Part shown: positions 1 through 64,000 of the stretch, piece after piece | Numbering within the stretch: the first letter of the stretch is position 1 | Layout: each line of letters opens with the position of its first letter | DNA from: Escherichia coli | GTDB taxonomy: Bacteria; Pseudomonadota; Gammaproteobacteria; Enterobacterales; Enterobacteriaceae | Reading direction: 5' to 3' (one strand) | DNA: 64,000 nt | NCBI RefSeq assembly: GCF_003334785.1 | Contig: NZ_QOWV01000001.1 | Made by a program: the position numbers and the translations under genes | The notes under the pieces: model-generated | Databases searched by the model: none | Seen by the model: the letters and a program-made list of their open reading frames with translations, nothing else | What the model was told of the DNA's origin: nothing

Positions 1-511
1 TCGGACGGCTCACCAGGTCGCCGCGCATAGACGGAATAATGCAGAAGGTGCAGCGGTGATTACAGCCTTCAGAAATTTTCAGATAGGCATAATGACGCGG
101 CGTCAGTTTCACACCTTGTTCTGGCACCAGGCTCAGGAATGGGTTGTGTTTCGGTTTTGGCACGTAGTGATGAACGTGCTCCAGAACCTGCTCATAGCTA
201 TGAGGCCCGGTGATTTCCAGCACTTTCGGGTGGACTTCGCGGATCTGATCTTCTTTTGCCCCCAGACAACCGGTCACAATAACCTTGCCGTTTTCATTCA
301 ACGCTTCACCAATGGCTTCCAGTGATTCTTGTACCGCGCTGTCAATAAAGCCGCAGGTGTTGACGATCACCATGTCCGCATCGTCATAGCTCGGTACCAC
401 GTCATAACCTTCAGTGCGGAGTTCGGTGAGAATACGCTCTGAATCAACAAGGTTTTTCGGACAGCCAAGGGAAACAAAGCCGATTTTCGGCTGGGGAGTT
501 ACTTTGCTCAT
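1..511 (-). CDS. rimO: Ribosomal protein S12 methylthiotransferase RimO, N-terminal part (3' end outside window)
   Basis: Reverse translation from ATG (511-509) reads [28 protein letters not shown]... and reaches the radical-SAM motif CNHRCTFC near the window edge. It is absent from the ORF track because no stop codon lies in the window. Confidence 0.9.
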
Positions 512-723
512 AGCTTAAAAAATATTCAGTTACAGGAAAGGTCAGGGCAGGGATTCTACAGAGTTCTGGATAAAATTTGTATCGCAATCTCATTCGCTGG
601 CGGAGGCGAAGGAAATGTAAATTTTGTTAATTCGGCGTGAAGAATTGATCCTGGACAGCATTTTGCTCAAAAAATAGCCATACTATTTAATTGCAACAAG
701 GCTGGGAAGAGGAGGATCGAAGT

Positions 724-1107
724 ATGTTCGTTGACAGACAGCGAATCGATCTGCTGAACCGGTTGATCGACGCACGCGTTGACCTCGCCGCATACGTGCA
801 ACTGAGGAAGGCAAAAGGATACATGTCCGTCAGCGAAAGCAATCATCTACGAGATAACTTTTTTAAACTGAATCGCGAACTGCACGATAAATCGCTGCGG
901 TTGAATCTTCATCTGGATCAGGAAGAGTGGAGTGCTCTTCATCATGCTGAAGAAGCATTAGCGACAGCCGCAGTATGTTTGATGAGTGGGCACCATGATT
1001 GCCCGACTGTTATTACCGTCAACGCCGATAAGCTTGAAAATTGTCTGATGAGCTTAACGCTGAGTATCCAGAGCCTGCAGAAGCACGCCATGCTTGAGAA
1101 GGCCTGA
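724..1107 (+). CDS. bssR: Biofilm regulator BssR (YliH)
   Basis: 127-aa ORF from ATG 724 (the track ORF begins at an upstream TTG). MFVDRQRIDLLNRLIDARVDL... is recognised as BssR, and a hairpin terminator follows. Confidence 0.9.
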   Translation: MFVDRQRIDLLNRLIDARVDLAAYVQLRKAKGYMSVSESNHLRDNFFKLNRELHDKSLRLNLHLDQEEWSALHHAEEALATAAVCLMSGHHDCPTVITVNADKLENCLMSLTLSIQSLQKHAMLEKA

Positions 1108-1112
1108 AAACT

Positions 1113-1137
1113 AAGGGGGAGAAAGCGTCTCCCCCTT
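1113..1137 (+). terminator. Hairpin terminator after bssR
   Basis: AAGGGGGAGA (1113-1122) pairs with TCTCCCCCTT (1128-1137) around a 5-nt loop, 6 nt after the bssR stop. The trailing T-run is weak. Confidence 0.55.
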
Positions 1138-1217
1138 CATGTTTAAGTTTTTGTAAAAATGAATTTGTTATCTCCTCCACTGACTACGCTTTAAGCCAGA
1201 GTCAATCCGGAGGCGTT

Positions 1218-2333
1218 ATGCATCGACAATCCTTTTTCCTTGTGCCCCTTATTTGTCTTTCTTCCGCTCTCTGGGCGGCTCCTGCAACGGTAAATGTCGA
1301 AGTACTGCAAGACAAACTCGACCATCCCTGGGCACTGGCCTTTTTACCCGATAATCACGGTATGTTAATCACTCTGCGCGGCGGCGAGTTGCGTCACTGG
1401 CAAGCAGGAAAAGGATTATCTGCGCCGCTTTCCGGAGTTCCGGACGTTTGGGCGCACGGGCAGGGCGGCCTGCTGGACGTGGTTTTAGCGCCTGATTTTG
1501 CTCAGTCTCGCCGCATCTGGTTAAGTTATTCCGAAGTTGGCGATGATGGCAAAGCCGGAACTGCTGTGGGTTATGGCCGCTTAAGTGATGATCTCTCAAA
1601 AGTGACCGACTTCCGCACCGTCTTTCGCCAGATGCCAAAACTGTCTACCGGCAACCATTTTGGCGGGCGGCTGGTATTCGACGGTAAAGGTTATCTTTTT
1701 ATTGCTCTGGGCGAAAACAATCAGCGCCCGACGGCGCAGGATCTGGATAAATTACAGGGCAAACTGGTGCGTCTGACCGACCAGGGCGAAATCCCGGATG
1801 ATAATCCTTTTATAAAGGAATCCGGTGCGCGCGCCGAGATCTGGTCTTATGGCATTCGTAATCCGCAAGGAATGGCGATGAATCCGTGGAGTAATGCACT
1901 GTGGCTGAATGAACATGGCCCGCGCGGTGGTGATGAAATTAATATCCCGCAAAAAGGCAAAAACTACGGCTGGCCGCTGGCAACCTGGGGAATCAACTAT
2001 TCAGGCTTTAAGATACCGGAAGCGAAAGGGGAGATCGTCGCCGGGACCGAGCAACCTGTTTTTTACTGGAAAGATTCGCCCGCTGTGAGCGGCATGGCCT
2101 TCTATAACAGCGATAAATTCCCCCAGTGGCAGCAAAAATTATTTATTGGCGCGCTGAAAGATAAAGATGTCATTGTGATGAGCGTCAACGGCGACAAAGT
2201 GACAGAAGATGGCCGTATTTTAACGGACAGAGGGCAGCGAATTCGTGATGTTCGCACTGGACCCGACGGTTATTTATACGTTCTCACCGACGAGTCCAGT
2301 GGGGAATTACTTAAAGTTAGCCCACGCAATTAG
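1218..2333 (+). CDS. yliI: Soluble aldose sugar dehydrogenase YliI (PQQ-dependent beta-propeller)
   Basis: 371 aa with signal peptide [20 protein letters not shown]. The sequence is recognised as E. coli YliI. Confidence 0.93.
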
Positions 2334-2956
2334 CTAACGGGAATCATCACCACTTTGCGCACTGCGGGGCGTTCAGTGAGTTGCTGATACCAGCGTTGCA
2401 GATTTGGACGCGGTGTCCAGGTCAGGCCAACGTTAAACAAATTGTAGATGAACGGTGCGATAGCGATATCGCCCACACCAAACTCGTCGCCAGAGAACCA
2501 TTTTACTTTTGCCAGTTCCGCATCGAGCAGGGCAAACAGGGCGTCGCACTCTTTGCAACTGGCATCAATGGCGGCCTGATCGCGCTCTTCCGGTGGTGTT
2601 CTGACTAATCCCATCAGGATCCCGCGATGAGCATTACTGAGCGTCTGGTTTGCCCAGTCCATCCATTTTTCCGCTTCCGCACGACGTGCCGGTGAGTCGA
2701 TCCACAGGCGTTTTTGCCCGTACTGTGCCGCCAGATAGCGGACAATGGCGTTTGATTCCCAAAGAATGAGATCACTTTCGTCGTCACGCAACAACGGCAC
2801 CAGCCCGTTAGGGTTCATCGCCAGAAAATCAGCATCGTGATTTATCCCAAACTCACGGCCCGCGAGAATTTGCTCATAAGGTAGTTCCAGTTCTTCGAGC
2901 GTCAGCAATACTTTTTTTACGTTAGTTGAATTATTCCGACCCCACAGCGTAATCAT
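2330..2956 (-). CDS. gstB: Glutathione S-transferase GstB (YliJ)
   Basis: 208 aa from the second ATG ([23 protein letters not shown]...). It has a GST fold and a convergent 4-nt overlap with the yliI stop. Confidence 0.92.
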
Positions 2957-3202
2957 ACTCACCCCTTTTCCGACAGGCAGCCACAGGCTGAACAGGACTC
3001 CGATGGTGAAGTAAAGTTAACTTTTAAGCAACAGCTGGCAAAAAAATGACACCAGAAGCAGCGAAGCGGCAGGATATTGCATAAACTTTAAAAACTTTAC
3101 CAACTTACGGTTTCTTTAAGTTTGTGTGTGCGTTATTAATCACCAAACTTATCATACGGCGATATAACGTATTTTTTTTGAATGGATACTCGGGTGGCAT
3201 TT

Positions 3203-4405
3203 ATGACGCAATACTCCTCTCTCCTTCGTGGTCTTGCAGCGGGTTCTGCATTTTTATTCCTTTTTGCCCCAACGGCATTCGCGGCGGAACAAACCGTTGA
3301 AGCGCCGAGCGTGGATGCGCGTGCATGGATTTTAATGGATTACGCCAGCGGTAAAGTGCTGGCAGAAGGCAATGCGGATGAGAAACTGGATCCCGCGAGC
3401 CTGACTAAAATCATGACCAGCTATGTGGTTGGGCAGGCGCTTAAGGCCGATAAGATTAAACTCACCGATATGGTGACGGTCGGTAAAGATGCCTGGGCGA
3501 CGGGAAATCCGGCACTGCGTGGTTCATCGGTAATGTTCCTCAAACCGGGCGATCAGGTTTCGGTGGCAGACTTGAACAAAGGTGTGATTATCCAGTCCGG
3601 TAATGACGCCTGTATTGCGCTGGCTGATTACGTTGCCGGGAGCCAGGAGTCATTTATTGGTCTGATGAATGGTTATGCCAAAAAACTGGGTCTGACCAAC
3701 ACTACCTTCCAGACGGTGCACGGCCTGGATGCGCCGGGGCAGTTCAGCACCGCGCGCGATATGGCATTGCTGGGTAAAGCATTGATCCACGATGTGCCGG
3801 AAGAGTACGCCATTCATAAAGAGAAAGAGTTCACCTTCAACAAAATTCGTCAGCCTAACCGTAACCGTCTGCTGTGGAGCAGCAATCTGAATGTTGATGG
3901 CATGAAGACAGGAACCACGGCAGGCGCGGGATATAATCTGGTTGCTTCGGCTACCCAGGGCGATATGCGTTTAATCTCCGTAGTGTTGGGGGCGAAAACC
4001 GACCGTATCCGTTTTAATGAGTCTGAGAAATTATTGACCTGGGGTTTCCGCTTCTTTGAAACCGTGACGCCAATTAAACCTGATGCCACCTTTGTGACTC
4101 AGCGCGTCTGGTTTGGTGATAAGAGCGAAGTGAATCTCGGGGCAGGTGAAGCGGGCTCAGTGACCATACCGCGTGGGCAGCTGAAAAACCTGAAAGCGAG
4201 TTATACGTTAACGGAACCGCAGCTTACCGCACCGCTGAAAAAAGGTCAGGTTGTCGGGACCATTGATTTCCAGCTTAACGGTAAATCCATTGAGCAGCGT
4301 CCGCTGATCGTGATGGAAAATGTGGAAGAGGGCGGATTCTTTGGTCGGGTGTGGGATTTCGTGATGATGAAATTCCATCAGTGGTTCGGCAGCTGGTTCT
4401 CTTAA
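3203..4405 (+). CDS. dacC: D-alanyl-D-alanine carboxypeptidase PBP6 (DacC)
   Basis: 400 aa from ATG 3203 ([15 protein letters not shown]...). Signal peptide and the penicillin-binding motifs SLTK, SGN and KTG are present. Confidence 0.95.
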
Positions 4406-4412
4406 TCTTCTG

Positions 4413-4445
4413 ATAACCGGATGGCGCGAAACGTCATCCGGTTAT
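4413..4445. terminator. Hairpin between convergent dacC and deoR
   Basis: ATAACCGGATG (4413-4423) pairs with CATCCGGTTAT (4435-4445). There is no strong U-run on either side, so its function as a terminator is inferred from position only. Confidence 0.4.
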
Positions 4446-4451
4446 ACGTCA

Positions 4452-5210
4452 TTAATACATCAACTTAATGCGCTGCGTCTGCGCGTACTTCACATACTCA
4501 TCTTCCGGGCAACAATCGCTCACCACAATATCAAAGCGTTTCAGGTCACCCATGCGCGCCGGACGCACCTTGCCAAATTTACTGTGGTCGACAACCAGCA
4601 CATGCTTTTGCGCCATCGACATGGCCCAGTGTTTTACCGGCAACTCTTCAAGATTAAAACAGGTAGCGCCTTTACTGACATGCACGCCCGCCGCAGAATA
4701 AAAAGCGATATCCGGGCAAAAATTATTCAGCGTTTGCTGAAAATCGATGGGTTTGAAAATGGCGTTGCTGGCGTGAAATTCACCACCGCAAAGAAACGCG
4801 CGGCAATGGGGTTTCTCTTTCAGCGCCAGAAAGGTATTTAGCGAATAACAAACGGCGGTAAAAGGGATTTCATTATCAATCGCTTCAATAATCCACGGCG
4901 TGGTGGTGCCACAGTCAAAAAAGAGGGTCTGATCGGGTTCTACCAGCGTCGCAGCCAGTTTTGCCGCCCGGCGTTTTTCTTCCACCAGGCGGGATTTTTG
5001 ATCGCTTAACAGGTAATGGCTGGCACTGCGCGGTTCCAGAACAATATAGCCGCCGAGCAAAACGACGGGCGCACTGTGGTTGTTCAGATCGCGACGAATC
5101 GTCATCTCCGAAACCCCAAGCAGGGCGGCGGCGTCTTTAAGATGTAACTTATCGCTGCGTTTTAATTCTTGCAGCAGCTGCCCGATACGCTCTTCGCGAC
5201 GTGTTTCCAT
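4452..5210 (-). CDS. deoR: Deoxyribose operon repressor DeoR
   Basis: 252 aa with an N-terminal HTH (LHLKDAAALLGVSEMTIRRDL) and a DeoR-family C-terminal sugar-phosphate domain. Confidence 0.95.
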   Translation of the reverse strand: METRREERIGQLLQELKRSDKLHLKDAAALLGVSEMTIRRDLNNHSAPVVLLGGYIVLEPRSASHYLLSDQKSRLVEEKRRAAKLAATLVEPDQTLFFDCGTTTPWIIEAIDNEIPFTAVCYSLNTFLALKEKPHCRAFLCGGEFHASNAIFKPIDFQQTLNNFCPDIAFYSAAGVHVSKGATCFNLEELPVKHWAMSMAQKHVLVVDHSKFGKVRPARMGDLKRFDIVVSDCCPEDEYVKYAQTQRIKLMY

Positions 5211-5267
5211 AATCCCTCTGAATAGTTATTGAAGCGAGCCGCTCAATACTACACTTTTTAGCAGAGA

Positions 5268-5864
5268 TCAGTCACGCACCCAGCCTTTGCGGATCGGTAA
5301 TGCAAAACAGACGCGATACCACGATTGCAGACGTTGATAGAGTTTATGCCCCATCGCTTGCCAGATAATCTGGGCACTAAGGCAGCCAATCATACCTGCC
5401 AGCAATCCACCGAGCATATCCAGCGGCCAGTGGACGCCAAGATAAACGCGCGACCAGGCAATGACGACGGCCAGCACCATTAAAAGTGAGCCGGACCACA
5501 GGCGATGCCAGCATAAAAATGCCAGTGCAAAGGTGAAAATCACCGTACCGTGATCGCTTGGGAATGAGTCATCCGCCGCATGATGCAGGAAGTTATAGCC
5601 GATATTTTCGACAAAGGGTCGGTCGTGCGGAAAAAGATGTCCCATCGTCCAGGACACAAACAGGCTGACCGCCAGCGCGATAGCGATTTTTATCACCAGT
5701 TGCCGTTGTGCTGTAAGCCCCCACAACCAAAGTACCACGGCCAGCAACGGCACCACGGTAATCAAATCTTTAGCAATAAAAATCGCCAACGAGATCATCC
5801 ACGGAGCCGAGTCTGGCGTCGCGTTAATAAGAGAGAATAGAGAGAGATTCAAATTTTCCAGCAT
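5268..5864 (-). CDS. ybjG: Undecaprenyl-pyrophosphate phosphatase YbjG (PAP2 family)
   Basis: 198 aa from ATG 5864 (MLENLNLSLFSLINATPD...). PAP2 motifs PSDH and SRVYLGVHWPLD are present. Confidence 0.92.
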   Translation of the reverse strand: MLENLNLSLFSLINATPDSAPWMISLAIFIAKDLITVVPLLAVVLWLWGLTAQRQLVIKIAIALAVSLFVSWTMGHLFPHDRPFVENIGYNFLHHAADDSFPSDHGTVIFTFALAFLCWHRLWSGSLLMVLAVVIAWSRVYLGVHWPLDMLGGLLAGMIGCLSAQIIWQAMGHKLYQRLQSWYRVCFALPIRKGWVRD

Positions 5865-6148
5865 AACTTCCCGACGCAAAGTGATTAAAAGGGAGCCAAT
5901 ACAGGCAAGTCGTTGAGAATAAAGTGCAGGTTAAACTGGGTAAAGCGGCATCGTCTTATTTCCCTCAAGCGGCCTGTTTACGGTGGGTGATTGTAACGGG
6001 CATAGGTTAAATAAAACTTAAAGAAAGCGTAGCTATACTCGTAATAATGTAAGAATGTGCTTAACCGTGGTTTCAGCTACAAAATTCGCTTTCTCGTTAG
6101 CTGCGCTTTTATTAAACTCTGCGCGATTATTATTGGCGAAGAAATTGC

Positions 6149-7381
6149 ATGCAAAATAAATTAGCTTCCGGTGCCAGGCTTGGACGTCAGGCGTTACTTT
6201 TCCCTCTCTGTCTGGTGCTTTACGAATTTTCAACCTATATCGGCAACGATATGATTCAACCCGGTATGTTGGCCGTGGTGGAACAATATCAGGCGGGCAT
6301 TGATTGGGTTCCTACTTCGATGACCGCGTATCTGGCGGGCGGGATGTTTTTACAATGGCTGCTGGGGCCGCTGTCGGATCGTATTGGTCGCCGTCCGGTG
6401 ATGCTGGCGGGAGTGGTGTGGTTTATCGTCACCTGTCTGGCAATATTGCTGGCGCAAAACATTGAACAATTCACCCTGTTGCGCTTCTTGCAGGGCATAA
6501 GCCTCTGTTTCATTGGCGCTGTGGGATACGCCGCAATTCAGGAATCCTTCGAAGAGGCGGTTTGTATCAAGATCACCGCGCTGATGGCGAACGTGGCGCT
6601 GATTGCTCCGCTACTTGGTCCGCTGGTGGGCGCGGCGTGGATCCATGTGCTGCCCTGGGAGGGGATGTTTGTTTTGTTTGCCGCATTGGCAGCGATCTCC
6701 TTTTTCGGTCTGCAACGAGCCATGCCTGAAACCGCCACGCGTATAGGCGAGAAACTGTCACTGAAAGAACTCGGTCGTGACTATAAGCTGGTGCTGAAGA
6801 ACGGCCGCTTTGTGGCGGGGGCGCTGGCGCTGGGATTCGTTAGTCTGCCGTTGCTGGCGTGGATCGCCCAGTCGCCGATTATCATCATTACCGGCGAGCA
6901 GTTGAGCAGCTATGAATATGGCTTGCTGCAAGTGCCTATTTTCGGGGCGTTAATTGCGGGTAACTTGCTGTTAGCGCGTCTGACCTCGCGCCGCACCGTA
7001 CGTTCGCTGATTATTATGGGCGGCTGGCCGATTATGATTGGTCTATTGGTCGCTGCTGCGGCAACGGTTATCTCATCGCACGCGTATTTATGGATGACTG
7101 CCGGGTTAAGTATTTATGCTTTCGGTATTGGTCTGGCGAATGCGGGACTGGTGCGATTAACCCTGTTTGCCAGCGATATGAGTAAAGGTACGGTTTCTGC
7201 CGCGATGGGAATGCTGCAAATGCTGATCTTTACCGTTGGTATTGAAATCAGCAAACATGCCTGGCTGAACGGGGGCAACGGACTGTTTAATCTCTTCAAC
7301 CTTGTCAACGGAATTTTGTGGCTGTCGCTGATGGTTATCTTTTTAAAAGATAAACAGATGGGAAATTCTCACGAAGGGTAA
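6149..7381 (+). CDS. mdfA: MFS multidrug efflux transporter MdfA (Cmr)
   Basis: 410 aa, polytopic and hydrophobic. [27 protein letters not shown]... is recognised as MdfA. Confidence 0.95.
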
Positions 7382-7415
7382 AAAAATGCCTGACTGCTTT
7401 GTGCGATCAGGCATT
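7381..7415 (-). terminator. Rho-independent terminator after ybjH (also closes mdfA)
   Basis: AATGCCTGA (7385-7393) pairs with TCAGGCATT (7407-7415). On the minus strand the hairpin is followed by a T-run (A-run 7381-7386). Confidence 0.6.
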
Positions 7416-7421
7416 CTCGAA

Positions 7422-7706
7422 TTAATGGTGATGGTCGTCAATCTGGTGTTCGATAACCATCCCTTCACCTACGCTGGCAAGATGGCGAACATAAGGATGC
7501 GGGCGGTATGCCGGAGCTGGCGCAGGAGCCACATAGACGGTTTGCGGCACAGTCGCGACGCTGACCGCTTGTGGAACGCTGACTGAATCAGGAACCACAA
7601 CCACTTTGTATCCACTCGGCACATCGACGGTGACACTTTGCGCCATCGCCACACCAGTAAAGCCCATTAAAAGCGCGCCCAACAGTAGACAATTTTTCAT
7701 AATCAT
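7422..7706 (-). CDS. ybjH: Uncharacterised secreted protein YbjH
   Basis: 94 aa with signal peptide MIMKNCLLLGALLMGFTGVAMA. Position and length match K-12 ybjH. Confidence 0.85.
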   Translation of the reverse strand: MIMKNCLLLGALLMGFTGVAMAQSVTVDVPSGYKVVVVPDSVSVPQAVSVATVPQTVYVAPAPAPAYRPHPYVRHLASVGEGMVIEHQIDDHHH

Positions 7707-7791
7707 TTCGCCTGAAATAATGCAGCGGGTTAATTTCCGCGAATTATGCAGCCTTCATTCAGGCATTGTGTTGCCGGGCGTGCTGCCGGTT

Positions 7792-8607
7792 TTATTGGTC
7801 AAATGGCGCTTCGTGTTTAAGAACTTTATCGATCACATCCAGTACGCCTTCACGGTTATTGGAGCCTGCGCGGTATTTTGCCGCTGCGACGACCGCGCTA
7901 CCGGCATTTTCCATTGCAAAACTAAAGCCTGCCTGACGCAGCATCTCAATATCGTTACCGCCATCGCCAAAGACCACCACTTCGCTGTCGTCTATTCCCC
8001 ATAATTTCTGCAGTTGGCGAAGGCCATTGGCTTTATGTACGCCGGGGATAATCAGATCGATGCTGCCGTTGCCGGTGTGGACCGACACCATAATATCGCC
8101 GATGGCCTCATGTAATGCTTTTTGTACTTGTGGAATCAGTTCATCGGAAAGATTCAGGCCAAACTTAAAGAAGATATCCTCTAAGTTGTCAAAGTTATCG
8201 ACGTATTCCAGACGGTGATAATACATTTCCGCCACCGTTTTCATGGCATCGTCATATTTTTTGAGTGTATAGGCACTATTTTTTCCGCAGGCAATAATTT
8301 CCACTTCCGGGCGCGTCAGCAAATGTTCCACGACAGTAGCAAACGCATCCTTCGATAGCTCGCCATTAAAAACATCTTTGCCTTCGCTCACTACCCAGCC
8401 GCCGTTTTCAGCCACAAAGGCAATTTCATTAGCAATTTCAGGGAAGAAAGAGATCAACTGATAATATTGATTCCCGCTGGCGACTACAAAGCGAATTCCT
8501 TGTGCTTTCATTTGCTGATACTGAGCCATAAACCGCTCACGGTTATAGGTTTTTTGATCGCTTAAGAAAGTACCATCCATGTCTACCGCAATTAATTTAA
8601 TGCTCAT
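7792..8607 (-). CDS. ybjI: HAD-superfamily (Cof-type) phosphatase YbjI
   Basis: 271 aa from the second ATG ([15 protein letters not shown]...), with the HAD motif DxDGT and a C-terminal GDGGND. Confidence 0.92.
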   Translation of the reverse strand: MSIKLIAVDMDGTFLSDQKTYNRERFMAQYQQMKAQGIRFVVASGNQYYQLISFFPEIANEIAFVAENGGWVVSEGKDVFNGELSKDAFATVVEHLLTRPEVEIIACGKNSAYTLKKYDDAMKTVAEMYYHRLEYVDNFDNLEDIFFKFGLNLSDELIPQVQKALHEAIGDIMVSVHTGNGSIDLIIPGVHKANGLRQLQKLWGIDDSEVVVFGDGGNDIEMLRQAGFSFAMENAGSAVVAAAKYRAGSNNREGVLDVIDKVLKHEAPFDQ

Positions 8608-9815
8608 CAACTATTCTCCATCGCCGTCTGCGTTTTGGTATCGGGTTTGGCGACGGCTTTCGCGACAATAGCCGCGAGAATAACCAGCGCCAGTACAACC
8701 AGCATTGCACTACGTAATCCATAATGTTCGCCGAGATAGCCCAGCAGCGGCGGCCCGACGAGGAAAGCCAGATAACCGGTCGTTGCTACCACACTGACGC
8801 GGGTTGGTGCATCGGGGCCGGTATCGCTGGCGGCAGAAATGGTCAGCGGGAAGCCCAGCGAGGCACCCAGTCCCCAGAGTACAACAGACACCCCAGCGAC
8901 CCAGGCGCTATCGACAAAAATAATCAGCCCAATACCCAACGCCCCCATTAGTGCACTGGCCCGAACCACGGCAACGCGACTGTAACGGTCGATGAACCAA
9001 CCGCCGGTGAAGCGTCCAACGGTCATCCCCAGGGTAAAACCGGCATAAATCAGCGAGCCGGAAGTAGGGCTAAAACCGTGACCGTCAACCATTAATAAGG
9101 GTAACCAGTCGTTGGCAGAACCTTCGGCAAAGGCCATCGCCAGCACCACAACACCTATCAGCAGCAACTGGATATCGCGATAAAAAGGTACGCCTTTTTC
9201 GCCATGCTGGGTGCCATCGGCAGCATTTTTGCCCGTACCGTCAGGGATTGCCTGAATGGCGATATAAATAGGTGCGATACCTACCAGCGCCGCCAATAAA
9301 ATGTGCACCGTTGCCGGAACGCCAAAGGCCGTCAGTGCCATCCCGACACCTGCGCCTGCCAGCGTGCCCAGGCTATAAAAACCGTGCATCATCGGCAAAA
9401 CCGTCTTATTCATTTCTCGCTCAACGGCAGCACCTTCAACGTTTATCGCCACTTCCGCAGAACCAAAACTTGCCCCAAAGACGCCGAGACCAACGGCAAA
9501 GAGCAGGGGCGATGTCAGCCAGAGTGCCAGACTTAATATCATCATCCCGATCAATGCGCAGGACATCGTGACCAGGATGACATTACGTGTCCCAAAGCGT
9601 TTCACTAACCACGCCGAGCAGAGAATACCGCTCATCGAACCGATCGACAGACCAAAGAGAACACCGCCCATTTCAGCGATCGAGACAGAGAGAATATCGC
9701 GGATAGCAGGCGTACGGGTTGCCCAGGACGCCATTAACAGGCCTGGCAAAAAGAAGAACATAAACAGCGCCCAGGTTCGGCGTTTCAATGCATTACGTGA
9801 AGAATTTACGGTCAT
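8607..9815 (-). CDS. ybjJ: MFS-type inner-membrane transporter YbjJ
   Basis: 402 aa, 12-TM-like hydrophobic profile. Its stop overlaps the ybjI start. Confidence 0.9.
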
Positions 9816-9898
9816 AGATCACGTCAAAATAAGAAGAGGGAAGACAACATTAGCAAGGTTGTGTACATTTGTACACAATTGCAGAGAGAGGAAATGAC

Positions 9899-10435
9899 AT
9901 GCGTCGCGCTAACGATCCGCAACGGCGAGAAAAAATTATCCAGGCCACGCTGGAGGCGGTGAAACTTTACGGAATACATGCTGTTACGCACCGCAAAATT
10001 GCTACCCTTGCCGGGGTACCGTTGGGATCGATGACCTACTATTTTTCAGGAATTGATGAGTTGTTACTGGAGGCGTTCAGCAGTTTTACTGAGATCATGT
10101 CCCGGCAATATCAGGCATTTTTTAGCGATGTTAGTGATGCTCCGGGCGCATGCCAGGCTATCACCGATATGATCTACAGCTCACAGGTTGCAACGCCGGA
10201 TAACATGGAGCTGATGTACCAGCTCTACGCGCTGGCTAGCCGAAAACCGCTATTAAAAACGGTAATGCAAAACTGGATGCAGCGCAGTCAGCAAACGCTC
10301 GAACAATGGTTTGAACCCGGAACCGCCCGCGCGCTTGATGCGTTTATTGAGGGGATGACGCTGCATTTTGTCACCGACCGTAAGCCGCTATCGCGCGAGG
10401 AGATTTTGAGGATGGTTGAGAGGGTTGCAGGGTAG
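9899..10435 (+). CDS. rcdA: TetR-family regulator RcdA (YbjK)
   Basis: 178 aa from ATG 9899 ([35 protein letters not shown]...), with an N-terminal TetR HTH. Confidence 0.92.
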
Positions 10436-10451
10436 TAGATAAGTTTTAGAT

Positions 10452-10465
10452 AACAAAAAACCCAT
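10452..10465. repeat. attL core (direct repeat copy 1)
   Basis: AACAAAAAACCCAT is identical to 22039-22052. Confidence 0.8.
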
Positions 10466-10480
10466 TTATGTAAACGGGTT
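10452..10480 (-). terminator. Rho-independent terminator downstream of int, built from phage DNA plus the att core
   Basis: The minus strand reads AACCCGTTTA-CA-TAAATGGGTT followed by TTTTTTG. The stem (10459-10480) has one mismatch and the T-run lies within the att core. Confidence 0.6.
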
Positions 10481-10484
10481 AATG

Positions 10485-10521
10485 AAAACAATAAGTTAGG
10501 TTAAAAACAATAAGTTAGGTT
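10485..10521. repeat. Tandem direct repeat next to attL (candidate integrase arm-type sites)
   Basis: AAAACAATAAGTTAGGTT occurs at 10485-10502 and again at 10504-10521 (19-bp period). TGGTGGT-cag-TGGTGGT follows at 10521-10537. The repeat lies between the att core and the int stop. Confidence 0.5.
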
Positions 10522-10539
10522 GGTGGTCAGTGGTGGTTA

Positions 10540-11592
10540 TTACGGGGTAATGCCAACCGCTGCCGCCACTTTGTCGCCACTTGGCAGCGTTGCCAGAGGA
10601 TTGAAACGGAGCGCCGTTTCTAGATGATCCGGTGCCAGATGTGCGTAACGCATAGTCATTTTTATATCGTGGTGTCCGAGAATTTTTTGTAAGGCCAGAA
10701 TGTTTCCACCCGACATCATGAAGTGCGCCGCAAACGTATGGCGCAGAACGTGTGTGAGTTGACCGCGAGGGAGCACGATAGACGTTTTTTCCATCACGGA
10801 TAAAAATTGAAAATAGCAGTCTGTGAAGAAATTGAACCCATCAAGCGCCATGATCTCTTCGTAAAGCTCTTTACTGATAGGGATGCTTCTGTTTTTCTTC
10901 CCCTTCGTTCTGACAAAGGTAATTCGGTATTTGGTCACCTGTGAGCGGGTAAGATTTACGGCTTCACGCCAGCGTGCGCCTGTGCTTAAGCATATCTTAA
11001 CTACCAGTGCCAGAATTGGGTCCTGACGTTTGCAATCAGCCAGCAATTCAACAATCTGCTCATGGGTAAGCCATGCCATCTCTTTTTCTGCGATGGTGAA
11101 TTTTCGCATGTTCTCCAGTGGGTTCGGATACGACCATTCGCCCAGACGGGATAGTTCGCTAAAAACACTACTTAGATAGCTTTGCTCCAGGTTAATGGTG
11201 ACCGGGCTTGCTCCTTTCTTCCATTTCTCGCTGAAGTAGATCTCGCCTGTCAGGCGTTTATCTCGATAGTGGGCAAACATTTTAGAGGTGAGATCGGTTG
11301 CAAGAGGATTGCCCAGAGCGTCAACCATCAACAGCAATTTGTCATAGACATGCTGCCCAGCTGTCAGAGATTTACCATGTAGTTTGAACCATAGCTCAAC
11401 CACGTCTTTCAGTGTTCGACGATCCACTGATTCACCCAGCCAGGGCTTTGCTTCGGTTTCTTCCATCGTGTGGCGCTCAAAAGCCAGTGCTTCGCCTTTG
11501 GTGGCGAATTGTTTACGCACACGACGCCCACTTCGTCCGGCGGGGTAACATTCGCAAAGCCATTTCCCTGTGGTTAGTTTTCGTACTGCCAT
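10540..11592 (-). CDS. int: Tyrosine-recombinase integrase (P2/186 type)
   Basis: 350 aa starting MAVRKLTTGKWLCECYPAGRSGRRVRKQF.... The C-terminal catalytic region has TGARWREA, HVLRHTFAAH and GHHDIKMTMRYAHL (R-H-R-Y signature). It is adjacent to attL. Confidence 0.95.
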   Translation of the reverse strand: MAVRKLTTGKWLCECYPAGRSGRRVRKQFATKGEALAFERHTMEETEAKPWLGESVDRRTLKDVVELWFKLHGKSLTAGQHVYDKLLLMVDALGNPLATDLTSKMFAHYRDKRLTGEIYFSEKWKKGASPVTINLEQSYLSSVFSELSRLGEWSYPNPLENMRKFTIAEKEMAWLTHEQIVELLADCKRQDPILALVVKICLSTGARWREAVNLTRSQVTKYRITFVRTKGKKNRSIPISKELYEEIMALDGFNFFTDCYFQFLSVMEKTSIVLPRGQLTHVLRHTFAAHFMMSGGNILALQKILGHHDIKMTMRYAHLAPDHLETALRFNPLATLPSGDKVAAAVGITP

Positions 11593-11616
11593 AAAAAGCC
11601 CTCATATCAGAGGGCT
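11593..11616 (-). terminator. Hairpin plus T-run immediately upstream of the int start codon
   Basis: The minus strand reads AGCCCTC-TGATAT-GAGGGCT-TTTT-ATG(int). It is terminator-like, and its 3' arm GAGGG is also the only Shine-Dalgarno candidate for int. Confidence 0.55.
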
Positions 11617-11674
11617 AAATTTAACTGTATATGTAACCAGTAATCAATGTGTGATTACTATGAAACATACATTG

Positions 11675-13351
11675 CTAAGCAACATGTAGTTCATCGTTGG
11701 CGGAAGTGGCTGCTTTGCGCTCCTGCTCAATAGCTAGAGACTCTCTATATTCTTTCGCCTCTGCAAACATTGTCCAGTGGGCGTTGATGTTCATGTCTTC
11801 AATAACTGATTTGATTTCTTTTAAATTTACGTTAAAAAACTCTTTTCGTGAGTTAATTTTATTGACCTGCTTTTCGTTGAAAACTTTATGCAGATGGTTT
11901 TCTAATGATGGTGCATCATCACTATAAATCATCGCATGAACATCGAACGAAAAAGGAACACTAGCATCTCCGAGTTCACGAACACGATCAAGTGGTTCAA
12001 GGCGGCGTGTCATTCCAATTTTATATACATCTTCGCCAAATGAACCAATATTACTAATGATATAGACGTGGCCTGATCTGGTTTGTTGAGCCATAGAAAT
12101 AGCTCGTTGATTTTTAGCTTCAGCTTCTTCATATTTTAACTGTAGTTCAGCTATTTTTTGCTCTAAAGCTAAGCGTTGTTCTTCATTTGCAAGCATAAGT
12201 TCTTTCGTTGCTTTATTTATAGCTTGCTGAATAGCTTTTTCTTCTTTTTCAGCTTCTTTTATCGCTTTTTCATATTCTCTACGAGCTCTTTCCTCTTCAC
12301 GAAGCTGTTCTTTAATCCTTCTTTGCTCTTCTTTTTCTTCGAGCATAATTTCATTAACTGCTACACCCCATTTTAGCTCGTTGAGTCTTGCCTGAAGATA
12401 GATGTCACTTATTTTTGCGGACCTAAAGGCAGAGCCATTGTAATTTACTAGTTGAAATGCATCTTTTATTTCTTGGGAAAGTTTTCCAAAATTGTTGTGT
12501 TTGACTTTTGATAAAATACTGTCAACTCTTCCATTGAAGGCATCCAAAACAAAGTTTATGGCAGTATTACGCCTGTTTTGCTCAACATAATCACACGAAG
12601 CAGCTTTATTAGTTTTTATTAATGATTTGGTTAACTCTCTGGCTTTTTGTAATTCCTTGCCTGCATCTGTAAATTCATAATTTTCTGCCAGCTCATCAAG
12701 TACACTACGGTTAGGGATGATCCATTCATCACCATAACCTTCAATTTTATTTTTCATTGATTTTGCAACTGCTTCATATTTTTCTGCAAACTCTTTAGCT
12801 TCATATGCTGAACCAGCAATCTCCTTTGCTCTTTCTTCTGCATCAGAAATAATTTTTACTGCATTGTCATTAGCATTTGAGATTAGCTCATTTGCTTTAT
12901 TATTAGCATTATCAAGACGTTCTTTGGCTTTCAGGCGTGCATCGCGAGCGTCTTTGGTGATTGCTATAGCTTCGCTATTAGCGTTGCTTATTGTCATCTG
13001 AGCTTGATAATTTGCTTCGTTTACTGTTTTAGCCGCCTTAATTTGGGCTTCATCTATTTTTTGCTTGGCTATTGAGTCCGCATTTTTTATCTTATTCTCT
13101 GCATCCATTACTGCGCTGTGCAATTCTTCGTATTGCCACAATGGTGCTGCTCGCCCTTCAAGCTCTGATAATTCTCGTACGGTCTGTGCTAGTTTTTCTT
13201 GATTTTCAATCAGTTGGTTAGAAAGGGCTATGTTGTTAGCTGTCAGGTTATCTATAGCCGCTTTGTGTTTTTTACTTTGTTTAAATAATATTACAGCTAG
13301 AACAGGGGCGAGAAATGCTAATAAGAGTATAACGATGGCAAATGAATTCAT
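11675..13351 (-). CDS. Membrane-anchored coiled-coil protein with DUF4041-like core and C-terminal T5orf172/GIY-YIG-like nuclease domain (candidate anti-phage effector)
   Basis: 558 aa. Residues 4-23 are hydrophobic (FAIVILLLAFLAPVLAVILF) and followed by KQSKKHK. Residues ~30-200 and ~335-425 are charged heptad-like regions. Residues ~205-330 (YGDEWIIPNRSVLDELAENYEFTDAGKELQKAR...) look DUF4041-like. Residues ~428-520 (GHVYIISN..VYKIGMTRR..RVRELG..EFF) look T5orf172-like. An RBS AAAGGA lies 7 nt before the ATG, and the gene is AT-rich relative to its neighbours. Confidence 0.85.
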   Translation of the reverse strand: MNSFAIVILLLAFLAPVLAVILFKQSKKHKAAIDNLTANNIALSNQLIENQEKLAQTVRELSELEGRAAPLWQYEELHSAVMDAENKIKNADSIAKQKIDEAQIKAAKTVNEANYQAQMTISNANSEAIAITKDARDARLKAKERLDNANNKANELISNANDNAVKIISDAEERAKEIAGSAYEAKEFAEKYEAVAKSMKNKIEGYGDEWIIPNRSVLDELAENYEFTDAGKELQKARELTKSLIKTNKAASCDYVEQNRRNTAINFVLDAFNGRVDSILSKVKHNNFGKLSQEIKDAFQLVNYNGSAFRSAKISDIYLQARLNELKWGVAVNEIMLEEKEEQRRIKEQLREEERARREYEKAIKEAEKEEKAIQQAINKATKELMLANEEQRLALEQKIAELQLKYEEAEAKNQRAISMAQQTRSGHVYIISNIGSFGEDVYKIGMTRRLEPLDRVRELGDASVPFSFDVHAMIYSDDAPSLENHLHKVFNEKQVNKINSRKEFFNVNLKEIKSVIEDMNINAHWTMFAEAKEYRESLAIEQERKAATSANDELHVA

Positions 13352-13371
13352 TTTAAAATCCTTTTACTATA

Positions 13372-13968
13372 TTAATTCGAGACTATTGTACTTCTTATAC
13401 AAGCAACCACTTCAATATCAGAAAATGCACATTCAAAGCTATTCTCTGCTGTTGTAATTTTAATCATTCCTTTAGGAAGCCTTGTGATTTTTCGAATGGA
13501 ATAGGTTCCGTCGATATTGATTAACCAGTTTCCATCAAGTACTTCAGAAAATTTTTGATCACAAATGTATGTGACGAGTCCATCCTGAACAACAATTGGT
13601 GATGAAAGGTTTGCAGGAAGAAATGATGAATCGAAGACATATGAACCGTCTTCAATCATTTTGCCTGCGGCAAGGCGAAACTTAACAAGCTCTTCTGTAG
13701 CTGCTGTCAGCGAGCTTTGCTTAAGGCCTTGTCCGGTAGTTAACCATTTGAGGGAGGTTCCTGTTTCAAGAGCACATTGGATTATCCAGTCAGCAGGAAA
13801 TGTATCCCGCAAATACCTGTTCGCTAGTGTGCTTTTTGATACTTCCAAGTGATCAGCTAAAGCCTGTCGTGTCGTAAAGCCATAGGCTTCGACTAATCGC
13901 TCAATCGCAGCCTTACCACCTTTATTGGGATTTATTTTGATCTCACTTGGGTACTTTGATGTTGACAT
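13372..13968 (-). CDS. cI: Phage 186-type CI immunity repressor
   Basis: 198 aa. The N-terminal HTH region ERLVEAYGFTTRQALADHLEVSKSTLANRYLRDTFPADWIIQCALETGTSLKWLTTGQG resembles 186 CI as I recall it. It is divergent from the apl-cII early operon. Confidence 0.85.
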   Translation of the reverse strand: MSTSKYPSEIKINPNKGGKAAIERLVEAYGFTTRQALADHLEVSKSTLANRYLRDTFPADWIIQCALETGTSLKWLTTGQGLKQSSLTAATEELVKFRLAAGKMIEDGSYVFDSSFLPANLSSPIVVQDGLVTYICDQKFSEVLDGNWLINIDGTYSIRKITRLPKGMIKITTAENSFECAFSDIEVVACIRSTIVSN

Positions 13969-13990
13969 ATCTCTTTTGCGATCCTAGTAT
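13962..13990 (+). promoter_or_regulatory. Candidate early lytic promoter (pR/Pe equivalent)
   Basis: TTGACA (13962-13967), a 17-nt spacer, then TAGTAT (13985-13990). The -35 overlaps the cI start codon and the promoter points into apl-cII. Confidence 0.6.
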
Positions 13991-13997
13991 CAGTTTT

Positions 13998-14013
13998 GTA
14001 CCCAATTGGGTAC
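13998..14013. promoter_or_regulatory. Perfect 16-bp palindrome, candidate repressor operator
   Basis: GTACCCAATTGGGTAC lies immediately downstream of the candidate -10. An extra half-site TTGGGTAC is at 13947-13954. Confidence 0.5.
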
Positions 14014-14063
14014 TTGTCACGATTACTACAGGCTCACCACAAGCCAATAGGAGATGTTGCATC

Positions 14064-14285
14064 ATGACCCCTAACATTTCAATAACTCTGAATACGCCAC
14101 ACGTCACAATCGAGCGTTATAGCGAACTTACTGGTCTTTCAATCGACACAATCAACGATATGTTGGCGGATGGTCGCATTCCTCGGCATCGTCTTCGTAA
14201 AGACAAGAAAAGAGAAAAGGTAATGATCAACCTTGCTGCTCTTACCGTTGATGCACTTACTGATTGCAATGTTGTATTCAACTAG
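14064..14285 (+). CDS. Apl/Cox-like small HTH excisionase-repressor
   Basis: 73 aa from ATG 14064, with an AGGAG about 9 nt upstream. [32 protein letters not shown] is HTH-like. It is the first gene of the rightward operon, as apl is in 186 and cox in P2. Confidence 0.7.
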
Positions 14286-14317
14286 TTCCATTTTGGGATA
14301 CATCAGAGGTGTCGACC

Positions 14318-14827
14318 ATGTTTGATTACCAAGTTTCCAAACATCCACATTTTGATGAAGCCTGTCGAGCATTCGCACTGCGCCACAATCTGGTGCAACT
14401 GGCAGAACGTGCGGGCATGAATGTGCAGATTCTGCGGAACAAGCTGAACCCAGCTCAACCTCATTTATTAACCGCACCAGAAATCTGGCTGCTTACCGAT
14501 CTGACTGAAGATTCAACGTTGGTAGATGGTTTTCTGGCACAGATTCATTGTCTGCCATGTGTACCGATTAATGAGGTAGCAAAAGAGAAACTGCCGCATT
14601 ACGTCATGAGCGCAACTGCAGAGATCGGGCGTGTTGCAGCAGGTGCGGTATCTGGTGATGTAAAAACTAGTGCCGGTCGTCGTGATGCTATCAGCAGCAT
14701 TAACTCTGTAACACGACTGATGGCGCTGGCTGCTGTTTCATTGCAAGCCCGTTTACAGGCTAATCCTGCGATGGCGAGTGCAGTTGATACCATGACTGGC
14801 CTTGGTGCTTCATTCGGTTTGCTGTGA
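14318..14827 (+). CDS. cII: Phage 186-type CII lysogeny-establishment activator
   Basis: 169 aa from ATG 14318 (RBS AGAGG). [45 protein letters not shown]...[26 protein letters not shown] closely resembles 186 CII as I recall it. Confidence 0.85.
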
Positions 14828-14834
14828 GGTGTTT

Positions 14835-15131
14835 ATGCTGACGAAAGAACCATCATTTGCATCGCTGCTGGTAAAACAAAGCCCGGCAATGCACTACGGT
14901 CACGGCTGGATCACGGGTGAGGATGGAAAACGCTGGCATCCATGTCATTCACAAGATGAATTGCTGTCTGAATTGACCACGAGGAAACGGAGAAAGTCCA
15001 AATGTATGCGGCAGAAAGTGAAGTGGTTTATCAGTTTCGTTACAGAGGGGAGAGTTATTCAGTACCTGAAGATGATTTGCTCTGTTGCTATCCGTCATTG
15101 TCGGGCGATGGCAGTTACTTTTTCACGTTAA
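14835..15131 (+). CDS. Hypothetical early protein (position of fil in 186)
   Basis: 98-aa ORF from ATG 14835 (RBS GAGGTG). The first ~55 aa look protein-like (MLTKEPSFASLLVKQSPAMHYGHGWITGEDGKRWHPCHSQDELL), but the tail overlaps the next ORF by 130 nt and looks like noise. Confidence 0.4.
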   Translation: MLTKEPSFASLLVKQSPAMHYGHGWITGEDGKRWHPCHSQDELLSELTTRKRRKSKCMRQKVKWFISFVTEGRVIQYLKMICSVAIRHCRAMAVTFSR

Positions 15132-15226
15132 AGGATGGGACGTTTTTACGGGGAGAGCAGGTTAAAGAGACGATACGAAAAAATGTATCTCCTCTTGAGC
15201 GTTACCGTAAGAACAAAGAACGATAG
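15002..15226 (+). CDS. Hypothetical early protein
   Basis: 74-aa ORF with GGAG about 10 nt upstream. It overlaps the 3' part of the previous ORF in another frame. Confidence 0.45.
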   Translation: MYAAESEVVYQFRYRGESYSVPEDDLLCCYPSLSGDGSYFFTLKDGTFLRGEQVKETIRKNVSPLERYRKNKER

Positions 15227-15248
15227 CTGCGTTTGGGGGATATGAAGT

Positions 15249-15590
15249 ATGGCAATTAATGGCGCTGCAGCAACTGTTCCATTAAGCCCCGGTGAACGCC
15301 TGAATGGACTTAATCACATTGCGGAGTTAAGGGCGAAAGTTTTTGGCCTGAATATTGAGTCAGAGCTTGAGCGGTTTATTAAAGATATGCGTGATCCACG
15401 GGATATCAATAATGAACAAAATAAACGGGCACTGGCTGCCATATTCTTTATGGCAAAAATTCCAGCTGAACGTCATAGCATCAGCATTAATGAGCTGACC
15501 ACTGACGAAAAGCGGGAGCTGATTAAAGCAATGAATCATTTTCGTGCAGTGGTGAGCTTATTTCCCAGACGGCTAACCATGCCGAATTAA
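15249..15590 (+). CDS. Hypothetical early protein
   Basis: 113-aa ORF in the early operon, non-overlapping. No motif recognised. Confidence 0.55.
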   Translation: MAINGAAATVPLSPGERLNGLNHIAELRAKVFGLNIESELERFIKDMRDPRDINNEQNKRALAAIFFMAKIPAERHSISINELTTDEKRELIKAMNHFRAVVSLFPRRLTMPN

Positions 15591-15657
15591 CCAACTAATG
15601 AAATTAATGGCGTAAACCCGCCGGGCATCCCTTTATCTAAATTCAGGAGAATTGATT

Positions 15658-15891
15658 ATGCGTAATATTGAAACCCTCACGACTAAAACCGGACCGGATG
15701 ACGCAGGGCTTAATATTTTACTGACAGAGGCTCGTCTGGAAGAACGCCGGGCAAGGGCTGAAGCAATGGCTGCTCGCCTTGATAGCCTGGCGTGTCATAT
15801 CTCATCCCGCCAGCTAAACCACGTGGAAGCGGCAGAACTGCTGCGCGTGACTGCTGAAGCAATCCAGAACGAAGCGCAGGAGATCCACTAA
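15658..15891 (+). CDS. Hypothetical early protein
   Basis: 77 aa from ATG 15658 (AGGAGA 7 nt upstream; the track start 15652 is a TTG). Helical and Ala/Glu/Arg-rich. Its stop overlaps the next start (TAATG). Confidence 0.55.
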   Translation: MRNIETLTTKTGPDDAGLNILLTEARLEERRARAEAMAARLDSLACHISSRQLNHVEAAELLRVTAEAIQNEAQEIH

Positions 15892-16118
15892 TGGCTGATG
15901 CAATGGATCTCGTACAGCAGCGCGTTGAAGAAGAACGCCAGCGCCATATCCGTGCAGCCCGTGCCAAATCACCGGGCGTGTCACGCGTACTTTGCATTGA
16001 ATGTGAAGCGCCAATTCCGCCAGCACGACGCCGCGCCATTCCGGGAGTGCAGCTTTGCATTACCTGTCAGGAAATCGCAGAACTGAAAGGCAAACATTAC
16101 AACGGAGGTGCTGTATGA
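15891..16118 (+). CDS. TraR/DksA-family C4 zinc-finger protein (P2 orf82-like)
   Basis: 75 aa with CIECEAPIP...CITCQ (CxxC-N17-CxxC) following a coiled N-terminus, typical of phage TraR-like proteins. Confidence 0.8.
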   Translation: MADAMDLVQQRVEEERQRHIRAARAKSPGVSRVLCIECEAPIPPARRRAIPGVQLCITCQEIAELKGKHYNGGAV

Positions 16119-16972
16119 GCACCATCCTGAAATGGGCGGGAAATAAAACCGCCATTATGCCAGAACTGAAAAAATACCTTCCTGCTGGCCCGCGACTGGT
16201 TGAACCTTTCGCGGGTTCCTGTGCTGTGATGATGGAAACGGATTATCCCAGCTATCTGGTTGCGGATATTAATCCTGATTTAATCAACCTCTATAAAAAG
16301 GTTGCCGCTGATTGTGAATCGTTTATATCTCGCGCCAGAGTTTTATTTGAGATCGCAAACAGGGAGGTGGCTTATTACAACATAAGGCAGGAGTTTAACT
16401 GCTCAACTGAAATTACTGATTTCATGAAAGCGGTATATTTCCTGTATCTCAATCGTCACGGTTACCGTGGTTTATGTCGCTATAACAAGAGCGGGCATTT
16501 CAACATTCCCTACGGTAATTATAAAAATCCGTATTTCCCTGAAAAAGAACTTCGTACATTTGCAGAAAAAGCCCAGCGAGCAACGTTTATCTGCGCCAGC
16601 TTTGATGAAACGCTGGCGATGTTGAAGGCGGGAGATGTGGTGTATTGCGATCCGCCATATGACGGTACGTTTTCCGGCTATCACACTGATGGTTTCACTG
16701 AAGATGACCAGTATCACCTGGCATCCGTTCTTGAACATCGGTCATCAGAAGGACATCCGGTCATTGTTTCTAACAGTGACACATCCCTGATCCGTTCGCT
16801 GTATCGCAATTTTACTCACCACTATATCAAGGTAAAACGCAGCATCGGTGTGGCAGCTGGCGAGGGTAAATCAGCAACAGAAATCATTGCTGTTTCCGGG
16901 CCGCGCTGCTGGATGGGATTTGATTATTCGCGTGGCGTGGATAGTTCTGCCGTGTACGGAGTACGTGCATGA
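16115..16972 (+). CDS. dam: Prophage DNA adenine methyltransferase (Dam family)
   Basis: 285 aa from ATG 16115 (ATGA overlap with the upstream stop). It has [23 protein letters not shown], the SAM motif EPFAGSCAV and the catalytic DPPY (VYCDPPYDG). Confidence 0.9.
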
Positions 16973-26932: not shown

Positions 26933-27019
26933 TCGCAATCACATTACTGATCATGGTTTTGCCTGCGCTTTTTGCGTAAGCTGTGCCGGTCTTTTTATCG
27001 AAAGAGGTTGTACAAAATT

Positions 27020-27496
27020 ATGACATCGCTGGTCGTTCCTGGTCTGGATACGCTGCGTCAATGGCTCGATGACCTGGGGATGAGTTTTTTTGAATGTGAT
27101 AACTGTCAGGCTCTGCATCTGCCCCATATGCAGAATTTCGACGGTGTCTTTGATGCCAAAATCGATCTGATCGATAACACGATCCTGTTTTCTGCCATGG
27201 CGGAAGTCCGACCTTCAGCCGTATTGCCGCTGGCGGCGGATTTATCTGCCATCAATGCCAGTTCGCTGACCGTGAAAGCATTTCTTGATATGCAGGATGA
27301 TAATCTGCCAAAGCTGGTGGTTTGCCAGTCTTTATCCGTTATGCAGGGCGTAACCTATGAGCAGTTTGCATGGTTCGTGCGTCAGAGCGAAGAGCAGATT
27401 TCGATGGTCATTCTTGAAGCTAATGCCCATCAACTGCTGTTACCGACTGATGATGAAGGGCAAAACAACGTTACCGAAAACTATTTCCTCCACTGA
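27020..27496 (+). CDS. ybjN: YbjN (sensory-transduction-regulator-like protein)
   Basis: 158 aa from ATG 27020 (MTSLVVPGLDTLRQWLDDLGMSFFECDNCQALHLP...). Confidence 0.9.
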   Translation: MTSLVVPGLDTLRQWLDDLGMSFFECDNCQALHLPHMQNFDGVFDAKIDLIDNTILFSAMAEVRPSAVLPLAADLSAINASSLTVKAFLDMQDDNLPKLVVCQSLSVMQGVTYEQFAWFVRQSEEQISMVILEANAHQLLLPTDDEGQNNVTENYFLH

Positions 27497-27771
27497 TAAC
27501 TCCTTTCGAGCACGCAGTCGCTGGTGCAGTGGCTGCGCGCTGCAAAATTATCTGCTGTTTTTAACCTTTTCTTAAAGATTATTTCACTTCTCTTGTGTCG
27601 ATTTGGCTTTATCACATAGAGCAAATATGCATAAAAATTTGTTAAATACCGTTTTTTAATCCGAGCTATAGTCTCAAACCCTGGCTAAAGTTATTCTTGC
27701 GATGCTTTTATATAGCGAGCAGTGCTGGCCGGGAGAAAGTTCTCTTTTATTACACCGCGCCGATAAAAAAT

Positions 27772-27787
27772 ATGCACGTTTATTGCA
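27772..27787 (+). promoter_or_regulatory. Sigma54-like -24/-12 element upstream of potF (weak call)
   Basis: ATGCACGTTTATTGCA compared with the consensus TGGCACG-N4-TTGCA. The -12 half and the spacing fit, but one G of the invariant GG is a T. It lies 60 nt upstream of the potF ATG. Confidence 0.3.
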
Positions 27788-27846
27788 TATCTTTCAGTGT
27801 GACAACTTTTGTTCGTTTGTTAACGAACTTTCAGAAGGAAAGAGAT

Positions 27847-28959
27847 ATGACCGCCTTAAATAAAAAATGGCTATCGGGTCTGGTTGCGGGTGCTCTGATG
27901 GCCGTCTCTGTCGGCACGCTCGCGGCTGAACAAAAAACACTCCACATTTATAACTGGTCTGATTATATCGCCCCGGACACGGTGGCCAATTTTGAAAAAG
28001 AAACCGGTATTAAAGTCGTCTACGATGTTTTCGACTCTAACGAAGTACTGGAAGGCAAATTAATGGCCGGGAGTACCGGCTTTGATCTGGTGGTTCCATC
28101 TGCCAGCTTTCTGGAGCGCCAGTTGACTGCGGGAGTTTTCCAGCCGCTGGACAAAAGCAAATTGCCGGAGTGGAAGAATCTCGACCCGGAACTGCTGAAG
28201 CTGGTCGCCAAACACGATCCCGACAATAAATTTGCTATGCCCTATATGTGGGCGACGACCGGGATTGGCTATAACGTTGATAAAGTTAAAGCGGTGCTGG
28301 GCGAAAACGCGCCCGTCGATAGCTGGGACTTGATCCTCAAACCTGAAAATCTGGAAAAACTGAAAAGCTGCGGTGTCTCTTTCCTGGATGCGCCAGAAGA
28401 AGTTTTTGCTACCGTGTTGAATTATCTCGGCAAAGATCCCAACAGCACTAAAGCGGATGATTACACCGGACCGGCAACAGATCTGCTGTTAAAGCTGCGC
28501 CCGAACATTCGTTATTTCCATTCATCTCAATACATTAACGACCTGGCAAACGGCGATATTTGCGTCGCTATCGGCTGGGCAGGTGATGTCTGGCAGGCGT
28601 CAAACCGCGCGAAGGAAGCGAAGAATGGCGTGAATGTCTCGTTCTCGATTCCAAAAGAAGGGGCGATGGCGTTCTTTGATGTATTCGCCATGCCTGCGGA
28701 TGCCAAAAACAAAGACGAAGCCTATCAGTTCCTGAATTACCTGCTGCGCCCGGATGTAGTAGCGCATATTTCCGACCATGTGTTCTATGCCAACGCCAAT
28801 AAAGCAGCCACGCCGCTGGTGAGTGCGGAAGTCCGTGAGAACCCAGGTATTTATCCGCCTGCGGATGTTCGTGCGAAGCTGTTCACTCTGAAAGTGCAGG
28901 ATCCGAAAATCGACCGTGTGCGCACCCGCGCGTGGACCAAAGTGAAGAGCGGAAAATAA
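27847..28959 (+). CDS. potF: Putrescine-binding periplasmic protein PotF
   Basis: 370 aa from ATG 27847 (MTALNKKWLSGLVAGALMAVSVGTLAAEQKTLHIYNW...). The track ORF carries a spurious 50-aa N-terminal extension. Confidence 0.95.
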   Translation: MTALNKKWLSGLVAGALMAVSVGTLAAEQKTLHIYNWSDYIAPDTVANFEKETGIKVVYDVFDSNEVLEGKLMAGSTGFDLVVPSASFLERQLTAGVFQPLDKSKLPEWKNLDPELLKLVAKHDPDNKFAMPYMWATTGIGYNVDKVKAVLGENAPVDSWDLILKPENLEKLKSCGVSFLDAPEEVFATVLNYLGKDPNSTKADDYTGPATDLLLKLRPNIRYFHSSQYINDLANGDICVAIGWAGDVWQASNRAKEAKNGVNVSFSIPKEGAMAFFDVFAMPADAKNKDEAYQFLNYLLRPDVVAHISDHVFYANANKAATPLVSAEVRENPGIYPPADVRAKLFTLKVQDPKIDRVRTRAWTKVKSGK

Positions 28960-29053
28960 TCCGCAGTCGTAGATGCCGGAGGGGCGCACCACACCCGCCG
29001 GCAATTCGCACCATTATGGTGCGCTTGCACACATTCAATGCCGGAGAGCAGCC

Positions 29054-30187
29054 GTGAATGACGCTATCCCTCGCCCGCAGGCGAAAACCCGTAAGGCGCT
29101 GACGCCGCTATTAGAAATCCGCAACCTGACCAAATCCTACGATGGTCAACATGCGGTGGATGATGTCAGCCTGACCATCTACAAAGGTGAAATCTTCGCG
29201 CTGCTGGGCGCATCCGGCTGTGGCAAGTCCACGCTGCTGCGTATGCTGGCAGGTTTCGAACAACCTTCTGCCGGACAGATAATGCTTGATGGCGTCGATT
29301 TGTCACAGGTTCCGCCTTACCTGCGCCCCATCAATATGATGTTTCAGTCTTACGCGCTGTTTCCGCATATGACCGTGGAACAGAACATCGCTTTTGGCCT
29401 GAAACAGGACAAACTACCGAAAGCGGAAATTGCCAGCCGGGTCAATGAGATGCTCGGCCTGGTGCATATGCAGGAGTTCGCCAAACGCAAACCGCATCAG
29501 CTTTCCGGTGGTCAGCGACAACGTGTGGCCCTGGCCCGAAGCCTTGCGAAGCGCCCGAAACTATTACTGCTCGATGAGCCGATGGGCGCGCTGGATAAAA
29601 AGCTGCGTGACCGGATGCAGCTTGAAGTGGTGGATATTCTGGAGCGCGTCGGTGTGACTTGTGTGATGGTCACCCACGATCAGGAAGAGGCGATGACCAT
29701 GGCGGGGCGCATCGCCATTATGAATCGTGGGAAATTTGTCCAGATTGGCGAACCGGAAGAGATCTACGAGCATCCGACTACCCGCTATAGCGCCGAATTT
29801 ATTGGCTCGGTAAACGTCTTTGAAGGCGTACTCAAAGAGCGTCAGGAAGATGGCCTGGTGCTTGATTCGCCGGGGCTGGTGCATCCACTGAAAGTCGACG
29901 CGGATGCCTCGGTGGTCGATAACGTGCCGGTACATGTGGCGCTGCGCCCGGAAAAAATCATGCTTTGCGAAGAGCCGCCCGCCAATGGTTGTAACTTCGC
30001 GGTGGGGGAGGTGATACACATTGCCTATCTCGGCGATCTTTCGGTGTATCACGTTCGTCTGAAAAGTGGGCAGATGATTAGCGCCCAGCTACAAAACGCC
30101 CATCGTCATCGTAAAGGGTTACCGACCTGGGGCGACGAAGTGCGTTTGTGCTGGGAAGTGGACAGCTGTGTGGTGCTGACGGTTTAA
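29054..30187 (+). CDS. potG: Putrescine ABC transporter ATPase PotG
   Basis: 377 aa from GTG 29054 (RBS GGAGAG), with Walker A GASGCGKST and the ABC signature LSGGQRQR. Confidence 0.93.
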   Translation: MNDAIPRPQAKTRKALTPLLEIRNLTKSYDGQHAVDDVSLTIYKGEIFALLGASGCGKSTLLRMLAGFEQPSAGQIMLDGVDLSQVPPYLRPINMMFQSYALFPHMTVEQNIAFGLKQDKLPKAEIASRVNEMLGLVHMQEFAKRKPHQLSGGQRQRVALARSLAKRPKLLLLDEPMGALDKKLRDRMQLEVVDILERVGVTCVMVTHDQEEAMTMAGRIAIMNRGKFVQIGEPEEIYEHPTTRYSAEFIGSVNVFEGVLKERQEDGLVLDSPGLVHPLKVDADASVVDNVPVHVALRPEKIMLCEEPPANGCNFAVGEVIHIAYLGDLSVYHVRLKSGQMISAQLQNAHRHRKGLPTWGDEVRLCWEVDSCVVLTV

Positions 30188-30196
30188 GGAGCAAAG

Positions 30197-31150
30197 ATGA
30201 GTACACTTGAACCTGCTGCCCAGTCGAAACCGCCGGGCGGATTTAAGCTGTGGTTGTCGCAGCTGCAAATGAAGCATGGGCGCAAACTGGTCATTGCGTT
30301 GCCATATATCTGGTTGATCTTGCTGTTTCTGCTGCCATTTCTGATTGTCTTTAAAATAAGCCTGGCGGAGATGGCGCGCGCTATTCCACCTTATACCGAA
30401 CTGATGGAGTGGGCTGACGGGCAACTGTCCATCACTCTTAATCTCGGTAATTTTCTGCAACTGACCGACGATCCGCTCTATTTCGATGCTTATCTCCAGT
30501 CGCTACAGGTGGCTGCGATTTCGACATTTTGCTGTTTACTGATCGGCTATCCGCTGGCGTGGGCGGTGGCGCACAGTAAGCCTTCGACCCGTAATATTTT
30601 ATTACTACTGGTGATCCTGCCGTCGTGGACCTCGTTTCTGATCCGCGTTTATGCCTGGATGGGAATATTAAAAAACAACGGTGTGCTGAATAATTTTCTG
30701 CTGTGGCTGGGGGTTATCGATCAACCGCTGACCATTCTGCATACCAATCTGGCCGTTTATATCGGCATTGTTTACGCTTACGTGCCGTTTATGGTACTGC
30801 CGATTTATACCGCGTTGATTCGTATTGATTATTCGCTGGTGGAAGCAGCGCTGGATCTCGGTGCACGACCGCTGAAAACGTTCTTTACTGTGATCGTGCC
30901 GCTGACTAAAGGTGGGATTATTGCCGGATCGATGCTGGTGTTTATCCCGGCTGTGGGCGAGTTTGTGATCCCGGAACTGCTCGGTGGCCCGGACAGCATC
31001 ATGATCGGGCGCGTGCTATGGCAAGAGTTTTTCAATAACCGCGACTGGCCGGTGGCCTCGGCGGTAGCGATCATCATGTTGCTGCTGCTAATTGTGCCGA
31101 TAATGTGGTTCCACAAACACCAGCAAAAAAGCGTGGGAGAACACGGATGA
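30197..31150 (+). CDS. potH: Putrescine ABC transporter permease PotH
   Basis: 317 aa, polytopic, with an EAA-loop motif (EAALDLGARPLKTF). Confidence 0.95.
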   Translation: MSTLEPAAQSKPPGGFKLWLSQLQMKHGRKLVIALPYIWLILLFLLPFLIVFKISLAEMARAIPPYTELMEWADGQLSITLNLGNFLQLTDDPLYFDAYLQSLQVAAISTFCCLLIGYPLAWAVAHSKPSTRNILLLLVILPSWTSFLIRVYAWMGILKNNGVLNNFLLWLGVIDQPLTILHTNLAVYIGIVYAYVPFMVLPIYTALIRIDYSLVEAALDLGARPLKTFFTVIVPLTKGGIIAGSMLVFIPAVGEFVIPELLGGPDSIMIGRVLWQEFFNNRDWPVASAVAIIMLLLLIVPIMWFHKHQQKSVGEHG

Positions 31151-31992
31151 ATAATTTACCGGTAGTTCGTTCGCCCTGGCGGATTGTGATTTTGCTGCTG
31201 GGCTTTACCTTTCTCTACGCGCCAATGCTGATGCTGGTTATCTATTCGTTTAACAGCTCGAAGCTGGTGACGGTGTGGGCCGGCTGGTCAACGCGCTGGT
31301 ATGGTGAGTTATTGCGCGATGACGCGATGATGAGTGCGGTTGGTTTAAGTCTGACAATTGCGGCCTGTGCGGCGACGGCGGCGGCGATCCTCGGAACTAT
31401 TGCGGCGGTGGTGCTGGTGCGCTTTGGCAGGTTTCGCGGATCAAATGGCTTTGCCTTTATGATCACCGCGCCGCTGGTAATGCCAGATGTCATCACGGGC
31501 TTGTCGCTGTTGTTATTATTCGTCGCGCTTGCTCATGCCATTGGCTGGCCTGCGGACCGCGGTATGCTCACCATCTGGCTGGCGCATGTCACTTTTTGTA
31601 CGGCTTATGTGGCGGTCGTTATTTCTTCAAGATTGCGGGAACTGGATCGCTCGATAGAAGAAGCAGCGATGGATCTCGGTGCGACGCCGCTGAAAGTGTT
31701 TTTCGTCATTACGCTACCGATGATCATGCCCGCGATCATTTCTGGCTGGTTACTGGCTTTTACTTTGTCGCTTGATGATCTGGTGATCGCCAGCTTTGTT
31801 TCCGGGCCGGGAGCCACCACGTTACCGATGCTGGTCTTTTCCAGCGTGCGGATGGGGGTGAATCCGGAAATCAACGCCCTGGCAACATTGATCCTCGGCG
31901 CGGTCGGAATTGTCGGATTTATCGCCTGGTATCTGATGGCTCGCGCAGAAAAACAGCGGATACGCGACATCCAGCGTGCAAGACGTGGCTGA
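31147..31992 (+). CDS. potI: Putrescine ABC transporter permease PotI
   Basis: 281 aa from ATG 31147 (ATGA overlap with the potH stop), with an EAA loop (EEAAMDLGATPLKVF). Confidence 0.95.
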   Translation: MNNLPVVRSPWRIVILLLGFTFLYAPMLMLVIYSFNSSKLVTVWAGWSTRWYGELLRDDAMMSAVGLSLTIAACAATAAAILGTIAAVVLVRFGRFRGSNGFAFMITAPLVMPDVITGLSLLLLFVALAHAIGWPADRGMLTIWLAHVTFCTAYVAVVISSRLRELDRSIEEAAMDLGATPLKVFFVITLPMIMPAIISGWLLAFTLSLDDLVIASFVSGPGATTLPMLVFSSVRMGVNPEINALATLILGAVGIVGFIAWYLMARAEKQRIRDIQRARRG

Positions 31993-32051
31993 AGACACTA
32001 AAATTTGCCAACCTGGCTACATAATGCCGCGCATGTCGCGGCATTGTTTTC

Positions 32052-32540
32052 ATGGAAGACGAAACGTTGGGATTTTTTAAGAAAACATCTTCATCTCATG
32101 CTCGCCTGAATGTGCCTGCGCTGGTGCAGGTGGCGGCGCTCGCCATTATTATGATCCGTGGCCTCGACGTGCTGATGATTTTCAATACGCTGGGCGTGCG
32201 CGGTATTGGCGAGTTCATTCATCGCAGCGTACAAACCTGGAGTTTAACGCTGGTCTTTTTAAGCAGTCTGGTGCTGGTTTTCATTGAGATCTGGTGTGCG
32301 TTTTCACTGGTGAAAGGGCGTCGCTGGGCGCGCTGGCTATATCTGCTGACACAAATCACCGCCGCAAGTTACTTGTGGGCGGCTTCGCTGGGGTACGGTT
32401 ATCCGGAGCTGTTCAGCATTCCCGGTGAATCAAAACGTGAAATCTTCCATAGCCTGATGCTGCAGAAGCTGCCGGATATGCTCATCCTGATGCTGCTGTT
32501 CGTTCCCTCGACCAGTCGGCGGTTCTTCCAGTTGCAATAA
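32052..32540 (+). CDS. ybjO: Inner-membrane protein YbjO
   Basis: 162 aa with four hydrophobic segments. Matches K-12 YbjO. Confidence 0.88.
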   Translation: MEDETLGFFKKTSSSHARLNVPALVQVAALAIIMIRGLDVLMIFNTLGVRGIGEFIHRSVQTWSLTLVFLSSLVLVFIEIWCAFSLVKGRRWARWLYLLTQITAASYLWAASLGYGYPELFSIPGESKREIFHSLMLQKLPDMLILMLLFVPSTSRRFFQLQ

Positions 32541-32580
32541 TGTGTATAATCGTCGCCCCTGATGATGTGAAGGTCAATGT

Positions 32581-33708
32581 ATGCAGTGCGCACTTTACGA
32601 CGCGGGTCGCTGTCGTTCCTGTCAGTGGATAATGCAGCCGATTCCAGAGCAACTCTCCGCTAAAACCGCCGATCTTAAAAATCTGCTCGCCGACTTTCCG
32701 GTTGAGGAATGGTGCGCGCCGGTGTCAGGCCCGGAACAAGGGTTTCGTAATAAAGCCAAAATGGTGGTGAGTGGTAGCGTTGAAAAACCACTGCTCGGTA
32801 TGCTGCATCGCGATGGCACACCAGAAGACCTTTGTGACTGCCCGCTTTATCCTGCCTCATTTGCGCCCGTTTTTGCGGCGCTAAAACCGTTTATCGCCCG
32901 AGCGGGGTTAACGCCCTACAACGTGGCGCGTAAGCGTGGCGAACTGAAATACATTCTGCTGACTGAAAGCCAGAGTGATGGAGGCATGATGCTGCGCTTT
33001 GTACTGCGTTCTGATACCAAGCTGGCGCAACTGCGTAAGGCGCTGCCGTGGTTACACGAACAACTACCGCAGCTGAAAGTTATTACCGTCAATATTCAGC
33101 CGGTACATATGGCGATTATGGAAGGGGAGACGGAGATCTACCTGACCGAACAACAGGCACTGGCGGAGCGTTTTAATGACGTACCGCTGTGGATCCGTCC
33201 GCAAAGTTTCTTCCAGACTAATCCGGCGGTCGCCAGCCAGTTGTACGCCACCGCGCGCGACTGGGTACGACAGCTGCCGGTTAAACATATGTGGGATCTG
33301 TTCTGCGGTGTGGGGGGCTTTGGTTTACACTGCGCGACGCCTGACATGCAGTTAACCGGGATCGAAATTGCATCAGAGGCCATTGCCTGTGCAAAGCAGT
33401 CAGCCGCTGAACTGGGCTTAACGCGTTTGCAATTTCAGGCGCTGGACTCCACTCAGTTTGCCACCGCTCAGGGGGATGTGCCGGAGCTGGTGCTGGTTAA
33501 CCCGCCGCGCCGCGGCATTGGTAAACCGCTGTGTGATTATCTCTCAACGATGGCACCGCGTTTTATCATCTACTCCAGCTGTAACGCCCAAACTATGGCG
33601 AAAGATATCCGCGAACTGCCTGGGTTTCGTATTGAACGGGTGCAGCTTTTCGATATGTTCCCGCATACCGCGCACTATGAAGTGCTGACGCTGCTGGTGA
33701 AGCAATAA
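32581..33708 (+). CDS. rlmC: 23S rRNA (uracil747-C5)-methyltransferase RlmC (RumB)
   Basis: 375 aa with an N-terminal Cys cluster ([16 protein letters not shown]), a SAM-binding [10 protein letters not shown] and a C-terminal catalytic region. Confidence 0.95.
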
Positions 33709-33757
33709 AAAAGCCGCATGTGCGGCTTCAGATTGCTGACAAAGTGCGCGTTGTTTA

Positions 33758-33857
<100 letters not shown>

Positions 33858-33906
33858 ATTTTACCTTTGTCATCAGTCTCAAGCCGCGGTTGCGGCTTTC
33901 TGAATC

Positions 33907-34638
33907 TTACTGTGGGAACCACTGGTCACTGATTTTTTGATAAGTACCGTCAGCTTTAATTGCTGCCAGCGCGTTATTCAGTTTTTCCAGCAGGGCTTTG
34001 TTATCCGGACGTACAGCGATGCCCAGGCCGGTGCCAAAATATTGCGGATCGGTCACTTTCTCAGTAGCAACACCAAGTTGTGGATTGGTTTTCAGCCATT
34101 CGTTTACCACCGCTGTGTCACCAAATACCCCATCAATACGACCATTTTTCAGATCGATAAAGGCATTCTGATAACTGTCATAAGAGACAGTTTTCACTTC
34201 CGGGTGCTGATCCTGAATATATTTCTGGTGCGTAGTACCGTTTTCCATCCCAATACGTTTGCCTTTCAGATCGGCAAACGTTTTGTAGGTATCTTTTTTG
34301 GCAATCACGACGGCTGAGTTTTCATAGTAGGGCGTGGTAAACGATACCTGTTTGCTACGCTCCGGGGTGATATCCATACCGGAGATTACGGCGTCATATT
34401 TTCTGAATTTCAGGGACGGGATCAGGCTGTCGAACGCGTGATTAGTAAAAGTACATTCTGCCTGCATTTGTTTGCACAAGGCTTTTGCCAGATCGATATC
34501 AAAGCCGACAATCTCATTATTAGCACCTATAGATTCAAAGGGTGGATAGGTGGCTGAAACGCCAAAATTGATTTTCTCTGCGGCAGAAGCACCGAAAGTA
34601 AAGGAAGCAAGTAAAGCGGCAAGAACTAACTTTTTCAT
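33907..34638 (-). CDS. artJ: Arginine-binding periplasmic protein ArtJ
   Basis: 243 aa from ATG 34638 (MKKLVLAALLASFTFGASAAEKINFGVSATYPPFES...). It is a paralogue of artI. Confidence 0.95.
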   Translation of the reverse strand: MKKLVLAALLASFTFGASAAEKINFGVSATYPPFESIGANNEIVGFDIDLAKALCKQMQAECTFTNHAFDSLIPSLKFRKYDAVISGMDITPERSKQVSFTTPYYENSAVVIAKKDTYKTFADLKGKRIGMENGTTHQKYIQDQHPEVKTVSYDSYQNAFIDLKNGRIDGVFGDTAVVNEWLKTNPQLGVATEKVTDPQYFGTGLGIAVRPDNKALLEKLNNALAAIKADGTYQKISDQWFPQ

Positions 34639-34752
34639 GATGGAACTCCCGTCTGTCAATCTTATGATTTTTGGCCGTGTCTGCGGCATGGGATAACAAT
34701 GCCATCAAGTGAATTTATATGCAATAAACATGATTAAATAATTTAAATGAAA

Positions 34753-34788
34753 TAAAAAAGACGGACAACTTAGTGGGTTGTCCGTCTT
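34753..34788 (-). terminator. Rho-independent terminator of artPIQM
   Basis: AAGACGGACAAC (34758-34769) pairs with GTTGTCCGTCTT (34777-34788). On the minus strand the hairpin runs into TTTTTT. Confidence 0.75.
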
Positions 34789-34811
34789 CATTATAAGAAT
34801 TTATGCACTAT

Positions 34812-34898
34812 GTAGGCCGGATAAGGCGTCCCCGCCGCATCCGGCACAGGCACCGTGCTGATGTCTGATGCGACGCTGGCGCGTCTTATCAGACCTAC
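34812..34898. repeat. REP/BIME cluster
   Basis: GTAGGCCGGATAAGGCGTCCCCGCCGCATCCGGCA and TGTCTGATGCGACGCTGGCGCGTCTTATCAGACCTACA are two inverted REP units. Confidence 0.9.
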
Positions 34899-34928
34899 AA
34901 AACCCCCCGGCGAATGTACGCAGCCACA

Positions 34929-35597
34929 TTAATTTCGCCGTTCGAATGCCAGCGCTTTGCGCTCGATCAGACGCATCATCAGCGTCAGCAGGCCGTTAAC
35001 GACCAGGTAAATAATCCCTGCCGCACCGAACACCATTACATCGTAGGTGCGTCCGTACAACAACTGGCTGTATCCCATCACTTCCATCAGCGTAATGGTG
35101 TATGCCAGAGAGGTACTTTTGAATACCAGCACCACTTCGTTGGAATAAGAAGAGAGCGAGCGTTTAAAGGCATACGGCAGCAGGATCGCCAGCGTATCTT
35201 TTTTGCTCATTCCCAGGGCGCTACAGGACTGCCACTGACCTTCCGGGATCGCACGAATTGCACCGTAAAACAGCTGCGTGGTATACGCCGCACTATTCAG
35301 CGACAACGCAATCAGCGCACATAACCACGGTTCTGACAACAAATGCCACAGTGCCGGATACTCCTGCAAAGTCGGAAACTGGCCCGGCCCGTAATAAATC
35401 AGGAAGATCTGCACCAGCAGCGGCGTACCGGTAAACAGCGTGATATAACCCCGCACCAGCCACACCAGCACCGGCGTTTTCAGCGTCAGGATGATGGTAA
35501 AAATCAATGCCAGAATCAGTGCCACAATCAGCGAGGCAACGGTTAGCGTCAGGCTGGTGTGTAGCCCTTTCATCAGTTCGGGTAAATACTCAAACAT
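34929..35597 (-). CDS. artM: Arginine ABC transporter permease ArtM
   Basis: 222 aa, polytopic. The gene order artP-I-Q-M is as in K-12. Confidence 0.95.
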   Translation of the reverse strand: MFEYLPELMKGLHTSLTLTVASLIVALILALIFTIILTLKTPVLVWLVRGYITLFTGTPLLVQIFLIYYGPGQFPTLQEYPALWHLLSEPWLCALIALSLNSAAYTTQLFYGAIRAIPEGQWQSCSALGMSKKDTLAILLPYAFKRSLSSYSNEVVLVFKSTSLAYTITLMEVMGYSQLLYGRTYDVMVFGAAGIIYLVVNGLLTLMMRLIERKALAFERRN

Positions 35598-36313
35598 TAG
35601 CTGGGCCTCCGCTCAAAACGTGTCGCGCGCAGGTCAATGCGTTTGAGAATGTACTGACTGAGCAGGGTGATCACCAGGTAAATCGCCGCCGCCACAATGT
35701 ACCAGGTAAATGGTTCCTGGGTACGAGTAGCGATGCTTTTTGTTTGCAGCATTAAATCATTCACACTAATCAAACTGACCAGCGCGGTATCTTTCAGCAG
35801 CACCAGCCACTGGTTACCGAGGCCAGGCAGCGCATGACGCCACATCTGCGGCATCACCAGACGGAAAAAGATAGCCGATTTCGACAGCCCCAGCGCCTGA
35901 CCAGACTCCCACTGACCCACCGGCACCGCTTTCAACGCGCCCCGAAGCGTTTGCGAGGCATAGGCGGCATACAGCAGTGACAGAGCGATGACACCACAAA
36001 GGAACGGGCTAACGTCGAAGTTCTCAATGTCCATCTGCACTGGGATCTGCACGAACCCAAGATTGATAGTGAAGCCATCCGAAAGCGTCAGCAGCAGCTG
36101 CGAGGAGCCAAAATAGATAAACAGCACCACCAGAATTTCTGGCAGGCCACGCAGAATGGTTACCAGCGCTGAACCTGCCCACGCGACAGGACGCCATTTT
36201 GCCGACTCCCATACCGCAAAGAACATCGCCAGCGCCAGCCCGACAATCAATGCACAAACGGCAAGGCCGACGGTCATCCCGGCGGCGCTTGCTAAAGGAA
36301 AAAATTCATTCAT
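35597..36313 (-). CDS. artQ: Arginine ABC transporter permease ArtQ
   Basis: 238 aa, polytopic. Its stop overlaps the artM start. Confidence 0.95.
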
Positions 36314-36319
36314 CAGGAA

Positions 36320-37051
36320 TTACTTCTGGAACCATTTGTTGTAGATGGTTTCGTAAGTGCCATCTTTCTTCACTTTTTCCAGCGCAGTGTTGAGTTTCTG
36401 CTGCAGCTCAGTGTTGCCCTGACGTACCGCGATGCCGAGGCCAGTGCCGAAGTAATCTTTATCGGTCACTTTGTCGCCCACCGCCGCCAGTTTCGGGTTA
36501 TCTTTCAGCCACTCAGTGACCACTGCGGTGTCACCGAAGACGCCGTCGATACGCCCGTTTTGCAGATCCAGTTTTGCGTTCTGGTAGCTGTCATACGGAA
36601 CGGTAGTGATTTCCGGGTGCTTATCCATAATGAATTTCTGGTGTGTCGTCCCGTTCTGTACGCCGACTTTTTTGCCTTTCAGCTGATCAACACTGGTGTA
36701 TTTGCCTTGCTGACCCACAAACAGGGCAGAGTTGTCATAGTACGGGGTGGTAAACAGCACCTGCTTTTCACGCTCCGGAGTGATATCCATGCCCGCCATC
36801 ACGGCTTCTACGCGACGGAATTTCAGGCTTGGGATCAGGCTGTCAAACGCCTGGTTAGAGAAAGTGCAGGTTGCATCAATCTCTTTACACAGCGCTTGTG
36901 CCAGGTCGACGTCAAAACCAACGATCTGGTTGTTTGCATCAATCGATTCAAACGGAGGATAGGAGGCTTCGGTAGCAAAACGAATGGTTTCGGCAGCTGT
37001 GGCGGAAAGACTAAAACCTGCAATTAACGCGGCAATCAGAACTTTTTTCAT
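36320..37051 (-). CDS. artI: Arginine-binding periplasmic protein ArtI
   Basis: 243 aa starting MKKVLIAALIAGFSLSATAAETIRFATEASYPPFES.... It is colinear with ArtJ along its full length. Confidence 0.95.
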   Translation of the reverse strand: MKKVLIAALIAGFSLSATAAETIRFATEASYPPFESIDANNQIVGFDVDLAQALCKEIDATCTFSNQAFDSLIPSLKFRRVEAVMAGMDITPEREKQVLFTTPYYDNSALFVGQQGKYTSVDQLKGKKVGVQNGTTHQKFIMDKHPEITTVPYDSYQNAKLDLQNGRIDGVFGDTAVVTEWLKDNPKLAAVGDKVTDKDYFGTGLGIAVRQGNTELQQKLNTALEKVKKDGTYETIYNKWFQK

Positions 37052-37068
37052 TGTTGTTATCCCGAATC

Positions 37069-37797
37069 TTAGTGAGAGAGATAGTTTTTAAATGCTTCGG
37101 TTTGCGGCTCGGTAAAGCAGCTCGCGTCGCCTTGTTCTACGATATGACCATTTTCCATATACACCACTCGGCTGGCGGTTTTACGCGCCACTTCAACTTC
37201 GTGGGTGACGATCACCTGGGTAATATTCGTTTCTGCCAGCTCACGAATGATGCTGACGATTTGTGCCGTAATTTCCGGGTCCAGTGCGGCGGTCGGTTCA
37301 TCGAACAGCAGTACCTGCGGTTCCATCATCAACGCACGGGCAATAGCAACACGCTGCTGCTGACCACCAGAAAGATGCAGCGGGTAACGATCGCTATAAG
37401 GTTTGAGACGCAGACGTTCCAGCAGTTTTTCTGCACGGGCCAGCGCCTGATCTTTACTCAACCCCAGTACACGGCAGGGCGCTTCAATCAGGTTTTGCTG
37501 CACGGTCAGATGCGGCCACAGGTTGTATTGCTGAAACACCATGCCAACGTTACGACGCAAATCGCGAATCGCTTTGTCAGAGGGTGTTTTGGTGAAATCG
37601 AAATGGTTGCCTGCAATGTTGAGCGTACCGGAGCGCGGCATCTCAAGCAGATTGAGTACACGCAGCAGCGAGCTTTTACCCGCGCCGCTGGGGCCAAGTA
37701 ACACCAGCGTTTCGCCCTGTGGGCAATCCAGCGTGATATCGAACAGCGCCTGATGCGCGCCGTAGAAGCAATTAATGCCGTTTAATTGAATACTCAT
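37069..37797 (-). CDS. artP: Arginine ABC transporter ATPase ArtP
   Basis: 242 aa from ATG 37797 ([23 protein letters not shown]...), with Walker [10 protein letters not shown] and the signature LSGGQQQR. Confidence 0.95.
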
Positions 37798-38014
37798 TGA
37801 CACTCGTATACTGGCAGTCTGATAGCTATTGAGGTCGAAGATAGTACCTTTGACAGAATAATTATGCAATATTTCTGCTTTAAAAGTTAAAAGCAAAGCG
37901 CATTATTCAATAAACATAGCACAAAATAACGGGGGCGGTGGTCGGCGAGCATAAATGTCGGCATTCCTCACGAAATGCCGGACAATTTACGGGGTTTATT
38001 GGTTGATCAAGGCG

Positions 38015-38530
38015 TTAGCGATTCTCGATGGACTGACGGAGCGTACCCGCCGTGGCATGAACGCTACCGCCTAAGTAACGCACATCGTCGATGACCCAAC
38101 ACTGGCCTTCCTGAATCATTAACACTTCATCCTGCCAACCCTGGTCACCCTGTTTGAGATCCACGCGCAATGGAATGTTACGGGCATCACGATTAGGGAT
38201 AGTCGATGCACTGGCAACGTGGGCGCTATCTGGCAAGGTGGTTCGACTGGAGAATGGATCGTTGGTCAGTAGTTCCCGATGGTTATTATCCCGGGAGGCA
38301 TCGCTAAGCAGTGTCGCCAGTTTGTCGCTCAGATAAGGGCGCAAGGCGGTGATGTCGTTGCTGCGGTGCAAAATGCGGTAGTCATAAAATTGCTGGGCCA
38401 CGTTATCCGGGCCTCCTTCAACGCAAGGACCACTGCGTGTGCCGTTATCTTTATAAGCTGGAGTGACTGTGGTGCAGGCACTGAGGAGCAGTGCGCAGGG
38501 GATAAGCATTGTCAATTTGCTGTAGCGCAT
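38015..38530 (-). CDS. ybjP: Lipoprotein YbjP
   Basis: 171 aa with the lipobox LLSAC after a signal sequence. Confidence 0.9.
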   Translation of the reverse strand: MRYSKLTMLIPCALLLSACTTVTPAYKDNGTRSGPCVEGGPDNVAQQFYDYRILHRSNDITALRPYLSDKLATLLSDASRDNNHRELLTNDPFSSRTTLPDSAHVASASTIPNRDARNIPLRVDLKQGDQGWQDEVLMIQEGQCWVIDDVRYLGGSVHATAGTLRQSIENR

Positions 38531-38655
38531 AATGATTTCCTTATAAGCGATCGCTCTGAAAGCGTTCTACGATAATAATGATATCCTTTCAATAATAGCG
38601 TATCAGTCTGATAATGCTTTTGAGATCGAAGGCTTAGCAAACAAGGAGATCGATC

Positions 38656-38979
38656 ATGCAATTTTCTACAACCCCAACTCTGGAAGGCCAGACCATCGTT
38701 GAATATTGCGGTGTGGTGACCGGCGAAGCGATTTTAGGTGCCAATATTTTCCGTGATTTCTTTGCCGGTATCCGCGATATCGTTGGCGGACGTTCCGGTG
38801 CGTATGAAAAAGAACTGCGTAAAGCACGGGAGATCGCCTTTGAGGAATTAGGCTCCCAGGCGCGGGCGCTGGGGGCCGATGCCGTCGTCGGTATTGATAT
38901 CGACTACGAAACGGTCGGGCAAAACGGCAGTATGCTGATGGTTAGCGTCAGCGGTACGGCGGTGAAAACGCGTCGATGA
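38656..38979 (+). CDS. ybjQ: UPF0145 protein YbjQ
   Basis: 107 aa. [48 protein letters not shown] is recognised as YbjQ. Confidence 0.92.
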
Positions 38980-39806
38980 GAAGATTCTTCTGGCTGGTCG
39001 CTGCCGCTCTGTTATTGGCAGGGTGTGCAGGCGAAAAAGGCATTGTCGAGAAAGAGGGATATCAGCTTGATACCCGACGCCAGGCGCAGGCGGCGTATCC
39101 GCGCATTAAAGTGCTGGTGATCCACTACACCGCAGATGATTTTGATAGCTCGCTGGCGACACTGACCGATAAGCAGGTCAGCTCGCATTATCTGGTCCCT
39201 GCGGTACCACCGCGATACAACGGTAAACCGCGCATCTGGCAACTGGTGCCGGAACAAGAACTGGCCTGGCATGCGGGGATTAGCGCCTGGCGCGGGGCAA
39301 CGCGCCTTAACGACACCTCTATTGGCATTGAGCTGGAAAACCGTGGCTGGCAAAAATCGGCCGGAGTGAAATATTTTGCCCCGTTTGAACCGGCACAGAT
39401 TCAGGCGCTTATTCCACTGGCGAAAGATATTATTGCCCGTTATCACATCAAGCCGGAAAACGTAGTGGCACATGCGGATATCGCACCGCAGCGCAAAGAC
39501 GATCCGGGGCCATTATTTCCCTGGCAGCAACTGGCGCAGCAGGGGATTGGTGCCTGGCCGGATGCGCAGCGGGTTAACTTTTACCTTGCCGGGCGCGCGC
39601 CGCACACACCGGTAGATACCGCGTCATTGCTGGAGCTTTTGGCGCGCTACGGTTATGACGTTAAACCTGATATGACACCGCGCGAGCAGCGGCGCGTGAT
39701 TATGGCATTCCAGATGCATTTCCGCCCGACGTTATATAACGGCGAAGCGGATGCAGAAACTCAGGCGATTGCCGAAGCATTGCTGGAGAAATACGGGCAG
39801 GATTAG
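38976..39806 (+). CDS. amiD: N-acetylmuramoyl-L-alanine amidase AmiD (lipoprotein)
   Basis: 276 aa with the lipobox LLAGC and an Amidase_2 core (VIHYTA...SHYLV...AWHAG). Its start overlaps the ybjQ stop. Confidence 0.93.
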
Positions 39807-40816
39807 CGCGGCAGTTTTCCGTGGTCGCGTAGCCAGGCGGCAGTTTTCTCGATACCTTCATCCAGGGTGATGACCGGCTGATAACCTAACTCTTCCTGCG
39901 CACGCGTAATATCCAGCGTAAAGTCAAAATTCAACTTGGAGACGCCGTAGTGGGTCAGCGGCGGCTCTTTTGCTGACTTGCGGCCTAAACGCTCCATGCT
40001 GCGGGCGATCATATCCAGCATCGGGTAGGGGACGGAACGAATACGACAGTCAATATTCAACTCGTCGATCAGCTTCTGCACGATGCTGCGCAGTGTGCGA
40101 TGCTCGCCGTTGGTGATGTTGTACACACGCCCGGAAGGTAGCTTATCGCAGGCTTCCTGGCTTGCCAGCCACATTGCGTGCACGGCATTTTCATAGTAGG
40201 TCATATCGACCAGCGCACTGCCGCCATGCGGTAACAGAATACTGCCGTAGTGGTGCATCATATGCGCCAGACGGGGAATAAAGACTTTATCGTGCGGTCC
40301 GAACAGACTTTGTGGGCGCAGAATAGTAAAGCGCGTTTGTGGATTCGCCTGCGAAAGCATATTGATCACTTCTTCGCTGGCTGCTTTGCTGCGGGCAAAC
40401 TCGTTGGCGAAGCGGTGAGGGCGAAAATCTTCTTTAATATCGCGATGGTGGTGATAATCGAAGTACAGGGAGGGGGAAGAGATATGAATAAAGTTACGCA
40501 CACCCCAGGCGACAGCCCATTCACCCAGGCGGCGAGTGGCGCGAACGTTAGCCAGATCGAAAGCCTGTTGTGTCCCCCAGGGTGAGGTAAAGCTGGAGCA
40601 GTGCCACAGCGTATCAATGCCCGCGAGCATCACTTTAGCTTGTGATGAAACCAGCTCGGTCAGATCCGCCGGAACAAACTCTGCGCCCATTTTTTCCAGC
40701 AATTTGCCCATTGCCTCGTTGCGACCGGTCGCTCGCACGCTGATGCCTTTCTGGCATAAAAACTCTACCGCGTTTCGACCTAAGCCGCTGGTGGCGCCGG
40801 TAACCAGTACCTTCAT
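39803..40816 (-). CDS. ybjS: NAD(P)-dependent epimerase/dehydratase-family protein YbjS
   Basis: 337 aa from ATG 40816 ([20 protein letters not shown]...), with a Rossmann GxxGxxG. Confidence 0.9.
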
Positions 40817-40914
40817 ATCAATCCACTGTTGTTGAGAAAATAACGTGCGCATTCTTCCGTGATTTCCCCCATGATGCAATGGGAAACATGAAAGAATAAC
40901 GCAGGTTTTGTCGA

Positions 40915-42345
40915 TTAATCTGTGCTTTGTTCTGCCAGTCTGGCGATTTGTTTTGCCATTCCGCGAAAAATAAACAGATGCGCGGGGATCATCAATAACC
41001 AGTAAAACAGCCCCGGCATACCGTGCGGATGCCAGAAAGCGCGGACATCGATAGTACGATAGTCGCCTTTATCTTCCAGGCTAAAACACAGTCGTCCCAG
41101 CCCCGGCGCTTTCATGCCAAATAACAACGTAAGTTGTTTTTCCGGTTCAACGACAATCACTTTCCAGCTATCCACCGCATCGCCAGTCTGTAAATATTCG
41201 CGCTCCGGGCGGCCTTTCGCCAGCTTATGACCGATCGCGCGGTCCATCAACGCCCGTGTCTGCCACAAAATATTGCCAAAGAAATAACGCTCTTTACCGC
41301 CGATTTGGTTCACTACCTGCCATAAAGCAGCAAGGCTGGCGGACGTTTTAACGGTAAACCCCGCCTGTTTGGCAAAATAACCGTACTCCGGTCGCCAGCG
41401 GGCAAAGGCCTGAGCGTCGTAGCCCCAGTCGCTGGAGTTGACCAGTTTTTCCTCCTCTTTCAACGTGCTACGTACCGCGTCATCGAAAGCGATCAGCCGT
41501 TGTGGGATGAGTGCACGTAGCGCGGTATCATCCGCCAGCAGATCGTGTTTCAGCCCCTGAATCAACGCCCTGGCGGTGGTGGGCGGTACGGAAGTAATCA
41601 CATTGAGAAACCACACCGAAATCCAGCGGGTGGGGAGGGGGATGGGGATCAACCAGCGGCGCTTACCGCTCACCGCCATAAAATGTTCAAACTGTTGCTG
41701 ATAACTGAGCACCTCTGGTCCGGCGGCTTCGAAGATGCGGTGTTCGCTGGCCGGATGATCTAACAACGCAACCAGATAGTGCAGCAAGTTTTCCAGCGCA
41801 ATGGGCGTGGTGCGTGAACGAACCCAGCGCGGAGGCGTTAAGACTGGCAGGTTGTAGACCATATCGCGCATGACTTCGAACGCCGCGGAACCTGCGCCAA
41901 CGATAATTCCGGCCCGCAGTTCGGTCACGGGTACATTCGCTTCACGCAGAATGTCCGCCGTAGCCTGACGAGCACGCAGATGATCCGACTGCTCATGTGG
42001 CGGGGCCTGCAACGAACTAAGAAAGATTAATTGCTTAACTGGTACTTCACGTAGCGCATCGCGGACGTTGAGAGCCACCTGGCGCTCCTGAGCGATAAAA
42101 TCGCCGCCTTCGCCCATGCTGTGCACCAGAAAATAGACCGTATCGATATCCTGCAACAGGGCCGGTAGGTTATCCGGCCAGCTGAGATCGACTTTATGGC
42201 AACTGACGTTTGCCAGTTGCAGCTTTGCAAGCCTGTCGACATGACGTGCCGCCGCCAGGATCTGATGCCCTTGCTGGCTGAGTGTGCGCACCAGATGCTG
42301 ACCAATGTAGCCACTGGCACCGAGAACTAAAATGCGTTGCGGCAC
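40915..42345 (-). CDS. ybjT: NAD(P)-binding/DUF2867 protein YbjT
   Basis: 476 aa from GTG 42345 ([21 protein letters not shown]...). This length matches K-12 YbjT, whereas the longer ATG-initiated track ORF would overlap ltaE. Confidence 0.85.
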
Positions 42346-42355
42346 GTCTCTCTCC

Positions 42356-43357
42356 TTAACGCGCCAGGAATGCACGCCAGTGGGCGGCGACTTCCGCCAG
42401 TTGTTCGCGCGAGACGTCAAGATGCGTCACCAGGCGGACAATCGGCGAGGCGTTAATCAGCACGTTTCTCGCTTTCATGTATTCGCCTAACGCGGCAGCA
42501 TTTTCTTCCCCGACGCGAACAAACAGCATATTGGTGTCCTGACGCATCACATCCGCGCCTGCTTCACGCAGCTGCTCCGCCATCCAGGCAGCGTTGTCGT
42601 GGTCTTCCTGCAAGCGCGCAACGTTATTTTTCAGGGCATATATCCCGGCGGCAGCCAGAATGCCGGACTGGCGCATCCCGCCACCTGTCATTTTCCGCCA
42701 GCGAATGGCACGTTTAATGTAATCACGATTACCGACGAGTAATGAACCGACTGGCGTCCCAAGACCTTTCGACAGGCAAATGGTGAACGAATCACAATAT
42801 TGCGTGATCTCTTTCAGTTCGCAGCCGTAAGCCACCACGGCATTAAAGATGCGCGCACCGTCAACATGCAGCGCCAGATTGCGCTCGCGGGTAAATTCCC
42901 ATGCTTCTTTCAGGTATTCCCGCGGCAACACTTTGCCGTTGTGGGTGTTTTCCAGACTGAGTAATTTGGTGCGGGCGAAATGGATATCGTCGGGTTTGAT
43001 TTTCATCGCCACTTTATCCAGCGGTAGCGTGCCGTCGGCAGCCGCGTCTATGGGTTGCGGTTGAATACTGCCCAGCACCGCCGCGCCACCGGCTTCAAAC
43101 AGATAGTTATGCGCGGCCTGACCGACAATATACTCTTCGCCGCGTTCGCAGTGACTGAGCAGAGCGACCAGGTTGGCCTGAGTGCCGGTAGGCAGAAAAA
43201 TGGCGGCTTCTTTACCGGAAAGCTCTGCTGCGTAGTCCTGCAGAGCATTAACGGTAGGGTCGTCTCCGTAAACGTCGTCCCCAACCGGGGCGGCCATCAT
43301 CGCTTCGAGCATGGCGCGGCTTGGTCGGGTAACGGTATCACTGCGTAAATCAATCAT
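42356..43357 (-). CDS. ltaE: Low-specificity L-threonine aldolase
   Basis: 333 aa. [40 protein letters not shown] is recognised as LtaE. Confidence 0.95.
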
Positions 43358-43393
43358 GGCATGTCCTTATTATGACGGGAAATGCCACCCTTT

Positions 43394-45112
43394 TTACCTT
43401 AGCCAGTTTGTTTTCGCCAGTTCGATCACTTCATCACCGCGTCCGCTGATGATTGCGCGCAGCATATACAGGCTGAAACCTTTGGCCTGTTCGAGTTTGA
43501 TCTGCGGTGGAATGGCTAACTCTTCTTTGGCGACCACCACATCCACCAACACCGGACCGTCGATGGAGAAGGCGCGTTGCAGGGCTTCATCAACTTCAGA
43601 CGCTTTTTCTACACGGATACCCGTAATGCCGCACGCTTCGGCAATGCGGGCAAAGTTTGTGTCGTGTAGTTCGGTGCCGTCAGTCAAATAGCCACCAGCT
43701 TTCATCTCCATCGCCACAAAGCCCAGCACGCTGTTGTTAAAGACGACAATTTTCACTGGCAGTTTCATCTGCACTACTGAGAGGAAATCGCCCATCAACA
43801 TGCTAAAACCGCCATCGCCGCACATGGCGACCACCTGACGTTCTGGCTCTGTCGCCTGCGCACCCAGCGCCTGCGGCATGGCGTTAGCCATCGAACCGTG
43901 GTTAAACGAACCTAACAGGCGACGCTTGCCGTTCATTTTTAGATAACGTGCCGCCCACACCGTTGGCGTACCAACGTCACAGGTGAAAATAGCGTCATCG
44001 GCGGCAAAATGACTAATTTGCTGCGCCAGATATTGCGGGTGAATGGCTTTCTCGCTCGGTTTAGCTAAATCGTCCAGCCCTTTGCGGGCGTCGCGGTAAT
44101 CTTCCAGCGCTTTATCCAGAAACTTGCGATCGGCTTTTTCTTCCACCAATGGAAGCAATGCACGCAGAGTCGACTTGATATCGCCGACCAGTGCCATATC
44201 CACCTTGCTGTGAGCGCCGATGCTGGCTGGGTTGATATCAATCTGAATGATTTTGGCATCGGTCGGGTAGAAGGCGCGGTAGGGAAATTGCGTGCCGAGT
44301 AGCACTAACGTGTCGGCGTTCATCATGGTATGGAAACCTGACGAGAAGCCGATTAACCCGGTCATTCCAACATCATACGGATTATCGTATTCGACATGTT
44401 CTTTACCGCGCAGGGCATGAACAATAGGCGCTTTAATTTTCCCGGCAAACTCAACTAACTCTTTATGCGCCCCCGCGCAGCCGCTGCCACACATCAGGGC
44501 GATATTGCTGGAATAACGCAGCAGTTGCGCCAGTTTGCGTAACTCTTCTTCTTCCGGCGTCACGACTGGTTGTGGCGCATGATACCAGTGCATGGTTGCC
44601 CCTTCTGGCGCAGGTTTTAACGCCACGTCGCCTGGTAACACGACAACCGAAACGCCACGGTTAAGCACCGCTTTGCGCATGGCAATCGCCAGTACTTGTG
44701 GGATCTGCTCCGGGCTGGAAACCAGCTCGCAATAGTGACTACATTCGCGGAATAGCTCTTGTGGGTGGGTTTCCTGGAAATAGCCGCTGCCAATTTCGCT
44801 GGAGGGAATATGAGCGGCAATCGCCAGTACCGGAACGTGATTGCGGTGGCAATCGAACAGGCCGTTGATTAAGTGCAGGTTGCCGGGGCCGCACGATCCG
44901 GCGCAGACCGCCAGTTCTCCGCTAAGTTGTGCTTCAGCGCCAGCGGCAAAGGCCGCCACTTCTTCGTGGCGGGTGGACATCCACTCGATGGTGCCCATGC
45001 GATTAAGACTGTCACTAAGACCGTTCAGAGAGTCGCCTGTGACTCCCCAGATGCGTTTCACCCCTGCCGATTCGAGTGTTTTGGCGATATAAGCTGCAAC
45101 CGTTTGTTTCAT
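43394..45112 (-). CDS. poxB: Pyruvate:ubiquinone oxidoreductase (pyruvate oxidase) PoxB
   Basis: 572 aa. [32 protein letters not shown] is recognised as PoxB, with the TPP motif [11 protein letters not shown]. Confidence 0.96.
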
Positions 45113-45244
45113 GGTTCTCCATCTCCTGAATGTGATAACGGTAACAAGTTTAGTTCATCTGACGGAGGGGGAAGGGATGGGAGAGAAAGGAGGCACTAAC
45201 GGTTAAATAGCCCGATGAAAGGAATATCATCGGGCATAAGGCGA

Positions 45245-46213
45245 TTATGCGAGAACCAAATCCCCCTGCGGATGGCAGGAGCAGGCCAGTACGTAACCTT
45301 CAGCGATTTCGGCGTCGGTCAGCGTCATTGTGCTGCTCACCGTATATTCACCGGAAACCACTTTTGTCTTACAGCAGCCGCAAACACCCGCACGGCAGGC
45401 AGCGACAACCGGAACGTTATTGCTTTCCAGCGCCTCCAGTAGCGTGGTGCCAACCGGGGCGTAAAATTCTCGTGCCGGTTGCAGTTTGGTGAATTTCAGA
45501 CCGCTGGTCGCCGCTTCTGCTACTGGGGTGAAGAATTTCTCTTTAAAGAAACGCGTCACGCCGAGCGCTTTCACTTCCTGCTCTACCCAATCCATATACG
45601 GAGCCGGGCCGCAGGTCATCACGGTACGTGAAGCTAAGTCAGGTACACCTGCCAGCAGTTCGCGAGTGAGACGACCAGCGATAAAGCCTTCGGTAACGTT
45701 ATTTTCTGCCACCAGCGTTACCGGATAGTTACGCCACTCATCGGCGAAAATAACATCCTGCGGCGTACGCACGTTGTAGATCACCCGCACATCGGCCTGT
45801 GGACGGTTCTTCGCAAGCCAGCGACGCATCGACATAATCGGCGTGACGCCGCAGCCTGCCGCCAGCAACAGGAATTTATCTTCTGCTTTATCGTCGCAGG
45901 TAAATTCCCCCATCGCGTCCGAAAGCCAGAGATAATCACCGCGTTTTACATCGCGCGTCAGCCACTGGGAGCCGACACCGTCATCAATCCGCCGCACGGT
46001 CAGGGTGATATATTCACTCACGCCTGGCGTGGAGGAAATGGTGTAAGCACGCAGCGTTTCCGCTGAGTTTCGCACGCTGACCAGTGCATATTGCCCGGCG
46101 CGATATGGGTAGTAATCGTGGCAAATCAGGGAAATCGTCCACACATCCGGCGTTTCTTGCGTAATGTGATGAACCTGCATCCGCCACGGGCATTGATTCG
46201 TTGGCATCGTCAT
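45245..46213 (-). CDS. hcr: NADH oxidoreductase for hybrid-cluster protein (Hcr)
   Basis: 322 aa from ATG 46213, with an FNR-like flavin/NAD module plus a C-terminal 2Fe-2S motif CRAGVCGCC. Confidence 0.94.
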   Translation of the reverse strand: MTMPTNQCPWRMQVHHITQETPDVWTISLICHDYYPYRAGQYALVSVRNSAETLRAYTISSTPGVSEYITLTVRRIDDGVGSQWLTRDVKRGDYLWLSDAMGEFTCDDKAEDKFLLLAAGCGVTPIMSMRRWLAKNRPQADVRVIYNVRTPQDVIFADEWRNYPVTLVAENNVTEGFIAGRLTRELLAGVPDLASRTVMTCGPAPYMDWVEQEVKALGVTRFFKEKFFTPVAEAATSGLKFTKLQPAREFYAPVGTTLLEALESNNVPVVAACRAGVCGCCKTKVVSGEYTVSSTMTLTDAEIAEGYVLACSCHPQGDLVLA

Positions 46214-46224
46214 CGACAAACTCC

Positions 46225-47877
46225 TTACGCGCTCAACAGTTGCTTCATGTCTTCTTCAACAGTGGTGATAGAACGCAGGCCGAATTTCTCGTTCAGCACC
46301 GCCAGCAGGTCTGGTGTCAGGAAACCAGGTGCAGTCGGGCCGGTGACGATATTTTTCACGCCCAGAGAAAGCAGCGTCAGCAGAATGACGATCGCTTTCT
46401 GTTCAAACCAGGAGAGCACCAGCGACAGCGGCAGATCGTTGACACCGCAGCCCAGTTTCTCTGCCAGAGTGACAGCCAGAATAATCGCTGAGTAAGCATC
46501 GTTACATTGACCTGCATCTACCAGACGCGGCAGACCTTCGATATCGCCAAACTCAAGTTTGTTAAAGCGATATTTACCACAGGCGAGGGTCAGGATCAGG
46601 CAGTCATCCGGCACGCTGGTGGCGAAATCGGTGAAGTAGTGGCGCTCGCCGCGTGCGCCGTCACAGCCACCAAGCAGGAAGATATGACGCAGTTTTTCAC
46701 GGCTCACCAGATCAATCAGCGTATCAGCAGCGCCAAGCAGCGTCTGGCGACCAAAACCCACGGTGATAAGGTGCGGAATTTCGCTGTACGGGAAGCCTGC
46801 CATCTGTTGCGCCTGGGTGATAACCGCAGAGAAATCATCACCGTCCAGATGACGCACGCCAGGCCAGCCAACAATGCTGCGGGTCCAGATACGATCGTCA
46901 TAAGCGCCTACGGTTGGGTCGATGATGCAGTTCGAGGTCATCACGATGGGGCCAGGGAAACGAGCGAACTCCACTTGCTGATTCTGCCAGCCGCTGCCGT
47001 AGTTACCGACCAGATGCTTGAATTTACGCAGCTCCGGGTAGCCATGCGCAGGCAGCATTTCGCCGTGGGTGTAGACATTAACGCCCGTGCCTTCGGTCTG
47101 TTCCAGCAGGTTGTAGAGATCTTTGAGATCGTGACCGGAAATCAGAATGCATTTACCCGCCGTCGCTTTGACGTTGACCTGGGTTGGCGTCGGGTGACCG
47201 TATTTACCGGTTTCGCCTGCATCCAGAATGCTCATCACTTTGAAGTTCATCTGGCCGATTTCCATTGAACACTCAAGAAGCGCGTTCATATCGGCAGGCC
47301 AGGTCCCCAGCCACGCCATGATTTTATGGTACTGGGCATAAATATCGTTGTCGTATTGACCGAGAACATGCGCGTGTTCCATATAGGCCGCCGCACCTTT
47401 CAGGCCATACAGGCACAGCAGACGCAGGCCGAGAATGTTTTCGCCAATCGCCGCTTTATCTTTGTTAGGGGTAAATTCTGCTGCCTGACGTTGCAGCTCG
47501 CCGAGATCGTCGCTCACCAGTTGCAGGTCAGCCATCGGGTTATCGACGCGCGCGTTGGCATCTACAGCCAGGCATTGCGCTTTCAGCGCCTCGCGCAGGG
47601 CAATCGCTTCACGAGCGTAGCCGACAATACGCGGAGAATCGAAGTTAACGTTGGTCAGGGTTGAGAAAAAGGCACGTGGCGCGAAGCTGTCAACATCGTG
47701 GTTGATGATGCCGTATTCACGCGCTTTTACCGCCCAGGCAGAAAGCCCTTGCAGCGCCGCGATGAGTAAATCCTGAAGGTCAGAAGTTTCCGCCGTTTTA
47801 CCACACATCCCCTGCGCGTATGAGCAGCCGTTTCCTGCCGGAGTACGGATAGTTTGTTCACATTGCACACAAAACAT
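46225..47877 (-). CDS. hcp: Hybrid-cluster protein / hydroxylamine-NO reductase Hcp
   Basis: 550 aa from ATG 47877 ([27 protein letters not shown]), with an N-terminal Cys cluster. Confidence 0.96.
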
Positions 47878-47891
47878 GATCACACCTTTTA

Positions 47892-47914
47892 AAGTTATAT
47901 TTAATATACATGTT
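47892..47914. promoter_or_regulatory. NsrR-like AT-rich inverted repeat in the hcp promoter (weak call)
   Basis: AAGTTATATTTAATATACATGTT is 23 bp and loosely resembles the 11-1-11 NsrR box (AAnATGCATTT-n-AAATGCATnTT). hcp is a known NsrR target. Confidence 0.3.
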
Positions 47915-47973
47915 TAAGGTTAAGACGCTTAACGCGGGGATAAAAGGGATTTTTCATGCAACTTTAAGGGAGA

Positions 47974-47987
47974 TTGATTTAGCGCAA
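47974..47987. promoter_or_regulatory. FNR-like site upstream of hcp (weak call)
   Basis: TTGATTTAGCGCAA compared with TTGAT-N4-ATCAA: the left half is perfect and the right half matches 3 of 5. It is centred ~100 nt upstream of the hcp ATG, and hcp is FNR-dependent. Confidence 0.35.
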
Positions 47988-48020
47988 TTTTGGCGGCAGG
48001 GATCTACCGCCAGAGAGGTA

Positions 48021-48920
48021 TTACGCAGAGAAAAAGGCGATGAGGATCGGCACTAACAGGCTAAGAATAAAACCGTGAACAATTGCCGCCGGGACCATAT
48101 CCAGCCCGCCAGTACGTTGAAGAACGGGCAGGGTGAAATCCATTGATGTGGCACCGCATAAGCCCAGTGCAGTAGAGCGGCTGCGGCGAATCAGCCCAGG
48201 GATCAACATAATAGCAATCAGTTCACGGGCCAGATCATTAAAAAACGCCGCGCTCCCGATTACCGGACCAAAAGATTCGGTCAATAAAATACCGGAAAGA
48301 GAATACCAGCCGAAACCGGAGGCCATTGCCAGCGCGGTATTGATGGGGAGATCAAGAATAAAGGCGTTAATTAAACCACCAATTAATGAACTGACAACCA
48401 CCACCACGGCGACAATCATTCCCCGGCGATTAAGGACAATCTGCTTTAAGGTCATGCCATTATTGCGCAACTGAATACCAACGAGGAAAAGTAGCAAAAT
48501 TAACGTGTATTCACTGGCTTCGGTCGCGTGTTGTAAGAAAGCCAGTCCACTTAGACCAATGGCAAAACCAATCACTACTACGCCGCACAGTTTTAGCGAC
48601 TCCAGCGCCATCGCAATACGCGACGGGAGTTTTTCTTGCTGATGGTGGTTGCGCCACGGCAGGCCTCGCTCCAGCCACATCAGGGCGGCAATATTACACA
48701 GTAAAATAACGGTAATACTGACGGCAGAATAATGCAGAATCGCCAACAGGTTACTGGCGAGGTTATCGAGAAACGCCAGACTGATACCCATAAAAAAGAG
48801 AATAAGGTAAACCATCCAGCTTAATAGCTGATTAATAACTTTTAACGCAGCTTGTTGGCGAAGCGGAATGAGGTAACCCACAATCAGGGGAACCAGAATG
48901 ATTAACAGCCCAGAAAACAT
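48021..48920 (-). CDS. lysO: L-lysine exporter LysO (YbjE)
   Basis: 299 aa from ATG 48920 (MFSGLLIILVPLIVGYLIPLRQQAALKVINQ...), polytopic. Confidence 0.92.
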   Translation of the reverse strand: MFSGLLIILVPLIVGYLIPLRQQAALKVINQLLSWMVYLILFFMGISLAFLDNLASNLLAILHYSAVSITVILLCNIAALMWLERGLPWRNHHQQEKLPSRIAMALESLKLCGVVVIGFAIGLSGLAFLQHATEASEYTLILLLFLVGIQLRNNGMTLKQIVLNRRGMIVAVVVVVSSLIGGLINAFILDLPINTALAMASGFGWYSLSGILLTESFGPVIGSAAFFNDLARELIAIMLIPGLIRRSRSTALGLCGATSMDFTLPVLQRTGGLDMVPAAIVHGFILSLLVPILIAFFSA

Positions 48921-49094
48921 GAAAACCCAGTCCTTGCAAAGATGAAGTCGAAATGCGCGATGACACACTACTGAAAGCGGAAGGACGAGTAAAGTTGCAA
49001 TTAAAAGGAAATGTTATGCATAAGGAGCAGTAGAGTATTCGTTTTCATTTAAAGATATTCTTGCGCTTTAATTACAAACTGCACCGATGTTGGT

Positions 49095-49291
49095 GGCGTC
49101 AAAATCGCCGAGGCGTTCCCTGAAGGCCGGGGCAGCCCACATGGATGTGGGCTGAGGGCGCGTTTTACAGGGATGTTACCTCGCGCCCGACCCGGTAGCC
49201 GTAAGGGATAAGTCGAGGGCACCGCGCAGCGGCGATTTTGTTCGCCAGAGCCCGGGGGTGCAGGGGGCGGCGGCGATTGGCCGCCCCCTGC
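49095..49291. other. GC-rich nested multi-hairpin element in the lysO-aqpZ spacer (function unknown)
   Basis: An 11-bp outer helix (49100-49110/49230-49240) encloses a 5-bp helix (49117-49121/49204-49208), a second 5-bp helix (49127-49131/49191-49195), hairpin 49133-49154 (10-bp stem) and hairpin 49156-49188 (7-bp stem). A separate 12-bp hairpin follows at 49260-49291. Confidence 0.6.
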
Positions 49292-49375
49292 GCGCTCCTT
49301 GCGCCAGTGGCAATATGTTGCTTAGCTCATGAAAGGAGCGCAACAAGATGATGAATCAACATATAACAACATCTT

Positions 49376-49405
49376 AAAAAAAGGCCTGACATTACGCCAG
49401 GCCTT
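49376..49405 (-). terminator. Rho-independent terminator of aqpZ
   Basis: AAGGCCTG (49381-49388) pairs with CAGGCCTT (49398-49405). The minus strand continues into TTTTTTT, 10 nt after the aqpZ stop. Confidence 0.8.
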
Positions 49406-49414
49406 CTGCGTTAA

Positions 49415-50110
49415 TTAATCACGCTTTTCCAGCAGGGTCCGGTAAATCAGACCACCGATAATGCCGCCGACAATTGGCACCACCCAGAAGAACCACAGTT
49501 GTTCTAATGCCCAGCCGCCCTGGAAGATAGCAACCGCGGTGCTGCGCGCCGGGTTAACAGAAGTGTTAGTCACCGGAATACTAATTAAGTGAATCAGGGT
49601 TAAGGCCAGACCAATAGCGATCGGCGCAAAACCTGCCGGCGCGAATTTGTCGGTTGCGCCGTGGATCACCAACAGGAAACCTGCACTCAATACCAGTTCA
49701 ACTACCAGCGCGGAAAGCATGGAATAACCGCCTGGTGAATGCTCGCCATAACCGTTAGAAGCAAAACCGCTGGCTGCCGCGTCAAAACCCGTTTTACCAC
49801 TGGCAATTAAATACAGCAGCGCCGCTGCAACAATACCGCCGACAACCTGGGCAATTACGTAGCCAACGACTTCTTTTGCCGGAAAACGTCCGCCAGCCCA
49901 TAAACCAATAGTGACCGCCGGGTTAAAATGACCACCAGAAATATGACCAACAGCAAAGGCCATCGTCAGAACGGTCAGACCGAACGCCAACGCCACGCCG
50001 GCAAAACCAATGCCTAATTCCGGGAAGCCTGCGGCCAGTACAGCACTACCACAGCCACCAAAAACAAGCCAGAAAGTACCAAAACATTCAGCTGCTAATT
50101 TTCTGAACAT
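49415..50110 (-). CDS. aqpZ: Aquaporin Z
   Basis: 231 aa from ATG 50110 ([28 protein letters not shown]...), with two NPA motifs (HFNPAVT, VNPARS). Confidence 0.96.
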
Positions 50111-50535
50111 ATCCACCTCAATTAAAAATTGACCCTGTGAAAAATATGGTCGTTTTATAGGGTCGTCGTAAAAAAGTGACGACGGAAATAATGCGCGGCT
50201 ATTTTAAAAACGAAGGCGAGTCATTCACCAGATAAATAAATCCAGTAAATTTGATTTAGGGCAACAGCGGGTTGCCCCATATAGTCATTTGTCTGATTGA
50301 CAGTGTAGTGCACGCAAAAGATTTAATCCTTTAGGCGTAATAAAAAATAATTTATCATGCTAATTATTTGATTTTGTTGTTTTTGCAGACTTATCAGCAA
50401 GAGGGAGTATAACGCGATTATTCGCTCATTTTTCAGACATTTGCCATGCTTAAATGTGATGTCATCACGTATTAGCAAGGCCTTTCCCGTTATACTGCCA
50501 GCGTAAAGGATAAGTCACATATTTCTGGAGGGGAT

Positions 50536-52194
50536 ATGATTCTTGAGCGCGTTGAAATTGTGGGTTTTCGCGGTATCAACCGTTTGTCGTTGATGCTGGA
50601 ACAAAACAACGTCCTGATTGGGGAGAACGCGTGGGGTAAATCCAGCTTGCTGGACGCCTTAACTCTGCTGCTATCGCCAGAATCAGATCTCTACCATTTT
50701 GAGCGCGACGATTTCTGGTTCCCGCCGGGAGATATCAACGGGCGAGAACATCATCTGCATATTATTTTGACCTTCCGCGAATCGCTGCCAGGCCGACATC
50801 GGGTTCGCCGTTATCGGCCGCTGGAAGCGTGCTGGACGCCATGCACCGATGGCTATCACCGTATTTTTTATCGTCTGGAAGGGGAGAGTGCGGAAGACGG
50901 CAGCGTGATGACACTGCGCAGTTTTCTCGATAAAGACGGACATCCGATTGATGTCGAGGATATTAACGATCAGGCACGCCATCTGGTGCGTTTAATGCCG
51001 GTGCTGCGCTTGCGTGATGCCCGTTTTATGCGCCGTATTCGTAACGGCACGGTGCCAAATGTCCCTAATGTGGAAGTCACCGCGCGCCAGCTCGATTTCC
51101 TCGCCCGTGAGTTATCCTCACATCCGCAAAATCTCTCTGATGGGCAGATTCGTCAGGGACTTTCCGCAATGGTACAGCTGCTTGAGCATTATTTCTCTGA
51201 GCAGGGGGCCGGACAGGCGCGATATCGTTTAATGCGGCGGCGAGCCAGCAATGAGCAACGAAGCTGGCGCTATCTGGATATCATCAACCGGATGATTGAC
51301 CGACCTGGTGGGCGCTCGTATCGGGTTATTTTGCTCGGCCTATTTGCTACTTTGTTGCAGGCAAAAGGCACATTGCGACTGGATAAAGACGCCCGTCCAT
51401 TGTTGCTGATCGAAGATCCAGAAACCCGTTTACACCCCATTATGCTTTCAGTTGCCTGGCATCTGTTGAATCTTCTGCCATTGCAGCGCATTGCCACCAC
51501 CAACTCGGGTGAGTTGCTTTCGTTAACGCCGGTAGAGCATGTTTGCCGACTGGTACGTGAGTCCTCGCGCGTTGCCGCCTGGCGTCTGGGGCCGAGTGGC
51601 TTGAGTACCGAAGATAGCCGACGCATATCCTTTCACATTCGTTTTAACCGTCCGTCATCGCTGTTTGCACGCTGCTGGTTGCTGGTGGAAGGGGAAACGG
51701 AAACCTGGGTTATCAATGAACTGGCGCGTCAGTGCGGACATCATTTTGATGCCGAAGGGATCAAGGTCATTGAGTTTGCCCAGTCCGGGCTAAAGCCACT
51801 GGTTAAATTTGCCCGCCGAATGGGGATTGAATGGCATGTACTGGTCGATGGCGATGAAGCAGGGAAGAAATATGCCGCTACGGTACGCAGCCTGTTGAAT
51901 AACGATCGGGAAGCCGAACGAGAACATTTAACGGCGTTACCGGCGCTGGATATGGAACATTTTATGTATCGCCAGGGATTTTCCGATGTGTTCCACCGCA
52001 TGGCGCAAATCCCGGAAAATGTACCGATGAATCTACGCAAAATTATCTCGAAAGCGATCCATCGCTCTTCCAAACCCGATCTTGCCATTGAAGTGGCAAT
52101 GGAGGCAGGACGTCGTGGTGTGGACTCCGTACCGACGCTGCTGAAAAAAATGTTCTCACGCGTGCTGTGGCTGGCGCGCGGTCGCGCGGATTAA
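50536..52194 (+). CDS. ybjD: OLD-family ATPase-TOPRIM protein YbjD
   Basis: 552 aa with an N-terminal ABC/AAA-like ATPase (Walker A GENAWGKSS) and a C-terminal TOPRIM (LLVEGETE ... VLVDGDEAG). Confidence 0.9.
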   Translation: MILERVEIVGFRGINRLSLMLEQNNVLIGENAWGKSSLLDALTLLLSPESDLYHFERDDFWFPPGDINGREHHLHIILTFRESLPGRHRVRRYRPLEACWTPCTDGYHRIFYRLEGESAEDGSVMTLRSFLDKDGHPIDVEDINDQARHLVRLMPVLRLRDARFMRRIRNGTVPNVPNVEVTARQLDFLARELSSHPQNLSDGQIRQGLSAMVQLLEHYFSEQGAGQARYRLMRRRASNEQRSWRYLDIINRMIDRPGGRSYRVILLGLFATLLQAKGTLRLDKDARPLLLIEDPETRLHPIMLSVAWHLLNLLPLQRIATTNSGELLSLTPVEHVCRLVRESSRVAAWRLGPSGLSTEDSRRISFHIRFNRPSSLFARCWLLVEGETETWVINELARQCGHHFDAEGIKVIEFAQSGLKPLVKFARRMGIEWHVLVDGDEAGKKYAATVRSLLNNDREAEREHLTALPALDMEHFMYRQGFSDVFHRMAQIPENVPMNLRKIISKAIHRSSKPDLAIEVAMEAGRRGVDSVPTLLKKMFSRVLWLARGRAD

Positions 52195-53183
52195 CCGCGA
52201 AACATCGTGGCCATTTGTGGCTGAATAGCGTCGAGCATCTCATAGCGCCGACGGTATTCAGCCCGTTTTTTACTGGCGATTTCGGCAATCTCTTTTCGTG
52301 CTATCTGTGCTGGAAGGCGGTAATGGCGTTCAGCATCACATACGCCGCCAACCGATTCCCAGAAAGCGTTGTAATCAGCGTGGATCTTGCCTTCTTTATC
52401 GCGATAACGCAGGCTGCGGTAAATATGCGTTTCATTGCTGACGGCAATAATCTGCTCTACCTGCAAACGTTGGGCAAACAGACAGGCCGCTTCCATCACG
52501 AGGCGTTTGGGAAATAGCCCGTGGCAGGCTTTCGTCGCATTCTGGATTTCCTGATGTGGAATTTCCCATTTTGCGCCTTGCAGTCCGCCAATAAACATCG
52601 TTCTTTTCCCCTGATATTCACACAGGGTAAACGTGATCTCTGCCAGAGGAATACCTTCGCTGTTGCGGAACAGGATTGTGCTGTCACCTTCTTTATCCAT
52701 TGAGATCATCATGGTCAGCTCAAGCGTGAACTGCTCGCCGTTTTTGCCTTCCAGCTTCGCCAGTTGCAGCCCGGGGGTATTCAAATATAAGCTGAATTCT
52801 TCCGCCGACATACATTCGCGGAGTAACGCATAATGGTAACGTAACGCCTCCAGCAATTGCTTACGGCTAAGATTCGCCGCAAGGTAAGGGCGATGCAGAC
52901 GCACAGGCAGTCGCGGCTGGCGCGTTAACAATACATTGAGATTAGGCCAGTGGGAAAGTTCGTTCATCCACTCAACGCTTAAACGCGGCATAATCAACGA
53001 GCGCAGCAAAAATTTCTGGCGAAAACTACGGCGATGCCAGAATTTACCCGGCCGACACTGTCCACGTGCCAGACTAAGAAAAAGTGACAGGCTGCTGAGA
53101 GATTCAGATGGCGTAAAGGTCCGTTCAGTTAGCTGCGACATATTCATGAAATCAATGGTTATACATGGCGTCGATTTCACCAT
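52191..53183 (-). CDS. ybjX: DUF535/VirK-family protein YbjX
   Basis: 330 aa. Position and length match K-12 ybjX, and its stop overlaps the ybjD stop convergently. Confidence 0.85.
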   Translation of the reverse strand: MVKSTPCITIDFMNMSQLTERTFTPSESLSSLSLFLSLARGQCRPGKFWHRRSFRQKFLLRSLIMPRLSVEWMNELSHWPNLNVLLTRQPRLPVRLHRPYLAANLSRKQLLEALRYHYALLRECMSAEEFSLYLNTPGLQLAKLEGKNGEQFTLELTMMISMDKEGDSTILFRNSEGIPLAEITFTLCEYQGKRTMFIGGLQGAKWEIPHQEIQNATKACHGLFPKRLVMEAACLFAQRLQVEQIIAVSNETHIYRSLRYRDKEGKIHADYNAFWESVGGVCDAERHYRLPAQIARKEIAEIASKKRAEYRRRYEMLDAIQPQMATMFRG

Positions 53184-53297
53184 TGCGTATCTTAACCAAA
53201 CATCAATAGTGTGATTACTAACGTAAATTTTAGGGTTTTGTTGATATTTCGTTGAAGTTAATGACCCGGATTGGCATATGGAGTATTCAGAAAATTT

Positions 53298-54413
53298 ATG
53301 AAAAAGCGGAAAACCGTGAAGAAGCGTTACGTTATTGCGCTGGTGATAGTCATCGCCGGACTGATTACGTTATGGAGAATTCTTAACGCACCCGTGCCGA
53401 CTTATCAGACGCTGATTGTGCGCCCCGGTGATTTACAGCAAAGCGTGCTGGCGACCGGAAAGCTGGACGCGCTGCGTAAGGTTGATGTGGGCGCGCAGGT
53501 CAGCGGTCAGTTGAAAACTCTGTCGGTGGCGATTGGCGATAAAGTAAAAAAAGACCAGCTTTTAGGGGTTATTGATCCTGAACAGGCTGAAAACCAGATT
53601 AAGGAGGTCGAAGCAACGCTGATGGAGCTACGTGCGCAGCGGCAGCAGGCGGAAGCGGAGCTGAAACTGGCGCGGGTGACGTATTCCCGTCAGCAACGTC
53701 TGGCACAAACGAAGGCTGTTTCACAGCAGGATCTCGACACCGCCGCGACGGAGATGGCTGTGAAACAGGCGCAAATTGGCACCATTGACGCGCAAATCAA
53801 GCGCAATCAGGCTTCTCTCGATACGGCTAAAACCAATCTCGATTACACTCGCATCGTTGCCCCGATGGCCGGGGAAGTCACGCAAATCACCACTCTGCAA
53901 GGCCAGACGGTGATTGCCGCACAACAAGCACCGAACATTCTGACGCTGGCAGATATGAGCACCATGCTGGTAAAAGCGCAGGTTTCTGAAGCGGATGTAA
54001 TCCACCTGAAGCCGGGGCAAAAAGCCTGGTTTACGGTGCTTGGCGATCCACTGACGCGCTACGAGGGGCAAATCAAGGATGTACTACCGACGCCGGAAAA
54101 GGTTAACGACGCTATTTTCTATTACGCCCGTTTTGAAGTCCCCAACCCCAATGGTTTGCTGCGGCTGGATATGACTGCGCAAGTGCATATTCAGCTCACC
54201 GATGTGAAAAATGTGCTGACGATCCCTCTGTCGGCGTTAGGCGATCCGGTTGGCGATAATCGTTATAAAGTCAAATTGTTGCGTAATGGTGAAACACGCG
54301 AGCGTGAAGTGACGATTGGCGCACGTAACGATACCGATGTTGAGATTGTCAAAGGGCTTGAAGCGGGCGATGAAGTGGTGATTGGTGAGGCCAAACCAGG
54401 AGCTGCACAATGA
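53298..54413 (+). CDS. macA: Macrolide efflux membrane-fusion protein MacA
   Basis: 371 aa from ATG 53298 ([26 protein letters not shown]...), with the HlyD-type coiled-coil hairpin. Confidence 0.94.
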
Positions 54414-56356
54414 CGCCTTTGCTCGAATTAAAGGATATTCGTCGCAGCTATCCTGCCGGTGATGAGCAGGTTGAGGTGCTGAAGGGCATCAGCCTCGATA
54501 TTTATGCGGGTGAGATGGTCGCGATTGTTGGCGCTTCGGGTTCCGGTAAATCGACCCTGATGAATATTCTCGGCTGTCTGGATAAGGCCACCAGCGGCAC
54601 CTATCGCGTCGCCGGTCAGGATGTTGCCACGCTGGACGCCGATGCGCTGGCGCAACTGCGCCGCGAGCATTTCGGCTTTATTTTCCAGCGTTACCATTTG
54701 CTTTCGCATTTAACCGCCGAGCAGAACGTTGAAGTACCCGCCGTCTATGCTGGTCTTGAGCGGAAACAGCGACTGCTTCGTGCCCAGGAGTTGCTGCAAC
54801 GGCTGGGGCTGGAAGACCGTACAGAGTATTATCCGGCACAGCTTTCGGGTGGTCAGCAACAGCGCGTCAGCATCGCGCGGGCATTGATGAACGGTGGTCA
54901 GGTAATTCTTGCCGATGAACCAACCGGCGCACTGGACAGCCATTCTGGCGAAGAGGTGATGGCGATCCTGCATCAGCTGCGCGATCGTGGGCATACGGTG
55001 ATTATCGTCACCCACGATCCGCAGGTCGCTGCTCAGGCCGAGCGGGTGATCGAAATTCGCGACGGCGAAATTGTGCGCAATCCTCCCGCCATTGAAAAAG
55101 TGAATGTTACTGGCGGGACGGAACCTGTTGTCAACACGGTGTCTGGCTGGCGGCAGTTTGTCAGCGGTTTTAACGAGGCGCTGACGATGGCATGGCGGGC
55201 GCTGGCAGCGAATAAAATGCGTACTTTACTGACCATGCTGGGGATTATTATCGGTATTGCGTCGGTGGTTTCCATTGTCGTGGTGGGTGACGCCGCCAAA
55301 CAAATGGTGCTGGCGGATATTCGTTCTATTGGTACGAATACTATTGATGTCTATCCCGGGAAAGATTTTGGCGATGACGATCCGCAATATCAGCAGGCGC
55401 TGAAGTACGACGACTTAATCGCCATCCAAAAACAACCGTGGGTCGCCTCAGCCACACCTGCCGTCTCGCAAAACCTGCGCCTGCGTTATAACAATGTTGA
55501 TGTTGCTGCCAGTGCCAATGGCGTGAGCGGCGATTATTTTAATGTCTATGGCATGACCTTCAGTGAAGGAAACACCTTTAATCAGGAGCAGCTGAACGGT
55601 CGTGCGCAGGTCGTGGTTCTCGACAGTAATACTCGCCGCCAGCTTTTCCCCCATAAAGCAGATGTGGTTGGCGAGGTGATTCTGGTCGGCAATATGCCCG
55701 CCAGAGTCATTGGTGTGGCGGAAGAAAAACAGTCGATGTTTGGTAGCAGTAAAGTGCTGCGTGTCTGGCTACCTTACAGCACGATGTCCGGGCGAGTTAT
55801 GGGCCAGTCGTGGCTTAACTCCATTACTGTCAGGGTGAAAGAAGGATTTGACAGCGCCGAGGCGGAACAGCAACTCACGCGTTTACTTTCACTGCGCCAC
55901 GGAAAGAAGGATTTCTTTACCTGGAACATGGACGGCGTCTTGAAAACTGTTGAAAAGACCACACGTACTTTACAACTGTTTCTGACGCTGGTGGCGGTGA
56001 TTTCGCTGGTGGTGGGCGGTATTGGTGTAATGAATATTATGCTGGTGTCAGTGACCGAGCGGACGCGGGAAATTGGCATTCGCATGGCTGTAGGTGCGCG
56101 AGCAAGCGATGTTTTGCAACAGTTCCTGATCGAAGCCGTACTGGTTTGCCTGGTCGGTGGCGCGTTGGGAATAACACTGTCACTGTTAATTGCTTTCACC
56201 TTGCAGCTTTTCTTACCCGGCTGGGAGATTGGTTTTTCACCGTTGGCGCTGCTGCTGGCGTTTCTCTGCTCGACGGTCACCGGGATTTTATTTGGCTGGT
56301 TACCCGCACGAAATGCGGCACGACTGGATCCAGTAGATGCTCTGGCACGAGAGTAA
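54410..56356 (+). CDS. macB: Macrolide efflux ABC transporter MacB (ATPase fused to FtsX-type permease)
   Basis: 648 aa with Walker [10 protein letters not shown], the signature LSGGQQQR and a C-terminal 4-TM FtsX domain. Its start overlaps the macA stop. Confidence 0.96.
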
Positions 56357-56366
56357 TTTTTGAGAT

Positions 56367-56396
56367 AAAAATGCCAGCCGATCGGGCTGGCATTTT
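56367..56396. terminator. Bidirectional terminator between macB and cspD
   Basis: AAAATGCCAGCC (56368-56379) pairs with GGCTGGCATTTT (85-96). A-runs and T-runs flank the hairpin on both sides. Confidence 0.8.
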
Positions 56397-56428
56397 GCCT
56401 TTAGGATGTACACAATGAGACAGAAGAG

Positions 56429-56653
56429 CTATGCGACTGCCGCTTCTACTTCGACGGGCACAATAACACTGGCGTGATTGCCTTTTGGCCCCTGGTGGAC
56501 ATCAAACTGAACGGATTGTCCAGCTTTTAGCGTTCTGTAACCATCCATCTGAATGGTGGAATAATGAGCGAAAATATCTTCGCCGCCGCCTTCAGGGCAG
56601 ATGAAACCAAACCCTTTGGCATTGTTGAACCACTTAACAGTACCCTTTTCCAT
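56429..56653 (-). CDS. cspD: Stationary-phase cold-shock-domain protein CspD
   Basis: 74 aa from ATG 56653 (MEKGTVKWFNNAKGFGFICPEGGGEDIFAHYS...), with RNP1/RNP2 motifs. Confidence 0.96.
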   Translation of the reverse strand: MEKGTVKWFNNAKGFGFICPEGGGEDIFAHYSTIQMDGYRTLKAGQSVQFDVHQGPKGNHASVIVPVEVEAAVA

Positions 56654-56975
56654 GCTTCGACATCCTTCGCAAATCTTATACAAGTAAGATGGAATAAACC
56701 GGGGTCAGAGAGGGGGCTGTTCAAAACCTCGCCAACTCTAGAAATACAATTTAGAGAATTAGGGCGAGCCGTCAAGCATTTGACAGGGGACAAGGGGCAG
56801 GTATGAATCAAAAATTTGAAGCAGTTAACGCTATTGACAGGAATGTGACAGATGTCGCTGATGCCAACGATAGATGATAGTTATCTATCATGTGGAGTAG
56901 ATTGGTCAGGCAAATAAGCTCTTGTCAGCGGCAGGGCGTTCTGCCGATAACCGTAACCGAAGATGATAACTGACA

Positions 56976-57296
56976 ATGGGTAAAACGAACGACTGGCTGG
57001 ACTTTGATCAACTGGCGGAAGAAAAAGTTCGCGACGCGCTAAAACCGCCATCTATGTATAAAGTGATATTAGTCAATGATGATTACACTCCGATGGAGTT
57101 TGTTATTGACGTGTTACAAAAATTCTTTTCTTATGATGTAGAACGTGCAACGCAATTGATGCTCGCTGTTCACTACCAGGGGAAGGCCATTTGCGGAGTC
57201 TTTACCGCCGAGGTTGCAGAAACCAAAGTGGCGATGGTGAACAAGTACGCGAGGGAGAATGAGCATCCATTGCTGTGTACGCTAGAAAAAGCCTGA
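56976..57296 (+). CDS. clpS: ClpA adaptor ClpS
   Basis: 106 aa. [43 protein letters not shown] is recognised as ClpS. Confidence 0.96.
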
Positions 57297-57326
57297 ATGC
57301 AGGCATAAAAATTGGGGGAGGTGCCT

Positions 57327-59603
57327 ATGCTCAATCAAGAACTGGAACTCAGTTTAAATATGGCTTTCGCCAGAGCGCGCGAGCACCGTCATGAGTTTAT
57401 GACCGTCGAGCACTTGTTACTGGCGCTGCTCAGTAACCCATCTGCCCGGGAGGCGCTGGAAGCGTGTTCTGTGGATTTGGTTGCGCTCCGTCAGGAACTG
57501 GAAGCCTTTATTGAACAAACCACACCCGTTCTGCCTGCCAGTGAAGAGGAGCGCGACACACAGCCGACGCTGAGTTTTCAGCGTGTACTGCAACGTGCGG
57601 TCTTCCATGTCCAGTCCTCCGGTCGCAATGAGGTTACCGGTGCAAACGTTCTGGTCGCTATCTTTAGCGAACAGGAGTCGCAGGCGGCATATCTGTTGCG
57701 TAAACATGAAGTCAGCCGTCTCGATGTGGTGAACTTTATCTCTCATGGCACGCGTAAAGACGAGCCGACACAGTCTTCTGATCCTGGCAGCCAGCCAAAC
57801 AGCGAAGAACAAGCTGGTGGGGAGGAACGTATGGAGAATTTCACGACGAACCTGAATCAGCTTGCGCGCGTGGGCGGAATCGACCCACTGATTGGTCGTG
57901 AGAAGGAGCTGGAGCGTGCTATTCAGGTTCTCTGCCGTCGCCGTAAAAACAACCCGCTGCTGGTGGGGGAATCTGGTGTCGGTAAAACCGCGATTGCGGA
58001 AGGTCTTGCCTGGCGAATTGTTCAGGGCGATGTGCCGGAAGTGATGGCTGACTGTACGATTTACTCTCTCGATATCGGTTCTCTGTTAGCGGGCACAAAA
58101 TATCGCGGCGACTTTGAAAAACGTTTTAAAGCGTTGCTCAAGCAGCTGGAGCAGGACACTAACAGCATCCTGTTTATTGATGAGATCCACACCATTATCG
58201 GTGCGGGTGCAGCGTCTGGTGGTCAGGTCGATGCGGCTAACCTAATCAAACCGTTGCTCTCCAGCGGTAAAATTCGTGTAATTGGTTCGACAACCTATCA
58301 GGAGTTCAGCAACATTTTCGAGAAAGACCGTGCTCTGGCGCGTCGCTTCCAGAAAATTGATATTACTGAACCGTCGATCGAAGAAACTGTTCAAATCATC
58401 AATGGCCTGAAACCGAAGTATGAAGCGCACCACGACGTGCGTTATACCGCAAAAGCGGTGCGTGCGGCGGTAGAGCTGGCGGTGAAATACATTAACGATC
58501 GTCATCTGCCGGATAAAGCCATTGATGTTATCGACGAAGCGGGCGCTCGCGCACGCCTGATGCCGGTAAGCAAACGCAAGAAAACCGTTAATGTGGCGGA
58601 TATTGAGTCCGTGGTGGCCCGTATTGCACGCATTCCAGAGAAGAGTGTTTCTCAGAGTGATCGTGATACCCTGAAAAACCTCGGCGATCGCTTGAAAATG
58701 CTGGTCTTCGGTCAGGATAAAGCCATTGAGGCGCTGACTGAAGCCATTAAGATGGCGCGTGCAGGTTTAGGTCACGAACATAAACCGGTTGGTTCGTTCC
58801 TGTTTGCCGGCCCTACCGGGGTCGGGAAAACAGAGGTGACGGTACAGCTTTCGAAAGCTTTGGGCATTGAGCTTCTGCGCTTTGATATGTCCGAGTATAT
58901 GGAACGCCATACCGTCAGCCGTCTTATTGGTGCGCCTCCGGGATACGTTGGTTTTGATCAGGGCGGTTTGCTGACTGATGCGGTCATCAAGCATCCACAT
59001 GCGGTGCTGCTGCTGGACGAAATCGAGAAAGCGCACCCGGACGTGTTCAATATTCTGTTGCAGGTGATGGATAACGGTACGCTGACCGATAACAACGGAC
59101 GCAAAGCAGACTTCCGTAACGTGGTGCTGGTGATGACCACCAACGCCGGGGTACGGGAAACTGAGCGCAAATCCATTGGTCTTATCCACCAGGATAACAG
59201 CACCGATGCGATGGAAGAGATCAAGAAGATCTTTACACCGGAATTCCGTAACCGTCTCGACAACATTATCTGGTTTGATCATCTGTCAACCGACGTGATC
59301 CATCAGGTGGTGGATAAATTCATCGTCGAGTTGCAGGTTCAGCTGGATCAGAAAGGTGTTTCTCTGGAAGTGAGCCAGGAAGCGCGTAACTGGCTGGCCG
59401 AGAAAGGTTACGACCGGGCAATGGGCGCTCGTCCGATGGCGCGTGTCATCCAGGACAACCTGAAAAAACCGCTCGCCAACGAACTGCTGTTTGGTTCGCT
59501 GGTGGACGGCGGTCAGGTCACCGTCGCGCTGGATAAAGAGAAAAATGAGCTGACTTACGGATTCCAGAGTGCACAAAAGCACAAGGCGGAAGCAGCGCAT
59601 TAA
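57327..59603 (+). CDS. clpA: ATP-dependent Clp protease unfoldase ClpA
   Basis: 758 aa from ATG 57327 ([24 protein letters not shown]...), with two AAA+ modules ([16 protein letters not shown]). Confidence 0.97.
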
Positions 59604-59626
59604 TCTGATTGTTAGGTAGGTTGGTC

Positions 59627-59664
59627 AAGTCCGTAATCTCGAAAGAGGTTACGGACTTTTTGTT
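59627..59664 (+). terminator. Rho-independent terminator of clpA
   Basis: AAGTCCGTAA (59627-59636) pairs with TTACGGACTT (59649-59658), followed by TTTTGTTT. Confidence 0.8.
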
Positions 59665-59815
59665 TATGGGGTGGAGGAGGTTCAGACCCTTTTTTTAATG
59701 ATGATGGTAAGTTGTTGATAATTAGTGCTGCGGGAAGGTAAGGATAAAAAAGGGTGCTGCAGGAGAATGGGATGGTTTTGCTTTATTAACAACGGGCTAA
59801 ACGTGTAGTATTTGA

Positions 59816-59903
59816 GTTCACTGCCGTACAGGCAGCTTAGAAATTCACAGGTAACATACTCCACCCGCCCACCATGTTCACTGCCGTACAGACAGATAAA
59901 ATG
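59816..59903 (+). CRISPR. Orphan type I-F CRISPR mini-array (2 repeats, 1 spacer), no cas genes in window
   Basis: Repeat 1 is GTTCACTGCCGTACAGGCAGCTTAGAAA (59816-59843), the canonical E. coli I-F repeat. The 32-nt spacer is TTCACAGGTAACATACTCCACCCGCCCACCAT (59844-59875). The degenerate terminal repeat is GTTCACTGCCGTACAGACAGATAAAATG (59876-59903). An AT-rich leader-like region lies upstream. Confidence 0.9.
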
Positions 59904-59946
59904 CGAAAAAAAAGCTCGCACTTTCGTACGAGCTCTTCTTTAAATA

Positions 59947-60034
59947 TGGCGGTGAGGGGGGGATTCGAACCCCCGATACGTTGCCGTATACACACTTTCC
60001 AGGCGTGCTCCTTCAGCCACTCGGACACCTCACC
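59947..60034 (-). tRNA. serW: tRNA-Ser (anticodon GGA)
   Basis: The minus strand reads GGTGAGGTGTCCGAGTGGCTGAAGGAGCACGCCTGGAAAGTGTGTATACGGCAACGTATCGGGGGTTCGAATCCCCCCCTCACCGCCA (88 nt). It has a long variable arm, an encoded CCA, and the anticodon loop CTGGAAA. Confidence 0.95.
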
Positions 60035-60287
60035 AAATTGTTTTGCTACCAAACCTCATGGGTGGCAACGGGGCGCTACTATAGGGAGTTGGAGTAAAAC
60101 GGTCAAGAAGAATTTTAATGATAATTATTGTTTGCTCATACTGTAAACAAGTTGTGCAGTATATCTACATCGAGACAAGTTACGGACTTATACTTCCAAA
60201 GTACTTCATACATATCACAAAATAAAAAGGCCGGTTAAACCGACCTTTTACTCGTTCTTTCTCTTCGCCCATCAGGCGGTAAAACAA

Positions 60288-60509
<222 letters not shown>

Positions 60510-60790
60510 ATCCTCTGGGGTATCACTACCGTAATTTGAACCGGCAAGATAATGCCGAAGTTCTGTAAATAAGTAAAGATTTGCGCGCTAAATCGCAACA
60601 AACAGGTTCGGCACATTACTCCGAAAACACACGGCTAAGCCGCACCAAAAGCGCAACGTATAAGGGAGCGGTGAGATAAACGATGGGCGTTACCTGACGC
60701 GAAAAATTCCTTATCGGCAGCGGGGTAATGAGCGTAACCAACTCTGCGACCGCAATTATAACACTCTGGGGAGAAATGTGCCGAAAACAT

Positions 60791-61495
60791 TCATTCTTGT
60801 GGTGAAAACAAGCATCGTGGTACCCAGAAATTATTCGGCAATCGTCCGAGGCGCATTTGATTGAGATAATTAAGGTAATCCCGGCGGGGAATTTCGCAGG
60901 CACCAAGCGATGCTGTGTGATCGTTAAGGACCTGGCAGTCGATAAGCTTACCGCCATGACCGATAAATTCCTCACAGAATACCAGAAGCGCCGTTTTAGA
61001 CGCATTTTCCATCCGGCTGAACATGGACTCGCCACAAAATAGCGTTCCCTGGGCCACGCCGTACATACCGCCGACAAGCTCATCTTCACGCCAGACTTCA
61101 ATGGAGTGGGCATGGCCGAGTTCGTGAAGGCGATGGTAGGCTTCGACCACGCCACGCGTGATCCAGGTTCCTTCTTCGCGATCGCTGGCACAGCCTTCAA
61201 TGACCTGACCAAAAGCGTAATTCATCGTGACACGATAGGGCGAGCGTTTATGAAATCGCTTCATACTACGGCTGATATGCAGTGATTCTGGCCATAGCAC
61301 CGCGCGGGGATCGGGCGACCACCAGAGGATGGGGTCGCCTGGAGAAAACCACGGAAAAATACCACGCTGGTAAGCCATTAACAGGCGCGCAGGGCTAAGA
61401 TCGCCCCCAAGTGCCAGCAGGCCGTTAGGCTCACGTAATGCGCCTTCCGGGGAAGGGAAGGCTATTGAATGGCGAGAAAGCTGAACCAGGCGCAT
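60791..61495 (-). CDS. aat: Leucyl/phenylalanyl-tRNA-protein transferase
   Basis: 234 aa. [50 protein letters not shown] is recognised as Aat. Confidence 0.95.
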
Positions 61496-61536
61496 GACCG
61501 CAAAACTCCACGCAAGTCGGATCGTTCAATAATAGC

Positions 61537-63258
61537 TTACAAACCCTGCTTGAACTGGTAATAACGCCCCTGTCTGGCAAGCAGTTCTGCGTGAGTACCT
61601 TGCTCAATAATTTGCCCGTTGTCCATCACTATTATTTGTTGGAAACGAGAGAGTCCGCGAAGTCGATGGGTGACCATTAACACCGTTTTCTCACGCATCA
61701 TTTCTGCAAGCAATTCAAGGATCTGGCTTTCGGTTGTGGCATCTAAGCCTTCGGTAGGTTCATCCAGCAACACCAGTGGCGCATCATGTAACAGCGCACG
61801 GGCGATAGCCAGACGGCGCAGTTCACCACCGGAGAGCTGGCGTCCGCCTTCACCTAACCAACTGTTGAGACCTGCATCCTCGAGCAGCTTTTCCAGGCCA
61901 ACGCGACGCAAGATCTCCGACAGAGCCTCATCACTACTGCCAGGCGAGGCGAGTAAAAGATTATCACGCAGCGTGGCGCTAAACAGATGCACTCGCTGAG
62001 GAACAACGCTGATGGTCTGTCGTAGAGCCGCTTCATTCAGGCTGGCTATGGGGCTATCGTTAAGCAAAATCTCGCCCTGTTGCGGGTCCCATGCGCGGGT
62101 CAGCAGTTGTAACAGTGTTGATTTGCCGCATCCGGTTCGCCCGAGAATCGCTATATGTTCCCCGGCGTTTACCTGAAGAGAAATCCCTTTAAGTGCCTGT
62201 TGAGATTGCTCCGGATAAGTGAACTGAACATCCCGTAACGTCAGCGAAACGCGATCGGCAACACGAGTTTGGGTATCAGGAAAGGTGACCTCCGGTTTTT
62301 GATCCGTTAAGTCAGAGATACGTACGGCAGAGGCAATGACTTGCCCCAGATGCTGAAATGCACCCGTTACTGGTGCCAGTGCTTCAAACGCGGCTAACGC
62401 GCAGAAGACAAACAGGGCAATTAACGCGCCGGGTTGAGCATTGCCGCCAACGCCGCCAGACGCCATCCACAGCATCAGGATCACCGCTAACGCGCCAATG
62501 AGCAGCATTATCGCTTGCGACAATGCGGTCAGTTCAGATTGACGGCGTTGCGCTTCCAGCCATTGAATTTCTGTATTCTCTAGTTGCGTGCGATAACGAT
62601 CGCTGGCACCAAAAATGGTCAGCTCAGCTTGCCCTTGCAGCCAGGCCGTCAGTTGTTGGCGATACTGTCCGCGAAGATGAGTCAGATTTTGCCCGGTGCT
62701 TTTTCCCGCACGATAAAACAGCGGTGGCATCAGGAAAAGCGTCAGTAACATAATGCCGCCCAGCGTAAAGGCGAGGGTGAAATCAAGGAAACTTAACCCG
62801 ATTGTCACCACCATAATCACCACAAAAGCGCCCACCAGCGGCGAGATAACGCGCAGGTAAAGATGATCGAGCGTATCAACATCCGCCACCACGCGATTGA
62901 GCAATTCGCCCTGACGATAGCGCGCCAGTCCGGCAGGGGAGAGGGGCAGCAATTTGCTGAAGGTGTAAATGCGCAGATGCTGCAACACGCGGAAAGTCGC
63001 GTCGTGACTTACCAGACGTTCAAAATAGCGCCCGGCAGTACGGGTGATTGCTGCGCCACGCACGCCCGCAGCGGGTAGCATATAGTTGAAGCTGTACAGT
63101 CCGGCAACCCCCGCAACCGCTGAGGCCGAGAGGAACCAGCCGGAAAGTGTCAACAGACCGATACTGGCGAGCAGCGTCACAATTGCCAGCACAATACCAA
63201 GACTTAACATCCATTTATGACGTTTATACAGTGCCAGATAGGGTAGCAAAGCGTGCAT
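61537..63258 (-). CDS. cydC: Cysteine/glutathione ABC exporter subunit CydC
   Basis: 573 aa with an N-terminal 6-TM domain and an ABC ATPase (GRTGCGKST, LSGGELRR). Confidence 0.95.
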   Translation of the reverse strand: MHALLPYLALYKRHKWMLSLGIVLAIVTLLASIGLLTLSGWFLSASAVAGVAGLYSFNYMLPAAGVRGAAITRTAGRYFERLVSHDATFRVLQHLRIYTFSKLLPLSPAGLARYRQGELLNRVVADVDTLDHLYLRVISPLVGAFVVIMVVTIGLSFLDFTLAFTLGGIMLLTLFLMPPLFYRAGKSTGQNLTHLRGQYRQQLTAWLQGQAELTIFGASDRYRTQLENTEIQWLEAQRRQSELTALSQAIMLLIGALAVILMLWMASGGVGGNAQPGALIALFVFCALAAFEALAPVTGAFQHLGQVIASAVRISDLTDQKPEVTFPDTQTRVADRVSLTLRDVQFTYPEQSQQALKGISLQVNAGEHIAILGRTGCGKSTLLQLLTRAWDPQQGEILLNDSPIASLNEAALRQTISVVPQRVHLFSATLRDNLLLASPGSSDEALSEILRRVGLEKLLEDAGLNSWLGEGGRQLSGGELRRLAIARALLHDAPLVLLDEPTEGLDATTESQILELLAEMMREKTVLMVTHRLRGLSRFQQIIVMDNGQIIEQGTHAELLARQGRYYQFKQGL

Positions 63259-64000
63259 TTAAATCTCCTCCTGACGATGGGCCAGTAATGTGGCGAATGG
63301 GCCACCAGCCACACTTAATTCCGCGTAACGTCCTTGCTCAATAATCCGGCCATCCTGCATAACCCAAATGACATCCCAGTCAGCAAGATCTTCTAACTGG
63401 TGGGTGACCATTAACGTTGTCTGGCGCAGAGAGGCGGCATTCAGCGCCTCCATTACGCGCTGTTCACTGTGAGCATCAAGGCTGGCAGCGGGTTCATCCA
63501 ACAGTAATAGCGAACAGGGATTTAGTAACGCACGGGCCACCGCCACGCGCTGCGCCTGCCCCACGGAAAGGCGGGCAGCCTGGTCGCCAACAGGCGTATC
63601 AACGCCTTGTGGGAGGAGCGGTAGAAACTCGCTGACCCAGGCGTTATCCAGCGCTGCTTGTAATTCTTGTTCGCTGGCATCAGGTCGCGCCAGTAGTACG
63701 TTATCCCGCAATGTTGCTGCCGGTAATTGTGGGTTTTGCCCAACCCAGGAGAGATGTTTACGCCATGATTCTGGTGATAAATCGCGTAATTCTATCCCGT
63801 TGATTCGTAGCGATCCCTGATATGAGAGAAAACCAGAAAGCGCGTTCAGCAGTGAGCTTTTACCTGAACCGCTGCGACCAACCAACACCGCACGTTGGCC
63901 TGCTGGCAAAGTAAAGTTCAGCGGTCCGGCCAGCGTTTTACCTTCCGGCGACGTGATAAACAGCTCCTCGGCCTCAATGGTCACCGGATCGGTCGATGCT
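63259..64000 (-). CDS. cydD: Cysteine/glutathione ABC exporter subunit CydD, C-terminal ATPase part (5' end outside window)
   Basis: The stop TAA (63261-63259) abuts the cydC start. Walker A GRSGSGKSS and the signature-like LSVGQAQR are present, and the ORF runs off the window edge. Confidence 0.93.
   Translation of the reverse strand, partial: ASTDPVTIEAEELFITSPEGKTLAGPLNFTLPAGQRAVLVGRSGSGKSSLLNALSGFLSYQGSLRINGIELRDLSPESWRKHLSWVGQNPQLPAATLRDNVLLARPDASEQELQAALDNAWVSEFLPLLPQGVDTPVGDQAARLSVGQAQRVAVARALLNPCSLLLLDEPAASLDAHSEQRVMEALNAASLRQTTLMVTHQLEDLADWDVIWVMQDGRIIEQGRYAELSVAGGPFATLLAHRQEEI

Follow-up and report, generated by a model that had tools for sequence, protein, structure and literature searches.

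The window analysed in this study, which denotes the entire 64-kb stretch of Escherichia coli DNA, contains a prophage in which a gene for the defence protein SNIPE lies between the cI repressor and the int genes of a 186-like element. The deposited phage record ON470620 was considered as a map of this prophage and rejected, since the window contains a shorter deletion remnant. The cII gene of the window phage encodes a protein of the Phage_CP76 family. SNIPE starts only 20 nt past the stop codon of cI and is thus presumably co-transcribed with the repressor. The start codon assigned to int, located at 11592-11590, is backed by its homologues, nearly all of 77 related loci aligning from residue 1 in tblastn searches. 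The gap between the cargo gene and int measures 82 nt and is filled entirely by a conserved cassette, which in the direction of transcription contains a CII-type inverted repeat, a predicted -35 hexamer, a predicted LexA box in the promoter spacer, a predicted -10 hexamer, a hairpin and the ATG of int (Table 1).

Table 1. Location of genes and sequence elements in the cI-int region of the window and at its cII gene.
Feature	Position	Strand	Description
int	10540-11592	minus	350-aa P2/186-type tyrosine integrase; Pfam Int_N 3e-32, Phage_integrase 7e-22
T-run TTTT	11593-11596	minus	UUUU; UUUUU with the closing U of the stem included
Hairpin	11597-11616	minus	5' arm AGCCCTC 11616-11610, loop TGATAT 11609-11604, 3' arm GAGGGCT 11603-11597
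-10 hexamer TTAAAT (predicted, Pint)	11619-11624	minus	equivalent hexamer called by scanner in relatives
LexA (SOS) box TACTGGTTACATATACAGTT (predicted)	11623-11642	minus	core CTG-N10-CAG 11640-11625; fills the 17-bp promoter spacer
-35 hexamer TTGATT (predicted)	11642-11647	minus	TTGACC or TTGACA in most relatives
186-CII-type inverted repeat ATGTATG-N12-CACACAT	11647-11672	minus	final T doubles as the first base of the -35
Cargo gene SNIPE / PD-lambda-1	11675-13351	minus	558 aa; DUF4041 and T5orf172/GIY-YIG-like nuclease domain; PADLOC 2.4e-120
cI	13372-13968	minus	186-type CI repressor, 198 aa
pE-type CII site of the window phage, ATGTTTG-N13-CAAACAT	14318-14344	minus	5' end of cII

A conserved hairpin pairs the Shine-Dalgarno sequence of int

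On the minus strand, positions 11616-11590 read AGCCCTC-TGATAT-GAGGGCT-TTTT-ATG, with the last triplet being the start of int, in agreement with the hairpin and adjoining T-run proposed in the initial annotation. The 3' arm contains GAGGG as the sole purine-rich run resembling a Shine-Dalgarno sequence in the 25 nt upstream of the int ATG, and the claim that this sequence is buried in the stem was likewise borne out. Its GAGG ends at a distance of 7 nt from the start codon, and the T-run doubles as the U-tract of a terminator and as the spacer between the Shine-Dalgarno sequence and the ATG. The stem of seven base pairs, five of which are G-C, closes a loop of six nucleotides, is directly followed by UUUUU and then by AUG, and has a calculated stability of about -13.3 kcal/mol. 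In a search with a consensus scanner, it ranks first among the terminator-like sites between 9500 and 15500, a region where such sites are as a class about twofold enriched (14 compared to 6.0 ± 2.2 in shuffled sequences), and RNAfold recovers it in the MFE as well as the centroid structure (131 nt, z = -3.27). No other terminator-like structure is found between the stop of the cargo gene (11675) and int. With a G+C-rich stem-loop and a U-tract directly 3' of the stem, the element has the make-up of an intrinsic terminator and is credible as such for the cI-cargo transcript.

The best evidence that the hairpin is more than a chance occurrence is comparative. Since an alignment of all leaders with MAFFT places the stems out of register between lineages, which deprives a single consensus structure of meaning, pairing was assessed by separate folds of each sequence, by an arm-swap test and by a conservative count of the window's own base pairs. 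In this way, we find a hairpin at the same position with differing stem sequences in 79 distinct leaders obtained from 129 instances. These encompass at least 10 stem types with compensatory changes and, in nearly all 79 leaders, carry the Shine-Dalgarno sequence in the 3' arm. Native arms fold far better than swapped arms, with median energies of -11.75 and -4.3 kcal/mol, respectively. Across the register-blind alignment, the seven pairs of the window are paired in 76.8% of the cases with 42 cells changed on both sides, which is reached in none of 500 shuffles, the shuffle and Fisher statistics being inflated by the phylogenetic relationship of the leader sequences. A compensatory exchange from AGCCCTC/GAGGGCT to AGTCCTC/GAGGACT is found in elements whose int genes are 98-99% identical, and about 36 of 40 loci possess a stable hairpin. 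The pairing of the Shine-Dalgarno sequence with an upstream segment, by which fold-back control is recognized, hence shows the signs of maintenance by selection and, as judged from these comparisons, the evolutionarily conserved property of the structure is the sequestration of the int Shine-Dalgarno sequence.

Whereas this pairing is general among the compared loci, the terminator aspect is limited to certain lineages. In a set of 116 distinct loci, 68 have a Shine-Dalgarno hairpin with a U-tract and lack a separate terminator nearby, 11 contain a separate strong terminator and no U-tract, and none combines both. Neither a U-tract nor a separate terminator nearby is found in the remaining 37 loci, indicating that termination is not universal. 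The T-run is restricted to lineages without a separate nearby upstream terminator, and relatives of the Yersinia, Serratia, Rahnella and Pantoea types have no U-tract. The earlier suggestion that the hairpin attenuates read-through would thus hold for the window, where it provides a credible terminator and the sole one in the gap, but it does not extend to the family, of which only some lineages contain the T-run.

The hairpin is preceded by a predicted promoter with a LexA box

In the initial annotation, int was assumed to be supplied by read-through from cI and the cargo gene. This assumption is not supported, given a conserved sigma-70-type promoter, a high-scoring LexA box and a CII-type repeat directly upstream of the hairpin. 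The succession of a -35, the core CTG-N10-CAG and a -10 is found in 40 of 72 int upstream sequences (71 loci and the window), where it ends 29-36 nt before the ATG, and in a scan of viral contigs that used the motif only, 57 of 80 matches were followed by an int homologue 25-30 nt downstream. An independent scanner called the int promoter in relatives (TTTACA-16-TAAAAT, 10/12, and TTGACC-18-TAAATT) and missed that of the window (8/12 matches), whose -35 (TTGATT) and -10 (TTAAAT) are weaker than those of its relatives.

The LexA box was evaluated with a position weight matrix built from canonical E. coli boxes, these training sites scoring 12.7-26.8 bits (median 20.6). As validation, the matrix recovered the annotated LexA site of the 186 p95 promoter at 27.4 bits. 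The box in the window scores 23.1 bits, compared to 11.0 bits for the next best site in 64 kb, and thus matches TACTG(TA)5CAGTA as closely as known sites do, being the only strong match within the window. The median scores are 23.5 bits in 40 module loci and -0.8 bits in module-less loci, and 39 of the 46 matches of at least 15 bits in 512 kb of scanned sequence are located at the int-promoter site. In intact relatives and in the remnant of BL21, the tum-position operon and int are the only places with strong LexA boxes. A search of the 64-kb window for the idealised 20-mer with up to three mismatches gave no match, since the box contains four, and matches to CTGT-N8-ACAG with one mismatch are not above chance (25 compared to 18 ± 4.7 expected). 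The box overlaps core promoter elements by occupying the spacer between the -35 and the -10, and its location at orthologous positions is conserved across genera (40 genome loci and 57 viral contigs). The same layout is known from the recA promoter of E. coli (TTGATA-CTGTATGAGCATACAG-TATAAT), where a LexA box also resides between the -35 and the -10, although the two regions share no homology beyond the consensus elements and recA is not known to have a comparable leader hairpin. Collectively, these features make it most likely that int has its own regulated promoter, for which the sequence predicts control by LexA.

The predicted promoter and the hairpin are closely interlocked. In 40 loci, the first base of the 5' arm lies between -5 and +5 nt relative to where the predicted -10 ends, and a canonical start, 6-9 nt past the predicted -10, would fall into the 5' arm or the loop. 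If transcription would start at the seventh nucleotide past the -10, which in the window corresponds to about 11612 and thus to a position within the 5' arm, the calculation leaves only 0-4 of the 6-14 base pairs in these 40 loci. The computed probability of the Shine-Dalgarno zone being unpaired is 0.22 in read-through RNA and 0.48 in RNA from the int promoter. The proposal that the hairpin occludes int translation is therefore upheld with respect to the conserved pairing of the Shine-Dalgarno sequence but not for transcripts of the int promoter, which should escape the hairpin.

A CII-type repeat abuts the predicted promoter

As reference for the inverted repeat located upstream of the -35, we used the pE-type site of the window phage at 14318-14344, whose sequence ATGTTTG-N13-CAAACAT has no other exact match in 64 kb (0.02 expected). 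The int-proximal half-sites ATGTATG and CACACAT match the type of the annotated CII site at pE of phage 186 and of the phage's own pE, and they share the inverted arrangement of ATGTTTG and CAAACAT. Not more than two mismatches over the 14 half-site positions are found in 99 of 107 distinct sequences, compared to typically 5-7 in random DNA. The geometry departs from that of pE in two respects. Whereas the half-sites of pE are 20 bp apart from centre to centre (13-nt spacer), the distance in the window is 19 bp (12-nt spacer), with relatives having spacers of 12 nt in 58 and of 13 nt in 40 cases. Moreover, the half-sites of pE flank a weak -35, whereas the int site lies upstream of a near-consensus -35 that it abuts, being centred at about -47.5. 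A pE-like alternative, which would place the -10 within the LexA box, 10 nt past the right half-site, was discarded as the hexamer is not conserved (e.g. TCAAAC in many loci). The repeat may thus act as a CII-responsive promoter site, yet not as a pE-type copy, and the resemblance of its half-sites would suggest an action of CII at the int promoter.

Distribution and genomic context of the cassette

Of 5426 complete E. coli genomes, 1095 (about 20%) carry the cassette, which was additionally identified across Enterobacterales. E. coli BL21 carries a variant, and the cassette is absent from phages 186 and PSP3. Its upstream neighbours are defence genes of many kinds and, in addition, tail gene D and ogr. 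The cassette is kept by relatives that have SNIPE, an ORF of 63 aa or one of 325 aa in this position, with homology to the window reaching to about 11654-11672. Since it is retained behind unrelated cargo genes and behind gpD-ogr, latter being a context without a cI transcript to feed int, its distribution assigns the cassette to int, with which it travels, and not to the cargo. In module-less loci, the ATG of int lies no more than about 10 nt away from the stop codon of an upstream ORF, which in most cases encodes a cI-type repressor of about 200 aa, as in 186. Module loci have a gap of 66 nt or more and differ in their upstream genes.

Proposed mechanism and alternative interpretations

From the sequence elements, their conservation and covariation and their genomic contexts, which are direct results, we infer the binding of LexA and CII, the start of transcription, termination and differential translation as parts of a common mechanism. 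We consider it probable that the hairpin forms the downstream part of a self-contained cassette for int expression, controlled by LexA and probably also by CII, in which a hairpin that is split by the start site insulates int. Transcripts entering from pL or pE via cI and SNIPE would carry both arms and be terminated at the U-tract, and in those escaping termination, the ribosome-binding site of int would be trapped by a stem with a stability of about -13 kcal/mol. Transcripts of the int promoter would begin inside or past the 5' arm and thus contain no stem, causing neither termination nor a translational block. It is the placement of the 5' arm between the -10 and the predicted start that would give rise to two RNA species, with a start inside the arm being assumed from the usual distance of 6-9 nt between a -10 and the start. 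Host LexA would repress the int promoter and DNA damage would turn it on, in parallel to the LexA-controlled tum-position operon of intact relatives, whereas phage CII would probably also activate it during the establishment of lysogeny, similar to lambda pI. With int expression insulated from its genomic context, diverse defence genes would be tolerated between cI and int and expressed together with cI.

The position of the start site is critical for this mechanism. If the promoter was real but its RNA included most or all of the hairpin (start ≤11616), the structure could serve as a constitutive translational brake and/or as a stabiliser of the 5' end, perhaps opened by a factor or by temperature. 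The start position in the window is uncertain, as there is no purine 5-10 nt past the -10 and thus none at the canonical positions, and upon initiation at A11616 or G11615, which is possible, the RNA of the int promoter would keep nearly the whole stem. In Rahnella-type leaders, a start at the fifth nucleotide would leave 6 bp. We nevertheless regard such a brake as unlikely since in many variants (L006, L018, L020, L026) the 5' arm overlaps or abuts the -10 and thus could not be transcribed in full from the int promoter, and since in lineages with a T-run a complete hairpin would end the promoter's own RNA about 20 nt from its start. Opening by temperature is additionally at odds with the G+C-rich stems, which contain no mismatches as typical of RNA thermometers.

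The interpretation given initially, where int has no promoter of its own and depends on read-through, with the hairpin attenuating and occluding every int mRNA to keep Int low in the lysogen, accounts for the hairpin, the U-tract and the location of the Shine-Dalgarno sequence in the stem. It is also consistent with the expression of int from the cI operon in phage 186 and with a -35 and -10 in the window that are weak enough to be missed by a scanner. It does not explain why a conserved -35, LexA box and -10 together with a CII-type site are found directly upstream in every hairpin-bearing locus, why the cassette also follows gpD-ogr, and why loci with coupled cI and int have neither the hairpin nor the gap, which renders it a doubtful account with a small chance of being correct. 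Its rationale of low Int levels in the lysogen is also weak, since in lysogens of phage 186 int is co-transcribed with cI without harm. Given this harmless co-expression, the selective reason for insulating int is not obvious.

It appears even less probable that the CTG-N10-CAG palindrome and the ATGTWTG repeat are sites of other phage proteins or structural elements in RNA or DNA, with int not being under SOS control. Although the upstream repeat could also be drawn as an RNA hairpin, it is conserved in sequence beyond what pairing would require and was equated with annotated CII half-sites, and the palindrome fits the LexA matrix over all 20 nt, flanks and A/T-rich centre included, as well as genuine sites of E. 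coli do. There is very little to suggest that the hairpin is a mere terminator of an inserted cargo ('moron') gene with a coincidental overlap of the Shine-Dalgarno sequence, as might be assumed from its location 59 nt past the SNIPE stop and from its being the sole terminator-like element of the gap: it is kept with unrelated cargo, the homology of relatives spans the entire gap to the cargo stop, and lineages without a U-tract still pair the Shine-Dalgarno sequence via compensatory changes. Finally, a RyhB-like small RNA encoded in the gap and ending at the int hairpin is scarcely credible, as an Rfam scan of the gap found nothing above threshold, its best match, RyhB (RF00057, 11590-11658, 28.5 bits, E = 0.0036), being far under the gathering score of 55 and driven by the terminal hairpin and U-run, and as there is no conserved promoter upstream of the gap, where the cargo differs among relatives.

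Discussion

The start-split hairpin proposed to insulate int has its closest mechanistic analogue in the fold-back control of the insertion sequences IS10 and IS50. In IS10, the ribosome-binding site pairs with an upstream complementary segment only in transcripts originating from outside, and the element's own promoter starts downstream of this segment, so that its RNA can be translated. Such protection of IS10/Tn10 (and IS50) against external promoters was reportedly described as 'fold-back inhibition' by Davis, Simons and Kleckner in 1985 in Cell 43:379. Common to both cases are a recombinase gene and a pairing of the ribosome-binding site that is, or in case of int would be, confined to read-through transcripts. 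The two systems differ in that the protein encoded here is a prophage tyrosine integrase and not a transposase, in that the stem in the lineage of the window also carries a U-tract and should thus terminate transcription too, and in the predicted control of the internal promoter by LexA and probably by CII. The work on IS10 is cited in PMC13181058.

Parallels also exist to int of phage lambda, which is activated by CII according to PMC7708051. Both would have a dedicated promoter responsive to the activator of lysogeny and an RNA structure that makes the fate of the RNA dependent on its origin. In lambda, this is accomplished by retroregulation via a 3' RNase III site (sib) and not by a start-split 5' hairpin, no LexA operator is known at int, and the CII family of 186 is unrelated to lambda CII. 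With phage 186, the window phage has the CI, CII and Int families and the CII half-sites ATGTTTG/CAAACAT in common, as well as, in intact relatives, the LexA box at the tum position. In 186, the stop of cI overlaps with the start of int, which lacks a promoter of its own as well as the LexA box and the hairpin, whereas in the window a defence gene separates int from cI and int is preceded by its own cassette. A LexA box overlapping the promoter of a tyrosine recombinase under direct SOS control is also found in integron integrases (Guerin et al. 2009; Cambray et al.), which belong to another recombinase lineage and host clade and are not known to have a start-split Shine-Dalgarno/terminator hairpin or a CII-type site.

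Searches of the literature on P2/186-like phages yielded no account of an int promoter under LexA or CII control, nor of an int-leader hairpin. The nearest reports concern a LexA site at the integrase of a Firmicute phage and a coarsely defined 'integrase-primase' defence hotspot, and the int control cassette thus apparently has so far been undescribed. With it, the members of a large family of 186-like prophages can probably express int independently of the upstream repressor and defence genes. In a wider and more tentative view, for which we see nearly as much reason as against it, a widespread 186-like lineage, which occurs in about 20% of the complete genomes of E. coli, BL21 among them, would have swapped the cI-int operon for a portable int cassette of less than 85 bp with three inputs. 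In this cassette, CII would direct integration, LexA and the SOS response would direct excision alongside the tum-position operon, and the start-bisected terminator and anti-Shine-Dalgarno hairpin would confer blindness to upstream transcription, an insulation that would have made the cI-int junction a docking site for SNIPE, AbiU and HEC-01.

If the proposed mechanism is correct, the cassette would constitute a compact natural lock of terminator and ribosome-binding site, which would act on incoming transcripts only, since the local promoter is proposed to start inside the hairpin, and which could be reused as an insulator in synthetic biology. It would also revise the paradigm of integrase supply in P2/186 phages. 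In 186, where int is made with cI, the source of Int after the shut-off of the lysogenic promoter at induction is a puzzle, to which a LexA-controlled int promoter would offer a direct answer in the lineage containing the cassette. At the same time, it would provide a mechanistic reason why the cI-int junction of these prophages accepts diverse anti-phage genes without deregulated recombination.

Hairpin preceding the integrase gene

Between int and the cargo gene of the 186-like prophage, which encodes SNIPE, the initial annotation described a hairpin that would attenuate read-through from cI and the cargo, occlude the translation of int and keep Int low. Upon re-reading of the minus strand, the succession of hairpin, T-run and ATG at 11616-11590, with GAGGG in the stem, was found exactly as described. 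Its interpretation is supported in part, since a role as terminator is plausible in the lineage of the window and pairing of the Shine-Dalgarno sequence is kept, whereas int has a predicted promoter of its own upstream. The encoded protein is a tyrosine integrase of the P2/186 type, with Pfam matches to Int_N (3e-32) and Phage_integrase (7e-22). The start codon is confirmed by tblastn matches that begin at residue 1 in nearly all of 77 related loci, and the GAGGG in the 3' arm is the sole Shine-Dalgarno-like run preceding it. In a consensus scanner, the hairpin ranked first among the terminator-like sites of the 6-kb neighbourhood, which as a class exceed shuffles only about twofold (14 versus 6.0 ± 2.2), and it is contained in both the MFE and centroid structures obtained from RNAfold (z = -3.27). 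In Rfam, RyhB matched below threshold, at 28.5 bits versus a gathering score of 55 (E = 0.0036 in a 601-nt search), and it is the terminal hairpin and U-run that most likely account for this match. About 60 nt past the int stop, between int and the convergent host gene rcdA, a 9-bp hairpin precedes the run TTTTTTG and could be an int terminator or part of the attachment-site region.

The 186-like prophage occupies the rcdA site of E. coli, with host rcdA, ybjJ and ybjI downstream of int. In the window it is a deletion remnant of ~11 kb, which runs from int to dam and continues with a 1034-aa ORF, gpU and gpD, beyond which host ybjL follows. It has kept int, SNIPE, cI and cII, whereas the tum-position operon, most tail genes and all genes for head and lysis have been lost. 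As judged solely from the annotation of relatives under the match, the 1034-aa ORF is apparently a fusion, with a C-terminus that seems to come from a tail tape-measure gene. The cargo protein matches PADLOC PD-Lambda-1 (2.4e-120), now characterised as SNIPE, a membrane-bound nuclease cleaving phage DNA during injection (PMC13190303). Its gene starts 20 nt past the cI stop and is thus presumably co-transcribed with cI.

Features of the window and of related loci (coordinates of the respective stretch)
Feature	Coordinates	Strand	Basis
Hairpin 5' arm AGCCCTC	11616-11610	minus	sequence
Loop TGATAT	between the arms	minus	sequence
Hairpin 3' arm GAGGGCT with int Shine-Dalgarno	11603-11597	minus	sequence
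TTTT	11596-11593	minus	sequence
int, 350 aa, ATG at 11592	10540-11592	minus	ORF call
9-bp hairpin past int	10459-10480	minus	
RyhB match	11590-11658	minus	Rfam
LexA box	11623-11642		PWM
7-bp inverted repeat	11640-11658	minus	
CII-type repeat ATGTATG-N12-CACACAT	11672-11666, 11653-11647	minus	
Cargo, 558 aa, DUF4041 + T5orf172	11675-13351	minus	domain search
186-type CI repressor	13372-13968	minus	domain search
CII site of pE	14318-14344		
1034-aa ORF, N-terminal Phage_GPA (gpA replication protein) at residues 188-435	within remnant region 16969-21652		
gpU	20070-20555		
gpD	20552-21652		
Host ybjL	22197-23882	minus	
Paired LexA boxes, E. coli AR_0085 (L206)	29177-29211		
Paired LexA boxes, BL21 (L003)	8654-8688		
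Paired LexA boxes, ON470620.1 (L085)	~21634-21668		
LexA box, Brenneria prophage (L077)	1295-1314		PWM
KAP-NTPase gene, same prophage	1386-2903		
LexA box, Serratia locus (L023)	195-214		PWM

Conservation and covariation of the hairpin

Relatives from E. coli and Klebsiella with the same int, which carry a 63-aa or a 325-aa ORF between cI and int, keep the hairpin and T-run abutting the int ATG, in some cases with a stem that is one base pair longer (ATGCTCTC/GAGGGCAT). Their homology to the window reaches ~11654-11672, ending only a few nt away from the stop of SNIPE, and by this comparison the hairpin is best assigned to int rather than to the cargo. From 129 instances, 79 distinct leaders (from -10 to ATG) were obtained, nearly all of which fold, at -7 to -19 kcal/mol, into a hairpin whose 3' arm includes the Shine-Dalgarno sequence. 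At least 10 unrelated stem sequences occur (such as AGCCCTC/GAGGGCT, ATGCTCTC/GAGGGCAT, CACATTCTC/GAGAATGTG, ACCCCCTT/AAGGGGGT, CCTCCATT/AATGGAGG, CTCTCCTAA/TTAGGAGAG and ACAGTCCTC/AGGGGGCTGT). Clean compensatory change, as in AGTCCTC/GAGGACT, is found where int is 98-99% identical. The median folding energy of native leaders is -11.75 kcal/mol, compared to -4.3 with arms swapped from dissimilar leaders, and z-scores versus shuffles show a median of -5.0, with 27 of 30 below -2. In a register-blind MAFFT alignment, the seven pairs of the window are paired in 76.8% of cases with 42 cells changed on both sides, a result reached by 0 of 500 shuffles, and the covariation score is 0.332 versus 0.268 in shuffled alignments and at most 0.219 with partners slid. 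As read from these alignments, the stems co-vary, with pairing of the Shine-Dalgarno sequence as their constant feature.

At least four T past the stem are confined to a group consisting of Escherichia, Klebsiella, Enterobacter, Citrobacter and Raoultella; in Yersinia, Serratia, Rahnella and Pantoea, the stem directly adjoins the ATG. We have classified 116 distinct loci, counting as separate terminator a strong one within 110 nt upstream of the -35 element. The Shine-Dalgarno hairpin is terminator-like and without separate strong terminator in 68 loci, in 11 the CII-type site is immediately preceded by a canonical terminator (e.g. AGCCCGCTCAGCGGGCTTTTT) and the hairpin lacks a U-tract, none has both and 37 have neither (Fisher p = 3e-5 for complementarity, a value inflated by the relatedness of the sequences). 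In light of this distribution, the hairpin in the lineage of the window plausibly terminates the cI-cargo transcript.

A predicted LexA-controlled int promoter

Our comparison covered the regions upstream of int in 71 loci, with one genome per species, and in the window. In 40 of these 72 sequences we find the shared motif ACATTGAC(C/A)-A-CTG-N10-CAG-T(T/A)AAAT, ending 29-36 nt before the ATG, which reads as a putative promoter with TTGACx as -35 and TnnAAT as -10 element, an SOS box taking up the 17 bp between them. The layout is the same as in the recA promoter, where an SOS box occupies the spacer between -35 and -10. With a PWM built from 19 canonical E. coli LexA boxes, the box of the window scores 23.1 bits, compared to a median of 20.6 for the training boxes and 11.0 for the next-best match in 64 kb. 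The median is 23.5 bits (range 14.3-26.8) in loci containing the module versus -0.8 in module-less loci, and 39 of 46 matches of at least 15 bits in 512 kb of loci reside at the int-promoter site. As positive control, the annotated LexA site of 186 p95 was recovered at its exact coordinates (27.4 bits). An independent scanner called the promoter in relatives (TTTACA-16-TAAAAT, 10/12, as top match; also TTGACC-18-TAAATT), but not the weaker TTGATT/TTAAAT promoter of the window. In a motif-only scan of IMG/VR, an int homologue is located 25-30 nt downstream in 57 of 80 matches, and the remaining 23 have spacers unlike an SOS box.

The window also contains a lineage-specific inverted repeat, GTAATCA-CACAT-TGATTAC, which overlaps the -35 element as well as the LexA core at its first base and was created by variants of the window (-35 TTGACC to TTGATT, half-site CATACAT to CACACAT). 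It may weaken the promoter, add an RNA hairpin to read-through transcripts or be due to chance.

In the intact relatives AR_0085 and 813R9 and in the BL21 remnant, strong LexA boxes are found at two places only, at int and at the tum-position operon, the latter being deleted from the remnant in the window. In these relatives and the BL21 remnant, paired adjacent boxes (23.9 and 11.2-16.1 bits) precede a 62-aa ORF and a DinI-like gene at the position of p95-tum in 186, which points to a Tum-type SOS module that has been split or shortened. What is deposited for 813R9 (ON470620.1, 'Escherichia phage vB_EcoM-813R9, partial genome') is not a clean phage genome, being a predicted prophage region in which terminal host genes, artP-ybjT on one side and rcdA-yliI on the other, make up ~13 kb in total and the tail-fibre gene H adjoins ybjT.

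Upstream of the int -35 element and abutting it, the inverted repeat ATGT(A/T)TG-N12/13-CA(A/T)ACAT is conserved in sequence. The annotated CII site of 186 pE, a promoter of its cI operon, is ATGTTTG-N13-CAAACAT. This sequence has a single exact match in 64 kb, versus 0.02 expected; lying at the 5' end of cII, the match marks the pE establishment promoter of the window phage. Among 107 distinct module sequences, 24 show no mismatch over the 14 half-site positions, 38 one, 37 two, 6 three and 2 four, with 5-7 prevailing in random segments, and the spacer measures 12 nt in 58 and 13 nt in 40 sequences. Whereas the half-sites of pE flank a poor -35, the repeat at int is located upstream of a good one; with this geometry, a CII-responsive int promoter appears plausible without being of the pE type.

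Genomic contexts

In module-less loci, no more than ~10 nt separate the int ATG from the stop of the preceding ORF, mostly a CI-type repressor of ~200 aa. This coupling is that of 186, whose cI stop and int start overlap. In module loci, the gap is at least 66 nt and the upstream genes are highly variable, including SNIPE, AbiU/AIPR, HEC-01 (AAA_21 + DUF4276), KAP NTPases (PDC-S20), PDC-M18A, HEPN, ASCH and many ORFs without family. Those in the cI-int slot (L009-L077) without Pfam or PADLOC match (201, 350, 309, 328, 395, 418 and 507 aa) are candidates for new defence genes. Downstream of gpD-ogr, a position without a cI transcript, the same cassette and int are found in Pectobacterium, Rahnella, Pantoea and related genera. 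Of 5426 complete E. coli genomes, 1095 contain the cassette region, BL21 among them. Further high-scoring LexA boxes precede cargo. A KAP-NTPase gene that occupies the cI-int slot of a Brenneria prophage has one ~70 nt upstream (21.4 bits), and another is located in a Serratia locus (23.8 bits); some defence cargo may itself be SOS-controlled.

Proposed mechanism

The G+C-rich 5' arm starts 0-5 nt past the -10 element, with A-U extensions reaching into it, and transcription from the canonical 7th nt past -10 (~11612 in the window) would leave 0-4 of the 6-14 stem pairs. With this predicted start located within the 5' arm, the full hairpin could therefore only form in RNA entering from upstream. 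In 34 leaders, the computed median unpaired probability of the Shine-Dalgarno zone is 0.22 in read-through RNA versus 0.48 in RNA from the int promoter, values that describe the model rather than test it. We thus propose a cassette that would free int expression from its genomic context. Incoming transcripts, either from pL or pE via cI and cargo or from ogr, would be subject to termination and/or to locking of the int ribosome-binding site, and transcripts from the int promoter, starting inside the 5' arm, would escape both. This promoter would be held off by LexA until DNA damage, in parallel to the tum-position operon, and CII may activate it at establishment, akin to the action of lambda CII on pI. 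We regard this model as somewhat favoured, with the predicted transcription start as its weakest step.

Fold-back protection of the IS10 and IS50 transposases from external promoters was reportedly described by Davis, Simons and Kleckner in 1985, a work cited in PMC13181058. These elements provide the closest mechanistic analogue, in which 'protection from external promoters' is due to sequestration of the transposase ribosome-binding site. Direct LexA control is known for the integron tyrosine recombinase IntI (PMC3108266) and has been proposed for the integrase of a Firmicute phage (PMC3998124), and 186 itself couples cI and int. A literature search of incomplete coverage found no description of the cassette in P2/186-like phages. 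Based on its sequence, we classify it as a union of known principles within ~85 bp, comprising a putative LexA operator, a CII-type activator site and predicted read-through-specific sequestration of the ribosome-binding site with termination.

Follow-up and report, generated by a model that had tools for sequence, protein, structure and literature searches.

[quoted passage not shown] The window, which is the whole 64,000-nucleotide stretch of E. coli DNA that was analysed (contig NZ_QOWV01000001.1, assembly GCF_003334785.1), contains a prophage that, from its RefSeq context, adjoins rcdA as its integration site. This prophage is a deletion remnant in which gpA is fused to a tape-measure-like C-terminus. 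The cI gene and its promoter region are intact. Intact prophages, and also vB_EcoM-813R9, a phage record that was deposited as a partial genome, contain copies of the open reading frame of interest, of cI and of int with 100% identity to those of the window. An earlier note, made from the letters alone, had placed a 558-aa reading frame 20 nt after cI and 82 nt before int, and these values are exact. It had also described the two genes as adjacent in phage 186, where the start of int does abut the stop of cI. Its impression of a compositionally distinct gene was likewise sound: the GC content is 0.34-0.38 over positions 11600-13100 (~35% in the cargo gene) as against 0.47-0.51 in int. Within cI it is 0.43-0.44 in the 5' half and 0.32-0.37 in the 3' half, the latter being AT-rich as well. 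The features of the locus are collected in Table 1.

Table 1. Positions in the window of the cargo gene, its encoded domains and its neighbours.
Feature	Coordinates	Strand	Details
Conserved int-proximal backbone element, right edge of cargo slot	11593..11660	-	Locus alignments
P2-type tyrosine integrase gene	10540..11592	-	350 aa; Pfam Int_N, Phage_integrase
SNIPE / PD-lambda-1 family gene	11675..13351	-	558 aa, ATG start; identical to RefSeq WP_021574262.1
Predicted single TM helix, residues 4-23 (FAIVILLLAFLAPVLAVILF)	13283..13342	-	Kyte-Doolittle
Long helical, coiled-coil-like stalk, residues 24-204	12740..13282	-	AlphaFold2 helices
Globular DUF4041 ("SNIPE associated") domain, residues ~208-315	12407..12730	-	AlphaFold2; Pfam core 267-322 at nt 12386-12553
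Highly charged linker helix, residues 316-425	12077..12406	-	AlphaFold2 helices 316-387, 390-425
GIY-YIG-type (T5orf172/MUG113) nuclease domain, residues 427-520	11792..12073	-	Pfam; E484 codon 11900-11902
cI-cargo spacer, 20 nt	13352..13371	-	Shine-Dalgarno AAAGGA 7 nt 5' of ATG
186-type CI repressor gene	13372..13968	-	198 aa; Pfam Phage_CI_repr 8.2e-32, Phage_CI_C 3.5e-27

By its sequence the cargo protein is a member of the SNIPE family of membrane-anchored nucleases, which cut incoming phage DNA. The family was described as PD-lambda-1 (Vassallo 2022, PMC9519451) and renamed SNIPE by Saxton et al., Nature 2026 (PMC13190303). Three Pfam profiles match above their gathering scores, namely DUF4041 (PF13250, residues 267-322, E 3.1e-12, scoring 46.6 bits where 27 are required), T5orf172 (PF10544, residues 427-520, E 3.2e-17) and MUG113 (PF13455, residues 443-520, E 3.7e-20). 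The PADLOC PD-Lambda-1 model PDLC03976 is matched over nearly its full length (E 2.4e-120), its positions 36-481 out of 491 aligning with residues 106-550 of the protein. A second PADLOC model, PDLC03977 (E 7.9e-117), and PHROG 1847 (E 6.6e-133, residues 6-547) match too; NCBIfam returned sub-threshold coiled-coil matches only. Together with the alignment to a tested homologue and the conserved glutamate described below, these matches bear out the proposal in the earlier note of a membrane-anchored DUF4041 protein with a T5orf172/GIY-YIG nuclease related to SNIPE, and the Pfam and defence-system searches it had suggested came out in its favour. The gene is already recognised by PADLOC and by RefSeq PGAP, which names the identical protein "SNIPE associated domain-containing protein"; it is known biology of low novelty. 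The SNIPE family comprises 1,409 clusters at 50% identity (E <= 1e-30). Homologues of the cargo protein that are 82-100% identical occur in Escherichia, Citrobacter, Salmonella, Klebsiella and Enterobacter, none of them truncated. WP_021574262 and WP_022645415 do not appear in the accessible part of the supplementary text of the SNIPE paper (PMC13190303; 474-homologue set).

The architecture of the protein begins with a hydrophobic helix at residues 4-23, as the earlier note had read it. This is the sole 19-residue window with a Kyte-Doolittle mean above 1.6 in the protein (3.16), and among 117 related representatives with 450 aa or more, 102 have a segment of this kind. The orientation assigned to it in that note, with the N-terminus inside, is not the one predicted. 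Four lysines within seven residues (K24, K27, K28 and K30) directly follow the helix, and the positive-inside rule therefore predicts an N-out/C-in topology, which leaves most of the protein on the cytoplasmic side. This topology has been established experimentally for SNIPE (PMC13190303). The stalk gives weak matches to ATP-synthase-b, V-ATPase-E, DivIVA and PspB-like profiles (NCBIfam, Pfam), and the N-terminal region falls in the "TM + ATP-synthase-b/DivIVA/PspB-like" kind, which is among the commonest SNIPE N-terminal types (PMC13190303).

An AlphaFold2 model built from 70 aligned sequences, each representing a 50%-identity cluster, has a mean pLDDT of 83.7, rising above 90 over residues 220-340. 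Three helices (2-72, 75-179, 181-204) lead into a globular region at ~208-315, after which come a helix at 316-425 and, at 427-530, a beta/alpha domain, in agreement with the boundaries drawn beforehand by eye (coiled coil ~30-200, core ~205-330, charged coil ~335-425, nuclease ~428-520). A model based on 23 close homologues (82-100% identity) was unusable, with a mean pLDDT of 54 and values below 50 in the globular domains. In the nuclease domain, Y430, G446, R449, R450, E484 and N497 do not vary among 70 homologues with 33-85% identity to the cargo protein, and the same holds for F272 of the DUF4041 domain. The top Foldseek match in the PDB is the GIY-YIG nuclease Slx1 (probability 0.90), at an E value (0.21) that is not significant, and a sequence search of the PDB gave no match at E <= 1.

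The experimentally characterised SNIPE (RCP76574.1 / XSB42081.1), from phage PhiR26_1 of E. coli ECOR26, provides the reference for function. It is membrane-localised, associates with tape measure protein and cleaves DNA during injection, providing a direct, non-abortive defence against lambda and siphoviruses (PMC13190303). BLASTP aligns the C-terminal 293 residues of the cargo protein (about 265-555) to it with 50% identity (E 5e-77). Identity is ~74% (70/94) in the nuclease domain, where the catalytic E414 of SNIPE aligns with E484, 46 of 95 residues in the linker helix, and ~28% (18/65) in the DUF4041 Pfam core. Over residues 1-264, pairwise alignment was at noise level (47/195 identical), with no detectable sequence similarity; the N-terminal build of one TM helix followed by long helices is nevertheless common to both. 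The cargo protein has 558 aa against 500 aa, its stalk being ~70 residues longer. Because homology to ECOR26 SNIPE is detectable from residue 265 onward only, the alignments place the cargo protein in a diverged subclade of the family and not as an orthologue of the tested protein. Two positions that tune tape-measure binding also differ, SNIPE E223 corresponding to S292 and W257 to K327; in SNIPE, the substitution W257R boosted tape-measure binding (PMC13190303). Since residues 1-264 and a large part of DUF4041 are unlike the tested protein, the target range, the partner proteins (possibly ManYZ) and the direct or abortive outcome could differ from those of ECOR26 SNIPE.

It is highly probable, in our view, that the reading frame encodes a direct-defence nuclease of the SNIPE (PD-lambda-1) family. 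In the mechanism envisaged, membrane localisation, cleavage during injection, tape-measure binding and siphovirus specificity are carried over by analogy from the ECOR26 homologue (PMC13190303). The single TM helix would anchor the protein in the inner membrane, leaving three residues in the periplasm, and ~200 residues of long helix would serve as stalk or adapter. On the cytoplasmic side, the DUF4041 domain would bind DNA and the tape-measure or injection apparatus of incoming siphoviruses, and the helix of ~110 residues would position the C-terminal GIY-YIG nuclease (Y430, Y443, R449/R450, H472, E484, N497) to cut phage DNA as it is being injected. Sequestration of the nuclease at the membrane would spare the host chromosome.

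The cI-int interval is a variable cargo site in this prophage lineage. Among 5,426 complete E. coli genomes, 1,118 (~21%) have the integrase family of the prophage and 165 have the cargo gene. Only ~15% of E. coli prophages with the window-type integrase carry this gene, and more than ten alternative cargos, other defence systems among them, are found in the slot; it is variable cargo, as the earlier note had supposed, and not a conserved core gene. Among loci whose integrases are >90% identical, cI-to-int gaps span 1075-3036 nt and no fewer than 12 different gene contents occur. Where the integrase gene is 95-98% identical in DNA, the E. coli genomes sampled have a gap of ~395 nt, and the survey of slot contents found a 63-aa gene in ~590 E. 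coli genomes. The expectation that genes in this position serve defence is supported by sister prophages, which carry HEC-01 A/B (PADLOC, E 3.8e-208 and 7.3e-75), the candidate systems PDC-M11 A/B (PADLOC, E 1.1e-133 and 8e-49) and PDC-M18 A/B, or an OLD/AriA/GajA-like ATPase of 662-666 aa; some other occupants are without any nuclease. The OLD-like cargo was seen in IMG/VR loci, and complete E. coli genomes all but lack it; the slot survey therefore mixes species. Other cargo types are coupled to cI as tightly (0-25 nt), and cI alleles co-vary with cargo type. The interval thus fits the definition of a defence hotspot that Rousset 2022 gives for prophages, being short, variable, situated between conserved genes and occupied by alternatives that include known or candidate defence systems. 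The earlier note had not known it as a described hotspot; cI-int or int-proximal hotspots have in fact been published for P2-related phages (Rousset 2022, PMC9122126; NAR 2026, PMC13586616).

On its int side the slot is bounded by a conserved element. This contains a promoter-like sequence, TTGAyy/17 nt/TTAAAT, whose spacer is a LexA-box-like palindrome, ACTG-N10-CAGT (11624-11641), followed by a 7-bp GC hairpin and T-run (11597-11616), the 3' arm of which, GAGGG, is the Shine-Dalgarno sequence of int. All 21 loci in the alignment, which cover every cargo type, have the palindrome unchanged. A reading of it as RNA structure was rejected, since it is invariant and without covariation, as would be the case for a protein operator. 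On a tentative reading, the hairpin would insulate the cargo from int and sequester the int Shine-Dalgarno sequence, and int would have its own LexA-box promoter, making it an SOS-wired integrase. A literature search returned nothing directly relevant on LexA-controlled int in P2-like phages, and no description of this promoter-like, LexA-box-like and hairpin element.

Expression of the cargo gene can be considered in this light. It had been proposed to lie inside a cI-to-int transcription unit, and its position downstream of cI agrees with this, but the terminator-like hairpin separates it from int; the cI transcript therefore probably ends with this gene. It is the spacing that suggests transcription together with cI, and a scan of the 20-nt cI-cargo spacer matched neither a terminator nor a promoter. 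Placed immediately after the repressor gene, the AT-rich cargo would probably be translated from the constitutive lysogenic (pL) transcript. As it would share that transcript with the repressor, every lysogen might be guarded against competing phages, including the one that harbours the deletion-remnant prophage of the window.

A wider reading joins these strands, and is offered tentatively as having a lesser though real chance of being correct: the long-stalk subclade may have a different target range or partner, and the cI-int interval may be a dedicated, repressor-coupled site for defence cassettes with an SOS-wired int. The unrelated N-terminal half, K327 at the W257 position and S292 at the E223 position are the grounds for regarding the subclade as a specificity variant. 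No description of a repressor-coupled cassette site with a LexA-box-driven int was found in a literature search. If the wider reading is true, long-stalk SNIPE is a natural specificity variant for dissecting the recognition of injection complexes.

Other explanations have to be weighed. The protein could be a membrane-anchored abortive-infection or superinfection-exclusion factor. It would then detect or obstruct injection, or kill the infected cell through cuts in host DNA, and not selectively cleave the DNA of the incoming phage. Its N-terminal half and DUF4041 surface are unlike those of the tested SNIPE, many repressor-adjacent genes work by exclusion, and removal of the TM helix turns SNIPE into a toxic protein that cuts the chromosome (PMC13190303), making abortive infection by release of the nuclease conceivable. 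However, there is no sign of a release or activation module, and the close match of the nuclease domain and the identical overall architecture point to a direct, non-abortive defence, so that this explanation is unlikely. Somewhat less plausible is that the gene is an intact-looking but silent passenger of a decaying prophage, unexpressed or silenced by H-NS, and with no current role. The state of the prophage and the low GC content of the gene would fit, and an AT-rich gene of this kind could be silenced by H-NS; against this, cI and its promoter region are intact, the three genes are identical to those of intact prophages and vB_EcoM-813R9, and the protein has been kept without truncation across five genera.

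The cassette-like turnover at the slot, along with the occurrence of T5orf172 and GIY-YIG domains in homing endonucleases, might suggest that a selfish homing-type or mobility gene, and not phage recombination, drives exchange. This is very improbable, given that the protein has a membrane anchor, an extended stalk and DUF4041 but no recognisable homing-endonuclease DNA-binding module, that other slot occupants have no nuclease, and that cI alleles co-vary with cargo, as expected of recombinational module exchange. GenBank phage records (ON470620, OM835953 and Marinitoga viruses) give the product name "chromosome segregation ATPase", and there are weak coiled-coil matches to SMC, JetC and LmuB. 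The SMC-type matches fall well short of the cut-off and cover coiled-coil segments only, and Walker A and Walker B motifs are absent. An SMC-like structural protein is refuted at the sequence level and can be given practically no weight, and this annotation was rejected.

The SNIPE-family assignment shows that a sequence-only reading was enough to recognise a recently described mechanism, in which a membrane-tethered nuclease discriminates spatially between self and non-self. The cargo gene itself adds little, since existing annotation already labels it. The value lies instead in a naturally occurring, diverged family member with which SNIPE specificity can be studied, in a quantified cI-int defence hotspot in a prophage lineage found in about a fifth of complete E. 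coli genomes, and in a conserved int-proximal regulatory element that marks the slot boundary.

Like ECOR26 SNIPE, the system is a single gene, prophage-borne and AT-rich, whose product runs from a TM helix with a basic cluster through a helical stalk and DUF4041 to a long charged helix and a GIY-YIG/T5orf172 nuclease. The carriers differ, ECOR26 SNIPE lying between ren and the nin region of a lambdoid phage and the present gene between cI and int of a 186-like myovirus prophage. As in the published hotspots, the slot is a small AT-rich locus between conserved phage genes with a high turnover of known or candidate defence systems, and its position beside repressor and integrase agrees with the K139-like hotspot. 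It differs from them in belonging to an rcdA-integrating, 186-like lineage of Enterobacteriaceae, in the close translational coupling of its cargo to cI, and in the conserved element on its int side. The rexAB genes of lambda adjoin cI, and P2 has the exclusion genes old, tin and fun. These resemble the SNIPE cargo in being expressed in the lysogen and protecting against heterologous phages, but they belong to unrelated families with other mechanisms, RexAB being abortive and SNIPE direct. Zorya and Kiwa, like SNIPE, are inner-membrane defences active at genome injection (PMC13190303), although they are multi-gene systems of unrelated proteins without DUF4041 or T5orf172.

By its sequence, the gene between cI and int belongs to the SNIPE/PD-lambda-1 family, of which it is a diverged yet typical representative; both PADLOC and RefSeq already label it so. 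The DUF4041 and T5orf172/MUG113 domains claimed in the earlier note are borne out by Pfam, with all three matches above gathering score: MUG113 at residues 443-520 (E 3.7e-20), T5orf172 at 427-520 (E 3.2e-17) and DUF4041 at 267-322 (E 3.1e-12). The PADLOC model PD-Lambda-1 aligns residues 106-550 to positions 36-481 of its 491 (E 2.4e-120), and PHROG 1847 is matched at E 6.6e-133. The RefSeq protein WP_021574262.1 is named 'DUF4041 domain-containing protein', newer annotations reading 'SNIPE associated domain-containing protein'. The first observation and its interpretation were essentially right, save for topology and operon detail. The interest that is left lies in how the cI-int cassette site is built and in the possibly different specificity of this variant.

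The ORF lies exactly where it had been placed, 20 nt from cI and 82 nt from int, and its AT-richness is upheld by a GC content of 0.34-0.38, against 0.47-0.51 in int; the 3' half of cI is AT-rich too. The chromosomal flank of the prophage is rcdA/ybjJ of E. coli.

Features of the prophage remnant, in window positions
Feature	Position	Strand	Description
int	10540..11592	minus	P2-type integrase (Pfam)
int-proximal element	11593-11660	minus	~65 nt, directly upstream of int
SNIPE-family ORF	11675..13351	minus	558 aa, ATG start
cI	13372..13968	minus	186-type CI; Phage_CI_repr 8.2e-32, Phage_CI_C 3.5e-27 (Pfam)
gpA-tape-measure fusion ORF	16969-20073	plus	1034 aa

In phage 186, the int start abuts the cI stop and the lysogenic operon runs pL-cI-int-orf69-terminator; the 1.7-kb gene between them is thus an insertion relative to 186. 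In most cargo types the first gene follows the cI stop by 0-25 nt and is preceded by a Shine-Dalgarno sequence of its own; for the gene here this is AAAGGA, placed 7 nt ahead of the ATG. A sequence scan of the interval from cI to the gene matched neither a promoter nor a terminator and, given the tight spacing, co-transcription with cI from the lysogenic promoter is the simplest reading. Expression of the gene would then go along with that of the prophage repressor, even in the defective remnant of the window.

On the int side, the int-proximal element is common to all cargo types (as in loci L004, L005 and L007-L124) and to the cargo-free relative ESSI2_ev129. Its promoter-like part reads TTGAyy / 17 nt / TTAAAT, the spacer being an ACTG-N10-CAGT palindrome which is invariant in 21/21 sequences, with no covariation, and which fits the LexA-box core CTG-N10-CAG. 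The palindrome has one other match in the window (34174-34191), where 0.56 would be expected by chance. A 7-bp GC hairpin and a T-run follow, ending at the int ATG; these scored as terminator-like, and the 3' arm of the hairpin, GAGGG, serves as the Shine-Dalgarno sequence of int. The hairpin may end or occlude read-through of the cI-cargo transcript, and the arrangement suggests that int is insulated, with its own promoter, possibly SOS-regulated. Thus, where the earlier note set the gene inside a cI-to-int transcription unit, it is better read as the probable last cistron of the cI transcript.

The SNIPE-family gene is cargo of the cI-int slot and not a core gene. Of the 5,426 complete genomes of E. 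coli, 1,118 have the integrase family, and just 165 of these carry the gene; in about 590 of the others a 63-aa 'YdcA family' gene occupies the slot instead. A survey of 118 loci, retrieved through cI from GTDB representative genomes and IMG/VR, showed the cI-int gap to vary from 1075 to 3036 nt where the integrases share more than 90% identity. At least 12 kinds of AT-rich cargo occupy the slot (in loci including L085-L124, L041 and L004), each with its first gene on the cI strand. They include HEC-01 A/B, PDC-M18 A/B, PDC-M11 A/B with an extra gene, an OLD/AriA/GajA-like ATPase (662-666 aa), a Tle1-like hydrolase (394 aa), an ATP-grasp-like protein (339 aa), a membrane protein (359 aa) and proteins of 323, 334, 349 and 381 aa without a family match, the unknowns among them being candidate defence genes. 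GC content is 31-39% throughout, the sole exception being locus L124 (49%), because a putative group II intron reverse transcriptase gene (495-aa minus-strand ORF) is inserted there. In some Raoultella, Citrobacter and other prophages (L010, L013, L011, L083) a second gene lies between SNIPE and int. It encodes an unknown protein, either of 309 aa on the same strand as SNIPE or of 286 aa on the other strand, or else a DUF559/REase_MTES_1575 protein of 320 aa; such genes may work together with SNIPE or be cargo in their own right.

Identity to the cI of the window falls in step with cargo type, from 80-100% with SNIPE through 74-81% with HEC-01, PDC-M18 and others to 48-66% with OLD-like, PDC-M11 and the remaining types, while the integrase stays more than 90% identical. 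Immunity and cargo thus seem to be exchanged together, as a single module. The slot is a known type of hotspot: besides the gpA-portal and Z/fun sites of P2-like phages (Vassallo 2022, PMC9519451; Rousset 2022, PMC9122126), cI-int or int-proximal ones have been published for P2-related phages (PMC9122126; NAR 2026, PMC13586616); no description of its enterobacterial rcdA lineage, or of the int-side boundary element, was found in the literature searched. The classical P2 gpA-portal hotspot is also filled in intact relatives, with ParA and a SIR2-family protein in L001 (29940-31816), an intact 186-like prophage, and an 'ABC-three component system' in L125 (12864-15815), so that such prophages have two cargo loci.

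The prophage in the window is a deletion remnant, whose homology to L001 ends at 18270. The fusion ORF starts with about 435 residues from the N-terminus of replication protein gpA (the Phage_GPA match breaks off at profile position 244/321) and continues in frame into a C-terminal part that resembles a tape-measure protein. Next come genes the size of gpU and gpD; the prophage lacks its replication and head genes and most of those for the tail. The 165 genomes share an identical 3.9-kb int-gene-cI segment, and the SNIPE-family gene occurs in intact 186-like prophages such as L001 and in the phage records vB_EcoM-813R9 (a partial genome with host flank still attached) and Klebsiella phage KP12. 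Homologues of the same length, 82-85% identical, are found in Citrobacter, Salmonella, Klebsiella, Raoultella, Enterobacter and others, and the cI-gene-int order recurs in six further taxa found through cI. The wider family comprises 1,409 50%-identity clusters at E <= 1e-30. At the DNA level, the linker and nuclease region (11675-12600) is 69-70% identical to its counterparts in viruses that infect Thermotogota (Marinitoga camini virus 2, Marinitoga phage MPV1) and cyanobacteria (Synechococcus phages); for the proteins the figure is 52-55% over 73-89% of the length, a cross-phylum conservation that is unusually high for a defence gene.

The only segment hydrophobic enough for a transmembrane helix is residues 4-23 (Kyte-Doolittle 3.16), as the earlier note had it, and 102 of 117 near-full-length family representatives have such an N-terminal segment. 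The 'N-in' orientation proposed there is contradicted: the basic cluster directly following (K24, K27, K28, K30) predicts, by the positive-inside rule, an N-terminus outside and the remainder in the cytoplasm. An AlphaFold2 model (mean pLDDT 83.7) has helices at 2-72, 75-179 and 181-204, then a globular domain predicted with good confidence (~208-315), a further helix (316-425) and a beta-beta-alpha-beta-alpha domain (427-530). The N-terminal region weakly matches ATP-synthase b, V-ATPase E, DivIVA and PspB. SNIPE-family genes in the GenBank phage genomes ON470620, OM835953, KP836356, OZ018341 and MW221967 are labelled 'chromosome segregation ATPase'; as the window protein has no Walker motifs, this label is a coiled-coil artefact.

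PD-lambda-1 was discovered by functional selection, its source being ECOR26 (RCP76574.1, 500 aa; Vassallo 2022, PMC9519451), and has since been renamed SNIPE (Saxton 2026, PMC13190303). The ECOR26 protein has an N-terminal transmembrane helix with a periplasmic N-terminus, in agreement with the topology predicted here, and cytoplasmic DUF4041 and GIY-YIG domains; DUF4041 binds DNA, and defence is lost with E414A or deletion of DUF4041, while the form lacking the helix is toxic and cuts the chromosome (Saxton 2026, PMC13190303). It associates with ManYZ and tape-measure proteins and cleaves lambda DNA during injection, acting within the BASEL set on siphoviruses and not on myo- or podoviruses (PMC13190303). 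By analogy with this published mechanism, the window protein most likely acts as a membrane-tethered GIY-YIG nuclease that would cut siphovirus DNA at the injection site. The SNIPE N-terminal region was concluded to be hypervariable and probably an adapter, the commonest matches in transmembrane homologues including ATP synthase subunit b, DivIVA and PspB (PMC13190303, Supplementary Table 3).

Compared by BLASTP with the tested SNIPE, taken from phage PhiR26_1 (PV340555; annotated 'PD-lambda-1'), the window ORF is 50% identical over residues 265-555 (196-487 in SNIPE; E 5e-77), with no similarity upstream of residue 265. Identity is graded along the protein, at 70/94 aligned residues in the nuclease, 46/95 in the linker helix, 18/65 in the Pfam DUF4041 core and a noise-level 47/195 over the N-terminal 195 SNIPE residues. 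Across 70 homologues, 33-85% identical to the window protein, F272, Y430, G436, G439, G446, T448, R449, R450, E459, P466, F467, F469, E484, N497 and F506 are invariant and H472 and E504 nearly so; as aligned, this is the GIY-YIG catalytic set. E484 is the counterpart of SNIPE E414 (PSLE motif). At the tape-measure-tuning positions the two proteins differ, SNIPE E223 and W257 being replaced by S292 and K327.

What the first reader, a model, noticed from the sequence alone, without database searches (positions are those of the whole stretch)
59680..59903. Cas-less type I-F CRISPR mini-array (one 32-nt spacer) between clpA and serW
A canonical 28-nt I-F repeat, a 32-nt spacer (TTCACAGGTAACATACTCCACCCGCCCACCAT) and a degenerate terminal repeat follow an AT-rich leader-like stretch. 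No cas gene occurs anywhere in the 64 kb. From memory, E. coli strains lacking the I-F cas cluster keep such a minimal array at the clpA-infA locus. Some of those orphan spacers have been reported to match I-F cas genes themselves, proposed to block re-acquisition of the system. Whether this spacer is of that anti-cas type cannot be decided without a search.
Basis: partly seen in the sequence, partly recalled or inferred. Interest (0 to 1): 0.5.

Follow-up and report, generated by a model that had tools for sequence, protein, structure and literature searches.

The report
E. coli orphan anti-cas1 CRISPR mini-array
This is the well-known one-spacer type I-F CRISPR remnant that E. coli K-12 and about 40% of other E. 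coli strains carry between clpA and serW; its spacer matches the I-F cas1 gene itself, so it is a documented "anti-cas" array and not a new feature.

Summary
A canonical 28-nt I-F repeat lies at 59816-59843 (Rfam CRISPR-DR4, 50.1 bits). A 32-nt spacer follows at 59844-59875, then a degenerate terminal repeat at 59876-59903. The array sits between the clpA stop codon and serW.

No I-F cas homologue was found in the window.

- Its reverse complement matches codons 33-43 of cas1f, and the protospacer carries the I-F PAM (5'-CC).
- It matches 30/32 and 29/32 in the two E. coli cas1f allele groups and 31/32 in Escherichia ruysiae.
- Shuffled spacers reach at most 23/32. Phage and plasmid collections give no other target.

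The array is base-for-base that of K-12 MG1655 and BL21. This spacer family occurs in 2320 of 5426 complete E. coli genomes, whereas cas1f occurs in 241. All nine orphan spacers sampled target I-F cas genes.

The anti-cas idea was proposed by Touchon and Rocha in 2010. A review reports that Almendros et al. tested it experimentally in 2016.

Two details weaken this allele. A G-to-A change breaks the hairpin of the terminal repeat. Spacer position 4, in the seed, mismatches the E. coli cas1f alleles examined.

Verdict: real, correctly interpreted, already known, low interest.

The parts
59601..59603 (+). clpA stop codon (TAA). It marks the upstream boundary of the intergenic region.
   Evidence: Sequence. 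clpA is annotated in the collinear genomes.
59627..59658 (+). clpA intrinsic terminator hairpin followed by a run of T. It separates clpA transcription from the array.
   Evidence: Terminator scan, 14 pairs. Inverted repeat I1.
59659..59815 (+). CRISPR4.1-type leader. It is AT-rich, and the roughly 70 nt nearest the repeat are almost invariant across Escherichia.
   Evidence: Alignment A1. The window segment 59604-59843 is identical to K-12 and to the leader of the cas-linked CRISPR4.1 array of I-F-positive strain ETEC-2264. Window 59000-59843, which also includes the 3' end of clpA, is 97% identical to the same region of strain GPEC1186. No plus-strand sigma-70 consensus promoter was found by the simple scan, so the promoter position is not defined here.
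59816..59843 (+). Canonical 28-nt type I-F repeat. It has a 5-bp stem and 5-nt loop hairpin, and its 3' end supplies the 8-nt CUUAGAAA 5' handle.
   Evidence: Rfam CRISPR-DR4 at 50.1 bits, E = 2e-10. Fold energy -8.6 kcal/mol.
59844..59875 (+). 32-nt anti-cas1f spacer.
   Evidence: Its reverse complement matches cas1f codons 33-43, and the protospacer is preceded by 5'-CC. The match is 30/32 in GPEC1186, A22 and NGF1, 29/32 in ETEC-2264 and 31/32 in E. ruysiae. In 2000 shuffles the best match was 17-23/32. tblastn with Cas1f hits only this site in the window.
59876..59903 (+). Degenerate terminal repeat. Its first 20 nt carry one change, G17A, which creates a C-A mismatch in the hairpin stem. 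Its last 8 nt, ATAAAATG, have diverged from the consensus.
   Evidence: Fold energy -1.4 against -8.6 kcal/mol. The same G17A change is present in K-12, the B strain, S. flexneri and CRE1540. The hairpin is intact in O157:H7, AVS0068 and Z1323HEC0462.
59906..59941 (.). Hairpin that terminates serW on the minus strand. It probably also ends the array transcript on the plus strand.
   Evidence: Terminator scan on the minus strand, 16 pairs. Plus-strand fold of -9.4 kcal/mol followed by CUCUUCUUU. The plus-strand role is inferred.
59947..60034 (-). serW, tRNA-Ser(GGA). It marks the downstream boundary.
   Evidence: ARAGORN, Rfam tRNA and the K-12 annotation.

Best explanation
This is the E. coli K-12-type orphan type I-F array, called CRISPR4.1-2 by Diez-Villasenor and Mojica and CRISPR3 by Touchon and Rocha. 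It has an intact leader, one canonical repeat, one spacer copied from the I-F cas1 gene and a decayed terminal repeat.

Proposed mechanism:
1. The array is transcribed from its leader into a short pre-crRNA. That RNA does nothing while the cell has no I-F Cas proteins.
2. DNA carrying an I-F cas operon enters the cell and is expressed.
3. The incoming Cas6f cuts the transcript into a 60-nt crRNA: CUUAGAAA, the 32-nt guide, then the 3' hairpin.
4. The incoming Csy proteins load this crRNA and bind the cas1f protospacer next to its CC PAM.
5. The incoming Cas2-3 degrades the DNA that encodes them, with primed spacer uptake reinforcing the attack.

The array therefore acts as a latent block against re-acquiring the I-F system.

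Shown here: the anatomy, the identity of the target, the PAM, leader conservation and the population distribution. Taken from the literature: constitutive transcription and interference against plasmids carrying I-F cas genes. Inferred only: that this particular allele still works, given its G17A terminal repeat and its position-4 mismatch to E. coli cas1f.
For: **Array anatomy and significance:**

**Target:**
- The spacer matches cas1f at 29-31/32 with a 5'-CC PAM.
- The O157:H7 variant of the same spacer is 32/32 to E. ruysiae cas1f.
- The shuffle null peaks at 18-19/32 and never exceeds 23/32.
- No phage or plasmid target exists. The only weak plasmid hit is another cas1f, in Vitreoscilla.

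**Pattern across strains:**
- All nine distinct spacers sampled from orphan arrays hit cas1f, cas3f or csy3 at 29-32 matched positions. Eight have a 5'-CC PAM in both reference operons. The ninth has it only in the ETEC-2264 operon.
- None of the 43 spacers in two I-F-positive strains matches its own cas operon better than 21/32.
- Genome counts are 2320 for this spacer family, 1559, 676 and 393 for three other anti-cas spacers, and 241 for cas1f. They sum to 5189 of 5426, which is compatible with mutual exclusion.

**Signs the array is maintained:**
- The leader is identical to that of a cas-linked CRISPR4.1 array.
- The only difference between the window spacer and the 32/32 variant is at position 6. 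Type I guides flip out every sixth base (my own knowledge of Csy and Cascade structures), so this change should not affect pairing.

**Literature:**
- The anti-CRISPR hypothesis for exactly this array is in PMC2886076.
- The review PMC8616872 summarises Almendros et al. 2016: orphan arrays are constitutively expressed, interfere with plasmids carrying I-F cas genes and prime spacer uptake.
- The PAM orientation, GG at the leader-proximal end of the protospacer, is given in PMC3506596.
Against: - **Terminal repeat:** it supplies the 3' hairpin that Cas6f must bind for this only spacer. It carries G17A, and the predicted stability falls from -8.6 to -1.4 kcal/mol. A related I-F Cascade needs a structured 5-bp stem (PMC11300857).
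- **Seed mismatch:** spacer position 4 mismatches both E. coli cas1f allele groups examined, four loci in all. By my own knowledge of I-F seeds (positions 1-5, 7 and 8), this should weaken direct interference, though it may still allow priming.
- **Decay in relatives:** the spacer has a 4-nt deletion in 13P484A, a variant seen in about 327 genomes. The anti-cas3 spacer of S. flexneri has a 1-nt deletion.
- **Promoter:** no consensus promoter was found in the leader by the simple scan.
- **Primary paper:** the full text of Almendros 2016 is not held. I could not check whether the K-12-type allele was among those tested.
Confidence: 0.75

Rival explanations
1. The array is an inert fossil. An ancestor with a working I-F system took up a spacer from its own cas1 gene. 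The resulting self-targeting selected for deletion of the cas operon. What remains is a neutral scar that no longer does anything in this K-12-type lineage.
For: - A hairpin-breaking G17A change in the terminal repeat.
- A seed mismatch at position 4 to the E. coli cas1f alleles examined.
- Indel-damaged copies of the same or sister spacers in other strains.
- No consensus promoter detected.
- According to PMC2886076, Diez-Villasenor et al. 2010 proposed the loss-through-self-targeting scenario.
Against: - The leader is 100% identical to the leader of a cas-linked array.
- Only anti-cas spacers survive in the orphan arrays sampled. Four spacer families cover about 4948 genomes.
- Touchon and Rocha argue that spacers are normally lost quickly, so retention implies selection.
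- Interference by native orphan arrays is reported experimentally (review).
- The single spacer substitution falls on the non-pairing position 6. This is weak evidence, since 5 of 32 positions are of that kind.

The origin story (self-targeting) and a present-day protective function are not mutually exclusive.
Confidence: 0.2
2. The array is not orphan. A complete I-F cas operon elsewhere in the same genome services it.
For: Only 64 kb of the genome is visible, so this cannot be excluded directly.
Against: - In 5426 complete E. coli genomes, cas1f occurs in only 241. All copies are chromosomal, with a median of one per genome.
- In the two loci inspected in full, the operon sits in the clpA-serW interval. 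That interval is only 343 bp in the window.
- An operon carrying a near-matching cas1f protospacer with a PAM would be self-targeted by this spacer.
- I-F-positive strains carry no cas-matching spacers.
Confidence: 0.03
3. It is a chance pair of direct repeats, or a terminator-like palindrome unrelated to CRISPR.
For: There are only two repeat copies, and the second scores below the Rfam threshold on its own (20 bits).
Against: - The first repeat matches the I-F consensus at 27 of 28 positions and scores 50.1 bits, E = 2e-10.
- The spacing is the exact 60-nt I-F period.
- Two core matches were found against 0.01 expected.
- The locus is homologous to full arrays in I-F-positive strains.
- The spacer matches cas1f.
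Confidence: 0.01

Closest known systems
E. coli K-12 MG1655 orphan I-F array between clpA and serW, named CRISPR4.1-2 in PMC3903273 and CRISPR3 in Touchon and Rocha 2010 (PMC2886076)
   Same: Repeat 1, the spacer and the terminal repeat are identical, and the leader is identical. The flanking genes are the same.
   Different: No difference in the array or in the leader stretch aligned. The window's genome differs elsewhere: it has a P2-like remnant between ybjL and rcdA.
Anti-cas orphan CRISPR4 arrays described by Almendros, Guzman, Garcia-Martinez and Mojica, Nat Microbiol 2016. Known here only through the review PMC8616872.
   Same: An orphan I-F array whose spacer's best match is an I-F cas gene of related strains. 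The proposed action, using incoming Cas proteins against their own genes, is the same.
   Different: I could not confirm that this exact allele was among those tested. It has the position-6 variant of the cas1f spacer and a G17A terminal repeat.
E. coli O157:H7 variant of the same array
   Same: Same locus, the same cas1f protospacer and the same divergent 3' end of the terminal repeat, ATAAAATG.
   Different: O157 has T at spacer position 6, giving 32/32 to E. ruysiae cas1f, and an intact terminal hairpin (GGCAG). The window allele has A at position 6 and GACAG.
Cas-linked CRISPR4.1 arrays of I-F-positive E. coli such as GPEC1186, ETEC-2264 and LF82 (PMC3506596)
   Same: Same leader, same repeat, same position downstream of clpA and same orientation.
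   Different: Those arrays have 7-11 spacers, none matching cas genes. Their terminal repeat keeps an intact hairpin and ends in TATTCACA. They are followed by cas1f through cas6f, and a second array (CRISPR4.2) lies between serW and infA. The window lacks that second array: window 60116-60223 replaces about 700 bp.

Membership tests
Type I-F CRISPR array (Rfam CRISPR-DR4, 'CRISPR-4' repeats) | 28-nt repeat matching the I-F consensus GTTCACTGCCG(C/T)ACAGGCAGCTTAGAAA | tested here: met
   Repeat 1 scores 50.1 bits against RF01317 (gathering score 35), E = 2e-10.
Type I-F CRISPR array (Rfam CRISPR-DR4, 'CRISPR-4' repeats) | At least two repeats at a 60-nt period separated by a 32-nt spacer | tested here: met
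   Repeats start at 59816 and 59876 with a 32-nt spacer between them. The second repeat is degenerate, 22/28.
Type I-F CRISPR array (Rfam CRISPR-DR4, 'CRISPR-4' repeats) | A 5-bp stem and 5-nt loop hairpin in the repeat that supplies the 3' end of the crRNA | tested here: not met
   Repeat 1 folds at -8.6 kcal/mol. The terminal repeat, which supplies the 3' hairpin for the only spacer, has a C9-A17 mismatch and folds at -1.4 kcal/mol.
Type I-F CRISPR array (Rfam CRISPR-DR4, 'CRISPR-4' repeats) | A leader homologous to leaders of cas-linked arrays | tested here: met
   Identical to the CRISPR4.1 leader of I-F-positive ETEC-2264.
[quoted passage not shown] | cas1f, cas2-3f, csy1, csy2, csy3 and cas6f adjacent to the array | tested here: not met
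   tblastn finds no I-F Cas homologue in the 64 kb. The clpA-serW interval is 343 bp. The annotation of the collinear genome has no cas gene.
E. coli orphan anti-cas CRISPR4 array (Touchon and Rocha 2010; Almendros et al. 2016) | Located between clpA and serW/infA in a locus that lacks I-F cas genes | tested here: met
E. coli orphan anti-cas CRISPR4 array (Touchon and Rocha 2010; Almendros et al. 2016) | The spacer matches an I-F cas gene of related strains, with the I-F PAM | tested here: met
   cas1f codons 33-43, 29-31/32, 5'-CC PAM. Shuffles reach at most 23/32.
E. coli orphan anti-cas CRISPR4 array (Touchon and Rocha 2010; Almendros et al. 2016) | No I-F cas genes anywhere in the same genome | not testable with these tools
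   Only the window is available. No complete genome in the collection matches the window throughout, because the P2-like insert is covered at 80% or more by one genome only, at 96% identity. Population counts are compatible with exclusion.
E. coli orphan anti-cas CRISPR4 array (Touchon and Rocha 2010; Almendros et al. 2016) | The array is transcribed and can be processed by Cas6f | not testable with these tools
   A review reports this for orphan arrays in general. The simple scan finds no consensus promoter, and the terminal hairpin is weakened.
E. coli orphan anti-cas CRISPR4 array (Touchon and Rocha 2010; Almendros et al. 2016) | Interference against incoming DNA that carries I-F cas genes | not testable with these tools
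   This needs an experiment. The position-4 seed mismatch to E. coli cas1f alleles leaves the outcome for this allele uncertain.

The most novel reading that the evidence does not exclude
The K-12-type allele, found exactly in 1430 of 5426 genomes, may be a functionally weakened version of the anti-cas1 block. Its terminal hairpin is broken by G17A, and its seed (position 4) mismatches the E. coli cas1f alleles examined. If so, it would give direct interference only against E. ruysiae-like I-F systems and at most priming against E. coli ones.

A quarter of E. coli strains, including the laboratory strains, would then be more open to I-F acquisition than O157-type strains. This would be a natural gradient for testing how much orphan arrays really limit cas gene flow. 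It refines known biology and is not a new kind of system.
Probability: 0.3. Interest if true: 0.3.

Novelty: already known. Interest (0 to 1): 0.12.

Why it matters
It matters little as a discovery. The same array is in E. coli K-12. Its cas-targeting spacers were described in 2010, and a review reports that they block uptake of I-F systems.

The case is useful as a clean positive control for the scan. A reader working from raw sequence recognised a genuine orphan CRISPR array and stated the right hypothesis.

The allele-level details found here point to a simple experiment on whether common laboratory strains still carry a working anti-cas guide. Those details are the position-6 change in the spacer, the position-4 seed mismatch to E. 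coli cas1f and the broken hairpin of the terminal repeat.

Tried and rejected
- **Phage or plasmid target:** blastn with 11-nt words at E up to 10 found only a 17-nt chance match in phage Lw1 and a 22/25 match to Vitreoscilla cas1f on a plasmid. Rejected.
- **Perfect 32/32 cas1f match for the window spacer:** none was found among species-representative genomes with a pattern allowing N at positions 4, 6 and 10. The best is E. ruysiae at 31/32. The O157 variant is 32/32.
- **Escape hypothesis:** the idea was that E. coli cas1f alleles mutated the protospacer to evade the spacer. It is not supported. The protospacer differs from E. ruysiae at 1-2 of 32 positions (3-6%), while the whole gene differs by 7-8%. 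The position-4 difference is a synonymous AGT/AGC change.
- **Leader promoter:** the simple sigma-70 scan gave no plus-strand site. By eye, a weak candidate exists, TAGTAT at 59806-59811 with TTATTA 17 nt upstream, but it matches only 7 of 12 positions. I do not claim it.
- **CRISPR4.2 remnant between serW and infA:** none. The short direct repeats D1 and D4 are not collinear, and I treat them as chance. Window 60116-60223 has no similarity to the CRISPR4.2 leader or array of GPEC1186.
- **Papers not held:** the full text of Almendros 2016 and of Shmakov 2020 is not held. A literature search for Csy4 stem-mismatch data gave nothing directly usable.
- **Cross-tabulation:** a full comparison of cas1f-positive genomes against spacer-positive genomes was not possible, because the tool lists at most 60 rows.

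Full report
**1. What is in the sequence**

The window reads, on the plus strand:
- the clpA stop codon at 59601-59603;
- a strong terminator hairpin at 59627-59658;
- an AT-rich stretch up to 59815;
- GTTCACTGCCGTACAGGCAGCTTAGAAA at 59816-59843;
- TTCACAGGTAACATACTCCACCCGCCCACCAT at 59844-59875;
- GTTCACTGCCGTACAGACAGATAAAATG at 59876-59903;
- a hairpin at 59906-59941;
- tRNA-Ser(GGA) on the minus strand at 59947-60034.

Rfam's CRISPR-DR4 model matches the first repeat over its full length at 50.1 bits (gathering score 35, E = 2e-10). It matches the second repeat at 20 bits. The 20-nt repeat core with up to three mismatches occurs only at these two places in the 64 kb, against 0.01 expected. 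The spacing is the 60-nt period typical of I-F arrays.

**2. Genomic setting**

The 351 bases around the array are found in 5424 of 5426 complete E. coli genomes, always next to clpA and usually next to tRNA-Ser. The window is collinear with strain G8 from moeA to cydD. The exception is an 11.6-kb insert at 10466-22038.

That stretch of G8 has no annotated cas gene. tblastn with the six I-F Cas proteins of strain ETEC-2264 gives only chance-level hits in the window, apart from an 11-residue match of Cas1f to the spacer itself. The insert is a P2-like prophage remnant without cas genes.

I-F-positive strains such as GPEC1186 and ETEC-2264 have a different arrangement. The same clpA-serW interval holds a longer array, then cas1f-cas3f-csy1-csy2-csy3-cas6f. 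A second array lies between serW and infA. The window matches GPEC1186 up to the end of the first repeat and again from the serW terminator onward. Everything between is absent, and so is the second array.

The leader is not decayed. The segment 59604-59843 is identical to K-12 and to the leader of the cas-linked array of ETEC-2264. The roughly 70 bases nearest the repeat are almost invariant, even in Escherichia ruysiae.

**3. What the spacer matches**

The reverse complement of the spacer lies inside cas1f, at codons 33-43 (NGGRVEYVTSEG region).

| cas1f allele | Genomes in group | Match | Mismatched spacer positions |
|---|---|---|---|
| Common E. coli allele (GPEC1186, A22, NGF1) | 201 at 99% identity or more | 30/32 | 4 and 6 |
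| Second E. coli allele (ETEC-2264) | 40 at about 96% | 29/32 | 4, 6 and 10 |
| E. ruysiae | not applicable | 31/32 | 6 only |

The L007 locus is confirmed as cas1f-cas3f with a 29-spacer array.

In every case the protospacer, read in the sense of the spacer, is preceded by CC. This is the I-F PAM. It is written GG at the leader-proximal end in the convention of PMC3506596.

Two thousand shuffles of the spacer give best matches of 17-23/32 against the 8.3-kb operon. Phage and plasmid collections contain no alternative target. The only weak plasmid hit is another cas1f gene.

**4. Population context**

The array is base-for-base the one in K-12 MG1655 and in B strains. I queried the 5426 genomes with a 48-nt probe made of the 8-nt handle, the spacer and 8 nt of the next repeat.

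| Feature | Genomes of 5426 |
|---|---|
| This anti-cas1f spacer family | 2320 |
| - exact match | 1430 |
| - one mismatch (O157:H7 type, T at position 6) | 563 |
| - lower-identity group (91.7%); the one strain inspected, 13P484A, has a 4-nt deletion in the spacer | 327 |
| Anti-cas3f spacer 1 | 1559 |
| Anti-cas3f spacer 2 | 676 |
| Anti-csy3 spacer | 393 |
| cas1f gene, all chromosomal | 241 |

All nine distinct orphan spacers I extracted match cas1f, cas3f or csy3 at 29-32 matched positions. Eight carry a 5'-CC PAM in both reference operons. The ninth carries it only in the ETEC-2264 operon. None of the 43 spacers of two I-F-positive strains matches its own operon better than 21/32.

Shigella flexneri keeps two spacers, anti-cas3 then anti-cas1, ahead of the same G17A terminal repeat. 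This suggests that the one-spacer arrays of K-12 type and CRE1540 type arose from a two-spacer ancestor by repeat-repeat deletion. That step is an inference.

**5. Allele-level details**

The O157 variant is identical to real cas1f sequence. The window and K-12 variant has A instead of T at spacer position 6. That change would turn the Ser codon into Cys, so it most likely arose in the spacer after acquisition. Position 6 is one of the bases that type I effector complexes flip out and do not pair (my own knowledge), so the change should be silent for targeting. A single event of this kind is weak evidence, because 5 of 32 positions share that property.

Two other features argue against full function.
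- Position 4, inside the I-F seed (my own knowledge: positions 1-5, 7 and 8), mismatches both E. coli cas1f allele groups.
- The terminal repeat must supply the 3' hairpin for this only guide. It has G17A, a C-A mismatch in the stem, and predicted stability drops from -8.6 to -1.4 kcal/mol. Work on a related I-F Cascade found that a structured 5-bp stem is required (PMC11300857).

The protospacer is not unusually diverged between species: 3-6% against 7-8% for the whole gene. I therefore see no evidence that cas1f has evolved to escape this spacer.

**6. Mechanism**

The best-supported account is the published one. The orphan array is transcribed but idle. When DNA carrying an I-F operon arrives and is expressed, its Cas6f and Csy proteins load the resident guide, and its Cas2-3 destroys the DNA that encodes them, helped by primed spacer uptake.

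Touchon and Rocha proposed this for exactly this array in 2010 (PMC2886076). A review reports that Almendros et al. 2016 showed constitutive expression, interference against plasmids carrying I-F cas genes, and priming (PMC8616872).

What I showed here is anatomy, target, PAM, leader conservation and distribution. What I did not show is transcription, processing or interference for this allele.

The main rival is that this lineage's copy is now an inert scar of an old self-targeting event. I give that reading about 0.2. It is compatible with the same origin.

**7. Comparison and verdict**

The locus is a member of the I-F array family by repeat, period and leader. It fails the complete-system test because it has no cas genes. 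It fits the defining sequence features of the E. coli orphan anti-cas array. The functional features of that family cannot be tested with these tools.

Nothing separates it from the K-12 array. It is already known, and interest is low.

Noticed in passing
window 10466-22038: An 11.6-kb insert relative to strain G8, between ybjL and rcdA. It is a truncated P2-like prophage with an integrase, CI-type repressor, CII-like regulator, Dam-like methyltransferase, a long GpA replication protein (1034 aa), GpU and GpD, but no head genes or other tail genes. Only one of 5426 complete genomes (EC05, 96% identity) covers 80% or more of it.
   Followed up: partly
window 11675-13351 (minus strand): A 558-aa ORF lies between the prophage integrase and the repressor. 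It matches the PADLOC anti-phage model PD-Lambda-1 (E = 2e-120) and the Pfam domains DUF4041 and T5orf172. It is a defence gene at a spot where related prophages in other strains are annotated with other nuclease-type genes. Other genomes annotate it as a 'SNIPE associated domain' protein.
   Followed up: partly
window 16055-16972 (plus strand): A D12-class N6-adenine DNA methyltransferase inside the prophage remnant. PADLOC scores it as an orphan methyltransferase (E = 2e-110).
   Followed up: no
L013 497-632 and L018 497-631 (B strain NEBExpress and Z1323HEC0462): In some strains an element of about 135 nt, annotated 'RtT sRNA', lies downstream of the terminal repeat, and no tRNA-Ser is listed in the stretch fetched. 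The window has no such element.
   Followed up: no
L019 517-784 (Ec-FL1-1X) and L021 99-364 (13P484A): Some cas-less strains carry 4-spacer orphan arrays in which the leader-proximal spacer is duplicated in tandem, and every spacer targets cas1f or cas3f. This could record past priming episodes or replication slippage. In Ec-FL1-1X a tyrosine recombinase gene follows the array.
   Followed up: partly
L001 17817-21050 and L003 301-1287: In I-F-positive strain GPEC1186, cas3f is annotated as a pseudogene with an internal stop. In strain A22, cas1f is annotated as frameshifted. So some cas-bearing loci are decaying.
   Followed up: no
window 60116-60223: The serW-infA spacer in the window is about 108 bp with no similarity to the roughly 700-bp CRISPR4.2 leader and array that fills this position in I-F-positive strains. 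Two promoter-like sites on the minus strand (60147-60118 and 60106-60078) face serW.
   Followed up: partly
E. coli genome searches: A few matches to orphan-array probes (1, 3 and 1 places) fall on records labelled as plasmids, although PLSDB has no plasmid with this spacer. These may be mislabelled chromosomal contigs. I did not inspect them.
   Followed up: no
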